Below, in pieces: positions 1 through 64,000 of a stretch of DNA of 64,000 bases; the first letter of the stretch is position 1, and each line of letters opens with the position of its first letter. Source of the stretch: an uncultured virus (IMG/VR IMGVR_UViG_3300009183_004450). Lineage: Duplodnaviria; Heunggongvirae; Uroviricota; Caudoviricetes. The translations under genes and the position numbers were made by a program. A model generated the notes under the pieces. It did not search any database and was not told where the DNA came from. It saw only the letters and a program-made list of their open reading frames with translations. Where the stretch lies: the IMG/VR virus record IMGVR_UViG_3300009183_004450. The stretch is one strand, 5' to 3'.

Positions 1-1199
1 ACTATGGTGTATCCAGACACGATGGTATTCGAATTGGTGTCTGGTGGCAAGTATACACCTCCACTATCGGTGGACATACCAAACGCATTTAGAGCATAGG
101 TAAAACTAGATCCCACTTGGGCTTGGATAGCACCAACAAAGTTTAGAGCACGGACGTTGCCTGAGTAAGTTGGCAAGTAACTGGCCACATTGGCGTTGGC
201 ATATACCTGTGTTTGCAATGTTGTGATTGAACTGTTGGCCGCTGTAACATTGCTGGTAATATTACCCAACCAGGTGACCATGGTTGCACTAAAACTGGCA
301 TTGTTGCCCAGCGCAGTTCCTAACTCTATCAAGGTGTCCAGCGCACCAGGTGCCCCTGCAACCAGGGTACCAATGTTGGCACTAAGTGACTGTATTGCGG
401 CATTGGCTGCAGTGACATTTGCATTAACAGTACTAATACCGGTGGCTTGTGTGGCGGCATTGGCATTAGCAAAAGTTTGATACGCACCTAGGTTAGCGTT
501 AAATGTATTAATACTTGTTGCCTGAGTGGCCGCATTTGCATTGGCAAAGATTTGATAGGCACCGACATTGGCTCTCAATACGTCATCTGTACCACTACCT
601 CCACTGCCTGTTACTAAATTTCCATTAACTAATAAATTTCCATTACTGACAGTAATAGGAACATTACCAATATAGATTGTGTTGTTGCTGACCCACAAAT
701 CTTTCCATTGGCGGGTTGAGCTACCTAGGCTATAGGTCACATTAGCACTTGGTATTATGTTACTAGATATTGCTATTAAGTTTGGTATCAATGCATTTGC
801 TGCTGTTACATTGGCACGTAAAGAGTTTATCTCGGTAGTTTGTGTGGCTGCATTGCTATTGGCAAAAGTTTGAAATGCACCTACATTGGCATTGATAGAG
901 TTTATGCTTGTGGTTTGTGTAGCTGCATTGCTATTGGCAAAAGTTTGAAATGCGCCGATGTTTGCGCTAGTGATACTCTGTGAAGCCAGATATGCGGCAG
1001 TATTTGTATTGCTGTACGAACCAATTGCGCCCAACGCAGTTATAGCGTTACCACCAGCAGTTACACCATCGTGTACTCGTAGTGTTTTTAATTGAGTGTC
1101 AATGGTTAATTCACCGCTTACTCCGGTATAATTATTGTTTTGTACAGTATTACCACGTTTCAATAATACTTTAGTTACGTTTACATTTGCTGTTGTCAT
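1..1199 (-). CDS. Tail fibre / receptor-binding protein, N-terminal part (runs off the window edge)
   Basis: Not in the ORF track; translated by hand from ATG 1199 with no stop to base 1: MTTANVNVTKVLLKRGNT...GELTIDTQLKTLRVHDGVTAGG (Mtd-N-like), 25-aa Asn/Ala repeats, APGALDTLIELGTALGNN tail-fibre motif. Confidence 0.85.
   Translation of the reverse strand, partial: MTTANVNVTKVLLKRGNTVQNNNYTGVSGELTIDTQLKTLRVHDGVTAGGNAITALGAIGSYSNTNTAAYLASQSITSANIGAFQTFANSNAATQTTSINSINANVGAFQTFANSNAATQTTEINSLRANVTAANALIPNLIAISSNIIPSANVTYSLGSSTRQWKDLWVSNNTIYIGNVPITVSNGNLLVNGNLVTGSGGSGTDDVLRANVGAYQIFANANAATQATSINTFNANLGAYQTFANANAATQATGISTVNANVTAANAAIQSLSANIGTLVAGAPGALDTLIELGTALGNNASFSATMVTWLGNITSNVTAANSSITTLQTQVYANANVASYLPTYSGNVRALNFVGAIQAQVGSSFTYALNAFGMSTDSGGVYLPPDTNSNTIVSGYTI
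425..965 (-). repeat. Two pairs of 75-nt (25-aa) coding repeats, AN(I/V/L)GA(F/Y)Q(T/I)FAN(S/A)NAATQ
   Basis: Near-identical units at about 815-965 and 425-575. Confidence 0.85.
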
Positions 1200-1690
1200 G
1201 GTAATAATCCGCTGTCAATTACAACTTCGTTCAGTGCAGGTGCAGGTTCCGTTGTTGAATAATATGCATCTCGCACATCCAAATCCAACGGAACTCCAAA
1301 GTTATCATCAATGTAAAGTGGGCTTTCGCTACCGTCTGCTGCTAATACTTTTTTTAGTGTCAGTTTATAAATTCTCTGATCCAGGCTGTTGACAGTTGCA
1401 GTATCAACAATAACTGTGCCTAGTCCCTTGGTGATATCAGTAAAAGAGACTGCTAAACTATAAGCAGTAGTTTTATGAACTGGATCTTCTATATTCAGCT
1501 GAACAGTATAACCGGTTAAATTTACTGGTTTTTGATCCTGATTTTTGATTACAATTTGTAAGGGATTATCTATCCCCTGATACACGGTAATTGGGCGACT
1601 GTACACGACTCTGTTCCTTGGTGAGAATATAGCAGGATCCCAAATTTGGACCGGTACTATATTGGAATATAAATAACATTGAATTTGCAT
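1196..1690 (-). CDS. Putative virion/baseplate adaptor (BppU-like beta-sandwich)
   Basis: YQGIDNPLQIVIKNQDQKPVNLTG motif; ATGA overlap with the fibre gene; late TAAATA box upstream. Confidence 0.5.
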   Translation of the reverse strand: MQIQCYLYSNIVPVQIWDPAIFSPRNRVVYSRPITVYQGIDNPLQIVIKNQDQKPVNLTGYTVQLNIEDPVHKTTAYSLAVSFTDITKGLGTVIVDTATVNSLDQRIYKLTLKKVLAADGSESPLYIDDNFGVPLDLDVRDAYYSTTEPAPALNEVVIDSGLLP

Positions 1691-1711
1691 TATTATGTAT
1701 TTATTGAATAA

Positions 1712-2089
1712 ATGGTTGAACCAGACTACGCAGAATTACTTAAAAAATACCCATTCTTGACCTACCTTGTTTACGGTGGTAACGATTACATTGGTGTTAT
1801 TCAAAACTTGGATGAAGTTATTACCACTATCTACGACTACGGCGCATTGCGCACCCTAGAGCAAAAACAGCAGTTTTTAGAACTTGCAGAGATGTGGTGG
1901 TGGGAAAGTAATAGATTAATTCCTATCAATGTGTTTTTAAAGTCCGAATGGCAGCAATTCAGGCCTTTGTTAAAGACCATGAACAGCAAAGATGTGAATA
2001 TTAAATTTGGCCCGCAAGTGAGCCTTAAAGAAATTGCTGCAAAACGCAGCAAAAGGCGTAGTATTACGCTTGTAAGGAAGCTTGGGTAA
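1712..2089 (+). CDS. Hypothetical phage protein
   Basis: 125-aa ORF divergent from 1690. Confidence 0.6.
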   Translation: MVEPDYAELLKKYPFLTYLVYGGNDYIGVIQNLDEVITTIYDYGALRTLEQKQQFLELAEMWWWESNRLIPINVFLKSEWQQFRPLLKTMNSKDVNIKFGPQVSLKEIAAKRSKRRSITLVRKLG

Positions 2090-2147
2090 TTTGTGTTAGC
2101 AATTCTTCAACTGTAATAATGCTTTTAGCATATACTTTATTAAAAAA

Positions 2148-2726
2148 TCACACTCCGTTTGTCAAAAGATTCATATGTACCATTACGAGTCTTGAATAGG
2201 CGCAACTATGAGACTTTTTGAATCCGTAACTACCATCCTCAGGTTTATCCCAGATAGTTTTTGCTACTTCTTTCCACGGTAACCCAATCAAGTGTCTCTT
2301 CGCAGGTCTTATAACGGCCAAGAACATCATGAGTCTAACATCAGAGTTTACTGCCTCGGGCATGCGAATTAGTGTATCATAATGTGCGCCTATATGTATT
2401 AGTTGAGCACAAAATTCAGCATCGTATAATCTATCCCACTCAGGTTCTTGTTCCATCAACTGCTGCAGATATTCTTCATTCTTAATCTGTTTGTATAAGC
2501 CAACATTGAGTACATCAACCTTAACGTAGCCGCGTTCTTCGGCTGCTTCGTAGTCTAAACTTGCTCTACCAGTAAACGGATCTACAGGAATACTGGTAAA
2601 ATAAACTCCAGTATTGTGTTTTGTATTTTTATCTTCTTTGATAATTGATGCGCCGGTGTGTTCAAGCAAAGCCAGTGCTTGATCTCTGTCGCCTACATCA
2701 ATATCAATGTCTGAATTGAATTTCAT
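2148..2726 (-). CDS. Miniature DNA polymerase III alpha (DnaE)-like protein
   Basis: DIDID, KHNTGVY, GYVKVDVLN, IRP and YGFKKSH motifs in DnaE order. Confidence 0.75.
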   Translation of the reverse strand: MKFNSDIDIDVGDRDQALALLEHTGASIIKEDKNTKHNTGVYFTSIPVDPFTGRASLDYEAAEERGYVKVDVLNVGLYKQIKNEEYLQQLMEQEPEWDRLYDAEFCAQLIHIGAHYDTLIRMPEAVNSDVRLMMFLAVIRPAKRHLIGLPWKEVAKTIWDKPEDGSYGFKKSHSCAYSRLVMVHMNLLTNGV

Positions 2727-3397
2727 AGTCCTGCTTCTTTTAAAATATGCTTACACCATTCTACATCAGCCACGTAGTCACTGAATTTACGATTCCAAAA
2801 ATCAGGATCAATATAAGGCATAACCAAACCCAAATGTTCTTCGCTAAGATTGCCAAGAAATTCAATGCCACTGTCGCAGTTATAAACAACCCAAGGACTA
2901 ACGCGACCAGTAGTAATATGGTAGCAAACGCGATTAGTATTACCGTACATAAAGTAATGACTAAAACTAGCAATGTCACTATTTCCAGCATAGTCTTCCA
3001 TCTCCCGTAATGCACGTTCCAGTGCGTCCTGTGGTGACTCTTTCTTTAGATATTCTAGTAACCACTCTTCATAGAAGCTGTCTTTACACCAGAAGTCTAA
3101 TTTTTTATTGTTCTTTAAAAGCCATGCAGTGAAACTAGTGCTATTGATAGCCCGAACAGCAACCAAATGTCTACCGTAACGAACGAAAGCATTATAATAA
3201 GGACTGTTAACAAAATCTTCATAACTTTTCAGCCGTGCGCTGCCCTGTGTAGATTCATAGAACTGTAAATAAGATCTTAGACCAAATTGTACACCAGTTT
3301 CTGTTTCTTGTTGCCATCGACGTTTTGGCTCACAAAGATGTGCCACAAGAGTACTTTCCTTACGATATTCTTTTTCACAATATTTGCATTGATACAT
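2723..3397 (-). CDS. Hypothetical protein with N-terminal Zn finger
   Basis: CKYC-x12-HLC at the N-terminus; coupled to the DnaE-like gene. Confidence 0.6.
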   Translation of the reverse strand: MYQCKYCEKEYRKESTLVAHLCEPKRRWQQETETGVQFGLRSYLQFYESTQGSARLKSYEDFVNSPYYNAFVRYGRHLVAVRAINSTSFTAWLLKNNKKLDFWCKDSFYEEWLLEYLKKESPQDALERALREMEDYAGNSDIASFSHYFMYGNTNRVCYHITTGRVSPWVVYNCDSGIEFLGNLSEEHLGLVMPYIDPDFWNRKFSDYVADVEWCKHILKEAGL

Positions 3398-4281
3398 TAG
3401 AATAAACTTAAATTTTTTAAATTTAAAAACTCAACCCAACGTTGTTTTTGTTCAATTGATAATTCTTCATCGAATGCTCTACTATGAATACTGGCAGTCA
3501 CTGCCCTATCATCATTTAGATTACGCATAAATTCCTCAAATCTATTAGATTCTTGATGAGCAAGATTGTCACTTATCCAATCAGATTCTCCAGTATAATA
3601 TACATCAAATAATTGTTTATATAAAATATAAACTGAATATAAAATAAACTCTGTTATAGCAGCATCAACTAAACCATAAACAGAATAATATGTAGTATGT
3701 TTAATGAAGTATTCTAAAAAATCTTCTTGCTTTTGATCTTGTGTAGTCTGGGTTATCTCCCGAACAACACTTGGTTTTAATAATGCAGGAACTCCAGCTG
3801 GATATATTGTTTTTCCTGTGTTTGATGTTTGAAAATAATTTTCTAATACTTTTTGTACATCAAGAAAGCAATCCACAGTAGGAATTAAATTACATCTAGC
3901 ACGATGTCCAGTAAAAAAATCCTCAGGATTATAATCTTTAATAAACCATGTTTTAGCATCTAGAACCATGCACCATTCAGATTGTGATTTTGATACAGCT
4001 AGTAATTTTAAAGCTTGTTGTTTGTACCATCCATGAGTTAAACTAAGTTCTTTGTGTGCATCATCGGCATCAGTCCAAGGCCAATCTAGTATTATTTCTA
4101 CGGTGGATGCAAAAATTCCATACCAATCTTTTAAAATTAACTCTGCCACATGTGGGTAATCATTGATTACTACATAAATCTTGTTTACATGTTCTAACTT
4201 AAATCTTTGTTGTATACTCAAAGCCTGAGTTTTTAATAAATTAATCTCTGGTGAGTATACCACTGTCACTAGATCTATCAC
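3397..4281 (-). CDS. Glycosyltransferase-like protein (DUF6492-like)
   Basis: GWYKQQALKL, VLDAK and ITEFILY motifs. Confidence 0.55.
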   Translation of the reverse strand: MIDLVTVVYSPEINLLKTQALSIQQRFKLEHVNKIYVVINDYPHVAELILKDWYGIFASTVEIILDWPWTDADDAHKELSLTHGWYKQQALKLLAVSKSQSEWCMVLDAKTWFIKDYNPEDFFTGHRARCNLIPTVDCFLDVQKVLENYFQTSNTGKTIYPAGVPALLKPSVVREITQTTQDQKQEDFLEYFIKHTTYYSVYGLVDAAITEFILYSVYILYKQLFDVYYTGESDWISDNLAHQESNRFEEFMRNLNDDRAVTASIHSRAFDEELSIEQKQRWVEFLNLKNLSLF

Positions 4282-4742
4282 AGATATTCCTTAATTTTCT
4301 TTTGATCCCACCCGTGATCACGTGCTAGTTGTTTTAAATCATCTTTGGTATTAATTGCTGCCAATAACTCCAATTCATCTACACTGTAATCGGGATAGAA
4401 GTGTCTTAAAAATTTAACAGTCTTGTTATCTGTGCTGTCGCGTTTCTTTTGTTTGATCCAATCGTGCCTAAAGTTACCCATACCTGGACTAACTGTAGTA
4501 GCCGACAGCCATTGCAGTTCCGGATGCTTGGCTAGATCAAAGAAGTGCTTGTTTAAATTCTCGTTGCAGGACAGTAGATAATACTGTTGTAATTCTGCGC
4601 TGCCTTGCACACTACTACCCCAACGTACCATGAGATAGTTACTGAACTTCTTGCGCTCTTCATCGGTTAGGTCAGCATAGAATCGTCGATCCTTGCTATC
4701 AAAGGCCCGCATTTCGTTTGCAATGTTTAGTTTATCTGTCAT
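4278..4742 (-). CDS. Possible clamp-loader small subunit (gp62-like)
   Basis: Size, KKFSNYLMVRW motif and helical C-terminus; replication operon context. Confidence 0.4.
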   Translation of the reverse strand: MTDKLNIANEMRAFDSKDRRFYADLTDEERKKFSNYLMVRWGSSVQGSAELQQYYLLSCNENLNKHFFDLAKHPELQWLSATTVSPGMGNFRHDWIKQKKRDSTDNKTVKFLRHFYPDYSVDELELLAAINTKDDLKQLARDHGWDQKKIKEYL

Positions 4743-5023
4743 ACTGGATGATGCATTACGGATTCATCTTGTCTACTTAGTTCGTATATAACTATAACAC
4801 GATCCAGTGCTTCTTGTAAAGCAGGATTGGATTCAGCAGCTCGATGTATTTGTCCCCAAAGCTTGGCATCCATTAATTCTTTGTGTAGCTTTTCACTATC
4901 GTAATCTCTACCTATTTCAAATCTAGCATCTGGCGGATCACCCGTCTTTCTGGCATAGGTTACGCCGTCAGCTTTTTCGTATACATAAGTTGCTCCAGGT
5001 TCTAGTCTACCAGCATTTGCCAT
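4739..5023 (-). CDS. Hypothetical protein
   Basis: 94-aa ORF overlapping both neighbours. Confidence 0.6.
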   Translation of the reverse strand: MANAGRLEPGATYVYEKADGVTYARKTGDPPDARFEIGRDYDSEKLHKELMDAKLWGQIHRAAESNPALQEALDRVIVIYELSRQDESVMHHPV

Positions 5024-5510
5024 AATCCACTACCTCACTTTGTCTTGAAATGTCTTTTACGAAATATGCACACAAGGGCTTTTGTGTTCCAGTTTCTAAC
5101 GGTATTGCTAATAACTGTCCAGGTTTGAGTTTAGGAAAGTACCATTTGACATCCTGGTATATGTCCACAATCTCAATTGTGGCAAACTCTGGGCGGAAGC
5201 TGCTTAGGGGATTGAAACAAAACACACTAAAGCCACGATCATTAATACTGGTTAATGGCACTACTTCTAGGTCGCCTAGATCAGGTTCTCCAATTAACAC
5301 ATGCCAATCCACAGGCATCTTGATTATGTTACCACCAATCTTTAGTACCAGGGCCGGACTGTTGAAACTTTCTAAAAAGATCAACGGTATGTAAAAGTAA
5401 TCCGGAGTACGTGGGTCGCTGTTATCTAATACTGCAAAGCGTAAGTCCTCCACTTCATCAGGTATATCGTTTAATTCGTAGGCAGTGTTATCTAAGGTTA
5501 ATATTCTCAT
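5007..5510 (-). CDS. Hypothetical beta-rich protein (possible degenerate Hint fold)
   Basis: 167-aa ORF within the operon. Confidence 0.55.
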   Translation of the reverse strand: MRILTLDNTAYELNDIPDEVEDLRFAVLDNSDPRTPDYFYIPLIFLESFNSPALVLKIGGNIIKMPVDWHVLIGEPDLGDLEVVPLTSINDRGFSVFCFNPLSSFRPEFATIEIVDIYQDVKWYFPKLKPGQLLAIPLETGTQKPLCAYFVKDISRQSEVVDYGKCW

Positions 5511-6039
5511 TTTTTATAATCTCATATGCTTCTTGGGTGACTGTATATCTGGCTTTGGTTAAATCAAATCCACTTAATACTTCTTTATGTATTGGAAAGT
5601 CGTCTAACGTAATTTGATTCATTGTTGTGTATTCTTTGTTATAGGTTTCGTTTAAGCTAAAATATATTTTTGGGACTTGAATTTCTCGCATAATCTCATT
5701 GATAGTACAGTGATGAATATGCCCATATTCACCTTTTTGATTGTGTGTTAATATTAAGTCTGCGTTACTTACTGTATTTTTTACCTGCTCACTAGCTTGA
5801 TCTTTAGTCCAGAAATTTAATTTTTGTGTTTCTTGATCTACGTACTGATCTAGGAATCCTAAAAATAAAGTTTTAACTGATCGTGCATTCCAATATCTAG
5901 ACATTTCAATTGCTCTACTATCTTTACTATTATACGTCAAGTAAACTATAGTCCAATCAAATTGGTTATGATTATCAATAAAGCATTTGGCAAAAATTAA
6001 ACAATCATCGGGGTGAGCTACAACAGCATAGGCCTGCAT
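5488..6039 (-). CDS. PIG-L/LmbE family N-deacetylase
   Basis: AHPDD and GEYGHIHH motifs; start taken at MQAY. Confidence 0.8.
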   Translation of the reverse strand: MQAYAVVAHPDDCLIFAKCFIDNHNQFDWTIVYLTYNSKDSRAIEMSRYWNARSVKTLFLGFLDQYVDQETQKLNFWTKDQASEQVKNTVSNADLILTHNQKGEYGHIHHCTINEIMREIQVPKIYFSLNETYNKEYTTMNQITLDDFPIHKEVLSGFDLTKARYTVTQEAYEIIKNENINLR

Positions 6040-6848
6040 TATAATTTCCAATGATTACTAATTAACTCAACATAAAAATTAGAAAGATACTCTTGGCTTT
6101 GCGGCTCTCCGTGATAGCCTGGATCTTTTTTTACATCTTTTAAAGGATGTATATTAGTTGCATAACCAATGGTTTCTTCATTTTTTATACGTAGATAAAT
6201 GTCTGGTATCACTGAAGATATTTTTTGTCTAATAGTGTCACATCTCCATAATAAATTTGGATCAACACTAAATGGAATTCCTAAATGATATAATTCAAAT
6301 AATCCTTGAGTTGTTACCCATTCGTCCAATTGCTTTTTCCAATTTGAATCATAAAGATGATTTACAAAATATTTTAAAGCAGTCTGAGCGTCACGATCTA
6401 TTAATCCGCTTCTATAGGGATGAGTATAATTCTCTGCCAAACTGAAAATAGTTTCACAGATCATTCTATAAGAATTATTACCATAGTTCACATTGTCAAT
6501 ACCTGCTGCAGGATCATATCCATTTTTAAACTCTTGATTTAATAAATGTTCTTGTAGATCGTTGCCCCAACTTCTGCTGTGATCTGTTTTCCAATCATAC
6601 GGGGCTGCTGTTGCGGGAATTTCCATGCGGTCATGAGAAGTTGGGCCAACAATGACAAAATCTGCACGATTGTTTATAGCTTCTTGTATTTGTATTCTGA
6701 TGCCACCATTACTGCATCCTTGTCTAGCCAAATGAACCAAGTTCCAACCAAGTTTCTTTGCTGTCAGTTCAGCATAACTGGTTCCTTTAAATTCCTCTAT
6801 AGAACTAGGAGCACTAAAACTGTCGCCGCATACATACAAGGTTTTCAT
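6039..6848 (-). CDS. SGNH/GDSL-like hydrolase or acyltransferase
   Basis: CGDSF, GCSN and C-terminal DPGYH. Confidence 0.6.
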   Translation of the reverse strand: MKTLYVCGDSFSAPSSIEEFKGTSYAELTAKKLGWNLVHLARQGCSNGGIRIQIQEAINNRADFVIVGPTSHDRMEIPATAAPYDWKTDHSRSWGNDLQEHLLNQEFKNGYDPAAGIDNVNYGNNSYRMICETIFSLAENYTHPYRSGLIDRDAQTALKYFVNHLYDSNWKKQLDEWVTTQGLFELYHLGIPFSVDPNLLWRCDTIRQKISSVIPDIYLRIKNEETIGYATNIHPLKDVKKDPGYHGEPQSQEYLSNFYVELISNHWKL

Positions 6849-8329
6849 TTCCATTCGGCTTTCTCTACTGAATGTGGATAGTTTGCTTCTTTATAAAATT
6901 GCTTGCGTTTGGTTAGGTGGCGTTTTGCGAACTTGCAGTTACTGGTTATGTCCCAGATTTGAACATGATCCTTGTCCGCAGCTTTACGGATGCCTCGACC
7001 TATACTTTGAATGACTCGAACAAAGCTCTTACCAGGCTCAATAAGAACAAGATTAAAAATGCGGGGAATATTAATACCAACAGCGGCCACGCCATAGGTA
7101 GCGATGATAATTTTGTTTGTTGCCTCTGCCACTTCGTCATAATGTTCCTTTCGCTCCCCGGCTTTTGTAGCACCTGATACAAATACCACGTCAGGTTTAT
7201 CTGACAACAAACTCCACAGATTGCTTAATTCGATCTGTAACATCTTGCCTGTTTCTATACGATCAACCAAGATCAAGGTATTACCACCGTCCTTGATTGT
7301 GCCAATTAATCGGGCCAGATACGCTATTCGCTCGGGGTTTGTTGTCAAGTATTTAAGCTCGCTTTGATAATCTTTATAATCTACGTGATCGACTAGTTGT
7401 ACTATATTGACATGACACATAGCAAGATGCCCGGCTTCTTGTAGTTCTCTTGCACTTAATTGTCCCACTACATTTCCCAGCATACAGAAAATGCTCATGT
7501 ATTCAAACTGCTCTTTGGGAATAGTTCCGGTTAGTCCCCAACGAATAGGTATCTGTGCGAACGGGCCAGACAGCAATGCTTTCAATGCATCTGCTTTGGC
7601 CATGTGTACTTCATCTACAATAACACATACTACACCTTCCAAGAACTCTCCAATGGTGATATCAGCTTCATCATTCTTGGTATTCTTTAGTAAGTTGTTC
7701 AAACTTTGCCATGTACATATTGTATGGGTACGATTGTAATCTTTACGATCACCAAAGTATACACCAACGTCCAATTGCATGTTGACAAAATCGTCTTCGG
7801 TTTGTGTTACCAAACTCTTGTTGGGCACAATCACAATACTACGACCGTACTTGCTAACTCCGTCAGCCAGTGCCGCTGTGATAACAGTCTTACCTGCACC
7901 TGTTGCCACTTCCTGCACACATTGGGGATTGGCAAAGAATCTATTGATAATTTCAGGCTGATAATCACGTAACTCCATGGACTGCCCGGCCTTGGGATGA
8001 CCCTTGGGCCACTTGATATGACTGTAGCTTTGTTCGTCAACTTCTGCAAATTCAAATGTGGTGCGATATTCTCTAGTGTCCACTACTTCAATGTCGTAAC
8101 CTTGCTCATCTAGGTAAGCAAGTATGTCTGGAAGGAGATTGATATAAGTGCTACCACCCAATTGGAAGAATGCTACTTTGCCATCCCACCGACCAAGACG
8201 AACGCTGGGTTGATATCTAGCACCTGGTATTTCATACTTGTATCGTTTAACCAAAGCTGTTCTTGTACCAAGATCCAATCCTTCAATCTTGACATTAACT
8301 TCGTCTCGAATTATTAACTTTGCTTGCAT
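6845..8329 (-). CDS. uvsW: UvsW-like SF2 DNA helicase
   Basis: LRDYQ, ATGAGKT, DEVH, GLTGT, QSIGRGIR. Confidence 0.92.
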   Translation of the reverse strand: MQAKLIIRDEVNVKIEGLDLGTRTALVKRYKYEIPGARYQPSVRLGRWDGKVAFFQLGGSTYINLLPDILAYLDEQGYDIEVVDTREYRTTFEFAEVDEQSYSHIKWPKGHPKAGQSMELRDYQPEIINRFFANPQCVQEVATGAGKTVITAALADGVSKYGRSIVIVPNKSLVTQTEDDFVNMQLDVGVYFGDRKDYNRTHTICTWQSLNNLLKNTKNDEADITIGEFLEGVVCVIVDEVHMAKADALKALLSGPFAQIPIRWGLTGTIPKEQFEYMSIFCMLGNVVGQLSARELQEAGHLAMCHVNIVQLVDHVDYKDYQSELKYLTTNPERIAYLARLIGTIKDGGNTLILVDRIETGKMLQIELSNLWSLLSDKPDVVFVSGATKAGERKEHYDEVAEATNKIIIATYGVAAVGINIPRIFNLVLIEPGKSFVRVIQSIGRGIRKAADKDHVQIWDITSNCKFAKRHLTKRKQFYKEANYPHSVEKAEWK

Positions 8330-9489
8330 TAGGCTCTTCGTTGCATAGTGTTATTATTATACACTTCGGTTGCAAAGTATACAACCTTTTTGGCACGTTG
8401 CAACAGTATTGATTTATCTCCACCATGCATCATGCCTTGCCCACTAATCAATAAAGGGATAGGTTGTGTCCAATTGGCACTAAATTTATTGAAGTATATA
8501 ACTTTTTTACCTTCGATAATTGGTTCTTTTTTAACATCCTTTGCATGATAAATCTCATCGCTTTTAAAATTTAAGTTAATAAAACCATCGAGCAATCGAC
8601 CACTTAAATCGGGTTCATAAACATAGATAGGATATCTATTGGTTATATCAGCATAGTCTATAATATCTTTTGCTATGTCATCATGCACTGTTGGACTAAA
8701 CTTAGTTTCCTGTGCTGTCATTAAATTATATATACGCGGCGAGTATTTAGAAACTACATGCTCTTCAATTTCTTTGCCAACTGTATACCCAAGTATCGGA
8801 GCATGGTCAACCAATAGATCAATGCTACTAGAATCAAATCCGCACCAATTATTAATGTATTCAATTAAACTGTTGGCAGCATTGGTAATGCTTAACCCGT
8901 TTTTATTGGTTAATTCAATTTTATATTCTGTTTCCTCACAATTGTTAATAATCTGAACAAGCTCAGCAAACTCAGTGCTGATCTCAAATTGATGATTCTG
9001 CGCAAATCCGTTGACTGCGATTGTGTTGGTCTCAGTTAGCCCCACTTTCCAAGTCTTTGTATCGCCGTCAAATGCCCAACGGCCTTCACTGAGCTTTGTT
9101 AGTTCCCTAATGTCATCAATTAATTTAACGTCGTATGGAAAATGCAATACTATGAGATCATCTTCGATTCGAAGAATACGCCGGCGATCAATAGTTCGTA
9201 TACCCAAGCGAAACTGCGGATTCTCAATTGGAGTTACGTCAATGCTTCGTGAAGCCAATTGTTTGCGATATTTTAGCACAATCTTACATGCTAATTCGGC
9301 TTGCCGATCCGTTAACGGTTTTCCACTTGAAGCAGCATTGCTCATACTATTTAAAATTTGAACATCGTACCGAGCCAAATTAACTATAGGCGGAGTGTTA
9401 TCAAATAAACCGTATAATTTTCCAGTTGCTGGATCACGATCGCCATTGATAATCTCAATATAATCTTCAACGTAAGAAAAGGTTTTCAT
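8329..9489 (-). CDS. Hypothetical protein upstream of uvsW
   Basis: 386-aa ORF, TAATG-coupled to uvsW. Confidence 0.65.
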   Translation of the reverse strand: MKTFSYVEDYIEIINGDRDPATGKLYGLFDNTPPIVNLARYDVQILNSMSNAASSGKPLTDRQAELACKIVLKYRKQLASRSIDVTPIENPQFRLGIRTIDRRRILRIEDDLIVLHFPYDVKLIDDIRELTKLSEGRWAFDGDTKTWKVGLTETNTIAVNGFAQNHQFEISTEFAELVQIINNCEETEYKIELTNKNGLSITNAANSLIEYINNWCGFDSSSIDLLVDHAPILGYTVGKEIEEHVVSKYSPRIYNLMTAQETKFSPTVHDDIAKDIIDYADITNRYPIYVYEPDLSGRLLDGFINLNFKSDEIYHAKDVKKEPIIEGKKVIYFNKFSANWTQPIPLLISGQGMMHGGDKSILLQRAKKVVYFATEVYNNNTMQRRA

Positions 9490-9496
9490 AGTAGTA

Positions 9497-9525
9497 ATTA
9501 TACACTAAACAAAATTATAAGTCAA
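9497..9525 (-). promoter_or_regulatory. Sigma70-type promoter, apparently leaderless
   Basis: TTGACT-17-TATAAT, ATG begins after a 7-nt gap. Confidence 0.8.
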
Positions 9526-9552
9526 AAAAATGCCCACCTTGCGATGGGCATT
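9524..9552 (-). terminator. Intrinsic terminator after the AAA ATPase gene
   Basis: UGCCCAUC-GCAA-GGUGGGCA followed by a U run. Confidence 0.85.
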
Positions 9553-9557
9553 GAAGA

Positions 9558-9590
9558 ACCGAAGTAAAAGGAGCTAACAAAAACTTCGGT
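9558..9590 (-). ncRNA. Candidate regulatory hairpin with an anti-Shine-Dalgarno loop
   Basis: 8-bp stem ACCGAAGU/ACUUCGGU around the loop UUUUGUUAGCUCCUUUU. Confidence 0.5.
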
Positions 9591-9601
9591 GTAGTACTCA
9601 G

Positions 9602-10630
9602 TTATGCTGCTTTCATGCAAGTTGTTTGAGCCAGTGCCTGCCATTTGGTTGGAAAGCTCTTGTACAATTGCCCAATCTTGATTGCCATACGCAGGCTCAT
9701 TTCACGCAACTTATTTTTGTTGACGTTCATGAACTCAATGATCTCGTCTTGACCAACGTCACTGATGTCCATGTCTGCAAACAATTCGCCGCTACGTGCA
9801 ATCTGCTTGATACGCAACACCTTGTCACGCATGGTGTCTAGTGTTAGATCCAAGTAGTGGCAGCGTGACTGCAGTGCATCCAAGTGATCACGCAACTTTT
9901 GCGATTTCATTTTGTCAAACTTAAGATTAGTAATAAAAATTACTGAACCGTGAAAGTTAAATGAATCTGGGATGCCTTCGCGGCGCAGAGTACTAGACTC
10001 CGACAACCACGAAATCTTACGCTTCTTGCCTGAGTCTAAGGCGCCTTTCAGCAAGTTCAAACTTACATCGTCGAGCAAAATGCTGTCGCAATCGTCAAAC
10101 ACAACCACACAGTTTGGATCCGAATACTTGTACAGTGTTTGATACAAGCCAATTGGTGTTGCACTACCTTTGACGACTTCTGCACGTAATCTCTTACCTG
10201 CAATTTGGTCAAACAACGTGGCCTTCTCAACTTCTTGCTCAACGCCGTAGCTCTTGCCCACACCAGGAGGACCACTCACAATCATCGCACGGATGTCGCC
10301 GCTGACAGCCGCCTTGGTCATCTCAGTAAGAATTTCAAAACGTTCAGCAATTTCAGCCATACGCTCGTCATCTGTTTGTGTAGCAGCAACTTCTGCTTCA
10401 ATACACTCTGCTACTGCTACGTCACCTTCAGTGACAAATTCGTAATCAGAAACACCATTGACTTTGACACGAATGTCTTCCGGGAAGCCCTGAAATTGTC
10501 CGCCATTCTTAACAGTCACGTACCCACCTTTAACACCTGATTTAAATTGTTCTACCAATTGAAACACCTTACCAGAAACGTCAGTAGTGCGATATGCACC
10601 TGACTTAATACGAACAAATGCGTTTGACAT
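9602..10630 (-). CDS. AAA+ ATPase (early gene)
   Basis: Walker A GPPGVGKS, Walker B VVVFDD, IFITN, ALQSR. Confidence 0.85.
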   Translation of the reverse strand: MSNAFVRIKSGAYRTTDVSGKVFQLVEQFKSGVKGGYVTVKNGGQFQGFPEDIRVKVNGVSDYEFVTEGDVAVAECIEAEVAATQTDDERMAEIAERFEILTEMTKAAVSGDIRAMIVSGPPGVGKSYGVEQEVEKATLFDQIAGKRLRAEVVKGSATPIGLYQTLYKYSDPNCVVVFDDCDSILLDDVSLNLLKGALDSGKKRKISWLSESSTLRREGIPDSFNFHGSVIFITNLKFDKMKSQKLRDHLDALQSRCHYLDLTLDTMRDKVLRIKQIARSGELFADMDISDVGQDEIIEFMNVNKNKLREMSLRMAIKIGQLYKSFPTKWQALAQTTCMKAA

Positions 10631-10660
10631 TACAGGCTCCTTATTAGTTAATATACAGCT

Positions 10661-10689
10661 ATTATAGCAAACGGGCGATTTTTTGTCAA
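10661..10689 (-). promoter_or_regulatory. Early sigma70 promoter
   Basis: TTGACA-17-TATAAT with extended TG; SD TAAGGAG downstream. Confidence 0.88.
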
Positions 10690-11030
10690 GCCGCTTTTAG
10701 TTGCTTAACCAACAGCTTAGGCGTTGCGCCTTTGGTAACCATCATCCAGCCTGTTGTGTCTACTAAATCAACCTCTACAATCTCAAACTTAATGCCAAGA
10801 CTTTTCATTACTTTGTTAACAGATTGTAAAGCAGCCACAATGCCCGCTTCACAGGCTTGGTATTCGTCTTGGGTTGCGTCATTAAATCCTGCATTGTCCA
10901 AAATGCCTTCTACTGCTGATTGAAAATCATAAGCCCCATCCAGTATTAACAACTTGTTAATTTTTTTAATTTCTGCATCTGGCAGCTCTTGGCATACAGC
11001 TTCTAAATCAAAAGTTTTTAGTGTCTTCAT
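10686..11030 (-). CDS. Hypothetical early protein
   Basis: Own promoter and strong SD. Confidence 0.7.
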   Translation of the reverse strand: MKTLKTFDLEAVCQELPDAEIKKINKLLILDGAYDFQSAVEGILDNAGFNDATQDEYQACEAGIVAALQSVNKVMKSLGIKFEIVEVDLVDTTGWMMVTKGATPKLLVKQLKAA

Positions 11031-11062
11031 TTGTTACGCTCCTTATTAGTTACTATACACAT

Positions 11063-11091
11063 ATTATAGCAAAACGGGTATTTTTAGTCTA
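11063..11091 (-). promoter_or_regulatory. Early sigma70 promoter
   Basis: TAGACT-17-TATAAT with extended TG. Confidence 0.82.
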
Positions 11092-11100
11092 CCGTTTTTT

Positions 11101-11373
11101 TTATATTTCTAAAGTTGCTACTTTTGCAAGTGCTTTATCAAAATTTGTTACTATGCTGAAGTTAGCATAATTGTAACGTTTGCAAAGAGTTAACAAATAT
11201 GCATGTAGTTGCTCTAAAGTTGTTACATTGTTAACATCAGAAACGTATAATGCTTTTGTGCTATTAAATGTAGGGTAGTTATGCACAGCAATGCGTAACA
11301 CGTACTCATTTTTTATTGCTTTTGCGTTAACACGTACAAAAAGGGTACTATTTGCAGTAGTTACATATTGCAT
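11101..11373 (-). CDS. Hypothetical early protein
   Basis: Own promoter and SD CAGGAG. Confidence 0.7.
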   Translation of the reverse strand: MQYVTTANSTLFVRVNAKAIKNEYVLRIAVHNYPTFNSTKALYVSDVNNVTTLEQLHAYLLTLCKRYNYANFSIVTNFDKALAKVATLEI

Positions 11374-11403
11374 AATGTGCTCCTGTTTTGTTAGTAACAG
11401 TGC

Positions 11404-11432
11404 ATTATAGCAAATTAGGACTTTTAGGTCAA
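11404..11432 (-). promoter_or_regulatory. Early sigma70 promoter
   Basis: TTGACC-17-TATAAT with extended TG. Confidence 0.85.
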
Positions 11433-11441
11433 TGTTGTTTT

Positions 11442-11663
11442 TTAGCGACGGTACCGTCTTACGTGATGAAAGATACGCGGAGTTGTAGTGTTTTTAGTTC
11501 CCGGATCTCCACCTACATTTAAACGAAGATCAGGGCTAATATTCTTGGTAAGAGCGTTGACATAGAGTGCCATTCCGCCATTGGTGGTGCGTATTAAACA
11601 TAGTCCCTCATTGTTGGTAACCATGTACATGGATATTCCGTTATCGTCGTCGACATAGAGCAT
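11442..11663 (-). CDS. Hypothetical protein
   Basis: 73 aa; TAAATA box 4 nt before the ATG; overlaps the upstream gene by 70 nt. Confidence 0.5.
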   Translation of the reverse strand: MLYVDDDNGISMYMVTNNEGLCLIRTTNGGMALYVNALTKNISPDLRLNVGGDPGTKNTTTPRIFHHVRRYRR

Positions 11664-12067
11664 ACCCTATTTATTGCTTCATCCAATTGGACCAGGGGTA
11701 CACCGTTCTCCTGATAGCCTTCTGTGACCATATCCAAGTATCCTTGCCCGGGTGCTTCAAGTCCGTCTTGATCTACCATTTGATAAGTCATTGCAGACAC
11801 TAGGTATTTGCCTGTATTGACCATGACATGAGATCTGGTATAATAATAAGGGTAACCTTCTAGGCTGTCTAACGCTCGACGATGAGTTTTATCAATATCC
11901 CACAGTACGCCGTAAACACGGGCACCAGGTAATTTTTCTATATCAGCATGAGTTCTAAACTCAAATTGATAGTTGTCGGCCCAGGCCATGCCCAAGCAAA
12001 CTGCACCCGGGCAACGACGTGCCATTTGGTCCAGGTTTGTGTTCATTCCGTATGCAAAGTATTTCAT
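11594..12067 (-). CDS. Gamma-glutamylcyclotransferase (AIG2-like)
   Basis: YFAYGMN, VYGVLW, LDSLEG motifs. Confidence 0.85.
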   Translation of the reverse strand: MKYFAYGMNTNLDQMARRCPGAVCLGMAWADNYQFEFRTHADIEKLPGARVYGVLWDIDKTHRRALDSLEGYPYYYTRSHVMVNTGKYLVSAMTYQMVDQDGLEAPGQGYLDMVTEGYQENGVPLVQLDEAINRVCSMSTTITEYPCTWLPTMRDYV

Positions 12068-12097
12068 TAAATGAATTAACAATATTAAAGAGTAGCA

Positions 12098-12126
12098 ATT
12101 GTAGCAAATATCCCATTTACTGTCAA
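12098..12126 (-). promoter_or_regulatory. Early sigma70 promoter
   Basis: TTGACA-17-TACAAT with extended TG. Confidence 0.8.
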
Positions 12127-12560
12127 CTGTACACCCATCCTAAATTTTCCAATTGATGAATCCATAAAAATATGGGAGTTTCAAATTCTAATTCCCAACG
12201 TCCGTTCCAACCCATGAATGTAGCACTTGGTTGATATTCAGGTAAAGACTCCGGCTGCTGACTGGCCCATGGCTCCGGGTATACGGGATAATATTTTCCA
12301 GCCCATTTAAATCGATCCAATGTCATTCCTTCAAAACCAACTGAGACAATTTCTACGGCCATGTCTGGTGTTTCGTCGGTTTTGCTATTAAAATGTAAAA
12401 TGAATTTTTGAAGTCCAGGATTAAAATTACAATCAAATACAAGTTCTGTGATTTCAGTCAACGTTAGAGTGCTATGCTGATTTCCTACACTGTACGTCAC
12501 AATTGGATCAACTGCCCCGTGAGGTTTCAAAATTATCTTAAACTGGGTATTCATATCCAA
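12123..12560 (-). CDS. Hypothetical protein
   Basis: 145-aa ORF coupled to the radical SAM gene. Confidence 0.6.
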   Translation of the reverse strand: MDMNTQFKIILKPHGAVDPIVTYSVGNQHSTLTLTEITELVFDCNFNPGLQKFILHFNSKTDETPDMAVEIVSVGFEGMTLDRFKWAGKYYPVYPEPWASQQPESLPEYQPSATFMGWNGRWELEFETPIFLWIHQLENLGWVYS

Positions 12561-13845
12561 TGTCTACTAGAAAATCTTTGTATTCTGGATAATAGTCAAA
12601 TGCATTGAGTTTGTATTCTTTGTCCCATCTCATTAGCCACAATGACAATTCTCGTCTAAGATCGTCAATATTGCTTGGCTCTGAAGCATCAAGCATAGCC
12701 ATCACTGATCTGCACTCGCGAAGTAATTGTTGTGCTAAATTACCAACATTACGCCCTGTTGTAATTGTTTTTATGTTTGGCTGTTGTTGCTCCAAAAACA
12801 ATTCTAATTTAATATATTTTTCTTTGATCTTTTTGCGTATTGATAAAGGTAACACCAATATTTGTAAATATGCCGGATCTACTAGAGGAATGCCTTGTAT
12901 GGGCAACTGATTGTCCCAGGCCCACATGATATATTCATCATAATTGTTAATGTTTAACAACTGCGGAACAGATCTTATCACTAAGTGAAATTGATCAGAT
13001 TGTTGTTCTTTTAACCAATATATATTTTTTAAAACATCTTTTATATTTGACCCTTGTCTTATATAATCATTGTTACGGTTAACACTTTCAATGCTGATTT
13101 CAATATCAAATGATTTAAATTTTTTTAATTTTTGTATTATGTCAGGATTAATCAAAGTGCCGTTGGATACAAAACTAATGGACATTGACGTTCGGTCAGC
13201 TTCTATCAAAAAATCTAACAATTCAACAAATCGTTTGTTTAGTAAAGGCTCGCCGCCCATGAAATGTAATCTATTCAATTCAGGAACGTTTAATATACTG
13301 TTGGTAAAATTATCCCACGCAGCAGTTTCTCTCGTCCAATTTTGATTTGCTGATTGATCAATCAGTTTCCATTTTACATACATGTTGGATATGACACTAC
13401 TGGCCCTAGGAAGGCACATTTTACAGGCCAAATTACATTCATTACCCAAATCCACATGCCAGTCAATTGGCTGTTTTGATGTGACTCCATCAGACGATTC
13501 AAATTCTTTGTAATAAGGACTTTGTTGATAACTGCGGTCAAATGCTTGTTCTGTGAATATAACAGATTTAAAATTTTCCTTTATACGACGACTTTCATAA
13601 CCGTAATTTTCTTCACGGTAACATCCTCGACAAGCTGGAATTGGATCGTTGGAAGTGATACTCTTTCTGAATTTTTTCATTGGTTCAGAATTGTACCAGG
13701 TATCTACTGTTATATTTTTTAAATTATATTTTGCAGAATCACGATGCGGCGGTTCTTTTTCGCTGCAACAGACTCCGTAACTACCGTCCCAATAGATATG
13801 TGTGTTTGTCCAAGGAACGTTACAAAATATCTTTTTATTAGGCAT
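12538..13845 (-). CDS. Radical SAM protein with N-terminal SPASM/twitch-like domain
   Basis: CNLACKMC, GGEP, N-terminal C..PW/CC/CRGC. Confidence 0.9.
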   Translation of the reverse strand: MPNKKIFCNVPWTNTHIYWDGSYGVCCSEKEPPHRDSAKYNLKNITVDTWYNSEPMKKFRKSITSNDPIPACRGCYREENYGYESRRIKENFKSVIFTEQAFDRSYQQSPYYKEFESSDGVTSKQPIDWHVDLGNECNLACKMCLPRASSVISNMYVKWKLIDQSANQNWTRETAAWDNFTNSILNVPELNRLHFMGGEPLLNKRFVELLDFLIEADRTSMSISFVSNGTLINPDIIQKLKKFKSFDIEISIESVNRNNDYIRQGSNIKDVLKNIYWLKEQQSDQFHLVIRSVPQLLNINNYDEYIMWAWDNQLPIQGIPLVDPAYLQILVLPLSIRKKIKEKYIKLELFLEQQQPNIKTITTGRNVGNLAQQLLRECRSVMAMLDASEPSNIDDLRRELSLWLMRWDKEYKLNAFDYYPEYKDFLVDIGYEYPV

Positions 13846-13846
13846 G

Positions 13847-14626
13847 CTAAGACAGCGTTAGCTGCAGTTTAGTTAAATCTGCACAGGTGTATTTTTGATA
13901 ACTGTATGCTAAGTGTTCAGGAAATGGTATGCGCTCGATTAAGGCACCATACTGATTGGCAATTTCTCGTGCAACATCCATAAAGGATCGAATTTTACCT
14001 GTACCAATATTCCAAATACCGCTTTCCTTGATGTCACGCCAGACAAAAGCAGTTTGAACATCAATCACTTGTTCTACAGAAACAAAATCTCTATAGAAGT
14101 TTTCACTGCCTTCGAATACTTTGATAATACCAGTGAGCTGAGCTTGTAGAGTAAATTGATAGTACGGGCTAGCTTGAGATCCTTTGTGTCTTTCGTTCTC
14201 ACCATGGACATTAAAGTATCTAAATCCTTGGCATTGAATTGGTGACGGATTTTTCTCGATGTAGTGTTCAAAGAGATACTTGGACCATGCGTATGGACTG
14301 CGAGGATCAACTGGTGCGGACTCGGTAAAATCTGTGCCAAGTCCATATACACTAGCTGAACTTGACCATTGAAGATTAACATTGTGCTTGGTGCACTCAT
14401 CGTATAACCATATACAAAAATCTGTGTTCTGCCGCATTACCTTTGCAACATCACGTTCAGTAGTTGAACTAATGGCACCAAAATGAAATACCCAATCTAG
14501 GCCTTCAATGCGTGGAAGTTTATTTTCTTCCCATTCATAGGTAACGATTTCGTGATCGGTCTTGCGCCAGAAGCGTTCAGCGTGGCTTCCTATAAAGCCT
14601 CTATTACCTGTTATTAATATTTTCAA
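13847..14626 (-). CDS. hldD: ADP-L-glycero-D-manno-heptose 6-epimerase-like
   Basis: HFGAISSTTE, SSASVYG, YAWSK, FRYFNVHG, YQKYTCAD. Confidence 0.85.
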   Translation of the reverse strand: MKILITGNRGFIGSHAERFWRKTDHEIVTYEWEENKLPRIEGLDWVFHFGAISSTTERDVAKVMRQNTDFCIWLYDECTKHNVNLQWSSSASVYGLGTDFTESAPVDPRSPYAWSKYLFEHYIEKNPSPIQCQGFRYFNVHGENERHKGSQASPYYQFTLQAQLTGIIKVFEGSENFYRDFVSVEQVIDVQTAFVWRDIKESGIWNIGTGKIRSFMDVAREIANQYGALIERIPFPEHLAYSYQKYTCADLTKLQLTLS

Positions 14627-15020
14627 TTGTTTTAGTGGTTGAGTAATTTGGTATTAATTCATAAAACTTAATGATGTTGCAATACTTTGCTCCAGTAATT
14701 GGCCGACCTCGATAGTCACTGCCTTTAACCATCAAGTCAGGTCTATACATTTTACAAATATGTTCTAGTTCCGCTTGATCATCAAAGATCCATACAGCAT
14801 CCACACACTTAAGATTGTCTAATGCAAATTTACGATCTTCTTGATTATTAACTGGGCGGCTTTCGCCTTTTAAACTTTTTACTAATGTATCTGAATCTAT
14901 TGCTACTAGCAAATACGAACCTTGACTTTTTGCATAGTTGAGCATTTCAATATGCCCACGATGCAAGATATCAAATGTTCCATTAACTATTACTCTTCTG
15001 GCTATCCCCGGGTTGTACAC
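14604..15020 (-). CDS. Heptose-1-phosphate nucleotidyltransferase (HldE C-terminal domain-like)
   Basis: NGTFDILHRGH, KGESRP, VKGSDY, YSTT; GTG start with GAGGA SD. Confidence 0.88.
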   Translation of the reverse strand: MYNPGIARRVIVNGTFDILHRGHIEMLNYAKSQGSYLLVAIDSDTLVKSLKGESRPVNNQEDRKFALDNLKCVDAVWIFDDQAELEHICKMYRPDLMVKGSDYRGRPITGAKYCNIIKFYELIPNYSTTKTIENINNR

Positions 15021-15354
15021 GATAATTGTCCTCTACTGAGTCTGGAGTTGAAACTTCTATTATAGTACCTGCATCTATACAAATCAATTGGTGTGGAAAG
15101 AAAGTTTTATTGTGCCAAGTATCTCCTGGCTTGAGCATGGATTCATGTTGTTCTGCAGTCTTTGTGTCAATCCATCGAACAATAAACTCTCCGCTAATTA
15201 CATACCACGTTTCATCTTTTTCAACATGAAAGTGCATGCTGAATCTTGCACCTGTGTTAAATTTCATTAGTTTGCCACAGTATTTGTCGTTGGTTGCAAA
15301 TATAAATTCGCTACCCCAACCTTTTGCTACATATCCCTCAAGCCTTGTACTCAC
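14983..15354 (-). CDS. Cupin (sugar isomerase-like)
   Basis: KGWGSE, SMHFHVEKDETW, IIEVSTPD. Confidence 0.8.
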   Translation of the reverse strand: MSTRLEGYVAKGWGSEFIFATNDKYCGKLMKFNTGARFSMHFHVEKDETWYVISGEFIVRWIDTKTAEQHESMLKPGDTWHNKTFFPHQLICIDAGTIIEVSTPDSVEDNYRVQPGDSQKSNS

Positions 15355-16078
15355 GATTTATCTCCGTTACTGTTGGACTGTATACACCAACATGTTGTAT
15401 TGTAACACTTGATGCCTTAGTTGCAAAATTAATTGCCTTCAAAATATCTTTTGTAATAACATACTCATATGCCAGTGACGCAAGAAATGTATCACCTGCA
15501 CCACATACGTCAAATGCTTCTACTTGTGGTGTACTTATTTTGTGTTCTTTATACTTTACACCATTACGACCTAGAGTAACAATAAGTTCTGTTGGATATG
15601 TTTTAGCGTCATTGTGTTCTTTTTCATTGATCTTAACATAGCATCCTTCAAATCTAGCTAGATCAGTTTTTTTAGTATCAACAAAAATAGGACCTGCGTA
15701 GTTCTTTCTTAGATTTTCAATAGTTTCGTACTCAACTGATCCTTTATTATAATCACTAACAACAACAGCATCGTATTGATCAAGTGTAGCATAGTCAAGT
15801 TTAACTGGTTTAGACATCTCGTCCTGATCAATTCTAACTAGATGTTGTTTGCTTTTACTGTCAATAATTCTAGTTTTTGTGCAGGTTCTAATACCATGTA
15901 CAAATTCCACTTCACATCCTAGACTTTCTAAATTATCACGTACATTAGCAGCCATGCCAGGTTTAGTTACAGTATGTGTGTAATTAATAACAGGCACCGG
16001 TGCCTCGGGGCTTATACGACTCACGGTCCCGTATTGATATTGGTCTACGCCATTATCGCCAACTAATAAAATTTTCAT
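15338..16078 (-). CDS. Heptose-7-phosphate kinase (HldE N-terminal, PfkB family)
   Basis: RISPEAPVPV, SDYNKG, DVCGAGDTF. Confidence 0.9.
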   Translation of the reverse strand: MKILLVGDNGVDQYQYGTVSRISPEAPVPVINYTHTVTKPGMAANVRDNLESLGCEVEFVHGIRTCTKTRIIDSKSKQHLVRIDQDEMSKPVKLDYATLDQYDAVVVSDYNKGSVEYETIENLRKNYAGPIFVDTKKTDLARFEGCYVKINEKEHNDAKTYPTELIVTLGRNGVKYKEHKISTPQVEAFDVCGAGDTFLASLAYEYVITKDILKAINFATKASSVTIQHVGVYSPTVTEINREYKA

Positions 16079-16079
16079 T

Positions 16080-16841
16080 TTAGAAGTATTGGCAGTTGGG
16101 TCTAGGAAAGTAGCATTCATTATTTTGTAATGGTTTAATTTTAATTGTTTCTAGTACAGAACTTTTACCAAGTCCCATTGCTATACTGTATGCTGCACTT
16201 TGATTGCCCATAAACAAATCTGCGCCGGCAATTACATCAGCCAGTTCTTTAAAGTCTTGCACTGGATAATAGTCTACACGAAATCCTGTGCTTTTTTCAA
16301 AATCTTCATGCTCATCTTTGTTGCCAACAAACACACCAGTTTGTGCAATATTGGCTTGTTCTAATAACCCTTGCCAGGCGCCGGTTCCTTCGGGGCAACG
16401 ATATCTAAACGTTCTATTAATAACCACAGGTGCAATAGTTTTGGCATCTGCTTGTAACCAAGTTTCATTTAATACTTCAGCGTTAAACGGTAATCCAAAT
16501 GTCAAGTGATATGCTTGCACATAGTTACCTTCAAATCCACGGAACAACACACCGCGGAATCGATCTAGATCAACATCGGCTTCTGCATCACCTGGGTGCC
16601 ATTTGGTTACTCCGTTAATGTACTCTTGTCTTAATAACAAAGGTAACAATAAATCAAAGTCCTTGTCGTTGAATCGACCCTTGTGCATGACATCCACTTC
16701 ATCAGGACGATACCCGTATTGGGCTACACAGTTTTCAATGTTACCTATAGCAAATTCAATATCACCACCGCCCATCTTTTTTACTACACTTAGGCCGTAG
16801 ATCAAATCGCCAAATGTTCCCGAATGTTTATATGTTTTCAT
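16080..16841 (-). CDS. Divergent GT9-like glycosyltransferase
   Basis: SGTFGDLI; LADVIAGADLFMGNQS. Confidence 0.65.
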   Translation of the reverse strand: MKTYKHSGTFGDLIYGLSVVKKMGGGDIEFAIGNIENCVAQYGYRPDEVDVMHKGRFNDKDFDLLLPLLLRQEYINGVTKWHPGDAEADVDLDRFRGVLFRGFEGNYVQAYHLTFGLPFNAEVLNETWLQADAKTIAPVVINRTFRYRCPEGTGAWQGLLEQANIAQTGVFVGNKDEHEDFEKSTGFRVDYYPVQDFKELADVIAGADLFMGNQSAAYSIAMGLGKSSVLETIKIKPLQNNECYFPRPNCQYF

Positions 16842-17710
16842 AGTAACTCTAATATATTACGTGCAATTTTTTCTGCATCAAAACTGTTGCTGCAACGATA
16901 ATCACCGTGTTTGCATACGACTTGACTGACAGGACGCTGTTGAACATCATTGCATCCAACACAATCTACATTAGACAATATTGGTGTCACTGCTTTCCAT
17001 TGTGGCACAATGCGTTCAGGCAATAGATGCGTATGTAAACTAATAATATGTGTGTCGCTTGCTGATGCAATATGGTAAGGACCACTGTCAATACCAACAA
17101 AACACACTGCACGATCCATTAATAGTTTTTGTTGTTGCACATTTAGAATATTCCTAGCATCGACAAACAAAGGGTGTTCAACTGTTCCATCAGTACTGCT
17201 ACCAACTGTGACAATTTTGAAATCAGTTCTAGTAGAAAACAACTTTTCAAATACAGAGTACCAAGTGTCCCAACTCATGTTTTTCAATGCCCAATGCCAT
17301 TGTCTAATGTGTATAACAATAAACTTATCTAATTCGTTAGTTTGACAAAATGTATCAACAACTGCGGTGTCTGTGTCACCGGGAAATAATTCTACTGCTC
17401 GATTATCCACTGTTGATGTGCCAAAAGCGCGATAGAAATAACTGTCCACGTAATTATTAAGTGGATTAAGTTCGTAGGCATTATCCAAATTAATGTATAG
17501 ATCATAATTTTTTACGTCGGGCATTGCCTCGGTATGATAGATAGCTCTCACATGTGGATTGTTATCGTACACATTAGGGAACTCTGTAGCAATATCAATC
17601 TCACAGTTGTACTTTTTCTTGAGTTCTCGCACAACGCCAGTACTCATTATAACATCACCTAGTGCTGCACGTCTACGTACTAAAATCTGTGTTGGTCGTT
17701 CAATATTCAA
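16838..17710 (-). CDS. GT9 heptosyltransferase-like
   Basis: ALGDVIM; FVGIDSGPYHIA; Cys-rich C-terminus. Confidence 0.85.
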   Translation of the reverse strand: MNIERPTQILVRRRAALGDVIMSTGVVRELKKKYNCEIDIATEFPNVYDNNPHVRAIYHTEAMPDVKNYDLYINLDNAYELNPLNNYVDSYFYRAFGTSTVDNRAVELFPGDTDTAVVDTFCQTNELDKFIVIHIRQWHWALKNMSWDTWYSVFEKLFSTRTDFKIVTVGSSTDGTVEHPLFVDARNILNVQQQKLLMDRAVCFVGIDSGPYHIASASDTHIISLHTHLLPERIVPQWKAVTPILSNVDCVGCNDVQQRPVSQVVCKHGDYRCSNSFDAEKIARNILELL

Positions 17711-18911
17711 CTTCTACCTCGGGAAAGTAACGTAGGAATCTATCATCGGAATTTGTGCGCTGTGCAAGTATTTTTGTTTTAATTTCTGTGTACACATTCC
17801 ATGCTAACGGAACAAATAACACTCGGTCTGTTTCTGCTAACTCTTTAAGATAATATGAGCCAACAATAGGAATATCTCTACCAGGACTGTATGTGCCTTG
17901 TTTTAGTAGATTGTCGTCTATAATGACATCAAGATCAACTTGTGCGTAGTTTAATAGTGTCATGCCTTTGGCAGCAGCGCCGTAGCCAACTAACCAATAG
18001 CCGGCCTTTTTATATTCTGCACAGGTTGTAGCGAATCCATCTTTAATAAAAGCGGCAGCATTGGCCCACTGAGTGTACACAGATGGATCTAATAGATCCG
18101 CTTCCATGGCCAATAGGTTCTTGACATGCTTGGGTTTTAGGTTACTGGTACTTAATACAAACACATAACTGGTACCATGTATTGGTGTTTTAACAGCATC
18201 AACTAGGTACATACCAGCACGTTGAGCTAGTCCGTACATGGAATTAATATTATAGAAATTGACATGCTCATGATACACAGTATCAAACTCTCCATTACGT
18301 ACCATGTCAGCTTGACTAGTCTGTATAAAGAACAATCCTTTTTCTTTCATCAAGGGTGCAAGCAATTTTAGATACTGAACCGGATCAGGATTATGTGCAA
18401 AAGCATTTTGTGCAACCACAATGTCAAAACGATCATGTTCCAATTGCTTAATACTTTTCTTATCCCAGAAGCCGCATACTATATTGTGTCCTTTTTGTGT
18501 GCTAGTTGTGTATAGATTTTCCGCAGGATCTACACCGTATGTGTTAAATCCCAAATTAGCAAACGCATCCAATTGACTACCATCATTACAGCCAATATCT
18601 AGAACATGCCCACGCCAACGGTCTGAATATTCCCGTGCCCATTTGGCAAACCATTTCATGTAATCCAAATACGTTTGACTAGTGCCGCTAACATAAGCAT
18701 AATCGCGATAAATTATTTCAGGATCTACTACATGAGTTAATTGTAAATGACAGCAGTTGGTACAACGATTTACTGCCAAGGGATACGTTTCATTCTTGCC
18801 AGGCTCGGGTAAAAAATTATTGGCTAACGGTTGCTCGCCAAGATCTAATTCTAATTTTAAATTGGTCCTACCGCAGGCAAGACATTCGTTAAGTTCTGTG
18901 CAATTGTTCAT
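17700..18911 (-). CDS. NDP-hexose C-methyltransferase
   Basis: CLAC..LDLGEQPLAN, DIGCNDG, FDTVYHEH, HGTS, GYGAAAKG. Confidence 0.9.
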   Translation of the reverse strand: MNNCTELNECLACGRTNLKLELDLGEQPLANNFLPEPGKNETYPLAVNRCTNCCHLQLTHVVDPEIIYRDYAYVSGTSQTYLDYMKWFAKWAREYSDRWRGHVLDIGCNDGSQLDAFANLGFNTYGVDPAENLYTTSTQKGHNIVCGFWDKKSIKQLEHDRFDIVVAQNAFAHNPDPVQYLKLLAPLMKEKGLFFIQTSQADMVRNGEFDTVYHEHVNFYNINSMYGLAQRAGMYLVDAVKTPIHGTSYVFVLSTSNLKPKHVKNLLAMEADLLDPSVYTQWANAAAFIKDGFATTCAEYKKAGYWLVGYGAAAKGMTLLNYAQVDLDVIIDDNLLKQGTYSPGRDIPIVGSYYLKELAETDRVLFVPLAWNVYTEIKTKILAQRTNSDDRFLRYFPEVEVEY

Positions 18912-18912
18912 A

Positions 18913-19623
18913 TTAATTTTTAATAGGTACACCGTTTGGTGCAATAGTTCCTTCTACTCCTAGTATCGGAAGTTCTGTTACTAGATCTTCTGGCAGGAAT
19001 TTATATAACACATGCTCAATATCGGCATATCCACCTTGACTTACACGTTCGCCTATATATGAAAGACTGTCGTTATACACTTGAATTACACGTTCTGTTT
19101 GGTTGGCAGGCCAACTCCACAGTCTGGCCATATACTGTAGTTTAATACCAGTTACTTCATATGGAAACTGACTTGTTTGTTTAGGTCCAATGATAATACG
19201 GTCTAGGTGTTCTTCATACACATCTAGATTAAACTCATCGTTGAGAATATAACGTCCAGACATTTTGTGTATTCTATCTAGTCCTGCAAAGTCGCCGTCG
19301 TCTTGACACATACGTAGTGCGCGACCAAAACACATAATCTCTGTAGAGTTTTTTACAACGTCCCAGTTTTCACTTTGATAAATGGCTTGTACATCTGGAT
19401 CTCTACTAAAGTCTAATAGCAAATCACAATGTTCTTCTATTAAAGAACTTTGATCATCTGTTAATGCGGCACCGGCGCATTCCATAACAATAATTTTACA
19501 GTCAGGTACCTTTGCACGTACATTCTGTAATGTAGTAATAGTCTGTTGCATACGTGCCGCTGGTGTGTATACACCAAACTTGCTGTTAACTGCTGATGTA
19601 ACTACAAAACCGTGTTTAATCAT
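18913..19623 (-). CDS. Putative glycosyltransferase-like protein
   Basis: KMSGRY and DIEH motifs; position in the glycan operon. Confidence 0.45.
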   Translation of the reverse strand: MIKHGFVVTSAVNSKFGVYTPAARMQQTITTLQNVRAKVPDCKIIVMECAGAALTDDQSSLIEEHCDLLLDFSRDPDVQAIYQSENWDVVKNSTEIMCFGRALRMCQDDGDFAGLDRIHKMSGRYILNDEFNLDVYEEHLDRIIIGPKQTSQFPYEVTGIKLQYMARLWSWPANQTERVIQVYNDSLSYIGERVSQGGYADIEHVLYKFLPEDLVTELPILGVEGTIAPNGVPIKN

Positions 19624-20654
19624 TTACGTAACCATCTTTCATTCTCTAATGTCCAGTCAACCATACCTTTAATACGTTCACTGAGTTTGATCTTGGGTTC
19701 CCATCCTAGGCTGGCAAGCAACCCGCCATCTAAGGCATAACGCATGTCATGTCCAGGACGACTGGTATGAAAGTCAGTCATTTCATATTTTAGTTCTCGA
19801 CCTACTGCAGTCGCAATCATTTGTGCCAGTGTAAGATTATCAATCTCTTCGGTACCCACTAGATTAAACTTGGGACAATGTGCATGTCCGTAGTCCCCGG
19901 TGTGCTTGTAATCTTCAAGATCAAGAATAAACATTAAGCCTTCGGCAACATCTCGTGCATGAATGTACATACGACTACCAGCAACAGTGCGTGAAGGATC
20001 TGCATGTATAACTACAGTTTCGCCGTCTCTAACCTTTTGTATAGTAGCTGGAATAAACTTTTCCGGATGCTGTCGTTCACCAAACACATTCATTGTATGT
20101 GTAACAATGATAGGCATCTTGTAAGTGTTTTCGTATGCCACACAGAACTCTTCGGCTGCAGCTTTACTGGCACTATACGGATTGGTACTGTTATACCTAT
20201 CGTATTCTTTATATGCTACGCCCGGTGGTGCAATGCCATAGATCTCATCGGTGCTAAAATAAACAAACTTCTCAAGATTGGGCAAGTGCTTACGTGCATA
20301 GTCCAACATATTAACTGTGCCCACTACGTTATCCTGCACAAACTCCATAGGATAGGTAATGCTACGATCCACATGACTACCAGCAGCAAGATGTAATACA
20401 ATGTCAACCGGCCCAATGTCGGCTATGATTTGACTGTTAACTTCAGCTTTGAGATCGTGGAATATGATACGTAAACGACGTGCCACTTCTCGAGGATCGT
20501 GATCCTGTAGCATATCGTGTAGTCTATTTAGATTGCCAGAAATATCCAGTCTATCTAAACTAACGATATTCCAATCTGTTTCTTTTAATATTTTATCTAT
20601 TACATGATGCGCGATGAATCCAGCACCGCCGGTGATTAATACTGTTTTTGACAT
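19620..20654 (-). CDS. rfbB: dTDP-glucose 4,6-dehydratase-like
   Basis: TGGAGFI, SHVDRSI, STDE, YSASK, RPGHD. Confidence 0.88.
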   Translation of the reverse strand: MSKTVLITGGAGFIAHHVIDKILKETDWNIVSLDRLDISGNLNRLHDMLQDHDPREVARRLRIIFHDLKAEVNSQIIADIGPVDIVLHLAAGSHVDRSITYPMEFVQDNVVGTVNMLDYARKHLPNLEKFVYFSTDEIYGIAPPGVAYKEYDRYNSTNPYSASKAAAEEFCVAYENTYKMPIIVTHTMNVFGERQHPEKFIPATIQKVRDGETVVIHADPSRTVAGSRMYIHARDVAEGLMFILDLEDYKHTGDYGHAHCPKFNLVGTEEIDNLTLAQMIATAVGRELKYEMTDFHTSRPGHDMRYALDGGLLASLGWEPKIKLSERIKGMVDWTLENERWLRK

Positions 20655-20684
20655 GTTTCCTCAGGAATTGTTGAATAAACGTAT

Positions 20685-20834
20685 TTATTCTGACGCTTTA
20701 GGTGCAATATATTGTTTAATATGGCTCATAGCTTTACGAGCAGTATCAAACACATACTCAACGGTTTCGTCTTCGAGTTGAACAACAACTACAAAACCAT
20801 TTGCTACTTTTCGAATTTCAATTGACTCAAACAT
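20685..20834 (-). CDS. Small hypothetical protein (49 aa, MFESIEIRKVANGF...)
   Basis: Found by hand; SD GGAG and TAGACA-17-TATAAT promoter at 20860-20888. Confidence 0.7.
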   Translation of the reverse strand: MFESIEIRKVANGFVVVVQLEDETVEYVFDTARKAMSHIKQYIAPKASE

Positions 20835-20860
20835 ACCATCTCCAATTAATTGAACTACTA

Positions 20861-21718
20861 TTATAGCATGGGAGGTAGATGTTGTCTAGCAGATGTTGCA
20901 GATATATTGGTTATTAATCTATCCGCAAACTCTTCCGGATTATTAATAATGGTGTTTGGTAAGTAATTGTCTATTGCCACCGGAGCGAAACGATAGTCCT
21001 CGTTGGTTCGGATAATACCAACACCACGTGTTATACTATCCGCAATGTCCAATTGATCTAATATTTCCGGACAATTGGTTTCATCGTGTGCAAAACTCTG
21101 TATCTTGCTACGAGCAAAGTCTTCTGCACCCAAATATGTAAAGTGCCAGCCTGCATGTTCAACAATTTCCACTGCACCATCATTATGATTTAACGAGAAT
21201 CCATTTAATGCATGTCGCATGCGACGGAAATCTTCCGGACTAGTTAATGCATTTCTACGTACAGCACCGGACCATACTGAATATAAATCCTGTGTTACCA
21301 TCATATAGTTGTATTTGAAATTGAACAACGGCATTCTAAATCCCCAAACAGAAGCTGTACTTGTGCGCAATCGCTGTACAGTTTCGGGTCTAGGTATTTC
21401 GTCAATGTCGCCGATCATGACAATATCATCAGGATCAGCCGTGGGCAAACCACGCAGTATTGCATCACGTTGATGCCGTTCTCTGCCCCAGGGATCAGTA
21501 TCCGCGGGCATGTCTGTTACAGGCACGTAGATGATTTTATCTTTCCATTGATCAAAACGTTGATTGTGATCTGCGTAGTGCAAAGATTTAGAATTATTTT
21601 GGAATGTTCTATTGGCTTCAACCAAAACAAAGTAATCCACGTGATCGTATAGTTCACGTAGTCGCAATTCAAGAAGTTCGAATTCGTTCAAAAATGTAAA
21701 ACAATCGTAGATTTTCAT
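20861..21718 (-). CDS. GT17 (MGAT3-like) glycosyltransferase
   Basis: YDCFTFLNE, RERHQRD, DIDEIP, GWHFTY, KIQSFAH. Confidence 0.85.
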   Translation of the reverse strand: MKIYDCFTFLNEFELLELRLRELYDHVDYFVLVEANRTFQNNSKSLHYADHNQRFDQWKDKIIYVPVTDMPADTDPWGRERHQRDAILRGLPTADPDDIVMIGDIDEIPRPETVQRLRTSTASVWGFRMPLFNFKYNYMMVTQDLYSVWSGAVRRNALTSPEDFRRMRHALNGFSLNHNDGAVEIVEHAGWHFTYLGAEDFARSKIQSFAHDETNCPEILDQLDIADSITRGVGIIRTNEDYRFAPVAIDNYLPNTIINNPEEFADRLITNISATSARQHLPPML

Positions 21719-21723
21719 GTCAA

Positions 21724-21741
21724 TACTTAGTATAATAAATA
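21724..21741. promoter_or_regulatory. Back-to-back late-type boxes at the centre of the glycan locus
   Basis: TAAGTA on minus (21724-21729) and TAAATA on plus (21736-21741). Confidence 0.5.
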
Positions 21742-21769
21742 TGTTACTCAATGATTTTCAAGGACACTT

Positions 21770-22411
21770 ATGCACTCTGTTGCTAGTTTACACGACGCCA
21801 ATTATAGTGATTTGGCAGCAATAACCGATCAATCAAAACAAGAATACTGTGATAGACATGGATACCAATTCCATGTGCTAACTGAAATGAAGTATAGCAC
21901 AATTACAGGATTTAACAAAATACATTATGCATTAGATTTATTCCAACAACATCCAGAAATAGAATGGTTATTGTTTAGTGAGTGCGATGCAATGATTACT
22001 AACCAAACTATCAAAATTGAGGATCGAATTGATAACGACTACCATTTTATTGTACCTGTCGATCGTCTCAATCTTAATTCTGGTAACTTTTTAGTACGCA
22101 ACAGTGAACAGGGTCGTGCTTATCTACAAATGATCGTAGACCGAGAAGAATCATATAAAACTGTAGAATGGGCAGAACAACAAGTTATAATTGACACCAT
22201 CGAAGAATATCAAGACATTGTCAAAATTGTTCCACAGAAATACATGAACAGTTACGAACCTGAAATATACGATTACTGTGATGCTCGTTTTGACATTTTG
22301 GGCAATAGTGGTGCATGGGAATCCGGAGATTGGATTGTACACTGGCCCGGAACTCACAAACCAACCCGCATACAAAGAGCTAACGCACATCTTCCGTTAA
22401 TTTTAAAATGA
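21770..22411 (+). CDS. GT34-like glycosyltransferase
   Basis: YCDRHGY, ECDAMITN, LNSGNF, WAEQ, GDWIVHWPG. Confidence 0.8.
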   Translation: MHSVASLHDANYSDLAAITDQSKQEYCDRHGYQFHVLTEMKYSTITGFNKIHYALDLFQQHPEIEWLLFSECDAMITNQTIKIEDRIDNDYHFIVPVDRLNLNSGNFLVRNSEQGRAYLQMIVDREESYKTVEWAEQQVIIDTIEEYQDIVKIVPQKYMNSYEPEIYDYCDARFDILGNSGAWESGDWIVHWPGTHKPTRIQRANAHLPLILK

Positions 22412-23238
22412 AAATATTCATTACTGGAGCTACAGGTTTTATTGGACAAAACCTTGTAGACTATTATACCAAACGCGGGCACAAGGTTTACGCATTCCGC
22501 AGAGATGAAGTATTAACTAAGTGCTTGTATGATTTCGAGCCCGATGCTATTATTAACTCAGCTGCCGAAATATATGACTATCAACATATGTTCGAACCAA
22601 ATATTCTAATGGTTCAAACCATACTAGACTATGTACGTGAATGCCAACAGCCATGTCGTTTAATACAAATTGGAAGTAGCAGTGAATATGGACCAACTGA
22701 TATTTCCACTAGCGAAGATACATTACTTAAACCAGTGGACTTTTATCAAGCAACTAAAGGCGCTGCAACATTGTTGTGCCAAGGCTGGGCTAGGTTACAC
22801 CACTTACCTATATGGATTGTACGACCTTATAGTGTGTATGGTCCCGGAGAACGGGCACATAGATTATTCCCAAGACTATACAGAGCATTTACCAAGAACG
22901 AGCCAATGACACTATACCAAGGGCATCATGATTTCATTTATATTGACGATTTTGTACGTGGTATAGATCTAGTACTACAAGAATGGAATTTGGCTCCCGG
23001 AGAAATCGTAAACTTTGGTAGCGGGTTTCAAACAAGTAATTTTGACTTGTATGACAAGTGGGCCAAGGTCACAGGCAATAAAAAAGCACCAGTTGCTAAA
23101 GTAGCAGAAATGAAAAAAGCATTCGAAAACACCGTTTGGGTTTGTGATACAGCAAAATCATTTAAGCTAGGATTTGATTGCGAATACGACTTAGATGCAG
23201 GCATTAAGGATTTTTTATTAAAGGTAAAATATGATTGA
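22408..23238 (+). CDS. NAD-dependent sugar epimerase/reductase
   Basis: TGATGFIG, GSSSEYG, YQATK. Confidence 0.88.
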   Translation: MKIFITGATGFIGQNLVDYYTKRGHKVYAFRRDEVLTKCLYDFEPDAIINSAAEIYDYQHMFEPNILMVQTILDYVRECQQPCRLIQIGSSSEYGPTDISTSEDTLLKPVDFYQATKGAATLLCQGWARLHHLPIWIVRPYSVYGPGERAHRLFPRLYRAFTKNEPMTLYQGHHDFIYIDDFVRGIDLVLQEWNLAPGEIVNFGSGFQTSNFDLYDKWAKVTGNKKAPVAKVAEMKKAFENTVWVCDTAKSFKLGFDCEYDLDAGIKDFLLKVKYD

Positions 23239-23938
23239 AAGAACAATTAAAACAAGTCAGAATCAAGACTTTGTGTATCAAAGTAATAACGAAAGTGTGA
23301 CCAATTGGTTTGCAAATCCAGAAAATCAAACCGAAACAATATTAAAGCAAATCAACCAAGATCGTATGTACGATCCAATCTTTACTGATAGATCCAACAT
23401 GATAGTGATCGATCTTGGTGCTAACTGTGGTTTGTTTAGTTTATATGCTGCAGACAGTTGCAGTCGATTAATTGCTGTGGAGCCGACACCAAACACATTC
23501 GATGTGCTTACAGAAATGGTCAAAGACCACAATAATATTACACCGTTGCAATTAGCAATTGGTCCACATAATGAATTGATTTCATTTTTTATTAATGAAA
23601 ATAGCACTACAAATTCAATGCTTAATCGTAATGGTCAAGAAACCCAAGTACAATGCATGACTTTGGAAACATTACTAGATACACAAGGACTAGATCATGT
23701 TGACTTTATTAAATGTGATATCGAAGGATCAGAAATACAAGCGTTAACCGATGATACACTAGGACCTGTTGCCGATCGAGTTAATTTTTGGTTTGTTGAG
23801 ATTCATCAGACTGATGTTGACAAAAGTCCATGGCCTGGTAACTTAGAGTCAAACAGACAACAACTAGCCGAACTGTTTCAACGTCACGGTTATCAAACAG
23901 AATCTGTAATACACGATCAATTGTTTGCTTGGAAATAA
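23231..23938 (+). CDS. FkbM-family O-methyltransferase
   Basis: DLGANCG, AVEP, IKCDIEGSE. Confidence 0.88.
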   Translation: MIERTIKTSQNQDFVYQSNNESVTNWFANPENQTETILKQINQDRMYDPIFTDRSNMIVIDLGANCGLFSLYAADSCSRLIAVEPTPNTFDVLTEMVKDHNNITPLQLAIGPHNELISFFINENSTTNSMLNRNGQETQVQCMTLETLLDTQGLDHVDFIKCDIEGSEIQALTDDTLGPVADRVNFWFVEIHQTDVDKSPWPGNLESNRQQLAELFQRHGYQTESVIHDQLFAWK

Positions 23939-23940
23939 AC

Positions 23941-24504
23941 ATGAGCATATTAAGTGGACAAGTATATGATTATGTTTGCACCGAACTACCAAAAATAGAC
24001 GGAAATTATTTTGAAATTGGCGTGTTCAATGGCGCCGGATTTGCACGAGTAGCTCGAGAAAATGCGGAAAAGAAATGTTATGCAGTTGATCCATTTATCG
24101 AAGATGGTCATACTAACGCAAGTTCCGGAACTGACACCGGATCGTATATGAATCAACAAAAAGAAAATTTTTTAGAAAACACAAAAGACTTAGATAATAT
24201 CACATTGTTCGAAATGACTAGTACAGCATTTGCTAATCAATTGACCGATCAATTGATCAATGATATGAATATATCCGTAGTTACAATTGATGGTGACCAT
24301 CATTATGAACATGTAACAACAGACTTAGAAATTGCTGCTCGATTGCTGAATAACTTAGGCGGACAAATTGTTGTTGATGATACAGATGTAGTGGGGGTCA
24401 GCCGAGCATTCAATGAATTTAAAGAAAAGTTTTCTAGTAGAATATCAGATGAAATTAATGCCGGTGGACCAACACGAGTTTTATTTTTTAAAGGTGCTCA
24501 ATGA
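23941..24504 (+). CDS. Class I SAM methyltransferase (Methyltransf_24-like)
   Basis: EIGVFNG, IDGDHHYE, VVDD. Confidence 0.8.
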   Translation: MSILSGQVYDYVCTELPKIDGNYFEIGVFNGAGFARVARENAEKKCYAVDPFIEDGHTNASSGTDTGSYMNQQKENFLENTKDLDNITLFEMTSTAFANQLTDQLINDMNISVVTIDGDHHYEHVTTDLEIAARLLNNLGGQIVVDDTDVVGVSRAFNEFKEKFSSRISDEINAGGPTRVLFFKGAQ

Positions 24505-25115
24505 CACCCACAGCTCGTAGAATCATTGATATAACTTATCAAGAACGGTTAAGTCACCTTAGTAGTACACTAAGTGCATTACCTATCATTGAAGAAATAT
24601 ATGAACAGCGACAAGACGACGAAGTGTTTATTCTCAGCAACGGACATGCTGGACTTGCATTGTATGTGGTGTTAGAAAAACACTACGGTATAGATCCTGT
24701 TGCTCTATTGCATAAACACGGTATTCACCCTGGCAGAGATTTAGAAAATCATTTATACTGTTCTACAGGTAGTTTAGGTAGCGGATTGCCAATTGCTGTT
24801 GGCCATGCACTTGCTACTCCTGACAAGAATGTGTACTGCATGATCAGTGATGGCGAGTGTGCCGAAGGGAGTATATGGGAATCGTTGCGTTTTATTCATG
24901 ATCATAGATTGTTTAATTTGCATGTGTATGTTAATATCAATGGCATGGGCGCATACGATAACATAGAATCCAGTAACTTGGAACATAGACTACGTGCCTT
25001 CCATCCACGTATCAATATTAGACGCAGTGAACCTACCAGCTTTACTTTTGCCAGTGGCTTACTTACACACTACTATGTGCTCAAACCTGAAGATTATGCG
25101 GAGTTAACACAATGA
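24501..25115 (+). CDS. Transketolase-like N-terminal (TPP-binding) subunit
   Basis: LSNGHA, STGSLGSG, SDGECAEGSIWE. Confidence 0.88.
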   Translation: MTPTARRIIDITYQERLSHLSSTLSALPIIEEIYEQRQDDEVFILSNGHAGLALYVVLEKHYGIDPVALLHKHGIHPGRDLENHLYCSTGSLGSGLPIAVGHALATPDKNVYCMISDGECAEGSIWESLRFIHDHRLFNLHVYVNINGMGAYDNIESSNLEHRLRAFHPRINIRRSEPTSFTFASGLLTHYYVLKPEDYAELTQ

Positions 25116-25594
25116 GAAAAGAATGCGCTCAATTACTGCTGCAATCAATGATCGACGATGAATCTATACGTGTTATTACTGCGGACTTGGGATTTGGTAT
25201 ATTAGATCAAATACGCAATGCTTTTCCAGATCGTTTTTATAATGTAGGTGCAGCAGAACATTTAATGATTGGTGTAGCAGTCGGAATGGCCAACGAAGGA
25301 TTAAAACCTGTTTGTTATAGTATGAGTAGTTTCTTACTGTATCGTCCATTTGAAATGTTACGCAATTATGTCAGTTACGAAAACATTCCAGTTAAACTAA
25401 TTGGCAGTGGTAGAGATCGGGATTATAGTCATGATGGTATTAGCCATTGGGCCCACGACGACGAAGATGTATTAAAAGCATTACCAAACATTGGTTGCTT
25501 TAAGCCTGCAAGCATAGTGGAATTAGAAAACATTTGGGCAAGATTTATTACAAGCGACAAACCAGAATATCTTAACTTGACAAGAAAAATATGA
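25112..25594 (+). CDS. Transketolase-like pyrimidine-binding subunit (no C-terminal domain)
   Basis: TADLG, NVGAAE, GISHW. Confidence 0.85.
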   Translation: MRKECAQLLLQSMIDDESIRVITADLGFGILDQIRNAFPDRFYNVGAAEHLMIGVAVGMANEGLKPVCYSMSSFLLYRPFEMLRNYVSYENIPVKLIGSGRDRDYSHDGISHWAHDDEDVLKALPNIGCFKPASIVELENIWARFITSDKPEYLNLTRKI

Positions 25595-26541
25595 GTACAA
25601 AAGTAGTTTACGTCACAGGCTGTTTAGGTTTTATTGGATATCATGTTACTCAAGCATGCTTGGATAACGGATACTACGTTATTGGTGTAGACAAGAAGAC
25701 CTATGCTGCTAACGTACAGTTCTTGCCGGAACTAGTTAAACATTCAAGATTTAAGTTTATTGAATCTGATATAAACGATCTTGATATGTTATATGACTGC
25801 GACTATATTATTAATACCGCAGCAGAAACGCATGTCGATAACAGTATCGTTAGCAGTGATGTGTTCCTCCGGAGCAATGTAAACGGTGTGCATCATTTAC
25901 TAAACTTAATCAAAGAACGTCATCGCTTTAAGATGCCTATATTACTACATTTTAGTACAGATGAAGTGTATGGAGATATTGTAGAAGGTAGTCATGTTGA
26001 AACAGATTTACTAAAACCCAGTAATCCATACTCTGCTACAAAAGCAGCAGCAGATCAGTTAATACTTGCGTGGGCACGAACATTTCGAGTACCTTATGTT
26101 ATTGTTAGACCCACTAACAATTACGGCATTGGTCAATACACTGAAAAGTTTATTCCTAAAAGTGTTAAAAGTTTACAACTAGGTAGATCAATTCCGTTAC
26201 ACGACGCAGGATTACCTCGACGTACATGGCTACATGTAAGTGATACTGCTAGTGCAGTTATTAAGATTATCGAATCTGGTGCACAAAACGAAATCTACAA
26301 TATTGCCGGTAATCACGAAGAACAAAACATTGTGATTGCTATGCAAATTATTGATGCATTCTTTCCCACTGATATAGATCCTACCGAGCATTTAGATCTA
26401 AGTATTACTAGGCCTGGACAAGATGTGCGCTACAGCATCAATGACAGTAAGTTAAAGGCTCTTGGATGGAAACCCGAAGCTGTATTTGAAGTAGAACTTG
26501 TTAAGATCGTTCAGTATTATTCTCAGACGTTTGTGTGGTAA
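25591..26541 (+). CDS. rfbB: Second dTDP-glucose 4,6-dehydratase-like
   Basis: AAETHVDNSI, STDEVYG, NPYSATK, RPGQD. Confidence 0.88.
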   Translation: MSTKVVYVTGCLGFIGYHVTQACLDNGYYVIGVDKKTYAANVQFLPELVKHSRFKFIESDINDLDMLYDCDYIINTAAETHVDNSIVSSDVFLRSNVNGVHHLLNLIKERHRFKMPILLHFSTDEVYGDIVEGSHVETDLLKPSNPYSATKAAADQLILAWARTFRVPYVIVRPTNNYGIGQYTEKFIPKSVKSLQLGRSIPLHDAGLPRRTWLHVSDTASAVIKIIESGAQNEIYNIAGNHEEQNIVIAMQIIDAFFPTDIDPTEHLDLSITRPGQDVRYSINDSKLKALGWKPEAVFEVELVKIVQYYSQTFVW

Positions 26542-27016
26542 CTTCAATCCAGGTATAATCACCTAAGCAACTCACCTGAGCAATATAAGCATAATGCTCA
26601 GGTGCTCCAGTAGTCCAATCTGTAGGTCCTTGATGACACAGTCTTGTGTTGTTTATCTTAGAATCAAAACATAACCAATACGTTTGTCCAGGATATATTT
26701 GAAACTGATATTCTGCCGCATGTACTGCATCGGTAATATACAAGCGTCGTTTAATATCATCTGCTTGTTTTTGTAATACCTTTACTACATCCATAATACG
26801 ATTATATTCTTGCTCGGCATGCATACGAGCAATATTGACCATAAGGTCTTTTTGTTTTTCAATGGGAATTAAATCAAAGGCAGGGCCACCAACCTCAGTG
26901 GCGTATGGGGTGATGTTCTTATTAAAAAAGGCGACTAACTCGCCGCCTATTTCTGCATCATAGCTAGTAGCACCTTTAGCTACGTTACTCTTTTTCTTTG
27001 ACATCTTTTTTAACAA
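26501..27016 (-). CDS. DUF2452-like protein
   Basis: QEYNRI..LQKQA..YQFQ.YPGQTY pattern. Confidence 0.6.
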   Translation of the reverse strand: MLKKMSKKKSNVAKGATSYDAEIGGELVAFFNKNITPYATEVGGPAFDLIPIEKQKDLMVNIARMHAEQEYNRIMDVVKVLQKQADDIKRRLYITDAVHAAEYQFQIYPGQTYWLCFDSKINNTRLCHQGPTDWTTGAPEHYAYIAQVSCLGDYTWIEVTTQTSENNTERS

Positions 27017-27362
27017 TCACCGGAGATTCTTCTACCACTGGCTCTATTTTTTTTACTGATTCGTCTGGATGTCGTGTGCTTTTTAATATCAACGATGCAT
27101 ATCGTAAAAATGCATGGCATGGATAAAATATCATAGCAAGGACTGCTATTAACGAAACCCCAGCCACTAAACAGGACAAGGATAAAAGGGTTAAAACAAT
27201 CTCTAGCATTAGATTCCAAAAACCAAGAACACCTACATCAAAATAACTTTCGGGGTCTTGTGTTTCTTCTTTGAAAGATTGAATATGCGTTCTAAATGCA
27301 ACGATTAGTTCATTGAATTTGTTAGTTAGCACTAACAGTAATCCTCGATATAGTTCAGTCAT
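26985..27362 (-). CDS. Hypothetical membrane protein
   Basis: Long central hydrophobic segment. Confidence 0.6.
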   Translation of the reverse strand: MTELYRGLLLVLTNKFNELIVAFRTHIQSFKEETQDPESYFDVGVLGFWNLMLEIVLTLLSLSCLVAGVSLIAVLAMIFYPCHAFLRYASLILKSTRHPDESVKKIEPVVEESPVIVKKDVKEKE

Positions 27363-27624
27363 AAATTTTACTCCACTTCCTTAGTTTTTGTTGTTTGTTT
27401 TCTTTAGCAATTTCAATTTTTTGTTGATCAATTAATCCATGTGTTATTAAAAGATCAACCATACACATTAAATCGCCTACTTCCATTTCTAATTTAGTCT
27501 GATGTAACATTCCATCTTTATGAAATTCATCAATACCAAATCTAAAAATTTTAGATATCTCTTGTATTACTTCTGCACATTCTTCTTGTGTAATAACAAG
27601 AATTTCACGTTGCTTTTCATTCAT
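27355..27624 (-). CDS. MazG-like NTP pyrophosphohydrolase
   Basis: EECAEV...EVGDL. Confidence 0.75.
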   Translation of the reverse strand: MNEKQREILVITQEECAEVIQEISKIFRFGIDEFHKDGMLHQTKLEMEVGDLMCMVDLLITHGLIDQQKIEIAKENKQQKLRKWSKIYD

Positions 27625-27796
27625 CGACGAACTCTATATCTTCAACAATTGGAGATACATCCCACTCGGTATTTTCTCTAATATCTTTAATCATGATTTC
27701 ACATGCCTGTTCGGCTGCTGCTCGGCTTGTGTATGCACGTTCGAAGATTCTGTTGCCGTCTTCGAATTCGGCCATTGCAATGTAAATTTTTTTCAT
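27617..27796 (-). CDS. Small hypothetical protein (59 aa, MKKIYIAMAEFEDG...)
   Basis: Found by hand; overlaps the MazG-like start. Confidence 0.65.
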   Translation of the reverse strand: MKKIYIAMAEFEDGNRIFERAYTSRAAAEQACEIMIKDIRENTEWDVSPIVEDIEFVDE

Positions 27797-27818
27797 AGTA
27801 GTTATCTGTTAAAATTTA

Positions 27819-27897
27819 TGGTGGGCCCGGAGAGATTCGAACTCTCTGTCTTCCGGTTATGAGCCGGGTGCTTATACCAGGTTTAAGCTTCAGGCCC
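27819..27897 (-). tRNA. tRNA with CAT anticodon (Ile2-type or Met), CCA encoded
   Basis: GGGCCTG acceptor, CCGG-CTCATAA-CCGG anticodon arm, GTTCGAATC T-loop, ACCA end; TTGCAC-17-TATAAT upstream. Confidence 0.92.
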
Positions 27898-27907
27898 AGT
27901 GCTAGTA

Positions 27908-28762
27908 TTATACATAATATTCAGCGTCTGTGCAACTCTTGCATAGGCTTTTTGAACTATAACAAGGCTTTACATTTTCTCGTAATACAGAAATCATCCC
28001 AGATCCGGTAAAAAGATCTTGATAAGAATCAGTAATAAGATTACCCAAAATATGTTTAGTATCATAATCCATACAACACAGCACTATATCACCATTTGGT
28101 AGTAGTACGTGTTGGTCGTAATTAATAGTTTTGCTGCATCTAATTGGTTTAGTGTGTTCAGTAACAAAGTTAATAGGTTGTTCTCGAACTTGTTCTTTAT
28201 TTAAGCTACCAGCACGGTCATGTCCGAACCAATTATACAGCTGAATTCCAAAATGTTGTAGATCCTTGTGTATTTTACCATGATCGCTCATGGTCATTGC
28301 TTCTAGTTTAATACCAGCATCTTGTACAGCAGCAGTCATCATATGATATACTGCTTCCCACTCGTTGCTGTATTTCCAACCTTTCATATTACCGTATTCA
28401 TCAGGGAAATGAACAGAGAACACTTCTACTTGGCCACGATAACGATATAAAAGTTTTTCTACTCGCTCGGCTATTTCGATGGTCCAGTTATACAATGTGG
28501 TATAAACTGCTACATTGAATCCTGAAATTAAAGCATGCTCGAACATGTCTGTGGCTTCGGGATTTACCCATGCTTCAGCCATTCCACTAAAATCAATTCT
28601 GGTATTTTTAGGAACTTTGCTTAATGCTGTTTTGAATGTTTCAAGTGACATGTACTTGTCCGCTTCTTTACCATACGCATCGCGTAGGTTATCTTGAGGA
28701 CAAAAGTTACACATCAGGGGACAACCAATCATGGTTGTTATTTCCATTGTAGGTCTTTGCAT
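27908..28762 (-). CDS. Radical SAM protein with C-terminal SPASM
   Basis: CPLMCNFC; GDIVLCCMD...LCKSC. Confidence 0.88.
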   Translation of the reverse strand: MQRPTMEITTMIGCPLMCNFCPQDNLRDAYGKEADKYMSLETFKTALSKVPKNTRIDFSGMAEAWVNPEATDMFEHALISGFNVAVYTTLYNWTIEIAERVEKLLYRYRGQVEVFSVHFPDEYGNMKGWKYSNEWEAVYHMMTAAVQDAGIKLEAMTMSDHGKIHKDLQHFGIQLYNWFGHDRAGSLNKEQVREQPINFVTEHTKPIRCSKTINYDQHVLLPNGDIVLCCMDYDTKHILGNLITDSYQDLFTGSGMISVLRENVKPCYSSKSLCKSCTDAEYYV

Positions 28763-28770
28763 AATATTAA

Positions 28771-30036
28771 TTATCGTTTTTGTCGAGGGGTCGAATCTTT
28801 ACTACGAGGTTCGGCACTGCGCCCAGGACGAGTGATTTTATCTGCACTCATACTGGTACCCGGTGCTTTGAGTTTTACTTTTTCTGCCGAGGATGCGGCT
28901 TTAGAGAGATTGGTGTCAGACGATGATGCAGCAGCACCGCCGGATGTATCCACAATTTCTATTTGCGGATAAGGTAAACGAACATCTGCTATAGATGTGA
29001 TATAAATGGTTTTTGCATGTAGTCGTAATCCGCTTTGTGCTAGTTCCTTGGCATTACGGAAAAACACTGTTGTGATAGGATCCTTGGCAAGATTAATATA
29101 CAGTACTCCTTCGTCGTCCTTCATGCTCATGTAATAATCAAAGTTTGCCTTTGCATATTCTTGAAGGGCTGTATTAACATCACCGGATCTAATTCCATCC
29201 ATAATTGGTGTTACATTTAATTTACCACCAAAAATAATTTTAATAACGTTTTCAACTAGATCAAAATATTTTTTTTGCTGTGCATCGTTGTTGTAAAGTT
29301 CTTGACCAATACGAATAGCATCAGTTAAACTTATTCCAGATTTTAATATAGAGTACCCAAGATCAAGTGTTTGAACAAATGCATTTAATGTACGAGCAGC
29401 GGATTCAAATCCTTCGCTGGGACGAACTTCTTGATCGGTGAATCGACCTGCACCACCATCGGTTGTTTTAGCTTCAATTTTTTTACCATCAATCAACAAG
29501 TCACCTTTGCCTTGTGGCTTATTGATATTTTTACTTAATACACTAAGACCAAACTCGCCTTTGCCTTGTCCTAAGGCAGCAATGTGCATCATTTCATCAA
29601 CAAACTCTCTAATTTTAGGTTTATCGTATCCAGAAATAATCTCTGCTAATGTGTGTTTTCCAGGGCTGAGCAATTTCTTACGATTAACTAACTTGTCTGA
29701 ACCCCATAATGCAAATAGCTCTTCACGTTCTTCGGGGGAAAAATCTAAACTTAAAAGATAACGTGCTAATTCTTTTTGTGCGGCTGTAACTGTAGGATCG
29801 TTTAATTGCTGTAATTGTCCATTAATGATTCCAACTTTACCACCAGCATGAACATGCTTTAATAAGTCTTCGATTTCACGTAAGGCTTTAATTGTAGCGT
29901 CATCGGGCGGCAGTTCCTTAATTTTACCAGCAATGACTTGCTTAAATGCTTCAAGCTCTTGTGTATTGGTGTTCTTTAACAGCTCCATGGGAGCTTCAAA
30001 TAGATTAATTAAGGTACGCATATTAGTCATGATCAA
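28771..30036 (-). CDS. Late protein with a PD-(D/E)xK nuclease-like motif
   Basis: GKGEFGL...KGDLLIDGKKIEAKT; TAAATA box 7 nt upstream. Confidence 0.5.
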   Translation of the reverse strand: MIMTNMRTLINLFEAPMELLKNTNTQELEAFKQVIAGKIKELPPDDATIKALREIEDLLKHVHAGGKVGIINGQLQQLNDPTVTAAQKELARYLLSLDFSPEEREELFALWGSDKLVNRKKLLSPGKHTLAEIISGYDKPKIREFVDEMMHIAALGQGKGEFGLSVLSKNINKPQGKGDLLIDGKKIEAKTTDGGAGRFTDQEVRPSEGFESAARTLNAFVQTLDLGYSILKSGISLTDAIRIGQELYNNDAQQKKYFDLVENVIKIIFGGKLNVTPIMDGIRSGDVNTALQEYAKANFDYYMSMKDDEGVLYINLAKDPITTVFFRNAKELAQSGLRLHAKTIYITSIADVRLPYPQIEIVDTSGGAAASSSDTNLSKAASSAEKVKLKAPGTSMSADKITRPGRSAEPRSKDSTPRQKR

Positions 30037-30113
30037 TTATTTATGTTTTTAAAGTATTCTGTTAATTCATGTTGCACTGCAATAAATACTACTGTCACCC
30101 ACAAGGAGAAAAC

Positions 30114-30284
30114 ATGACAATTGACTTTAATAGTCTACAGGAACGTCTACGAGAAATGTTCCTATGCCAATCTAAAAGCGATGTAGAACAATTTATAACA
30201 AGTAAAAATCCCAAATCAGCCGCAGATGTTGAACATTGGATCAAGCAGTGGACGTATAGCAAAGAAAAGTCTTTGGGGTCATGA
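30114..30284 (+). CDS. Small protein (DUF3563-like)
   Basis: SD AAGGAG; EQFITSKNPKSAADVEHW. Confidence 0.6.
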   Translation: MTIDFNSLQERLREMFLCQSKSDVEQFITSKNPKSAADVEHWIKQWTYSKEKSLGS

Positions 30285-30367
30285 TGCGAAAACTGTTAAA
30301 CTCAATCATTCAAGCCAGACAACGCAGAGCGGAGTTATATCTACGCTGTTTAATTGCTGGTATCTAG
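30281..30367 (+). CDS. 28-aa basic peptide MMRKLLNSIIQARQRRAE...
   Basis: ATGA overlap with the previous gene; found by hand. Confidence 0.4.
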   Translation: MMRKLLNSIIQARQRRAELYLRCLIAGI

Positions 30368-30368
30368 T

Positions 30369-31130
30369 TTATTCTCTAGGTAATATAATATCTTTATCCA
30401 GCCACGATGTTACTATTTCATCTTGCCTAACATAACCGTATCTGGTTAAAGATTCTACAACACTGTCATTGAGTAGATTTGCTTCTGCTAGAGTATACCA
30501 AGATGTAGTTTTGGGATTCATTGGCGTAATGTCTGACTTATAAACAGCGGCATATAGCCAATTATCGTTTTGCTCTTTATGGAAGTATGCATCTCTGCAA
30601 TCAAATCCATTGACTGCAAGCATATACATTAAATTTACTATATTGTGATTATAATAGCAAAAGTTATAGCTATGAGTTTGTAGTCTATTGTATGCATAAT
30701 GGGTCGCTTGCGGAAACATAAGCACCATCATTCCGTTTACATTTAACTGTTCATTCCACGCACGTAGCGTACTGATAGGATTAGTTATATATTGAAAAGT
30801 GTCATGGCACCAAATAAAATCAACAGGCACGGGCAATACTGATCCGTTTATATCAAAATCATCCTCAAAAAAATGCACGTTGGGAAGTTTTTTCAGCGAA
30901 GGATCCACTGAAGCAAGATTACGATCAACAGCATAAGTTAAGTAATTACGCGGTTCTGGTGGATCGTCTCTAGTCTCTAATGTTGCCCACCATCTAACAT
31001 CTAAACCTGATCCGCAACCAAAGTCTGCTACACGTTCGATACTATCTAAAAAACTGTCATAGCCGTATAAAATATCTAAGACTTTTTTACTATGATTGTG
31101 ACTTTCTTGTGCGTTTCTAAACGGACCCAT
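30369..31130 (-). CDS. Class I SAM methyltransferase
   Basis: DFGCGSG, DFIWCHDTFQY. Confidence 0.8.
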   Translation of the reverse strand: MGPFRNAQESHNHSKKVLDILYGYDSFLDSIERVADFGCGSGLDVRWWATLETRDDPPEPRNYLTYAVDRNLASVDPSLKKLPNVHFFEDDFDINGSVLPVPVDFIWCHDTFQYITNPISTLRAWNEQLNVNGMMVLMFPQATHYAYNRLQTHSYNFCYYNHNIVNLMYMLAVNGFDCRDAYFHKEQNDNWLYAAVYKSDITPMNPKTTSWYTLAEANLLNDSVVESLTRYGYVRQDEIVTSWLDKDIILPRE

Positions 31131-31368
31131 TTGTTAATACCTCAATGATAACTTGTTCTTTTAATTCTTGTAGTCTAGGTGCAAGTTGATAGCAGGCTTC
31201 TGCTATCTCGTTATCAGTACCCCAACTACGCTGTGTGGCAAGATGGCTTGCCCATTTACCTACAGAATCTTTTAGTAATTGAATATCCACAGCATTATGC
31301 TTGGGACGAGCCTGGCAGCACATGTTGTATTCCGTTAATAATTGATCTGCGTATTCTTTAAAATCCAT
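31117..31368 (-). CDS. Hypothetical protein
   Basis: Start at MDFKEY by TAATG coupling with uvsY. Confidence 0.6.
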   Translation of the reverse strand: MDFKEYADQLLTEYNMCCQARPKHNAVDIQLLKDSVGKWASHLATQRSWGTDNEIAEACYQLAPRLQELKEQVIIEVLTNGSV

Positions 31369-31823
31369 TATGATATTGTAATATCTTCCATTCCGGCTGT
31401 ACGTAGTCGTACAACATGGCCTAGCATAAAGTTTTTGCTTTCTAGACCTTTCATTACACCTAACCAACGATTACGTAATAGTGCAACTTCATTGATGATG
31501 GTTTCAAAGTCAATGACTTCATCTTCTCCATCCACGTACTTTTCAGCATCACGACTCGACAATGCACGAGCATAACCTTCAAGATATTTTTGAAAATGCT
31601 TACGACGAATCTTGCGTAACTGTATGTTTAAGTAGTTAAGAACAGCTTCAATTTCTTGTAGTTGGTTAAATCTATGTTCGGTGATTCCTGGAAGATTGGC
31701 CACGGACTTTTCTACATTGCCTCGAATATAAGTCTCGACCTTGGCCACACCAAGTTCGCCTTCGTAATAATCAATGAAGTCGGGTATTTTTGATAGATCA
31801 GCAACTACTTGATTATACCACAT
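31368..31823 (-). CDS. uvsY: UvsY-like recombination mediator
   Basis: Helical, AEKYVDGEDEV, near uvsX. Confidence 0.75.
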   Translation of the reverse strand: MWYNQVVADLSKIPDFIDYYEGELGVAKVETYIRGNVEKSVANLPGITEHRFNQLQEIEAVLNYLNIQLRKIRRKHFQKYLEGYARALSSRDAEKYVDGEDEVIDFETIINEVALLRNRWLGVMKGLESKNFMLGHVVRLRTAGMEDITIS

Positions 31824-31825
31824 GC

Positions 31826-32047
31826 TTAATCTTCGTAACCTAGATCGTCTTCTTCCTCGTCAACGTATTCATCAAGACTACGTTTAGTATATCCATCTGC
31901 ACCACCAAATTCACGCAACTCACGTTCACTAAGTGCATCAGCCAGCATACTCATTAATGTATCACTGGCAGCTTGACGTTCCTTAACGGGCACGTATTCT
32001 TTAAGAATAGTGTAAGTTTCAATTAGTACTTCTACATCGATGCTCAT
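31826..32047 (-). CDS. Small acidic hypothetical protein
   Basis: Between uvsX and uvsY. Confidence 0.65.
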   Translation of the reverse strand: MSIDVEVLIETYTILKEYVPVKERQAASDTLMSMLADALSERELREFGGADGYTKRSLDEYVDEEEDDLGYED

Positions 32048-33108
32048 TCTTCAATATCTCCCTCAGATTGAGTAATAACAGTTTGATGCGGATTAGCAAT
32101 AAAATCTGTCATCACTTTATCAAGTGATTCATTTTCATTGCGTTCCCAGGCTTTACGGAATTGCTTGATCACCGTGCCATCAATTAGTGTGTACACAAGA
32201 CTATTGCCTTCTTTCTTTAGCAATCCTTTGCCTTCGAACATATCTACTAATCCCGAGTACGGATTCATACCTGTTTCGTAAGGAATTTTAACTTGCACAC
32301 TTTCAAATGGTTTATTGTAACGTGTTTTCATGATCTTACAAGCGGCCCTAATGCCTTTAACTTCACTTATCTTGTTGCCATCTTCATCTTCTTTGAGTTT
32401 GAGTTTCTTCATTGCAACTACAATTGAGCTGGCATAGATAAAGCCTTGTCCACCTGATATCTTGTCATCAGGATCAAACATGTCTTGACTTGCATAAGTG
32501 TGATTGGTGCATACTAGTCCAATGTTCAATGAACCAAACATGTTAACGCAATTACGAACAAGACTGGTTAGTGCCTTGGGCTTACGACCCATGTCACCTT
32601 TCATTTCGCCTGCTTCAAATTGATTAACGTCTGTGGGTGTTAACAACATACCAAGACTGTCCAACACAAACAATACTTTAGGCCTACCTTCTTCGGGCAA
32701 TGTCTTGTACTCTTTAACAAAGTCACTGATAACTTTAGCCACATCATCAATCATGGCCATGTTTAGTTTAAGCATTTTATCTTCACTAGTATCCACGCCT
32801 AGTGCATGTAACCATGCTTCATCAAGAGCGTTTTCAGTATCAACAAGAATAACATAGATGCCTTGCGCCTGTGCATTTTTAACCAAGTTACCCGAGCAGA
32901 TAAAACTTTTACCTGCACCCGACTCGCCAGCAAACACAGTAACCTTGCCCATCGGAATACCTTTATTAAAGTCTCCTGAGATCAAATAGTTCAATGCAAA
33001 GTTGTTTGTTGAGATCCAGTCTGTTGGATCAGTGAAGCCTACACTAATACCATCAATTGCTTTAGTGATATTCTTGCGAAATTTTGATACGTCAAATGGT
33101 TTTGCCAT
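32044..33108 (-). CDS. uvsX: UvsX/RecA-like recombinase
   Basis: GESGAGKS, DTENA, LDSLG, NHTY, SGG. Confidence 0.93.
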   Translation of the reverse strand: MAKPFDVSKFRKNITKAIDGISVGFTDPTDWISTNNFALNYLISGDFNKGIPMGKVTVFAGESGAGKSFICSGNLVKNAQAQGIYVILVDTENALDEAWLHALGVDTSEDKMLKLNMAMIDDVAKVISDFVKEYKTLPEEGRPKVLFVLDSLGMLLTPTDVNQFEAGEMKGDMGRKPKALTSLVRNCVNMFGSLNIGLVCTNHTYASQDMFDPDDKISGGQGFIYASSIVVAMKKLKLKEDEDGNKISEVKGIRAACKIMKTRYNKPFESVQVKIPYETGMNPYSGLVDMFEGKGLLKKEGNSLVYTLIDGTVIKQFRKAWERNENESLDKVMTDFIANPHQTVITQSEGDIEE

Positions 33109-34066
33109 GATTGTTTTCCTTAATTAAATTTAAAAGTCGTTCTGCATAATATTGATGTTGCTTTGGGCCAGGATGTTGTTGGTCTGTTCCTAAATCAATG
33201 AAATCCAATGGATCGTCATACTCATAATGAGTTCTTTCTACTGCACAATCAATATAGTTAGGCATTTTATCAAAAACTGATCTAAAATATGTTGTGTCCA
33301 TTAAATTAATTAAATATAACTTTGCGTTAATTTTTTCGCAGTAGTTTTTAACTTGCAAAATGTTTTTTATTACACTTACAAATTTAGTCTGGCTGTCAAA
33401 ATAATCTAATTTATAATGCTGCAAATTACGCGGAAGTTTACTATATCCAGTAACTGGTACTGCGTGTAAATTCCAGTTTTTTGCATAGTCAACTCTTGAA
33501 ATATCTGTTAACCCCCACACCACAGTGTCACCTGGTCTGACATCAGATCTTAAAATTTGATCCGCGCACCAGGTATTTGAATGTCCAGGCAAAGATAACG
33601 ATATTTCTGGCATACCAAGTGTATTGGACAAAATTGATCCCCAGCGTTCATTATAATTAACTCCCACACCATATGTTACACTACAACCAAGAGTCCACAA
33701 TACTGGATTGTCACTGGTACGTTTTTTTAATAAACTATTAAAAAAATTATAATCTAACTTGTCGATCCATTCAAAGTTTTTAACTTTATCTCGTACTCTA
33801 AATAATTCATTTACCAATCTACCGTATTGAAAATAATCTCCGTCTTTTAAATTATCATTATAAAGATCTAAATCAACTAAAATTATTTCGTTTGCTGATT
33901 GTATTGTTCTTTGTATGTTTTCAAATTGAATATCGGCAATAGAAGTATGATAATCAATTTGCTCGTTAATTGATAATGCTTTATTTAAATTGGTATTATC
34001 TAATAGTTTTGATTTATTATCAAACTTATGCCGGGAATGGGAAATATATAATTTATTAATTGCCAT
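33092..34066 (-). CDS. SGNH-like protein
   Basis: GCSVTYGVG, GHSN, DQQHPG. Confidence 0.6.
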   Translation of the reverse strand: MAINKLYISHSRHKFDNKSKLLDNTNLNKALSINEQIDYHTSIADIQFENIQRTIQSANEIILVDLDLYNDNLKDGDYFQYGRLVNELFRVRDKVKNFEWIDKLDYNFFNSLLKKRTSDNPVLWTLGCSVTYGVGVNYNERWGSILSNTLGMPEISLSLPGHSNTWCADQILRSDVRPGDTVVWGLTDISRVDYAKNWNLHAVPVTGYSKLPRNLQHYKLDYFDSQTKFVSVIKNILQVKNYCEKINAKLYLINLMDTTYFRSVFDKMPNYIDCAVERTHYEYDDPLDFIDLGTDQQHPGPKQHQYYAERLLNLIKENNHGKTI

Positions 34067-35201
34067 ATAATTTGTTAAAAATTTTAGTGCTATCTAGGCC
34101 TCGTCGTTGATCCAAAATTTTTATTTGTTTAAAGGACTCAGTTAAATTCTTTTCAATTGGTTGATTAATATAATCTAATACATTACGGTATCCGTTTTCT
34201 ATTAGAAATCCTGGATGATCGTTTATTCGTTGTACTAGTTTTTCCTTAACTAAGTTTAACATATTTTCTGGTAAATGCCTAATATTTAGATAGTCAGGTT
34301 GTAATAACGCACCAATAACGAAACTATTATTGTGGAATCCTAAACCTTTTAAGTAATCCACACAATTAAATATTGACTGATAGTTTAGTAAAAAGTGTAG
34401 CATATTAAAAGAAACTTTATGATCTAGATTTCGTACTATGTTTAAATTATCCAAGAAGTCGGTCCATTTTCCACCATAGCGAATATACTCATATTCTTCT
34501 TCTATAGACTCAACACTTATAGTCCAATGCACATTCTTAAACGTGCAAATTAAATCAAATATACGTGTATCTACTTTGCTTAAATTTGTGTTTATGCGTA
34601 AATTAACCTCAGGATTTTTTTCTTTAAGTAATTCTAGAAATTCTAAATTCTCTTTTATTAGTAAGGGCTCGCCGCCGGCCATGTATACATGTTTCAATTG
34701 AGCAGCATTTTCAAAGATATAATTCTTAAATTCTTTTTTCTTTTCGTCTGCAGGTGTACTAATCTTAATATCTAATTCGCTGGCCCATCGACTACTAAAC
34801 TCAGGGTTGCAATATACGCAGGAAAAATTACAAAGATTACTCCATCGCAGATCAACTGTATGGAGATTAAATGTGGTTGGTTCATCATAGGTATCAAGTG
34901 GAACTGATTTAAGTTCTTTAAGATAAAATACTCGATCACTGATTATATCAAAACTGTTCTTTTTAATCTCTAAATCATAACAAGGAGAACACCGTGGCCC
35001 GGGCTCGTTGATGATCATGTTAAATCGTGTATGAATGTTCTTTACATTATTAACAATTTCTTCAATGGGTTGATTGTGTATATTTCCAATTGGTGCAGAA
35101 CTTCGAATACAATTCTTAACATTGCCATCAAAATTGTACATTAACCCAGTCCACGGTACCGGACAAAAATGTTGATTAGTTAAATACTCTTTACTTTTCA
35201 T
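34056..35201 (-). CDS. Radical SAM protein with N-terminal twitch-like domain
   Basis: CPVPW, CNFSCVYC, GGEP. Confidence 0.9.
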   Translation of the reverse strand: MKSKEYLTNQHFCPVPWTGLMYNFDGNVKNCIRSSAPIGNIHNQPIEEIVNNVKNIHTRFNMIINEPGPRCSPCYDLEIKKNSFDIISDRVFYLKELKSVPLDTYDEPTTFNLHTVDLRWSNLCNFSCVYCNPEFSSRWASELDIKISTPADEKKKEFKNYIFENAAQLKHVYMAGGEPLLIKENLEFLELLKEKNPEVNLRINTNLSKVDTRIFDLICTFKNVHWTISVESIEEEYEYIRYGGKWTDFLDNLNIVRNLDHKVSFNMLHFLLNYQSIFNCVDYLKGLGFHNNSFVIGALLQPDYLNIRHLPENMLNLVKEKLVQRINDHPGFLIENGYRNVLDYINQPIEKNLTESFKQIKILDQRRGLDSTKIFNKLYGN

Positions 35202-35746
35202 GGATAGTTTACACCTAATGCAATTTCACCTACCTCTAAATCTGATCCAGAATCTAATATACTAACTAATCTTTCTGCCCACGCATTAACATCTGCAAAT
35301 GGTCTTGGACTTGTTTGTCCTGGTTGTGTTGCTACGGCACCGGGCTTTACTAGGCATAGTTTTGGCCAATTATGTAGGTACAATAATTGCCTATGTGCTT
35401 GCTCCAATGCTAGTTTTTGATTATGGTACTCAATCATTTCTATTCCAGGCAAGGTGCTTACTGGCTCTAGAGTCATCATGGTACTAATGTTAATAATTTT
35501 TTTATTTTCTTTACCTTGCCATATTTTATAAACAGCAAATAATAATTCGGTCTGTGCAAATCCTGCCTGTGCATTATTGATAAAAATATCACAGTCTTGT
35601 ATCTTCTCTACTAATTTTGGTATACTACGAATATTATATCCGTTACGACGGCTGAGGCCTACAATTTCGTGTCCTTGCGATTCATATATTTTTGCTAATG
35701 CCTGCCCTATGCCGGCACTGTGTCCTGTGATTGCTATTTTAGCCAT
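35198..35746 (-). CDS. Short-chain dehydrogenase/reductase
   Basis: TGHSAGIG, INNA, YHNQK. Confidence 0.85.
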   Translation of the reverse strand: MAKIAITGHSAGIGQALAKIYESQGHEIVGLSRRNGYNIRSIPKLVEKIQDCDIFINNAQAGFAQTELLFAVYKIWQGKENKKIINISTMMTLEPVSTLPGIEMIEYHNQKLALEQAHRQLLYLHNWPKLCLVKPGAVATQPGQTSPRPFADVNAWAERLVSILDSGSDLEVGEIALGVNYP

Positions 35747-36207
35747 TTTAAAGGTTCATTATGAAAAGTAAAACTTGCTACTATACGTGGTACTTCTGCT
35801 GTTGTAGTTTGTTCTACACTATGTTCAATTTGAGAATTAAAAACAATTGGTTGTGCCATATCCAGCAATTCTGCTACTAATTCATTATTGATGTACCAAC
35901 GATTCGCCCAACCTGTAGTATTGCTTACAGGAAAATTAATTTTTGCTATCACCGGCTGTTCATCAATATGTCGGGCAAGATGAGTATTATCAGTTATGAT
36001 AGTTATTGCTGCATGCCTCGGTATTAGTTTATGTTGTTTAAAAAAATCAATCAGTTCCGGGACATCTTTTATTAATTTTTCACAATCAATGAAATGCCAT
36101 CCATATGCTGTTGTATTCAATATATCAGTTTTTTCTTTTACAAACTGATATATCTGATCTGAAATAATTTTAACGTTATCGCACGGCAGTTCTACATAGC
36201 ACTTCAT
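35734..36207 (-). CDS. Possible 2OG-Fe(II)/cupin-fold oxygenase
   Basis: HID...H...R pattern. Confidence 0.5.
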   Translation of the reverse strand: MKCYVELPCDNVKIISDQIYQFVKEKTDILNTTAYGWHFIDCEKLIKDVPELIDFFKQHKLIPRHAAITIITDNTHLARHIDEQPVIAKINFPVSNTTGWANRWYINNELVAELLDMAQPIVFNSQIEHSVEQTTTAEVPRIVASFTFHNEPLKWLK

Positions 36208-37136
36208 ATTCCACGTAATTCCTTTTGTTTTTTTATAAATTCATCTAACTCGTTTTGATTATTTTTATCAATCGCTATGTTGTCAGGAAACAAACTCTTA
36301 TAAGGGGTCGTTAACGTGTTTGCATATTTTATGTTAACGGGATCTGGGTAATGCAAAAATGCATACGAATGTGTTATTTGATGCTCGGCAACAAATTCTT
36401 TAATTGCTGTAAAGTTATGAATATTTAATGCACTAACTGTGGTCCAGGTATTTAGTTCTATGTTGGGCATACTTTTATATGTCATAAGATTAGCATAAAA
36501 CTTGTCCCATTTGATAGGCCAACGTACAAGATCATGTGTTTGTTCTAAGCCATCTAGACTAACTGTAACAACAACTTTGATTCCACGGTTAATTAAATTT
36601 TTAATTTCTTCAATTACAATCGAACAATTTGTATTAATGCGTACTTCTTGAACACTTGATGGTAAATTCTGTAATACATTCAGATAATTTTTACTGGCAC
36701 TAGGTTCCCCGCCATTGATATCTAATTTAACAATACGGTTTACAGGCAACTGCCAAAAACGATTTGTATTATCTATTATAGGATACGTTTTAGATATTAA
36801 ACTACCAATTTTTGTACTGCAATGTTCATTGCAAGTTAAACATCCACTATTACAAATATTGTCTAGTACACCGCCAACTATTAAGTAATCTCGTCGAGTT
36901 TGCTGTTGATGGAATCTAATTGTATGTACTCTGATACTGTCTTGTTCTAATGCTTCTGTTTCTCTGCAACGTATGCATTCTTGAGGCCATATTAATTGTT
37001 TTGTTTTATATAACCATTCACTATCTTCCATCTGTTGTAATGAGTCAAATTGCGGTGCGTTAACCATGTGACCACATCGGCTAACAGTACCGTTAGAATT
37101 AAATCTTACAAAATGATCTAAACGAGGACATTGCAT
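36204..37136 (-). CDS. Radical SAM protein
   Basis: CNSGCLTC, GGEP, N-terminal Cys cluster. Confidence 0.88.
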   Translation of the reverse strand: MQCPRLDHFVRFNSNGTVSRCGHMVNAPQFDSLQQMEDSEWLYKTKQLIWPQECIRCRETEALEQDSIRVHTIRFHQQQTRRDYLIVGGVLDNICNSGCLTCNEHCSTKIGSLISKTYPIIDNTNRFWQLPVNRIVKLDINGGEPSASKNYLNVLQNLPSSVQEVRINTNCSIVIEEIKNLINRGIKVVVTVSLDGLEQTHDLVRWPIKWDKFYANLMTYKSMPNIELNTWTTVSALNIHNFTAIKEFVAEHQITHSYAFLHYPDPVNIKYANTLTTPYKSLFPDNIAIDKNNQNELDEFIKKQKELRGI

Positions 37137-37741
37137 AAAAGAATATTACCTAAATTTATTGACCGCTGGATAACTTCTTGGTACACAGTTGGATAACGAT
37201 CCTTAATTGCTTGCATAATTTCCGCAAGCTCTACAGTTTGGCCTATTAGGGTTTCTGTTAATACTTTATCTATTTGCAAATAAAATTGAGCCTTGGGTGA
37301 AAATAATTCACCAGGTTGAATTTTGTTTTCGTTTGCGTTTTTGTGTAATGTAGTTATGCTTGATAATTCAGATATAGGATTAATTTTTATTTTTGCTGCT
37401 GTAAATCTACGTAAATTAACTAGCCAATGGAACTGTGGGCAAAAATGTCGATTTAAAAATAAATGATTATTGGCTACCCATAACAGTGTTGCTCTGTCGT
37501 AAGTAGGAGAGTTATGTTGTATCCAAGTAGTTATACCGGATTGAAATCTGTCAAAAGGATCTCTAACAAATATTTCCACTGTATCCAAATTTGGTAATTC
37601 TGCAGAATCTAATATTCTAAATCCAGAATTGTATAAACTACTACTACCATTTTTATAAATTGGATAAACAAACCGTTGTGGGGCAATTTCTAGTACCTCA
37701 CAACGGTCCGGGAAAATAATGTTATCTAGTTGCGATAACAT
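37118..37741 (-). CDS. Sulfotransferase-family-like protein
   Basis: IYKNGSSS, VRDPFDRFQSG, HFCPQ. Confidence 0.6.
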   Translation of the reverse strand: MLSQLDNIIFPDRCEVLEIAPQRFVYPIYKNGSSSLYNSGFRILDSAELPNLDTVEIFVRDPFDRFQSGITTWIQHNSPTYDRATLLWVANNHLFLNRHFCPQFHWLVNLRRFTAAKIKINPISELSSITTLHKNANENKIQPGELFSPKAQFYLQIDKVLTETLIGQTVELAEIMQAIKDRYPTVYQEVIQRSINLGNILLCNVLV

Positions 37742-37752
37742 CTGTTACAACC

Positions 37753-38739
37753 TTATTTTGCGCGATTGCGAATCATTGCTAGGATGTCTTCTGCCTTTTG
37801 ACTTGAAGGTTTAGCAGCAACAGGTGCAGTAGCCACTGGTACGTCATCTTCGTCTGCATCAAACGGAGCAGATTCTACAGGTGCAGGAGCTGCCGCTGGT
37901 GCTGCCTTGGCAGTTGGTGCACCTCCGGTATTATCATCACCACCTTTAGCAGTGAAGCCGCTAGGCTTGAAATACTGACCCCAGCGATCCGGATCGTATG
38001 CTTGACCATCAACTGATGCTTCAAACATTTCTTTGAGCACTTTGAGTTCAACATCACCTGGACGCTTGGGCAGGAAGTCTGCCAAGTTGTACAAACCGTG
38101 TGCATCAATTGCTGCTTGTTCCGATGCTGTCAGCGCAGTCTCTTTGCGACTCCACTTGCTAGTGCTGTAGTCTGCATAACCACCTTTGCTAGTCTTTGTT
38201 ACAGTAAAATCCAAACCAGCGGTGTAATCAGTCGGCATACTTTCTAGTTCTGGATCCATTAGTGCAGACTTGATTAAATTAAAAATCTGCGGGCTTATCA
38301 CAAACCGGCGTATTGGGTTCTCTGGTGTTTTGTCATCCGCGAGTGGATTGTCTTTTACAAAGCCTTGGAACAAATAACTTTTCTTCTTCCAATACTTACG
38401 GCCCATTTCTTCTAGACTTGGATCTTTAAACCATGTACGTACTTCTGCTAGGATTGGGCAAGCCTCTCCGTACATCTCTACGCATGGTACTTGTACTACT
38501 ACGGGCTTACTATCCGCTTGACCTTTAACACCCGCAAAAGGTAGTTTGATCATTAAACGCTCAACCCAAAAGAAAGAGTTGCTTGTGTTTGCGTCTGGTA
38601 AGAAACGGATTTTTGCACTTGAGCCTTCTGGAATGTTCCAGTGTGCATAGATGGCGTTATCGCCTTGTGATTGACCGCCTTGTGAACGGGTCTCTTGCGC
38701 TTGTAGCTTTGCGCGAATTTCTGCTAATGATGTTGCCAT
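37753..38739 (-). CDS. gp32: Single-stranded DNA-binding protein (gp32-like)
   Basis: IRFLP, Cys pair, YADYSTSKW, acidic/Ala tail. Confidence 0.88.
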   Translation of the reverse strand: MATSLAEIRAKLQAQETRSQGGQSQGDNAIYAHWNIPEGSSAKIRFLPDANTSNSFFWVERLMIKLPFAGVKGQADSKPVVVQVPCVEMYGEACPILAEVRTWFKDPSLEEMGRKYWKKKSYLFQGFVKDNPLADDKTPENPIRRFVISPQIFNLIKSALMDPELESMPTDYTAGLDFTVTKTSKGGYADYSTSKWSRKETALTASEQAAIDAHGLYNLADFLPKRPGDVELKVLKEMFEASVDGQAYDPDRWGQYFKPSGFTAKGGDDNTGGAPTAKAAPAAAPAPVESAPFDADEDDVPVATAPVAAKPSSQKAEDILAMIRNRAK

Positions 38740-38796
38740 AATGTTTTCTCCTTAAGATGGTCTTTAGTGTGCCTAGATACATAACTGCACCGTGCA

Positions 38797-38826
38797 ATTA
38801 TATAACAGTAGTATTTATCTTGTCAA
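38797..38826 (-). promoter_or_regulatory. gp32 promoter: sigma70 with a nested late box
   Basis: TTGACA-18-TATAAT with TAAATA in the spacer. Confidence 0.7.
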
Positions 38827-38852
38827 ACAAAAATTAATTATTTTTAATCCAT

Positions 38853-40229
38853 TTAAAGTTTTTCTTCAACTATTTTGATAATTTTTTGATGTTTTTCTAT
38901 AGTCTGAACTATTTCATCCCTCATAATATGATTATCCACAAATAATGGATATCCCAATTGATTTGCTAGTTTATCAATTTGGTTTCTTCTATTCAGTCTT
39001 TCTTCTAGTGTTAATCTGGGATTCTTTTTATTAAACCAAACTTTTGGATCTTTAGATAATATAATATCTTTACTTTCCTTGGCTTCGTTATATACTGGCG
39101 TCCCGGGATCTATTGTCATTGTTCCACCCAAATTTATGTATCTAATTATATTACCGGCTAGATGTTTGTATTTGTGTAGTAAATCTAATGTTTGTTTCCA
39201 ATCCTCTTCAGTTTCTGTAGGATAACCAACAATTATTAGAAAGGTACAAGTAATCCCGTATTTTTGCATATTACTTAAACTTATATCTAAATCTTCGTTG
39301 GTGAATTGTTTACGCATATCGGCACGTAATCTATCGCTTCCGGTTTCCACTCCGATTTGTATAGCATATGCTCCGCTATCGGCAATTTTCTTCCAATAGT
39401 TTTTGCCGCATACCTTGTCGTTCCTGATAATAAATTGACTTGTCCAGCGAAGGTGTGGATACTCTTTTTTAATTTCTATCAGATGATCTAACAATTTGTG
39501 AAATTCTGGCATTACTCCATTGATCAAGCTATCAGTGAAATTTAAATTTCCTTCTGGTATGAACTTTAATATTTGTCTAATTTCTTCGGCTATGTGATCT
39601 GCGGATCTTTGAGAAAATTTCCAGTGTTCATGAATTTCACAAAAAGTACATCTGCGTATACATCCCCTGGATCCAGTTATCGGGATCCACAAGTATTCTC
39701 CTTGTTTGTTTGCCGAACTTTGGTAATAATCTATATCAAAACTACTGTAGTCTGGAAAATACGGAGTGTCAAGATCATTTTTGTCAACAACAACTTCTAA
39801 TTTAAAAAAATCAATTAAGAATTTAGGCCAAGCATATTCACCGTCGCCGTTGTGATAGTAATCAATCAGTTTTGTATCTACTAGATTATTAACGTAGGAC
39901 AAGTCAGTGCTGTTTATTTCATTTTTTATTCCAGGGCCTCCAACAATAATTTTAATTGTGGGATCAATTGATTTTATGTGTCTTGCTACTTGTTTGCTGT
40001 AATCTTGTGAAAGATAAGAAAATAAACTAAATGCAACCAATTTTGGTTTCATATCAGTTACACGTTTTGCCCATTCATACGTATCAATGATCTCCGACGC
40101 CTGCAATTGAGCAAAATCAACAAAATCAGATTTTAAGTTCAACCATTTACATGCTCCTAACAGTATGCCAGGAGCAGCAGGAATATACCACGGCCACATT
40201 GGGGGGAAATTACAGACAACAACATCCAT
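38853..40229 (-). CDS. B12-binding-domain radical SAM protein
   Basis: VGGP..GDGE, SRGCIRRCTFC, GVETGS, GYPTET. Confidence 0.88.
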   Translation of the reverse strand: MDVVVCNFPPMWPWYIPAAPGILLGACKWLNLKSDFVDFAQLQASEIIDTYEWAKRVTDMKPKLVAFSLFSYLSQDYSKQVARHIKSIDPTIKIIVGGPGIKNEINSTDLSYVNNLVDTKLIDYYHNGDGEYAWPKFLIDFFKLEVVVDKNDLDTPYFPDYSSFDIDYYQSSANKQGEYLWIPITGSRGCIRRCTFCEIHEHWKFSQRSADHIAEEIRQILKFIPEGNLNFTDSLINGVMPEFHKLLDHLIEIKKEYPHLRWTSQFIIRNDKVCGKNYWKKIADSGAYAIQIGVETGSDRLRADMRKQFTNEDLDISLSNMQKYGITCTFLIIVGYPTETEEDWKQTLDLLHKYKHLAGNIIRYINLGGTMTIDPGTPVYNEAKESKDIILSKDPKVWFNKKNPRLTLEERLNRRNQIDKLANQLGYPLFVDNHIMRDEIVQTIEKHQKIIKIVEEKL

Positions 40230-40262
40230 GCTGTTACTTATAAACTATAAACAATTAGAAAA

Positions 40263-41699
40263 CTATTTTAGTCCGGCTAACCGCATCATTGAATCCAACT
40301 CTTCACTCACAACCGGTGCATCCATTGTAGTTGCTCCAGTTGACTGCGGTTGTGGAGTTGGTTGAGACGGCGCAGGTTCGGTTGATTGTGCTTGACTCTG
40401 CATTATTTGAATAATCTGATTTGCCAATGACGATTCACCGTTAGAGGCTAACCATCCAGCAAGAGTTCTGCGGGCATCAGCATCAGGTCCTTGGTTGGCA
40501 GAAAGTCTGCGTAATGCCACGCCCAATGACTCATCATCAATTAACCCGCTGAGTGCAGCAATTGCATCTGTTCCGTCGAATCCAACAGCCAACGGAGCTT
40601 GAACTATGGCCAGTAATTCTGTTTCATCGCGATCGTCTGCATCAGCTTCCCAAGTTGCCTCAGTTACATCATTTGCCCAAGATTCAAATTCTTTACTGCC
40701 GGGAGTGTCCATTTTTTGACGATGTTTGTATGCACGATATACATAAGGCAATGCTTCGTTAAATCTATCATCATAAATCTTTTTAACAAAACGTTCACGC
40801 AATGATTCTTCGTCAATCTCTTCACTGGGTTCTTGTTGGATACCCATCATACTCATTAACATTTCATGACCTTTACGGCCTTGGAAACGTTTTAAATGAT
40901 CCTTGACTTCGTTGTATCGATGCATAGCGGCTTCAACCATGCCAGTTGTTTCGGCATCTTCAAATGTACGATTACGCATACTACGTACAAAGTGTTTCAT
41001 GCTGGCCATTTCCTTGACCATTTCGTCAATCAACTTGCTGCCTTCGTCACCAAAGCGACCACCATGACGTAAATGATTAGCAGTAGCACGGGCACCATGT
41101 AAGTTGGTATGATCTAATAGAAAACGTTCACCAATGGGAGTTTCAACAAATACATGTTCAATTTGTCTACCGCGGGCACCGTGACGGTCTGGATCAATTT
41201 GATCACGATGTTTGATAATTAGTTTATGTGTACCAACATCGCCAAAACTCATGTGCTTATTATTGCCATGGCCATATAATTTACTTTCAGCAATAGCAGT
41301 TTCGTCTTTGTCGTAGGTACCGTCTGATTTACTTTGCTGTATCAGATCTTTAAGATCTAAGTTGCTACGAGCAATATCTCTAGTATCAAATGTTAACATG
41401 TTTCGTTTTGCAAAATGTCTAAGATCTCTTAAGAACTGAAACCATTCTTTTTGTTCTTCTTCATCAAGACTGTTACTGATGTTTGAGCTAAAATATATTT
41501 TTAACGCATTCTCATCAATAATACTAATTGTAACATTACCAAAATTTTTACCTTCGCTGCTAATGTAGTCAAAGTTAAAAAATCTAGCTTGTTCGGGGTC
41601 AACGATTCGTTGAGCTTTTTCGTCGCCGATACTTACTGTATCAAAGCGAGCTCTAATTTTTTCAAAGAGTGCATCTGCAATTTTGTCTAGTTCGCGCAT
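40263..41699 (-). CDS. Putative virion (head-associated) protein
   Basis: Late box upstream; C-terminal EELDSMMRLAGLK. Confidence 0.55.
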   Translation of the reverse strand: MRELDKIADALFEKIRARFDTVSIGDEKAQRIVDPEQARFFNFDYISSEGKNFGNVTISIIDENALKIYFSSNISNSLDEEEQKEWFQFLRDLRHFAKRNMLTFDTRDIARSNLDLKDLIQQSKSDGTYDKDETAIAESKLYGHGNNKHMSFGDVGTHKLIIKHRDQIDPDRHGARGRQIEHVFVETPIGERFLLDHTNLHGARATANHLRHGGRFGDEGSKLIDEMVKEMASMKHFVRSMRNRTFEDAETTGMVEAAMHRYNEVKDHLKRFQGRKGHEMLMSMMGIQQEPSEEIDEESLRERFVKKIYDDRFNEALPYVYRAYKHRQKMDTPGSKEFESWANDVTEATWEADADDRDETELLAIVQAPLAVGFDGTDAIAALSGLIDDESLGVALRRLSANQGPDADARRTLAGWLASNGESSLANQIIQIMQSQAQSTEPAPSQPTPQPQSTGATTMDAPVVSEELDSMMRLAGLK

Positions 41700-41705
41700 A
41701 ATGTA

Positions 41706-42269
41706 TTATTTATGGTTAAATTGACCAAAGTAGGTATAACTACTTAGCCGTAAATGCCCTGTTGGGACTTTGTTTAGCATTCCGTGATATTGTCCGGAGT
41801 GATTTAGCATTAAATATCCGGTATTTCGCTTATAAGGGAAAGCGTAGCGTATGTGTTTTCCATCTATATCATGATACCAAACTGTGCCCAAATCGTCCGG
41901 AGATTCTGTCAGATAAACTTGCATAGCCATCAACGGGGTATATCCACGTTCTGCGCCATCTTCGTGTATATTGCAAAAATAGTTTTCGTAATCTAGCCAA
42001 AAACTGCTGTAACAATTCTTATTGTCAAATACTACACCAGTAGCTTTGGCTATTTGATCAAGAGCATTGTTATAATGTTGATCAACTTCAGCAAACAACA
42101 ATTGATTATCTGTTATTAATTTACGACGATTCCACCCCGACTGCATGGGCTGCTCCTCCCACGGGCACGACCATAGATCCAATTGTTCAATATCATACAA
42201 CAACGAGCTAGGTAACAAGTCCTCAACAATAAACAAATCAAGTTGAGAATCAACAGGGGTAATTATCAT
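41706..42269 (-). CDS. 2OG-Fe(II) oxygenase-like
   Basis: HED...MQVYL...HGM...RLS. Confidence 0.7.
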   Translation of the reverse strand: MIITPVDSQLDLFIVEDLLPSSLLYDIEQLDLWSCPWEEQPMQSGWNRRKLITDNQLLFAEVDQHYNNALDQIAKATGVVFDNKNCYSSFWLDYENYFCNIHEDGAERGYTPLMAMQVYLTESPDDLGTVWYHDIDGKHIRYAFPYKRNTGYLMLNHSGQYHGMLNKVPTGHLRLSSYTYFGQFNHK

Positions 42270-43840
42270 ATCATTATAAAAGGCATTGGTGCTATGTAAT
42301 CGTCAATACTGTCACGCATCTTTTCATCCAAGTCTGAATCATAACTTTGTAATGCCTGTATCATTCTCAAAGACAGTAATGTAGCACTAACTAAATCGTC
42401 AGTTTCTCCAATCTTTGCTGCAAATCCTGTGCCGTGAGCAACAAAAGTTTTTAACTCACTGATTAAGTTTTTACTGTTTATAATCATCTTTTTATTTTCA
42501 ATCAAGTTCTTTAGTTTAGCACAAACTGCAAGCTTTGTTTTATTGGTTGTAGTAAACCCTTTTCTATGAATTCTAGCTTGCCCCATTTTAACTGGCTGGC
42601 TTAAGAAGGTACCACGAATATTCTCTTCCCCAATTTCTGATATCACTACCAACGCAGCTTCTCCCAAGGTATTATTTTCTACGCTATAATAGATGTCGTT
42701 TTGTGTACCAATTGTGTCGTATAGGTATTCACAGATTTCTTTAAGTATGGCAATTTGACGTTGTACCGGTGTTTTGTTATTCTGCCACTCGGCTACCTGA
42801 ATCATTGTAGGTAATTCGTACACTTGTATAGCAGAAGGGTCGCCTCCTGTGCCTAAACTGGGATCTAGTCCTACTACATACGTTTTTCCACGTTGAGGTT
42901 TTTGAAACCAACGCACTTGCCCTTGGCGTTCTATAGGATCTTGCCCTTCCATTTCTGATAATCTGATGCTGTTAATTAACGTCTCATCATAAATCAAGAA
43001 TTCACATCCGTGTTCGCGTCTAAAACGCTCTTCACCAATACGACCCATTTCTTCTTGCTTCCATTGTTCATCACGATCTGGGTGTTCGTGCCAGGCACTT
43101 TGATATGCTTTAAATCCGTTAATACCAACGTTAGTAGGATTACCAAAACTGTCAACACATTTATTTGCTTGTTTCCAGATATAAGCAAATTGATCTTCAT
43201 CTGAGTTTGGTGTTGATGTAATAATTGCTTTACCACCAGTGCTTAGTGTAGGAGATATACTGGTCCAGAATTCTTTGGCAATAGTGGGGCGAACGAACGC
43301 AAATTCATCGCAATAGAGTAACGTAATTGACATACCACGACCAGTTGTTTCTGTAGTTGTTTGACTTACTATACGACTTCCGTTTTCAAAATCAATTGAT
43401 CCTTTGTTATAACTGGTAACACCTGCACGTATAAAGTCCGGACATAATTCGTATGCATAACGTACACGCTGCATAATCTCTTGTGCGCCAGTGTACTTGT
43501 GTGCAGCAATAAGTATTGTTGAATCAGGTTGAAACATTGCGAACCATAATAGGTAGCCAGCGGCACTTGTGGTCTTACCGGTTTGTCGTGGCATCAATGA
43601 GATACTGAATCTATTAAAATGATAAGAATCTATAAGACGTTCTTGATACTCAAATGGATGATACAACATTTTACCCTTTGTTGGGTGTTGTATATAAAAG
43701 TAGTTGTCCATGAAGTATCTAGGCCCAGTTACCGGGTCTGCACACTTGACAAATTCTCCTATTTCATACTCAGTAAAGTTGACTTTCTGATAAGGACTCT
43801 TTATAATAGAAGTTTCAATTGGTCTTTTTTGTTTTTCCAT
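42266..43840 (-). CDS. gp17: Terminase large subunit
   Basis: PRQTGKTT, YCDEFAF, TSTPN, GLDPS, DDLV. Confidence 0.95.
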   Translation of the reverse strand: MEKQKRPIETSIIKSPYQKVNFTEYEIGEFVKCADPVTGPRYFMDNYFYIQHPTKGKMLYHPFEYQERLIDSYHFNRFSISLMPRQTGKTTSAAGYLLWFAMFQPDSTILIAAHKYTGAQEIMQRVRYAYELCPDFIRAGVTSYNKGSIDFENGSRIVSQTTTETTGRGMSITLLYCDEFAFVRPTIAKEFWTSISPTLSTGGKAIITSTPNSDEDQFAYIWKQANKCVDSFGNPTNVGINGFKAYQSAWHEHPDRDEQWKQEEMGRIGEERFRREHGCEFLIYDETLINSIRLSEMEGQDPIERQGQVRWFQKPQRGKTYVVGLDPSLGTGGDPSAIQVYELPTMIQVAEWQNNKTPVQRQIAILKEICEYLYDTIGTQNDIYYSVENNTLGEAALVVISEIGEENIRGTFLSQPVKMGQARIHRKGFTTTNKTKLAVCAKLKNLIENKKMIINSKNLISELKTFVAHGTGFAAKIGETDDLVSATLLSLRMIQALQSYDSDLDEKMRDSIDDYIAPMPFIMI

Positions 43841-43850
43841 AACAATACTT

Positions 43851-44381
43851 ATGTCACATACTTTACTATTAAACAAAGATTACACACCAATATCAGTGCT
43901 TCCGCTAAGTGTTATACATTGGCAGCACAGTATAAAACTCATGTACCTAGGACGTATTCAAGTTATTGAAACTTACCCAGACTGGATCATACACAGCGAA
44001 AAACTTGCTATCAATGTTCCCAGTGTGGCTATAACCAAAGATTATTTTAACTTTAAACGTCGAGTAAATTTTACACGATACAACATGTATCTACGTGATT
44101 TATATCAATGTCAATACTGTCTAGATACGTTTGATTTTGATGATCTAACAATTGATCATGTGGTGCCAGTAAGCCAAGGTGGTAAAACAGAATGGACCAA
44201 CTGTGTGACCAGTTGCAAAGCTTGTAATTGGCGTAAAGCAGACAAGGCTGTTATGCAGCCTATGCGTAAACCGTATCGTCCGGACTATTGGGCATTGGCT
44301 GCGGCATGGAAGCATAGTCCATTTAGAGTTAAGGATCAGAAGTGGAATCAATACTTGGGCAGGGATCGGGATGCTGCTTAG
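43851..44381 (+). CDS. HNH endonuclease (McrA-like)
   Basis: RDLYQCQYC, TIDHVVP, CKACN. Confidence 0.9.
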   Translation: MSHTLLLNKDYTPISVLPLSVIHWQHSIKLMYLGRIQVIETYPDWIIHSEKLAINVPSVAITKDYFNFKRRVNFTRYNMYLRDLYQCQYCLDTFDFDDLTIDHVVPVSQGGKTEWTNCVTSCKACNWRKADKAVMQPMRKPYRPDYWALAAAWKHSPFRVKDQKWNQYLGRDRDAA

Positions 44382-44587
44382 ATTGGCTGTTCGCCTGTTA
44401 GATAGGGCCGGCTGAACCACAACTTAAACCATTCATCAGTACCAGGGCGAATATCATGTCGTTTCATGAGTTCGCCTTTTTCGTTTCCGGTAACTGAAAT
44501 ATTACTGCCAGCAAAACCCTTGTACTCTTGCATTACTGCACGATTACCAATTCCAGCAAGTTTTTTTAATTCTTCAATGCTGTCCAT
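44378..44587 (-). CDS. Small putative virion protein
   Basis: EELKKLAGI; PGTDEWFKLWF. Confidence 0.6.
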   Translation of the reverse strand: MDSIEELKKLAGIGNRAVMQEYKGFAGSNISVTGNEKGELMKRHDIRPGTDEWFKLWFSRPYLTGEQPI

Positions 44588-44590
44588 AAT

Positions 44591-45034
44591 TTAAGTTTTA
44601 GTGTAAGTTGTTACTGTGTTTTGCCCAGGCTGAATATTCTTTCCTGCCCCTTGGAACCCAACACCTTTATCAACACGAACATTATGTGTTTGTCCGGGCG
44701 TACCCACGGCTCCTGTTGTGTCTTTATATGATGTACGAATTTGTTGCGTAGGGGCCATTTGACCTTTGTAACCTGTTTGTGTCTGTGTTGCCCCGACACT
44801 TGTGTTTGGATCAACTTGATAATCAGCCGACACCGTACCAGCACCTGACTTTGATGTTGAAAAATCTTGTGTTGCTTTAAGATCTAAATTGTCTCCTACT
44901 TTGGTTTGAGCTGAGATTGTTTTTGCTGCTGCATCAACAGTTGCACTTGAGTTATCATCAAAATTTACTGTAGCTGATGTTGGTTGTTCGGCCAGTATAT
45001 CTAAATATTTTCTAAAAAATCTTGGGTCAGACAT
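44591..45034 (-). CDS. Putative internal head protein
   Basis: N-terminus MSDPRFFRKYLDILAE. Confidence 0.55.
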   Translation of the reverse strand: MSDPRFFRKYLDILAEQPTSATVNFDDNSSATVDAAAKTISAQTKVGDNLDLKATQDFSTSKSGAGTVSADYQVDPNTSVGATQTQTGYKGQMAPTQQIRTSYKDTTGAVGTPGQTHNVRVDKGVGFQGAGKNIQPGQNTVTTYTKT

Positions 45035-45076
45035 TAATGTTCTCCGTACGGTACTACTGGACGATCATCGTCCGGA

Positions 45077-45889
45077 TTATTCCCCGGATCCCTTGCATTT
45101 GGCTCGTTTTGCATTTGTAAGTGCTCCAAAGTCTACTTTCCATTCGCCGCCAGCTGGTAATTCTTGTGCGCCAGCTGGGAAAGCAAAAGTAACACCGGCT
45201 TTTTGTTGTATCTGTGCAATACTGGCACGTACCTTGGTCAAATCGTTCCCTTGACCGCCTTCATGTTTGAAATACCATCCGGCCATTTGTTTTGTATTTT
45301 GATTGACAACAATTTTGTAGAATCCTGTAGGCACTACAACACCATTACCAATTTTCTTGTCTGTGGCTGTATCATATACCGCACCAACATAGATATTATA
45401 CGTTTGATTAGTTTGTACTGCCCAGCCACGTATACTAGTTTCAAGTAGTTTCCAGATACCGCGATTCAGTCCACCTAACTGTGGAAACATGTTAGTCATT
45501 AAGAATGATTCATATTCTACTTGTTGATCCCAACTTAGATCGCCGTCTGGTGCAGCATGACCCTTATCATATCCTGTACCAGCATAATCGTCGGGGCGAG
45601 GTCCGCCGGGAACACTAGCATCTGCTACAAACGCATTTGTTCTTGGCCAGCAGCCTAATGCGTTTGCTGGAGTCAATGTGTATGTTACATAGTTAGGAAT
45701 CTTGGCAGCAGCATCGTAACCTACAAAGTATGCACGACGGCAAATAGGTGTTACAGATTTGCCTGCTACCTGCGGGAACCCATATGGGTTATGTACTTGG
45801 CATTTTTCTACTGCTAAAGGAGCTGTTTGATCCCAAGCAAACGCTGAACTACTTGCTGCTAATAATACGATCAAAAACCATTTTTTCAT
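45077..45889 (-). CDS. DNA/RNA non-specific endonuclease (NucA family) with signal peptide
   Basis: YDKGH, TNMFPQ, LNRGIW; MKKWFLIVLLAASSSAFA leader. Confidence 0.9.
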   Translation of the reverse strand: MKKWFLIVLLAASSSAFAWDQTAPLAVEKCQVHNPYGFPQVAGKSVTPICRRAYFVGYDAAAKIPNYVTYTLTPANALGCWPRTNAFVADASVPGGPRPDDYAGTGYDKGHAAPDGDLSWDQQVEYESFLMTNMFPQLGGLNRGIWKLLETSIRGWAVQTNQTYNIYVGAVYDTATDKKIGNGVVVPTGFYKIVVNQNTKQMAGWYFKHEGGQGNDLTKVRASIAQIQQKAGVTFAFPAGAQELPAGGEWKVDFGALTNAKRAKCKGSGE

Positions 45890-45894
45890 TTTGA

Positions 45895-46380
45895 TTACTT
45901 TCTAATAAATTTTTTGATTCTATCTAATTCTGCATCATCTTCTTCTTTAAGACTGTAAGCATTACTATCATCTGGTTTGAGAGTAATATTGTCTGGGTTT
46001 GTATCTTGTTGATATCTTTGTTTAAATTGTGCTTCTCTTTCTGGAGATCCTGCTGCAGCAGAGGCTTTTGTAGCAAATCTATTTGCTAGATCATCATCTT
46101 CTTTCCCACCTACTGCTACCCAATTAGGTTGATCGTCATATGATTGAGCTTGTGAGTGTCCGTATTGCAAACTTCTTCTTGATTGATCTAGTGTTGCCCA
46201 ACGGTTATAATCAGCATCATCTTTTGAAGTTGTTGGTTGTGTAGTTTGCTGTGTGGGTGTTGGTTGTTGTGTTGGTGGTGTAGGCTGAGCAGGTTTTATT
46301 GGTTGTGTACCTTGCACAGGCTGCACAGGAGCCTCGCCGATAATGTCTAAATACTGTCTAAAAAATTTAGGATCGCTCAT
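45895..46380 (-). CDS. Putative internal head protein
   Basis: N-terminus MSDPKFFRQYLDIIGE; P/Q/T-rich. Confidence 0.55.
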   Translation of the reverse strand: MSDPKFFRQYLDIIGEAPVQPVQGTQPIKPAQPTPPTQQPTPTQQTTQPTTSKDDADYNRWATLDQSRRSLQYGHSQAQSYDDQPNWVAVGGKEDDDLANRFATKASAAAGSPEREAQFKQRYQQDTNPDNITLKPDDSNAYSLKEEDDAELDRIKKFIRK

Positions 46381-46889
46381 TACCAAGCTCTACATGACCA
46401 ATATCTAGCACTTGTGCGTGGACCCGGATTGGCACAATTGTGTCTTGCTCTAAAACTCTTACGACGTTTAGGATTACTCTTTTTAATTTTCATGTTAGGA
46501 TCGCCAAAGTTAACTTTAACTACATTACCTTTTGCATTCTTAACATAAACTTTAGATTTTTTAACATCGCCTGCCATTGGCTTACCAAGGGACACTTTAC
46601 GTCCTTGATATTCAGCTTCGTCGATATCTCTATCGTTGCCGCCGTGTATAGGGCTTGTACTGTCAATGGCAACAGGCATGTTTGAGTCCTCAGTGAGGTA
46701 TCCTACATGTTCTAGAATCTGTAATATTGTTTCATCTGCTTCAATTAATATACCATCCTCTAGTATACCAATAACTGTAGTTTCTAGTACAATTTCTTCC
46801 CTGGCAATTTCTAACTCAAATACATCACCAGTGCTCGGAAATTCTTCCATAAGCTCAGTTTCTAATAGGTATTCTTTAAAAGATTTCAT
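46380..46889 (-). CDS. Putative internal head protein with a basic C-terminal domain
   Basis: MKSFKEYLLE; RRKSFRARHNC...ARYWSCRAW. Confidence 0.6.
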   Translation of the reverse strand: MKSFKEYLLETELMEEFPSTGDVFELEIAREEIVLETTVIGILEDGILIEADETILQILEHVGYLTEDSNMPVAIDSTSPIHGGNDRDIDEAEYQGRKVSLGKPMAGDVKKSKVYVKNAKGNVVKVNFGDPNMKIKKSNPKRRKSFRARHNCANPGPRTSARYWSCRAW

Positions 46890-48814
46890 TATTTTCCCTT
46901 AGGTGGCATCATGTTTCGCTTGTCGCCTGGCGGATATTGACTGTCAGGAGGCGGCATTGTTGCACCTTTTGGAGGTGTAACCATCTTGCCAGTCTTTTCA
47001 TCCCGGTATGGCTGTTCGGCTTTTAGCACATCAGTCATTTCTTCACGGAACAATATGCTATCTAGCAGATCTTGTAGTTCTTCATCCAAGGATATGTCTT
47101 CGCCTACCAATGGGTTATCACCTGTGAAACCGGCCACTGGATGCTGTGCTTTTTCACGATTTAAATCGTCGCCTTGACGAATGATACTATCTATAGTTTG
47201 GTATTCTCGTTCCGGACTGTTGGCGTATTCTTCGTCCATCATTTCTTCTTCAGGCGCACCACCAACTACAATAACTTCGGGTTCTGTCATGCCCATGCTG
47301 TTATCATTGTCATGTGGTCTCATGCCGGCCATCTTTAGCATTTGCAATAGTGCATCAGCACGATCGCCTTGTGCAGAGATGTTTACACTCTTGGTACCGT
47401 TACTGCTCATGTTAGTGCTGACATTCATGGAATCTTTTTGTTCCATGTCCATGTCACCACATTCAACTACTTGGCTTTCGCTTAGTCCGGCTAAACGTGC
47501 TAGTTCTGTTAGTTCATGATCGGCACCAGGCATGTTCAGCATGTCTGCTTGTCTACCGTAACCATGCATTTGCATTTCGTCAGCAAATCTATTACTAATC
47601 CATTGATAAGGATCGCCGTCACGGGCTTTAGCAACACCATATGGCATTTCGCCGTTGTCTGAATAATAGTCGTATAGTGCATCATATAGATCACTGTCTA
47701 AATCATTTCCGGCCAAGAAGTTCTTGGTTTCATGTTTGAACTTTTTAACAATATGCTCAAGTGTACTACCAGCTTCTAACATAATGCTTTCACTTACTTT
47801 AGGTTTGTTCATTGGTCGGCCACTTAGACGCATTAATTCACTTAGTTCGTTATCTTCTTCTAACTCTTCTTCCATAGTAACAGAAGGCGGCGGTGGTGGA
47901 GTAGTTTCTGGTTCTGAGGTTGGTGTAGTAGATTTACTTGCCATTGCTGCAGCAGCATTTGATCCCGAATCAACTGCCGGAGCTGGAGCCACTGCAGGTG
48001 CTGCTGGTGGGTTACTTGCCCCAAATGTACTCTTGACTTTATTTCCTACTGCACTAGCAAAATCTCCAAAACTGTCATAACTTTTTGTTGCTTGATTTTG
48101 TTGCCCATATGGGGTTCTTTTTGCAATTACATCATCGGAATCTCTGGAGATATTAGTTTCTTGACCAAATCCGCCTGTTACTGCAGGACCACCTTGTGTA
48201 GGTGGATTAACTGATGCAGGATTTGCTGCGGTTGGTCCACCACTGGTTGTGATTGGTAGTGCTCGTGATGCTGAACTTGTAGCAGCATCAGGTGCCGCAT
48301 TTGTGGCAGCACCAAATTGCGGAACATTGGCTTGTGGGGCAATGCCTAGTGCATTAGGTTGTGGTGCTGGTGTTGGCTTTTCAGCAGGTCCAGTTTGCAT
48401 ACCTGGGACATTGGCTTGTGGTGCAATACCTAACGCATTAGTTTGCGGTGCTGGTGTTGGATCTACAGCAGGAGTTGCTGTTGTAGGCTTTGCACCGCCT
48501 GCTGCACCAGGTAAGAAATCTGCATTGGTTTTACCACCGGCAGTTTGATCACCTTGTGGTGCTTTTGCTTGGTTGGCAACAAATGCAGCATTGGCAGATT
48601 TAACAGCTGATTTATAATTAGGAGCAGCCGGCTTATTAACTACTGGCTTTCCTGCTGTCACTGGCTTTCCTGATGATAGATCAGGCGCAACTTTCTTAAC
48701 ATCAGCGTCTGATGCCATCTTGGGTATACGATTATCTGTTGTGCCTGTTGGGACACCAGCATAACCACCTACACCAGGTGCTTCAAATAATTTTAAAAGT
48801 TTTCTCATTGTCAT
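46889..48814 (-). CDS. Low-complexity putative virion protein
   Basis: A/P/T-rich, duplicated PTPAPQxNALGIAPQANVP, three LxxL(A/S)G-type motifs. Confidence 0.6.
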   Translation of the reverse strand: MTMRKLLKLFEAPGVGGYAGVPTGTTDNRIPKMASDADVKKVAPDLSSGKPVTAGKPVVNKPAAPNYKSAVKSANAAFVANQAKAPQGDQTAGGKTNADFLPGAAGGAKPTTATPAVDPTPAPQTNALGIAPQANVPGMQTGPAEKPTPAPQPNALGIAPQANVPQFGAATNAAPDAATSSASRALPITTSGGPTAANPASVNPPTQGGPAVTGGFGQETNISRDSDDVIAKRTPYGQQNQATKSYDSFGDFASAVGNKVKSTFGASNPPAAPAVAPAPAVDSGSNAAAAMASKSTTPTSEPETTPPPPPSVTMEEELEEDNELSELMRLSGRPMNKPKVSESIMLEAGSTLEHIVKKFKHETKNFLAGNDLDSDLYDALYDYYSDNGEMPYGVAKARDGDPYQWISNRFADEMQMHGYGRQADMLNMPGADHELTELARLAGLSESQVVECGDMDMEQKDSMNVSTNMSSNGTKSVNISAQGDRADALLQMLKMAGMRPHDNDNSMGMTEPEVIVVGGAPEEEMMDEEYANSPEREYQTIDSIIRQGDDLNREKAQHPVAGFTGDNPLVGEDISLDEELQDLLDSILFREEMTDVLKAEQPYRDEKTGKMVTPPKGATMPPPDSQYPPGDKRNMMPPKGK

Positions 48815-48815
48815 T

Positions 48816-51263
48816 TTATTTTCTCTTCTTTCCTGCCAACCACAAGATATCCTGCAATTCAGGGTCTGGTGTAGTATTTATTGATTCAAATTGAACTGAC
48901 TTAACTGCTTCCTTGCTGCTAGTAGTTGGACTACTTTGCTTCTGTTTAATTACTTTTGCTATTTCATCATCAGCATCATCAGGTTTGTCTGTGGGTGCGT
49001 AACTCTTCTGTAAAATTTTAGTTGGGTCAATTTTATCAACTGTGTGCATTACTCCTGGCACTTGTGGATTGGCTGATTTAAAATTAATTGGTTCAGCTTT
49101 TTGTGATGCAATAGGTTCAAACTTAAAAGGAGTTGGCTCAGATGGTTTTTCCTTGGTAGTATCTTTTACAGGTGCTGTCTTGTCTGTAGAAGATACAGGC
49201 GCTGCAGATGTTTTTGCTGGCTTTTCAGGTGTTGTAGCTGCAGGTGCTGCAGATGTCTTTGCTGGCTTTTCGGGTGCTACAGGTGCAGATGTCTTTGCTG
49301 GCTTTTCAACGTTTGGCTTAGTCTCTGGATTATTATTTGCTACAGGTGTCTTATCTGCACTAAATTTATTTTTAAACCAATCCGCCATTGCATCGCCTTT
49401 GGTACGTCCTGACATTTCACCGGCTTCGGCACTTTTTGCGCCAACTAATGCTCCTAGTGCTGCTGTTCCGACTGCTGCAAGTTTTCCTTTTTTAGCCGAT
49501 GCCACTTGACGATCTTGCATCATGTTACTTAGATTCGAATATGTTGATCTGACTGTATCGTTTGGACTTAGATTAGGATTCTGAGTATAAACAGGATTCT
49601 TAATTACTCTGACTTCTCCAGTGCGCTTATCTTTTTTGCGTACATACTCAGGAATAACAGAAGATAATGTTGCATCAGGGCCTTGCTGTAATATTTGTGT
49701 GGCTTTCCCTGGTCCAAAGAAATGACTCATATATAACGAACCACTTGTAACAGGAACTTTAGATGATCTTAATTTATTAATATAGTCTTGAGTTGCAATA
49801 GCCAATGTTTGTTTTTGCAAATTGGTATCAGCTTTAAACTCTTCCCATGTTTTACCGTATAGTGGAGAATCTGGTCGTGCTTGTTGTACCATGCCTTTAA
49901 AAGTGCTTGGCATAAATTGTGCTATCCCAAAAGCAGAACTGCCTGATTTATTCTGTATATTCTTTCCGCCGCTTTCTCTGCTTACTACATTTCTAAGAAA
50001 TTGTCTAACTGCTTCGGAATCGTCTTCAGTCAATTTCAATGATTCGTTAGTGTTGCCATCGCCGGGCCAATATTTGCTGCCTCTGGCTTTTAATCTATCA
50101 GCTGCTGACTGTTCCGGAGATATTTCGTCTGCTGCCGGTGCTGCTGCGGGTGCGTCTGGAGCAGTAGGAGTTGGTGTACGATTACTAGGGCTTCTGTTAC
50201 CGCCACTATTACTTGATCCATCGTTGATCCATGACGCATCAACGTCGGGAGTATTAGAACCTGAACTAGGAGTAGCAGTTGGACTATCAGTTGCTGTATC
50301 ACCGGAACCTGTATTACTAGCAGGTGGGTCCATGACTGCTCGCATTGGTCCTTTAACAAGTCCACCTAGGCTAGGTTTCCATTCTTGATCTGCGGGGGTA
50401 GTTAAATAGTCTGCTGCTGCGGCTGCGCTAACTGCGCTAGCGGCAGTTTTTATTGGATTACGTTTAAGTATGTTAGGTCTGTTTGCATTTACTGCATCAA
50501 GCTCGGCTTGTGCTTTTTTGGTATCAATTCTGGCTTGTTTAACCTGCTCGATTCCCTTGGCATCAGTGGTACCGTATCGAAAGTTTTTGTATCTGTCTAC
50601 TAGTCCAGGCTTTTTTGCTGCGGCTGCAGCTGGAGCATCAACAGCAGGTGTGTCTACTTTAGATGCGGGTGCATCAGCTGGCTTATTTAAATCTAATTCT
50701 TTTCCGGATCTAGAGCCAGTTCTTGGTGTCATTTGAACGTCTGCTGTAGGTGCCGCAGGTGCTGCTGCTGTTCTTTGTGACGGAGGAACATTTAATTTAG
50801 AATAATCTTTTGGCTCAGGAATGTTAACGTCACGTTTGGGAATGTCAGGTGTTTTTTTAAGCAGACTGGCAGCGAGATCTTTGCCCTTTGACCATAAGCC
50901 GGCTTCGTCAAGATCATGTTCTTCCATTGGCATTTGTTCAGCCGATGATACCGATGGTTGAAGTTTCTTGGCTAATTCTTTCCAGCCGCCTGCAGATTTA
51001 GCTTCATCTCTAGCAATATTAAATGCATCCAACGCACCAGACACAGCAGTACCAGGACCTGGTACTGTACCAGCTGCTGCTGATAATCCGGCAATACCGG
51101 CACCAACATAATCTTTATCAGCAGCCCGGGCAGCAGCATCTGCTACACCGAACCCAACACCTACTCCAAATGGAGCATACTTTCCAGCTTTTTTAAGTGC
51201 TGCTTTGGCTATGTCTGCTCCGCCTTCGTTAACGGGCTTTTTTATAATATCACTGGCTTTCAT
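48816..51263 (-). CDS. Putative virion protein with a lytic transglycosylase-like domain
   Basis: RESGG, SSAFGIAQFMPST, LYMSHFFGPG, QNP; EKPAKTSA repeats. Confidence 0.7.
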   Translation of the reverse strand: MKASDIIKKPVNEGGADIAKAALKKAGKYAPFGVGVGFGVADAAARAADKDYVGAGIAGLSAAAGTVPGPGTAVSGALDAFNIARDEAKSAGGWKELAKKLQPSVSSAEQMPMEEHDLDEAGLWSKGKDLAASLLKKTPDIPKRDVNIPEPKDYSKLNVPPSQRTAAAPAAPTADVQMTPRTGSRSGKELDLNKPADAPASKVDTPAVDAPAAAAAKKPGLVDRYKNFRYGTTDAKGIEQVKQARIDTKKAQAELDAVNANRPNILKRNPIKTAASAVSAAAAADYLTTPADQEWKPSLGGLVKGPMRAVMDPPASNTGSGDTATDSPTATPSSGSNTPDVDASWINDGSSNSGGNRSPSNRTPTPTAPDAPAAAPAADEISPEQSAADRLKARGSKYWPGDGNTNESLKLTEDDSEAVRQFLRNVVSRESGGKNIQNKSGSSAFGIAQFMPSTFKGMVQQARPDSPLYGKTWEEFKADTNLQKQTLAIATQDYINKLRSSKVPVTSGSLYMSHFFGPGKATQILQQGPDATLSSVIPEYVRKKDKRTGEVRVIKNPVYTQNPNLSPNDTVRSTYSNLSNMMQDRQVASAKKGKLAAVGTAALGALVGAKSAEAGEMSGRTKGDAMADWFKNKFSADKTPVANNNPETKPNVEKPAKTSAPVAPEKPAKTSAAPAATTPEKPAKTSAAPVSSTDKTAPVKDTTKEKPSEPTPFKFEPIASQKAEPINFKSANPQVPGVMHTVDKIDPTKILQKSYAPTDKPDDADDEIAKVIKQKQSSPTTSSKEAVKSVQFESINTTPDPELQDILWLAGKKRK

Positions 51264-51272
51264 CTAATTGCC

Positions 51273-52094
51273 TTATTTTGCAAATCTATCTTTCTTGGGA
51301 CGACCGCGACCTTTTGGAGTCATATCAACGTCGGCGCCTTTGTCTACTGCATCATAGTCACGCTCGTGTTTGGTACCGGTTTTAGTGATTGTTTTTTTAC
51401 CGTGTGCGGTTTTACCTTCTCTGTCATCCATACGCTTTTTAGCGTCAGCTACTGTAGGAAAACCTTCTTGTACTTTATACTCTTTATCACCAACTTTAAA
51501 CTCGTCGGCACCTGTGGCTTTGGCTTTGGCCACTGCACCACTAAAAGCATTGCCTTCTTTTTTCTTGTCTTTTCCGGCACGTAATGCCTTGAGATCATTG
51601 GCATCAATTTTGTCAGGTGGCGGACTCATTTGGGCAATTTTCTTTTGACCTGGTGATAGCATATCTTCGTCTATACCATCTTCGCCCAACTTCTTGCCAG
51701 CGGCTGCGGCTTTCTGAAACTTTGCCTTACCATACTTCTTACGACCAATGCTTGCAGCAAGACCTTCAGGATTTTCTATACCGCCTTGCTTTTTTAAAGC
51801 TCCAACAGTTTTCTTAAAGCCCATGTACTTTTCGTTTAGTTGCTTTTCAACTTGTGCAACTGCTTCAGCAACAGCACCTTTGCTTTTTTCTTTAGCAGCC
51901 TTTTTCATTGGCTCTTTGGTATCGCCATCTTTGTCCATGTCAAGAAAGTCAGGCTTGCTGCCTTTGCTTTCGTCTACACATTTGCATTTTGCTTTGCCGC
52001 AAGATTTACAAACTGTCCTACCTTCAGACAATACATTTTTAACTGAATCAAGATTGTTAAACTTCTTTAGGATATCATAGATATTGTTTGACAT
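51273..52094 (-). CDS. Basic putative internal head protein
   Basis: CKSCGKAKCKC, DFLDMDKDGD, C-terminal GRGRPKK. Confidence 0.6.
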   Translation of the reverse strand: MSNNIYDILKKFNNLDSVKNVLSEGRTVCKSCGKAKCKCVDESKGSKPDFLDMDKDGDTKEPMKKAAKEKSKGAVAEAVAQVEKQLNEKYMGFKKTVGALKKQGGIENPEGLAASIGRKKYGKAKFQKAAAAGKKLGEDGIDEDMLSPGQKKIAQMSPPPDKIDANDLKALRAGKDKKKEGNAFSGAVAKAKATGADEFKVGDKEYKVQEGFPTVADAKKRMDDREGKTAHGKKTITKTGTKHERDYDAVDKGADVDMTPKGRGRPKKDRFAK

Positions 52095-52720
52095 TATTTT
52101 TTTCCTTTGCGCATGTCGGTAATTTTATTTTGGTTTGATCCTACAGGACTCTTAACACCTTGTGGAATCTGATTTGTTGTCGCTGCTGCTTTAGTTCTTT
52201 CTGAGGCGCGAGTTTTAACTAACTCATCGTTTGACTTTAGGGCAGACATAGCCGGTGCATGTTGTTCTAGTTCTTTAAGCATGCTGTCCTTGCGACGATC
52301 GCCAACTAGGTCTTGTGCACCTGCGACATCTTTGAGTTCACCGTCTAGTAGCAATGCACCTTCATGGTCTTTACCATAGGCTTCTGCATAATCATTCTGC
52401 TCTGCTTGTTGTTTACCATATACACATACCCACTCGGCTTGCATGCCAGTACGCTCACGCAATAGTTGAGCAATTTGTACTGAGGTAGTAGGGTATGCCA
52501 CAGTGGCTTCGAACTGCCAGCATTCGCATGCACCCCATTTTGGGAATTCTCTGTGTTCCATAACTGGAAGACTTTTAGGAGTAGTAACACTCACCAACTC
52601 GTATGCATCTAGTGCATTCTTAATTTCTTCCATTATGTCTTTGGGATTTTGTTTAGCGACTTTAATCCTAAACTCGTAGTTTGTGTTTCGTTCTGCGATG
52701 TAAGCGTGTAGACTTTTCAT
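52094..52720 (-). CDS. Putative virion protein
   Basis: MKSLHAYIAE N-terminus; late box upstream. Confidence 0.6.
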   Translation of the reverse strand: MKSLHAYIAERNTNYEFRIKVAKQNPKDIMEEIKNALDAYELVSVTTPKSLPVMEHREFPKWGACECWQFEATVAYPTTSVQIAQLLRERTGMQAEWVCVYGKQQAEQNDYAEAYGKDHEGALLLDGELKDVAGAQDLVGDRRKDSMLKELEQHAPAMSALKSNDELVKTRASERTKAAATTNQIPQGVKSPVGSNQNKITDMRKGKK

Positions 52721-52745
52721 AGGTTTTATCCTGTTTATAGAGTAT

Positions 52746-53240
52746 TTATGTGTTTTTGTTCTTTTGGAGAATCTGCTCTAGTAGAGCATTACGATCTAGT
52801 ACGATTCCTTGTCCTTCAACTGCACGACTTCCGGGATCATCTTTACTCATTTGATGATCTAGTCTGGCTTTTTGTAGCTGCAGGCTGACCATGCGTAGCT
52901 TCTTGTCCATTTTAGCAGTTTTAGCAGTAATGGCATGCCCCAGTAATGTACCAGCAGTTTGGAATACTACTCCACCAAATCTGGGATCCATGTTCATCCC
53001 AAGATCCATTAGATCTTCGAATTTTTCTTTGGCTAGATTTGCAAGCTCGTCCATTTCTTCGTCGCTGGCTTCTAGGTCGCGCACTGTGGGCAATGCTAGA
53101 TCAATTTTATCTATAGCATCATCCACTTGGGCTATTATGTCTTGCTGGTCTTGTATGGTTTGAAATGCTTCGCTGGTTTCTGCTGAGGCATCTGCAGGAA
53201 CTTCAGGGAGATCAAATAGTTCGGCTAGTTTCTTGGTCAT
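52746..53240 (-). CDS. Helical late protein (terminase small subunit candidate)
   Basis: Coiled-coil character, DRNALL tail, late box; function uncertain. Confidence 0.35.
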   Translation of the reverse strand: MTKKLAELFDLPEVPADASAETSEAFQTIQDQQDIIAQVDDAIDKIDLALPTVRDLEASDEEMDELANLAKEKFEDLMDLGMNMDPRFGGVVFQTAGTLLGHAITAKTAKMDKKLRMVSLQLQKARLDHQMSKDDPGSRAVEGQGIVLDRNALLEQILQKNKNT

Positions 53241-53248
53241 GCTCGTAT

Positions 53249-53686
53249 TTACCGAGCTCGACCTTGATGGAAGATATCATTTTCTGTTAGGACTCGAAAA
53301 CGCAATCCATTTTGATTACACCAGGCTTGTGCTGCTTGCCACTTGTACATGTTCAATACTGCTGCTGCTTGGTCACGAGGGCTTTTACCTGCTGCTTCTA
53401 GTGTAGTTTGTTTTGAAGGTTTAATTTCAACCAGTTCACCAAACTTTTCACCGTTTTTGTTTACATACATAATCATAAAATCTGGTACATAAATGGTATT
53501 TTTATTTGTAAAAGGATTCCGATAAGGAATGTGTATTGCTTCGCTAGCCCATTGTAGTACTGCAGGATTTTCATCACAGAAGCGCATAAAACTATGTTCC
53601 CAACTGCTACGAAACTGAGGAACTTTTTTACCCACATACTTGTCGGCATTGACAATTTGATAAAAACCGTTAGCGTATTTGCCCAT
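53249..53686 (-). CDS. gp4: Head completion nuclease (gp4-like)
   Basis: RSSWE, WASE, YVPDF, EIKP, KWQAA, LTE. Confidence 0.88.
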   Translation of the reverse strand: MGKYANGFYQIVNADKYVGKKVPQFRSSWEHSFMRFCDENPAVLQWASEAIHIPYRNPFTNKNTIYVPDFMIMYVNKNGEKFGELVEIKPSKQTTLEAAGKSPRDQAAAVLNMYKWQAAQAWCNQNGLRFRVLTENDIFHQGRAR

Positions 53687-54084
53687 TATGATATTATAGT
53701 ACGTTGAATATATTTGTTCAATTGAGGAGTGTTGTTAATGCCAAGGTAACTAGTTCCCACACGTTCAAAATTCAAAAACATCGCTGTGTATGCATCCAGT
53801 TCACCAGCACTTAATTTTTGAAACTCTTTTAAAGTAATCATCGGATCTAGTCCTTGTTTAAGACTAGTGTAGATTACCGCGCTGGCCAATGCTTTGGCAC
53901 TTTCTTTATTAGATGTTATCTGTTCAAAATACGCAACTATTGCACTATCTACATTGCTACTTACGTTTATTGGTATATCAAAATAGTTATTAAAATATTT
54001 TTCCACATCACGTGTTGTTAACGGATTGGTATTAATCTCACTTAAATTGGTAGGATAGATCGCTCTTGTAATTAATTTAGCCAT
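53686..54084 (-). CDS. Hypothetical protein
   Basis: Coupled ORF in the tail/head operon. Confidence 0.6.
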   Translation of the reverse strand: MAKLITRAIYPTNLSEINTNPLTTRDVEKYFNNYFDIPINVSSNVDSAIVAYFEQITSNKESAKALASAVIYTSLKQGLDPMITLKEFQKLSAGELDAYTAMFLNFERVGTSYLGINNTPQLNKYIQRTIIS

Positions 54085-54271
54085 TATTCTTATCCTTGGC
54101 TATACCTTGATTACTAGGCACTTTAGGTAACGTTGCTCGCATGTTTGCTATTCCACTTTGAAGTAAGTATGTTTCTTGAGTTTGTGTTTGTAAGACAGCA
54201 AGTTCTTCTCTGGTATAGCTGCTGCTATTACCAAATACGGTTGTTGTGAATATTTTGCTATTACTATCCAT
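54077..54271 (-). CDS. Small hypothetical protein
   Basis: Fills the operon gap, overlaps the next start. Confidence 0.5.
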   Translation of the reverse strand: MDSNSKIFTTTVFGNSSSYTREELAVLQTQTQETYLLQSGIANMRATLPKVPSNQGIAKDKNNG

Positions 54272-54273
54272 AA

Positions 54274-55953
54274 TTAACTTCTAGCCGGCACAGTCGATCT
54301 ACCGCCTGTGTATTTTCCTGGAGTACCTTCAACTAGAGTTTGTACGTTAGTGCCAGTAGTAAAGTTTGCTGCATCTCTATTGGCCAGTGCCGTTTCTGGA
54401 GGAATATATGTTGATGACCAAGGTGTCTGTAATAAAGGATTTGTATTTTGCACAGTGGCGTTCGTGCCTGTGGTGAACAACGGAGCCTGACTCACAGTGG
54501 CAATAGATTGCGATCCAGCAAATGATTGACTTGATAAAATATTTTGACTATTGGGAGCAGATTGCGATGCTGTTGCTTTTGTTATTTGTTCGTTTTTAAC
54601 TCGTTCAGCTGATGCTGCTGCTGATCTTGTAGCGACTATATCGTTAAGTGCTTTGTTATATGTAAAGTCATCTTCTGGTGATGTGCTGCTAACCGCTACT
54701 AGCGGTGAATTATATGCTATGTTCACTACTTTATTCAATGAGCCTCCTGTTACAGAACCTTGACTATTAACTGCTACTCCAGCCAAGGCTAAGCCAGCAC
54801 CTAATGCAGGTTTTCCTGTAACAGCAAGTACAGTTCCGGCAGTAGCTAGTATTTTTCCTAATCCAATACCTGACCCATTACTTGAAACACTTCCAGCACT
54901 GGCACCAGATGTAAAGTTTGATATTCCACCGGGTGCTGATGGTTTGTCTGCTAGTGATCCCGAGTACGGAACATAGAATCTATCGCGAGGATCTTTGCCA
55001 TTTATAATATCTTTACCTGCTGTTAGTAGCTCTTGTGCAGCTAGGCCTTTGAGATCAACGTTTTTATTATTTTGTGTTGCTCTCAACAATTTAAAGGCAG
55101 CAGATCCAAAATTACCAGCTCTTCCGTCTTGTGTTATTTCATCTGCTGCTGCTAGAATACCACCAGGTCCCAAAATGCTGTTTGTACCGCCACCAGCTAC
55201 AGTCAATGGACTAGGTGCTTTATCGTAGTGCAGGTCTGCAAAACCTTTAACAGTGTTAACAGATACACGACCACTAGAATACAACACAGTCTCGTAGCTG
55301 ATGGTCATCGATGACTCTAATCCACCCTGAGTACTAACATCATGATTGCCGTGACTAAAAGCAGTAATTGTGGGATTAATTAAAGTGTATTCGCTAAATT
55401 TTTTCTGATGCAAACTATAGATTCGTATAGATTGTATGTATTGTGTAGTGAGTGAAGATGTTCGTGGACTATAACCAAAGTTATTAAGTCTATCTCTTTG
55501 TCCTAATGTATATTTGTTAGGTGCTTGATATACAGGATTGATTCCTCCACTGTTGTTATCATATCCAGCATCAGTGTCTCTATAATAATAATTGTAATAG
55601 TCAAACCATAATTTTCTAATCACGTTGGATTGATCGTCGTGAAAGGTTATGTTAATGGAGTCATAGTTAACTTTATTCTGTACAATATTTGGTCTATTGT
55701 AGTTGTTTAAAGTTTTTGTATTAATTGTAAATTTAGGTAAATCAACACCTTTAACTAGCATACCTGCTTCTAGATTTTTATCTCTATCAATTCTAGCCAA
55801 GGTTGGATTTAAATCAAAGAACACATGGAATAGCCAAGAGTATTTGGGGCTTAGTGCATAATTATTATCTACAAATAAGCGCGAGGCATGTTGATAGTCT
55901 TTTATTGTATCGCCGCGGCCTAATTGTGGAAAAAAATTATCAAAGATGTTCAT
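54274..55953 (-). CDS. Tail-tube-like baseplate/tube initiator protein
   Basis: VDLPKF..YDSINITFHDD tube-fold motif; adjacent to the tube gene. Confidence 0.6.
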   Translation of the reverse strand: MNIFDNFFPQLGRGDTIKDYQHASRLFVDNNYALSPKYSWLFHVFFDLNPTLARIDRDKNLEAGMLVKGVDLPKFTINTKTLNNYNRPNIVQNKVNYDSINITFHDDQSNVIRKLWFDYYNYYYRDTDAGYDNNSGGINPVYQAPNKYTLGQRDRLNNFGYSPRTSSLTTQYIQSIRIYSLHQKKFSEYTLINPTITAFSHGNHDVSTQGGLESSMTISYETVLYSSGRVSVNTVKGFADLHYDKAPSPLTVAGGGTNSILGPGGILAAADEITQDGRAGNFGSAAFKLLRATQNNKNVDLKGLAAQELLTAGKDIINGKDPRDRFYVPYSGSLADKPSAPGGISNFTSGASAGSVSSNGSGIGLGKILATAGTVLAVTGKPALGAGLALAGVAVNSQGSVTGGSLNKVVNIAYNSPLVAVSSTSPEDDFTYNKALNDIVATRSAAASAERVKNEQITKATASQSAPNSQNILSSQSFAGSQSIATVSQAPLFTTGTNATVQNTNPLLQTPWSSTYIPPETALANRDAANFTTGTNVQTLVEGTPGKYTGGRSTVPARS

Positions 55954-55975
55954 AGTTAAAAATATTTATGCCAAA

Positions 55976-56003
55976 AAAATACCCGGTCAAAGCCGGGTAT
56001 TTT
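55976..56003 (-). terminator. Intrinsic terminator after the tail tube gene
   Basis: ATACCCGG/CCGGGTAT stem with a U run. Confidence 0.85.
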
Positions 56004-56020
56004 AAATAACAACTGTTTAA

Positions 56021-56644
56021 TTATGTTATACCAGTAATTAATGTGCCTAAAGTTCTTCCAACTGCTGTTCCAATACCAGTTCCAATTGGTGATTGGATAG
56101 CATTATCATACATGATTGTTAATGCAATAGTAGCTGGTTCATTGCTGCTATAATCCATTTCGCCGTAGTTCACAGTCTGTACTAGCGCACCATACAGTTC
56201 CCAAGTTTCTAGTACATTGGGTTGATTTGCACCGTTACCGCCATCGAGCATTTCGAACTTTAACAAGAATTTGTAATCAATACCAGAACTTGCACTTGCT
56301 TGCTCAGCAAAATCAAATTGTTTCTGAATTTGTTCGCCAACCAATTTACTAATATTACCACCTGCGTCATCACGCAATGTAACGTTAACCGCTTCCCAAG
56401 ATGGCTTGCCAACTAGGTTTACTTTACTGTTATAAACATCAATGGTAAATGGGTTAAAATTTAAATTTGGGCGACTAATTGATGCAACTTGCTTAGTTAG
56501 CTCAACTTTGTCTGTACTTACACCGAAGTTTTCAAATATTGCACGGAAGCGATATTTTAGCTTAGGCATTAACAAGCCTTGTGTGCTAGCACTCTGGTTA
56601 GTTGCTAATGGTACTGTAAATTTGTTCAATGAGGCTATTGCCAT
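56021..56644 (-). CDS. gp19: Tail tube protein
   Basis: PKLKYRFR, GKPSWEAVNVTLRDD, WELYG, YDNA; follows the sheath gene. Confidence 0.85.
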   Translation of the reverse strand: MAIASLNKFTVPLATNQSASTQGLLMPKLKYRFRAIFENFGVSTDKVELTKQVASISRPNLNFNPFTIDVYNSKVNLVGKPSWEAVNVTLRDDAGGNISKLVGEQIQKQFDFAEQASASSGIDYKFLLKFEMLDGGNGANQPNVLETWELYGALVQTVNYGEMDYSSNEPATIALTIMYDNAIQSPIGTGIGTAVGRTLGTLITGIT

Positions 56645-56693
56645 TTATATTCTCCTGTTATAGGTATTTATCAAATTTTTTCCAAAATTTTCT

Positions 56694-56714
56694 AGGGGGT
56701 ATTTTACACCCCCT
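56694..56714 (-). terminator. Hairpin after the sheath gene
   Basis: AGGGGGT/ACCCCCT inverted repeat; no clear U tract. Confidence 0.45.
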
Positions 56715-56722
56715 TACCCATA

Positions 56723-59700
56723 TTATATTCCTGCTGCTATATCACCTGGGTTTTTTAAACGAATCGGAATGTAGATGAATTCAACATCCTTCATTGGTTC
56801 AATAGCAATATCAACGTACAACTCATTTCTAGCGATGCGTGTTGGTGTATTATTTGTTTCGTCGCATACAACTAGATAATCGTAAATACCGCGTTTTGCT
56901 ATTAAATCGTTAATTGCACCACTGATGATATTCTTAATCTGATCACGTGTGATCTTGTCGTTTGGTTCAAACAAGAATCCGTTACCAACGCTGGCAAGTA
57001 TTGTACGAATGTAGTTAACTAAACGTGCTACATTGATACGATCCAATGCACTTGCAGTACCGTTACGTGTTTTTTGTCCCCAAACAACTAAACCAACTCC
57101 AGGTAAGTTAGTAATAGGATTGATTCTGTTCTCGTACAATGTATCGCGTAGTCCTTCTCTAATAGAATTAAAGTTGTACTCGCCTGTGGCAGCATCAATG
57201 AAACCAATGCTACTTGCATTATCCACTAGACCACGACGTGTGCCAGCCGGAGCAAACCACTGATATGCCACGTTGTCGTTGTAAATCATTGTACGTAACG
57301 CCATATGACTTGCCGGAACAGTAATTGTATTACCTGATAAATCACTTGTTTGTCCACTTGGGTAATAAACACCCAAGTAAGGATCAGCTGTCGCTAAACC
57401 ATCACCGTTAGTGTTATTGCTCCAGTTAGCAATATCAATTGCATTAGGTGCTAGACGCATTGGAGTATCGCCAATGATAAACGCTGTATTGGCACGATCA
57501 TTGTTTAGTGAAACCATTTCGTCAATCAACTCAGGGTAACCAGGAGCACATATAATATTAAATTGATACTGCTCTTCACGTACTTCTGTGTTAGCAATAA
57601 TTGCTGCTTGCATTGCGGCAGTAATCATTCTACGCTGTGCTTGACGACCCATGTATGGACTGCCGTTATCTTTCAACCCACTGGCTGTTTGCCAAGTATT
57701 TTTAATAGTTGGTAACGAGCTAGGTGCGCCAGCCGACGGTGATGTAGGTAAGTCAGGATATGCATTTGCATTAAACTTGTTACTTACATATTGTTTTACG
57801 TTGTATCCGGAGCGACGTGTGTTGAATAACAACATGCCACGTGGATATAATCTATAATCCGGAGCATCAACGTCAATGTAATCGCTGGCTATTAGATCTG
57901 TTACTGCCGGTAATGAGCCAGTGATAATGTCTGTGGTACCATCAGTGTCCCAACGAGCATCAGCAAACAAAATACCATTCTGACTAACTTGGTCGGTATT
58001 GTCAATCAAGCCCCAAGCACTGCCATCATAACGATATAAGGCTGGATAGTTTTCTAAATCTCCAGTATCTAACCAAAGGTCGCCACCTACTAATGCAGTA
58101 ACGCCATCGCTTTGATATTCTGGTTCACTGGCACTAACTATAACGCCTTCGGGATCAGTGGAACCTAGATCGTAACCACGTGCATCTGTTTTAGTTGCGC
58201 TACCATCATAGTATGATGTATTTCTATAACCTCTCCAGCCGCCAATTTCGTTGACCATGATATCAACAGTTGCAGGATCACTATAGTACCATAACGTACC
58301 ATCTACAGGAGCTTGGTAAGGCTCGTTTGCACTGAAAGTGTATGTTAATGCTTCCCAGTTAGTTAATGCCAAAGTAGTACCATATGCAATTGTACCAGTG
58401 GTACTGGTGCTAAATCCGGCCTCTACAGTTGGAGTCCCGGTACTGTCAGTTAGGTAAATATCGCCACCATAAATGTGAGTAAATGTAATAGCATTACCTG
58501 TACCAACAGAAATATTCAATTCAGGAATATTTTTTGCTAAAACATCACTAACAAAGCTGGCAGGACTAGATCCTGTTAATGTAACTGAATATTCTGTAAT
58601 TGTTGCGCTGCCAATGGAGGTAACACCAATTACAATAACGTCAGTCGCGGTTAAAGCAGTTGAACTAAGTGCAGTACCAGTTACGATCGTTTGACCAGCA
58701 ACTCTTCTACGGAATGGTTTGAATCCGCCTGTGTCTGTACGCAATGGATCGTAAGCGACCCATACTGTACCTGCTGCAATTCCGTTTCCGCCGCCAGCTG
58801 GATCTAATCCGTATAACGCATCTTCTGCTCTATTGTAAAAAGGAGCTGCTAAAGTGGCAAATGATTCTGTACTTGAATTATAGCGTTTGATAACAACATC
58901 AGATCCGCTACCAGTTGCTCCTAATTTTGCAAATATACTTCCACTTGGACGAGGCACTGTATCGGTGCTTCTCCAACTTGGTACTTCAGCAAATGTACCG
59001 TATGTTAATAATGGATTTGCATATGTTCCAGCAACAACACCCAATGTAGCTAACGGTGTACCAACCCCATTTGCAATAGTAATCTTACCATCGGCTGTGC
59101 TACCATTGCTTTCTGCCAACGATGATGCATAAATTTCTAATTTACCATTAACTGCTGCAGAGGTTACACCATCAATTGTTGCGGCATTAATTAATGCAGC
59201 CACTTGTGCTACTGTTTTAGTAGTTGCGGTATTACCTAAACTAACTGTTGTTCCATTGATAACTATGGTCCATTGTGGGCTAGCAACAGGAATAGCAGTA
59301 GTTGTTGTACCTTTAATGGTAGGCCATGAAATCTGCCAGGCTGTGGTTCCTAAACGAACCCAAGTATTACTTCTGTTCTTGTAAAATAACAATGCATTGC
59401 TGCCAGTATTAAAAGCAACTGCATAACTACCAATCTGACCAACATCTGAATCTGGTACTTCAATGCTACTGCTAATAGTACTGTCATCAGTGGAAGTAAC
59501 TAGTATTGGACTTTTAAGACTAAAGGTACCTGTAACTGCATCCCACTCGTTGATACCCCAGGCAGATTCTGTTAAATCCATCCAGTGTGTATTGTTGGCA
59601 ACTGCACCAGTAGGACGAACACTAGTTCCGACTAGTTCGTCTAGGTTAATATCTGCACGAATAGCGTACAGTCTATTAACATTGCCAAGTGCGCTATAAG

Positions 59701-59986
59701 CAGCCATTAAACCGTATTCGTTGCGCTCATCGCCGTGCAACGGTGTACCAGCCGAGCTTTGTTTAAAGCTTGGATAACCCATTGCAGTAATTAATTCTCT
59801 TTGGCTACTATAAGCCAGTAGTTTGCCTGCTCTTGAAGCAGTAGTGTCAGCAGCTACAGTGCCTGCTGGGCTTAGTTTATCTTGTCCAGTAGCAAGAATA
59901 ACTAGTGGTACAGTTCCGACCGCGCCCGGTACGTATTGACTTTCGTCAGTGACTGTAATTTGTAAACCTGGGGATACTAGTGCCAT
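56723..59986 (-). CDS. gp18: Tail sheath protein
   Basis: SPG..DES N-terminus; WFAPAG..RG, INPI, WGQKT, DRINVARL, FEPND. Confidence 0.95.
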   Translation of the reverse strand: MALVSPGLQITVTDESQYVPGAVGTVPLVILATGQDKLSPAGTVAADTTASRAGKLLAYSSQRELITAMGYPSFKQSSAGTPLHGDERNEYGLMAAYSALGNVNRLYAIRADINLDELVGTSVRPTGAVANNTHWMDLTESAWGINEWDAVTGTFSLKSPILVTSTDDSTISSSIEVPDSDVGQIGSYAVAFNTGSNALLFYKNRSNTWVRLGTTAWQISWPTIKGTTTTAIPVASPQWTIVINGTTVSLGNTATTKTVAQVAALINAATIDGVTSAAVNGKLEIYASSLAESNGSTADGKITIANGVGTPLATLGVVAGTYANPLLTYGTFAEVPSWRSTDTVPRPSGSIFAKLGATGSGSDVVIKRYNSSTESFATLAAPFYNRAEDALYGLDPAGGGNGIAAGTVWVAYDPLRTDTGGFKPFRRRVAGQTIVTGTALSSTALTATDVIVIGVTSIGSATITEYSVTLTGSSPASFVSDVLAKNIPELNISVGTGNAITFTHIYGGDIYLTDSTGTPTVEAGFSTSTTGTIAYGTTLALTNWEALTYTFSANEPYQAPVDGTLWYYSDPATVDIMVNEIGGWRGYRNTSYYDGSATKTDARGYDLGSTDPEGVIVSASEPEYQSDGVTALVGGDLWLDTGDLENYPALYRYDGSAWGLIDNTDQVSQNGILFADARWDTDGTTDIITGSLPAVTDLIASDYIDVDAPDYRLYPRGMLLFNTRRSGYNVKQYVSNKFNANAYPDLPTSPSAGAPSSLPTIKNTWQTASGLKDNGSPYMGRQAQRRMITAAMQAAIIANTEVREEQYQFNIICAPGYPELIDEMVSLNNDRANTAFIIGDTPMRLAPNAIDIANWSNNTNGDGLATADPYLGVYYPSGQTSDLSGNTITVPASHMALRTMIYNDNVAYQWFAPAGTRRGLVDNASSIGFIDAATGEYNFNSIREGLRDTLYENRINPITNLPGVGLVVWGQKTRNGTASALDRINVARLVNYIRTILASVGNGFLFEPNDKITRDQIKNIISGAINDLIAKRGIYDYLVVCDETNNTPTRIARNELYVDIAIEPMKDVEFIYIPIRLKNPGDIAAGI

Positions 59987-60084
59987 GTTTTTATCCTTTT
60001 ATAAACATTTCTAGTATTTATAAAAGGGTTTACATTTTTAGTGGTTACAGGTGCCTTTCGAAAGGTTTCGTTATAAATAATACT

Positions 60085-60429
60085 ATGACTAGGCCACTTT
60101 GCACCGCATGTAACGGTAATCCTGCTGCTATAAACTATCACTCAGGCGACAAAATACGATATAGGCGCATGTGCGCCGGCTGTATTCGTAAAGGAAAGAA
60201 AGTAAGGACAATACCCGGATGGGTAAAAGCAGGGTATAAGAAAAAAACAATCTGCGAGCGGTGTAACTTCAAAGGAAAACTAATCAATCAGCTATTTGTA
60301 TTTCATATTGACGGAAACTTAAAAAATAACGATTGGCAAAATCTTAGATCTGTGTGTGCAAACTGCAGAATAGAATTAAACACCGGAAAAACTACTTGGC
60401 GTGAAAGTCCGCTGGTAGCAGATTTTTAA
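60085..60429 (+). CDS. HNH/Zn-finger protein
   Basis: CERC..HIDGN..NL..VCANC; TATAAATA just upstream. Confidence 0.75.
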   Translation: MTRPLCTACNGNPAAINYHSGDKIRYRRMCAGCIRKGKKVRTIPGWVKAGYKKKTICERCNFKGKLINQLFVFHIDGNLKNNDWQNLRSVCANCRIELNTGKTTWRESPLVADF

Positions 60430-61051
60430 TTTGAGTATACAGTTGTTGTACTGTTCCATTATTGTCTACAGTGTAGTTAAATGTCTGCCCAATCCAGGCC
60501 CACTCTGATTGATGTATATTGGGATACTTTTGAGGCATAAGTTGGTGTGCATCTTCTAATAGCCATTGTCTATCAGTTGGAGTAGTGTTTTCTGTTAATG
60601 CACAATCATACCATTCGGGAAGTTCTCCTCGCTGCACCCAAACACATACGCCACCTGCCTTGCGTATTGCTGCAATTTCGTTAGGAAAGCGCACATCGCT
60701 AATAACAATATCATCTACTGTTTTACGCAGTCTATTTTCCATGCTAGCAATCCAAATATCATCATGGAATCCTTGCCTGCACACTTCTGTTCCCCATAGT
60801 TGCAGCATATACCTTGGAGTAAGACGTGGCATATCTAATCGTTTGGCCCACCATGGATCCACTTGTTCGCGCCATTCACGGGCTTCGGGTGTAAGTCCTT
60901 CTAGCAGTTCACGATCCCAACCAAACACTTGTGCTACTGCATCTTTGAGTGTGCCAGCAAAACTGTCACGTCTAAATCCATGCTGTGCTACAAGATAATT
61001 GGCTGCGGTGTCTTTGCCGCTTCCAATAAATCCGGTGATTCCTATAATCAT
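60392..61051 (-). CDS. gp1: Deoxynucleoside monophosphate kinase
   Basis: GFIGSGKDT, LQLWGTE, SDVRFPNE, HQSE; TTGACT-17-TAAAAT at 61074-61102. Confidence 0.9.
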   Translation of the reverse strand: MIIGITGFIGSGKDTAANYLVAQHGFRRDSFAGTLKDAVAQVFGWDRELLEGLTPEAREWREQVDPWWAKRLDMPRLTPRYMLQLWGTEVCRQGFHDDIWIASMENRLRKTVDDIVISDVRFPNEIAAIRKAGGVCVWVQRGELPEWYDCALTENTTPTDRQWLLEDAHQLMPQKYPNIHQSEWAWIGQTFNYTVDNNGTVQQLYTQIKNLLPADFHAK

Positions 61052-61098
61052 AAAAAATGCCCCTTGTAGGAGCATTTTAATATAGTTGTGTGTGAAAG

Positions 61099-61476
61099 TC
61101 AAACACCGTACTTGTTTGTTTTCTTTTTGGCAACCGGACTTGCAGTATTTGTGCTTTTTAACTCTTGGCTTCGCATGTCGCCTTTGTTAACATCTTCGTA
61201 GTCGGCACCCACTGCTTGATAGGCTTTTTTGAGCATTTCTTGATCAAGCTGACTGTAAGGTGCGGTTACTTTCCATTTACCCACCCAGGATTCTTTATCT
61301 GTGTCAGGAACTGTTTTGCCATCTGTACTAGCAACTGCTAGTCCCAAACGATACAATGTGTAATCACTGTTCCGGTGATCACCATCAGTAAACTTGTTTA
61401 AGCCACGAGTTGGCTGCTGTTGGCGCTTTGTTATTTTGCCCGCTGATGCTTCTGTAATAACTTCGTTAATTTTCAT
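61099..61476 (-). CDS. Putative virion protein
   Basis: MKINEVITE N-terminus; coupled to the neck gene. Confidence 0.6.
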   Translation of the reverse strand: MKINEVITEASAGKITKRQQQPTRGLNKFTDGDHRNSDYTLYRLGLAVASTDGKTVPDTDKESWVGKWKVTAPYSQLDQEMLKKAYQAVGADYEDVNKGDMRSQELKSTNTASPVAKKKTNKYGV

Positions 61477-62396
61477 TATCCAATTACCCAAGTTAATGGC
61501 AGCGATCCGTCAACATAATTTTTTAGCTGCTGTTCTAGATCTTTCATTTCTGCAATGGATTCTGCTTTTAAACTAGCACCATTTAACTGTGTTCCGCCCT
61601 GCGGCCCTGCAATACTGGCAAACTTTTCTCTAGCTTCTCCAAGAATGCTTTTGGCGAATGCATAAGCGTAATCTTGTAACCAAGGATATGCCTGATAGTC
61701 ATTGAACAACATACTGTCAGGTTTATAATTGTAGATATGCAACATGCAGTCTTCCATTTGACTTTCTTGCATGTTAACGCCAGCAAAAGGTATCTTACGT
61801 ATTAGTGTAAGCTTTTTTGTGGTTTTGTTAAAGTGGAAGTTTAAGTATCCGCCAAACATTTTCATGCTCAATTTTTGATAATCTACAAATAGTTCGTAGC
61901 TTAACAAGCCACCAACTCGTCCTGCCACTAACATGTAAGTGTTTAAGTAGCCGGAACTGAACGGTTCAAATTGGCTAGCAGTTGTACCAGTTACTGATCC
62001 AATGCCCCGACGATATGCAGCACGTACTTCCATGACAGTGTTAGGCAGTATGTATTCTTGCGTTTCAGGTTTGAGTTTTAGGAATGCGTAACTTTCTTCT
62101 TGGCTGTTGCTGGCCAATTGTCTGTAGCGATTTAGTGCCTGGTCAATCGAAAGTTCGTAATGTTCTTTGTCAAGTTCCACATCAACAATGCCATCTGCTA
62201 AACGTAATCTGATATAATCAATTATGTCTTTGCGATGAGAATTATCCGTTTGTAGAGTTGGTGCAGTGGTGTCGCCCAATTCCTCAGTAGGATCGTATGC
62301 AATGTGACCCGAACCCGTGCCTGTTGCAGGGTTATATAAACTGTCTGTTATTAGTACGCCGTTAGCGTAAAATGAAGTAGTATCTGCTGTAGCCAT
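61476..62396 (-). CDS. gp13: Neck protein (gp13-like)
   Basis: LRLADGIVDVELD, LGEAREKF..GPQGG..LNG. Confidence 0.8.
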   Translation of the reverse strand: MATADTTSFYANGVLITDSLYNPATGTGSGHIAYDPTEELGDTTAPTLQTDNSHRKDIIDYIRLRLADGIVDVELDKEHYELSIDQALNRYRQLASNSQEESYAFLKLKPETQEYILPNTVMEVRAAYRRGIGSVTGTTASQFEPFSSGYLNTYMLVAGRVGGLLSYELFVDYQKLSMKMFGGYLNFHFNKTTKKLTLIRKIPFAGVNMQESQMEDCMLHIYNYKPDSMLFNDYQAYPWLQDYAYAFAKSILGEAREKFASIAGPQGGTQLNGASLKAESIAEMKDLEQQLKNYVDGSLPLTWVIG

Positions 62397-62399
62397 TTA

Positions 62400-62430
62400 G
62401 GTGTCCTAGTAATGTATTTACCAGGACACC
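62400..62430 (-). promoter_or_regulatory. 13-bp hairpin containing a late box and masking the neck-gene SD
   Basis: GGUGUCCUGGUAA-AUACA-UUACUAGGACACC. Confidence 0.7.
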
Positions 62431-62436
62431 GTGGAC

Positions 62437-63627
62437 TTAGTTGATTCGGAGCAGGATCATATCAGCGTTAATACGCCCGTTCCCGATGGTTTCTGTTGCT
62501 TTAATCTCCTCCAAGAACTTGCGTAGCTGTATTTTAGTGGCTTTTGCAAATTCTTTGAGTTTTTCGTCGGGCTTGCGTAATGTTTTGCCCACACTCTTTG
62601 CTAGGTCAAAGCCTGTTAAACTAGTGCCTTTGATGCCTAACGGTCCAGTTAAACTGTCAGCAATGTATTTGTAGAGCTTGCGTGTCTTGGTGTTATAGCA
62701 CCAGACTTCCTGTGCGCCAATAATGTCCACAGGATTAATGCTTACTAACTTCAGCGTCTTTTCTTCACGCATGTATTTGAGCTTGCCAACAAGTTTTTCT
62801 TTGTTAGGAGCACGTTTTACACGTAATTTTTTAGTTGCTTTCTTGACTCCGCGATACTGTTCTAGTGCATCCAGTACGGCATCCAAAAACGCATAGTGAC
62901 GTTTATAGTCTGCCGCTTTGAAATGTTTATAAGATTCAACATAGTCTTCAAACAGTTTGCCTTGTGCTGCGCCTAGTTCTGCTTTACGAGCACTAAACAG
63001 TTCTACAAATTTGTTAATCTGACTTTGCGGTACTGTATTAGCAGTCAAGTAATCAAATGCCTTTGGATCAACGGTTCCGCCCGATACAACTTCGTCATAC
63101 AAGCCTTCAAAGTGTGCCAAGTGCTCACTTGTTTTTTCGTTAAGTCGATCCTGGATAGTGGGTGCTCGTACTGTGGCTTTTTCAGCTGCTGGCATTGGTG
63201 CGCCAGTTGAACTTTCTACTACATCTCCGTCGTCTTGTAGCAATGCTATTTCAATACGCTCTCGAAGATAACCAAGTTCTTTTTCACGTAGCGGCATGCC
63301 TTGACGATTTGCCATAAGCAAGCCGTATGCTGTCATTGGGACTGCGCGATCTGGGCTGCGGATAAATGCACTAACTTGCTGTTTTGTATATTTGTTATCC
63401 TGCATCCATTTAACCAGATGCTTTTTTAGATCTTTTTGGCTGTAGTAATAATTGTAATACGAAAAACTTTTACGCAAGAAGTGATCAAATTCGTCCTGGC
63501 TCATTGCTGTTGCACGTTCTGTATCCCAGACTGGTTCACTCCCGGTGTACTTCTCATCAGAGAACATGGGATCTCGAGATTTTTTGGCTACTTTTTTGGG
63601 TGCCTTTACACTTTGCTGTAATGCCAT
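62437..63627 (-). CDS. Hypothetical early protein (T4-like phage type)
   Basis: 396 aa; YNTKTRKL, KTLRKP; SD AAGGAG. Confidence 0.65.
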   Translation of the reverse strand: MALQQSVKAPKKVAKKSRDPMFSDEKYTGSEPVWDTERATAMSQDEFDHFLRKSFSYYNYYYSQKDLKKHLVKWMQDNKYTKQQVSAFIRSPDRAVPMTAYGLLMANRQGMPLREKELGYLRERIEIALLQDDGDVVESSTGAPMPAAEKATVRAPTIQDRLNEKTSEHLAHFEGLYDEVVSGGTVDPKAFDYLTANTVPQSQINKFVELFSARKAELGAAQGKLFEDYVESYKHFKAADYKRHYAFLDAVLDALEQYRGVKKATKKLRVKRAPNKEKLVGKLKYMREEKTLKLVSINPVDIIGAQEVWCYNTKTRKLYKYIADSLTGPLGIKGTSLTGFDLAKSVGKTLRKPDEKLKEFAKATKIQLRKFLEEIKATETIGNGRINADMILLRIN

Positions 63628-63656
63628 TTTTCGCTCCTTGTTACTTAGAATATAAC

Positions 63657-63685
63657 ATTATACTACTCTTCGGGTTTTGTGTCAA
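63657..63685 (-). promoter_or_regulatory. Early sigma70 promoter
   Basis: TTGACA-17-TATAAT. Confidence 0.88.
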
Positions 63686-63944
63686 GTAGTGTTGCAAACA
63701 CGAGCCATTGTTGCAACTCTGCTAACTCTTGTTTACATTTAGCTAACTGTAGATTGTGTTGTATATAATTGTTCGTTCTACGGGCATCAATTTCTGCTTT
63801 ACTTAGCTCTGTTACACTATTATAAAGATTGTCGTGCATTTTGAGCAACTGGCGACGATGTTGTATATTGTACAACTCCCGTACATTACGGCGTAGTTGC
63901 TGATCTAGCAACGCCCAGTCGTCTAAAGAGTTAAATGCATTCAT
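63663..63944 (-). CDS. Hypothetical coiled-coil protein
   Basis: Start re-assigned to MNAFNS, at the expected +1 of the promoter. Confidence 0.6.
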   Translation of the reverse strand: MNAFNSLDDWALLDQQLRRNVRELYNIQHRRQLLKMHDNLYNSVTELSKAEIDARRTNNYIQHNLQLAKCKQELAELQQWLVFATLLDTKPEE

Positions 63945-63951
63945 AACCATA

Positions 63952-63980
63952 ATTATACTATTTTTGGTATTTACTGTCAA
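63952..63980 (-). promoter_or_regulatory. Sigma70 promoter with a nested late box, apparently leaderless
   Basis: TTGACA-17-TATAAT; TAAATA in the spacer. Confidence 0.8.
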
Positions 63981-64000
63981 ACTAAATACTAGATACGAGG

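Follow-up and report, generated by a model that had tools for sequence, protein, structure and literature searches.

A conserved 3'-UTR hairpin of uncultured jumbo phages with a loop complementary to early ribosome-binding sites, a candidate riboregulator

The ATPase locus and hairpin 1

The window, that is, the whole stretch of 64,000 nucleotides that was analysed, is part of an uncultured jumbo phage, with related IMG/VR contigs of up to 250-375 kb. No DNA match to positions 9300-9900 was found among 50,697 phage records, and the closest cultured homologues of the ATPase encoded at this locus were those of the PA5oct-type Pseudomonas jumbo phages (48% identity), with the T4-like phages at ~34%. 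Positions 9500-12100 are occupied by a run of short genes, and the genes at 9489, 10630, 11030 and 11373 are each provided with a strong sigma70-type promoter of their own; a fifth sigma70-type promoter (12126-12098) is located upstream of an AIG2-like gene. The features of the locus, and those of one more gene with the same type of Shine-Dalgarno (SD) sequence, are as follows:

8329..9489, minus strand: gene X, 386 aa, the ATG placed 7 nt past a -10 hexamer and devoid of an SD
9497..9525, minus strand: sigma70-type promoter TTGACT-17-TATAAT, 11/12 consensus matches
9524..9552, minus strand: intrinsic terminator, 10-bp G+C-rich stem 9552-9529, GCAA loop, U7 tract 9524-9530
9558..9590, minus strand: hairpin 1, stem 9583-9590/9558-9565, 17-nt loop 9566-9582, core AGCUCCU 9569-9575
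9602..10630, minus strand: AAA-ATPase gene (phrog_1250, AAA fold), with hairpin 1 in its 3' UTR
10636..10642, minus strand: SD of the ATPase gene, AAGGAGC, a candidate target with 7 bp to the loop, -11.1 kcal/mol
10661..10689, minus strand: promoter of the ATPase transcript, consensus sigma70, 12/12 matches, extended -10
11031..11044, minus strand: SD-to-start region AAGGAGC-G-UAACAAA of the gene 10686-11030, the best predicted target in the window, -17.0 kcal/mol
11063..11091, minus strand: sigma70-type promoter of the 11030 gene
11379..11384, minus strand: SD AGGAGC of the gene 11101-11373, -10.8 kcal/mol
11404..11432, minus strand: sigma70-type promoter of the 11373 gene
63633..63639, minus strand: SD AAGGAGC of the gene 62437-63627, -11.6 kcal/mol
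63657-63685, minus strand: sigma70-type promoter TTGACA-17-TATAAT of the gene 62437-63627

The stop codon of the ATPase gene, UAA (9602-9604), is followed after 11 nt by hairpin 1, the 8-bp stem of which is formed in the minus-strand RNA by ACCGAAGU (9590-9583) and ACUUCGGU (9565-9558) and closes the 17-nt loop UUUUGUUAGCUCCUUUU (9582-9566); after another 7 nt the intrinsic terminator begins. The first-pass annotation of this DNA had placed an 8-bp stem with its loop between the ATPase stop and the terminator on the minus strand, and its coordinates and sequences were correct. The terminator has the usual composition of an intrinsic one, with 10 pairs (5 of them G-C), a loop of 4 and T7, and no alternative pairing between it and hairpin 1 was found in the local fold. 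The fold of the 96-nt region with hairpin 1 has a z-score of -3.5, equalled by 1 of 200 shuffles. The -35 hexamer of the 9497..9525 promoter overlaps the U-tract of the terminator, and a like arrangement is visible in the relatives.

Gene X, situated behind this promoter, has no SD and its ATG lies 7 nt past the -10 hexamer; it is therefore predicted to be leaderless, and in nearly all of its 52 homologues the -10 hexamer stands 6-8 nt before the ATG. The structural model of its product (pLDDT 89) is weakly SF2-helicase-like by fold search (XPB/UvsW matches, TM ~0.27); no Pfam, PDB-sequence or cultured-phage match was obtained, and the Atlas search returned viral hypothetical clusters only. 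Gene X precedes a UvsW-like helicase gene.

The SD form AGGAGC is restricted in the 64 kb to four genes (10630, 11030, 11373 and 63627), all of them behind consensus sigma70 promoters, and the earlier reading that the SDs at 10630, 11373 and 63627 match the loop seed was confirmed in the sequence. The SSB (gp32-like) gene at 38739 has the SD AAGGAGA and the tail tube gene at 56644 has CAGGAGA, in agreement with the GGAGA attributed to both before, while the majority of the other gene starts in the window have a weak SD or none, as had been noted for many late genes.

Hairpin 1 as a conserved RNA motif

The first scan of IMG/VR yielded 424 relatives of the ATPase, the best 80 of these 424 loci were taken, and the arrangement 3' of the ATPase gene was found to be common to most of these best 80. 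In the alignment A1, comprising 45 distinct hairpin-plus-terminator sequences, the loop core AGCUCCU is invariant and its flanks are nearly so (UUUG.U on the 5' side and UU on the 3' side), and 7 of 7 stem pairs covary with changes on both sides, as in ACCGAAGU, GCCGGAAU, GGUUGUGG, GACUAUGG, CCAGGAGU and others. The covariation score was 0.641 against 0.245 +/- 0.017 for shuffled alignments (0 of 500 as high), and slid controls did not exceed 0.173. The terminator, covarying and conserved likewise, has 92% of its cells paired across the 45 sequences. Covariation and loop conservation among relatives had been named by the first-pass annotation as a check on its reading, and both were found.

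The strand on which the motif folds is marked by its wobble pairs. Among the 315 cells of the hairpin 1 stem there are 34 G.U against 2 A.C, and the fold therefore belongs to the transcribed strand, the minus strand of the window. The annotation had offered a second possibility, in which the plus strand presents a GGA loop as a decoy for CsrA/RsmA, and the complementary strand would indeed display AAAAGGAGCUAACAAAA in the loop. However, read on the plus strand the 34 G.U pairs are A.C mismatches, and the pairing falls from 94.0% to 83.8% of cells, the terminator is functional on the minus strand only, a single GGA motif is available, and neither a promoter nor a gene exists on the plus strand at the locus; the decoy has a next to negligible probability and was rejected. 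The RNAs that sequester CsrA/RsmA, of the RsmY/Z and CsrB type, are recognised by several GGA loops on the transcribed strand, and the element, with one GGA on the plus strand, does not belong to them.

The covariance model R1 found one copy in the window (66.8 bits, the next match being of 20.8) and matched with at least 41.9 bits in 57 of the best 80 of the 424 loci, never twice per locus. Two complete genomes contained one copy each, among them the 355-kb genome G004 with 70.6 bits (next match 26.1), and in the whole PA5oct genome no R1 match above 25.9 bits was present. No family of Rfam 15 reached its gathering threshold; the sole overlapping match was that of isrD, with 17 bits against the gathering value of 37 (E = 6.9), and it overlaps the terminator part of the element. 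On this comparative evidence, a large family of uncultured jumbo phages shares hairpin 1 as a conserved RNA motif, with one copy in each genome.

The neighbourhood of the hairpin is in part constant and in part exchanged. The constant module consists of the hairpin, the terminator, the overlapping promoter and then a leaderless gene, with a gap between the hairpin and the terminator of 5-12 nt throughout, at the border of the early genes and the next gene block. The gene upstream is the ATPase gene, a small membrane ORF or others up to 4.4 kb from the ATPase gene; the gene downstream is mostly X, with an unrelated protein in the L077 clade. Since the neighbours vary while the hairpin and terminator are constant, the unit consists of these two elements, the form that a 3'-end RNA should have. 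A general 3' stabiliser, or a second terminator hairpin whose sequence serves no specific role, would suit this position, as tandem 3'-end hairpins are common and the isrD-like match (17 bits, E = 6.9) is a terminator-type resemblance only. However, for such a role the stem would suffice, whereas here the stem sequence is free and the loop, of 15-26 nt in the family, keeps an invariant core; this explanation is very improbable.

A scan of IMG/VR with the pattern TTTGNTAGCTCCTTT gave, among the matches listed, 81 in 80 loci, and 11 of these 81 pass the hairpin-plus-terminator filter, at least 2 of the 11 looking spurious. The remaining matches among those listed mostly have CAT upstream, being the reverse complement of AAAGGAGCTANCAAA-ATG sites in unrelated phages, which shows that, as a sequence, the loop reads as the antisense of a common strong ribosome-binding site (RBS). 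Loops bearing CUCCU would in general pair to some degree with strong SDs. The motif GGCAATGTCAATAAG of the relatives is present in the window only with 3 mismatches, which is the chance level.

Complementarity and co-variation of the loop with early ribosome-binding sites

The loop pairs with the RBS of the 11030 gene (AAGGAGC-G-UAACAAA, 11044-11030) over 14 bp with one bulged G at -17.0 kcal/mol, and this RBS is the top duplex site among the ~64000 minus-strand positions of the window; the 14-nt pairing with one bulge proposed earlier for this site is thus real and the best on its strand. The three other AGGAGC sites give -10.8 to -11.6 kcal/mol with the window loop. When the loop was shuffled, 8 of 1000 shuffles attained -17.0 on at least one of 68 gene starts, and 1 of 1000 attained the observed mean over the four AGGAGC sites, a set chosen post hoc; the comparison with shuffled loops, also suggested in the annotation, accordingly found the pairing far better than random.

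The same preference is seen across the hairpin-bearing loci, where 55 of the 72 promoter-led genes with an SD of the GGAG type have the form GGAGC, as opposed to 19 of the 57 remaining genes with such an SD. The median energy of pairing with the locus's own loop was -12.8 for promoter-led starts (n=76) and -4.5 for the others (n=236; Mann-Whitney p = 2e-25), the latter being the first ATGs of ORFs and possibly including wrong starts. The gain of the loop over the 16S anti-SD decamer was -5.15 for the promoter-led starts against -2.65 for the others (p = 4e-8). The C following GGAG is without a match in the CCUCC anti-SD of 16S rRNA, and it pairs with a G of the loop core. As judged by complementarity, the loop is antisense to AAGGAGC(U), the SD form typical of the genes with sigma70-type promoters, which are presumed to be early.

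The second scan, seeded with a divergent ATPase, added new clades and gave 355 relatives. In the relatives, changes in the loop are accompanied by changes in the ATPase RBS, as in the pairs UUAGCUCC/GGAGCUAA, GUCAGCUCC/GGAGCUGA, AUUGGCUCC/GGAGCCAAU and GGUUGGCUCC/GGAGCCAACC. The individual cases are the following:

L047: loop GUUAGCUCC, ATPase RBS GGAGCUAAC
L039 and L292: loop CUAGCUCC, ATPase RBS GGAGCUAG
L254: loop GUCAGCUCCUG, ATPase RBS CAGGAGCUGA
L281: loop AUUGGCUCCU, ATPase RBS AGGAGCCAAU
L072: loop GUUCGGCUCC, ATPase RBS GGAGCC(U)GAAC
L022: loop UUAAGCUCCUUU, ATPase RBS AAAGGAGCUU
GAUA-loop clade: loop UUGAUAGCUCC, ATPase RBS GGAGCUGUUA, G.U pairs included
L077 clade (7 distinct sequences): loop GGUUGGCUCC, ATPase RBS GGAGCCAACC, -21.8 to -22.3 kcal/mol

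From 48 distinct loop/ATPase-RBS pairs, 46 were analysed, L045 and L061 being left out as their RBS has no GGAGC. At the base adjoining the core, the loop:RBS combinations were A:U in 26 pairs, A:C in 10, G:C in 9 and A:G in 1, so that the loop G stands opposite an RBS C in 9 of 9 cases. The contiguous pairing past the core averaged 2.04 in the 46 own pairs against 1.32 +/- 0.14 in permuted ones (0 of 10000 permutations), and in the energy swap test with the first 39 pairs 29 of 5000 permutations were as low as observed; many of the rows are kin, so these permutation p-values overstate the independence, and ~7 independent lineages have extended and differing matches. The extension past the core is absent in 11 of the 46 pairs and amounts to one base in 14 (25 of 46 with at most one). 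In the window's own clade, the ATPase RBS has GGAGCC, which against the loop A makes an A.C mismatch and leaves 7 bp only.

The ATPase RBS was the best site in 10 of 10 listed loci, at -16.8 to -22.3 kcal/mol. The 11030 gene as target, chosen in the first-pass annotation, therefore stands in one part: in the window's clade its RBS is a better site than that of the ATPase gene (-17.0 against -11.1 kcal/mol), whereas the family-wide best-conserved partner is the ATPase RBS. The change of the extension is not confined to the ATPase gene. In L077, L079 and L285, each with more than one promoter-led SD, 10 of 10 such SDs are GGAGCCA, matching the clade loop UGGCUCC, and this shift shared by the putative early class in the L077 clade points to a class-wide target. 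The broader claim that the loop is antisense to the RBSs of the early genes is borne out, as promoter-led starts are by far the better predicted sites, the loop is conserved and the RBS co-varies with it.

In the window's clade, a promoter-leader cassette, AGUAAYUAAUAAGGAGCG-NNNN-CAAAUG, precedes unrelated ORFs. Its NNNN is UAAC, UGAC or CAAC with the GUUA loop and AAUC or AGUC with the GAUA loop, the change opposite loop nucleotide 6 being an exchange of A:U for U:A, and the variant UACC is mismatched to the GUUA and GAUA loops alike. A tblastn search with the 11030 protein gave few homologues.

The distribution of losses was followed on a quick tree. Both the hairpin and the GGAGC SDs are missing in the L064/65/66/71/73 clade and in the L035/L048 clade with its relatives L027 and L037, in the latter two of which the gene X region was not seen. 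In L028 and L043, there is no hairpin upstream of X, yet GGAGC is kept. A strict coupling of hairpin presence to GGAGC SDs is thus only partly true, being broken by L028 and L043.

An invariant 7-nt loop sequence on a freely covarying stem, always placed 5-12 nt ahead of a terminator at the border of the early and the next gene block, is also typical of hairpins recognised by proteins, and hairpin 1 might be a nut/boxB-like site at which a factor for antitermination, termination or processing binds to act on the neighbouring terminator, with its anti-SD likeness incidental. However, such a site leaves unexplained why loop positions beyond the core vary in concert with the ATPase and early-gene RBSs in ~7 lineages, and why the loop A->G is met every time (9 of 9) by the SD U->C. 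Alternative pairing between hairpin 1 and the terminator is absent, and A1 shows the conserved hairpin loop but no further conserved linear element of the boxA type. The co-variation of loop and RBS argues for RNA pairing over a nut-like site, which we regard as quite unlikely.

The 10-14 nt repeats around the ATPase gene, consisting of the RBS and the loop, co-vary, and they might therefore be read as an inverted repeat at the DNA level that flanks the ATPase segment and serves inversion or recombination. However, all hairpins, including the 57 matches of at least 41.9 bits, are on the ATPase strand, so that the inverted form was not encountered; the ten proteins encoded around the hairpin and the one at 62437-63627 included no recombinase; and one of the repeats sits in the loop of a stem that uses G.U pairs, which is an RNA feature. 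A DNA repeat of this kind is extremely improbable. These alternatives, the protein-binding site, the stabiliser, the DNA repeat and the CsrA decoy, all leave the co-variation or the strand asymmetry unexplained.

A predicted antisense brake on early translation

The interpretation of the first-pass annotation is supported as far as sequence analysis goes. We consider it fairly likely that hairpin 1 is a 3'-UTR riboregulator directed against ribosome-binding sites, which as the tail of early transcripts would pair through its loop with early RBSs and repress them; the phage thus probably has in it a built-in brake, made of RNA, on the synthesis of its early proteins. Together with the terminator, hairpin 1 would form the 3' end of early transcripts, of the ATPase mRNA here and of that of another upstream gene in relatives. 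The exposed single-stranded loop, with the core AGCUCCU, would pair with the SD region of the mRNAs transcribed from sigma70-type (presumed early) promoters, which carry a putative private SD extension, AAGGAGC(U/C)(A), superfluous for the 16S anti-SD. With the SD and spacer covered by the pairing, 30S subunits would be kept off, the repression of translation being what we infer from this. The regulator, being the tail of early mRNAs and thus made together with them, would therefore act on early protein synthesis as a negative feedback or as a timer. The main target family-wide would be the ATPase mRNA, in the window the same molecule, and the 11030 site would be the strongest in the window.

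The contact might be made within one mRNA, between its 5' and 3' parts, or in trans after processing to a ~70-nt RNA, in which Hfq or RNase E might take part; the U-rich spacer and the U7-U10 tail are, as we assume, compatible with an Hfq site. A separate sRNA of 70-80 nt and the targeting of host mRNAs, both envisaged in the first-pass annotation, may likewise be supposed. Twenty sequencing runs contained parts of 9300-11500, and one of these was an RNA run (share 0.10), the contigs of which, without ends, strand or level, cover pieces of early genes, with one relative's contig on 9556-9590, and speak neither in favour of an sRNA nor against one. In a global fold of the 1131-nt ATPase mRNA, the loop-RBS contact had a summed probability of 0.05 and the MFE fold dissolved hairpin 1; this result is taken as uninformative because kilobase folds of translated mRNA are unreliable.

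A contact in cis only, by which the 3' loop shields the leader and SD of its own mRNA from nucleases or stabilises the transcript with no sRNA acting in trans, agrees with the ATPase RBS being the top-ranking partner with the strongest covariation, carried by the same transcript as the loop in the window and in L293, and with the hairpin being produced 1:1 with the ATPase mRNA. However, in L039, L044, L047, L062, L068 and L077 a distance of 0.8-4.4 kb, with several genes, separates the hairpin from the ATPase gene upstream of it, the clade-specific SD extension is common to several separately promoted early genes, and, with each gene under a promoter of its own, the best site of the window, 11030, belongs to a different transcript; coverage of the SD should, moreover, block the ribosomes anyway. 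The cis-only contact is unlikely, and the class-wide label together with the separate promoters of the targets favours at least some action in trans by the proposed riboregulator.

In its position and seed, hairpin 1 resembles the autoregulatory 3' UTR-derived sRNAs OppZ and CarZ of Vibrio cholerae, described in the available part of Hoyos et al. 2020 (PMC7398697). As in that text, the regulator is derived from the 3' UTR just ahead of the intrinsic terminator of the operon, the pairing (here predicted) involves a gene of the same transcription unit, at its translation initiation region, and the outcome (here proposed) is a post-transcriptional negative feedback (PMC7398697). Hairpin 1 lies between the stop codon and the intrinsic terminator, and its invariant core, as the seed, is complementary to RBSs in its own transcription unit. 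In contrast to OppZ and CarZ, with which it has no sequence or structural homology and which are bacterial, hairpin 1 belongs to a lytic-type jumbo phage, and its seed is in a loop of 15-26 nt and antisense to the SD itself, by which it could therefore address a whole early gene class.

The c4 antisense RNA of the phages P1 and P7, according to the part of the review PMC12197685 available, has loops complementary to the RBS region of a target in the same operon and blocks its translation. Hairpin 1 is like it in being a phage RNA with a loop complementary to a ribosome-binding region, the block being in this case predicted. However, c4 acts in temperate phages on a single antirepressor gene (ant), upstream of which it is situated (PMC12197685), whereas hairpin 1 is at the 3' end by the terminator, its candidate targets are the SDs of several early genes, and there is no sequence similarity between the two. 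A comparable phage element was found neither in the literature listings nor in the available part of the phage-sRNA review PMC12197685. The features by which hairpin 1 would differ from the known cases are its virulent-type jumbo phage, a seed that is the SD antisense, and the co-evolution of this seed with a private early SD extension.

In Firmicutes, the RNAs RsaE/RoxS use C/U-rich loop seeds to pair with the purine-rich SDs of several mRNAs; they are host-encoded, have their own promoters and contain several C-rich motifs. Hairpin 1 shares with them a pyrimidine-rich loop motif set against the purine-rich SD of several mRNAs and differs in having a single loop, in being phage-encoded and in a 3' UTR, and in a seed co-evolving with a phage-specific SD extension. 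The RegB endoribonuclease of T4 shuts off early mRNAs by cutting GGAG Shine-Dalgarno sequences. The outcome proposed for hairpin 1 is alike, namely a class-specific inactivation of early mRNAs via an SD signature; however, RegB is a protein nuclease and hairpin 1 a proposed antisense RNA loop.

A wider reading, which we put forward tentatively as a possibility with somewhat less than an even chance, is that of private translation addressing, in which the early SD extension (AAGGAGC-U/C-A...) would be a label for the phage riboregulator and one hairpin per genome would shut off the early class once enough early transcript has accumulated. The label and its reader may co-evolve clade by clade, UAGCUCC with GGAGCUA and UGGCUCC with GGAGCCA. 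In large virulent phages, the timed shut-off of the early genes is mostly put down to proteins (RegB, RegA, sigma remodelling), and a conserved anti-SD loop co-evolving with early SDs suggests an RNA-only mechanism of shut-off. If the addressing holds, hairpin 1 would do with RNA what RegB does in T4, and no earlier case would be on record of a virulent phage encoding an RNA that shuts off the translation of a whole gene class. The RNA-only mechanism would account for the conserved C after GGAG in the early SDs of the family, unneeded by the 16S rRNA. The element would also extend to phages the 3' UTR autoregulation exemplified by OppZ and CarZ of Vibrio and would offer a compact orthogonal SD/anti-SD pair. 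Hairpin 1 is a new and well-supported RNA motif, suited to Rfam-type curation, and the second scan gave further hairpin variants beyond those of the 57 among the best 80 of the 424 loci.

Start of gene X and its helicase neighbour

The gene lying downstream of the anti-SD hairpin and its terminator (gene X, 386 aa) begins, in almost every one of the 52 homologues, 6-8 nt past the -10 hexamer and, because of this short distance, is predicted to be a conserved leaderless gene, with the exception of the related locus L068, where its start is SD-led. The -35 hexamer of the same promoter, UUUUUUUGAC, shares bases with the U-tract of the terminator (window 9489-9530, minus strand), and likewise in the relatives. 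The structural model of gene X (pLDDT 89) has a weak XPB/UvsW-like fold, and the gene adjoins that of a UvsW-type helicase, with a stop/start overlap at 8329 (window 6845-9489, minus strand); the two may form a working pair.

Promoter-leader cassettes and other sites in the window

Nearly identical copies of a promoter-leader cassette, AGTAAYTAATAAGGAGCG....CAAATG, were seen ahead of unrelated ORFs in different phages.

11031-11060, minus strand: promoter-leader cassette
10631-10660, minus strand: promoter-leader cassette
L004, L010, L030, L040, L058 and L060 (loci retrieved through ATPase homology): further copies

The cassette appears to be mobile, or to recombine, as an expression unit separate from the genes it precedes. 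Situated among the early genes are one that is AIG2/gamma-glutamyl cyclotransferase-like and one of the radical SAM/SPASM type (window 11594-13845, minus strand). The second-best match in the window to the covariance model of the hairpin and terminator (55973-56023, minus strand; 20.8 bits, E = 0.06) comes immediately after the tail tube gene and is probably no more than a terminator.

Variation past the ATPase gene in related loci

In several lineages, a hydrophobic ORF of about 30 codons (e.g. MVWFFAILLLLAGQPLLAF...) is inserted directly after the ATPase stop, with which its start overlaps as TAATG. In one clade an additional small hairpin (e.g. GCGGAUACUAUUCCGU) between the stop codon and the anti-SD hairpin gives a 3' end of three hairpins.

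Hydrophobic ORF, between ATPase and hairpin: L005, L024, L026, L030, L034, L045; also L035, L048
Additional hairpin: L011, L012, L014-L016, L022, L023, L029, L031, L033, L036, L038, L041

In the relatives with other genes inserted after the ATPase, the conserved motif GGCAATGTCAATAAG or its variants, 20-60 nt past the stop (L007, L035, L039, L043, L044, L048, L062), precedes SD-led genes and is a possible phage-specific promoter of the middle or late class; the window has it only with 3 mismatches, which is the chance level. At 4035-4110 of L069/L070, ACAGUU-AGCUCCAG-AACUGU is able to form the anti-SD hairpin, the 3' arm of which could alternatively pair in a second hairpin, AGAACUGU/ACAGUUCU, and these two mutually exclusive predicted folds constitute a possible switch.
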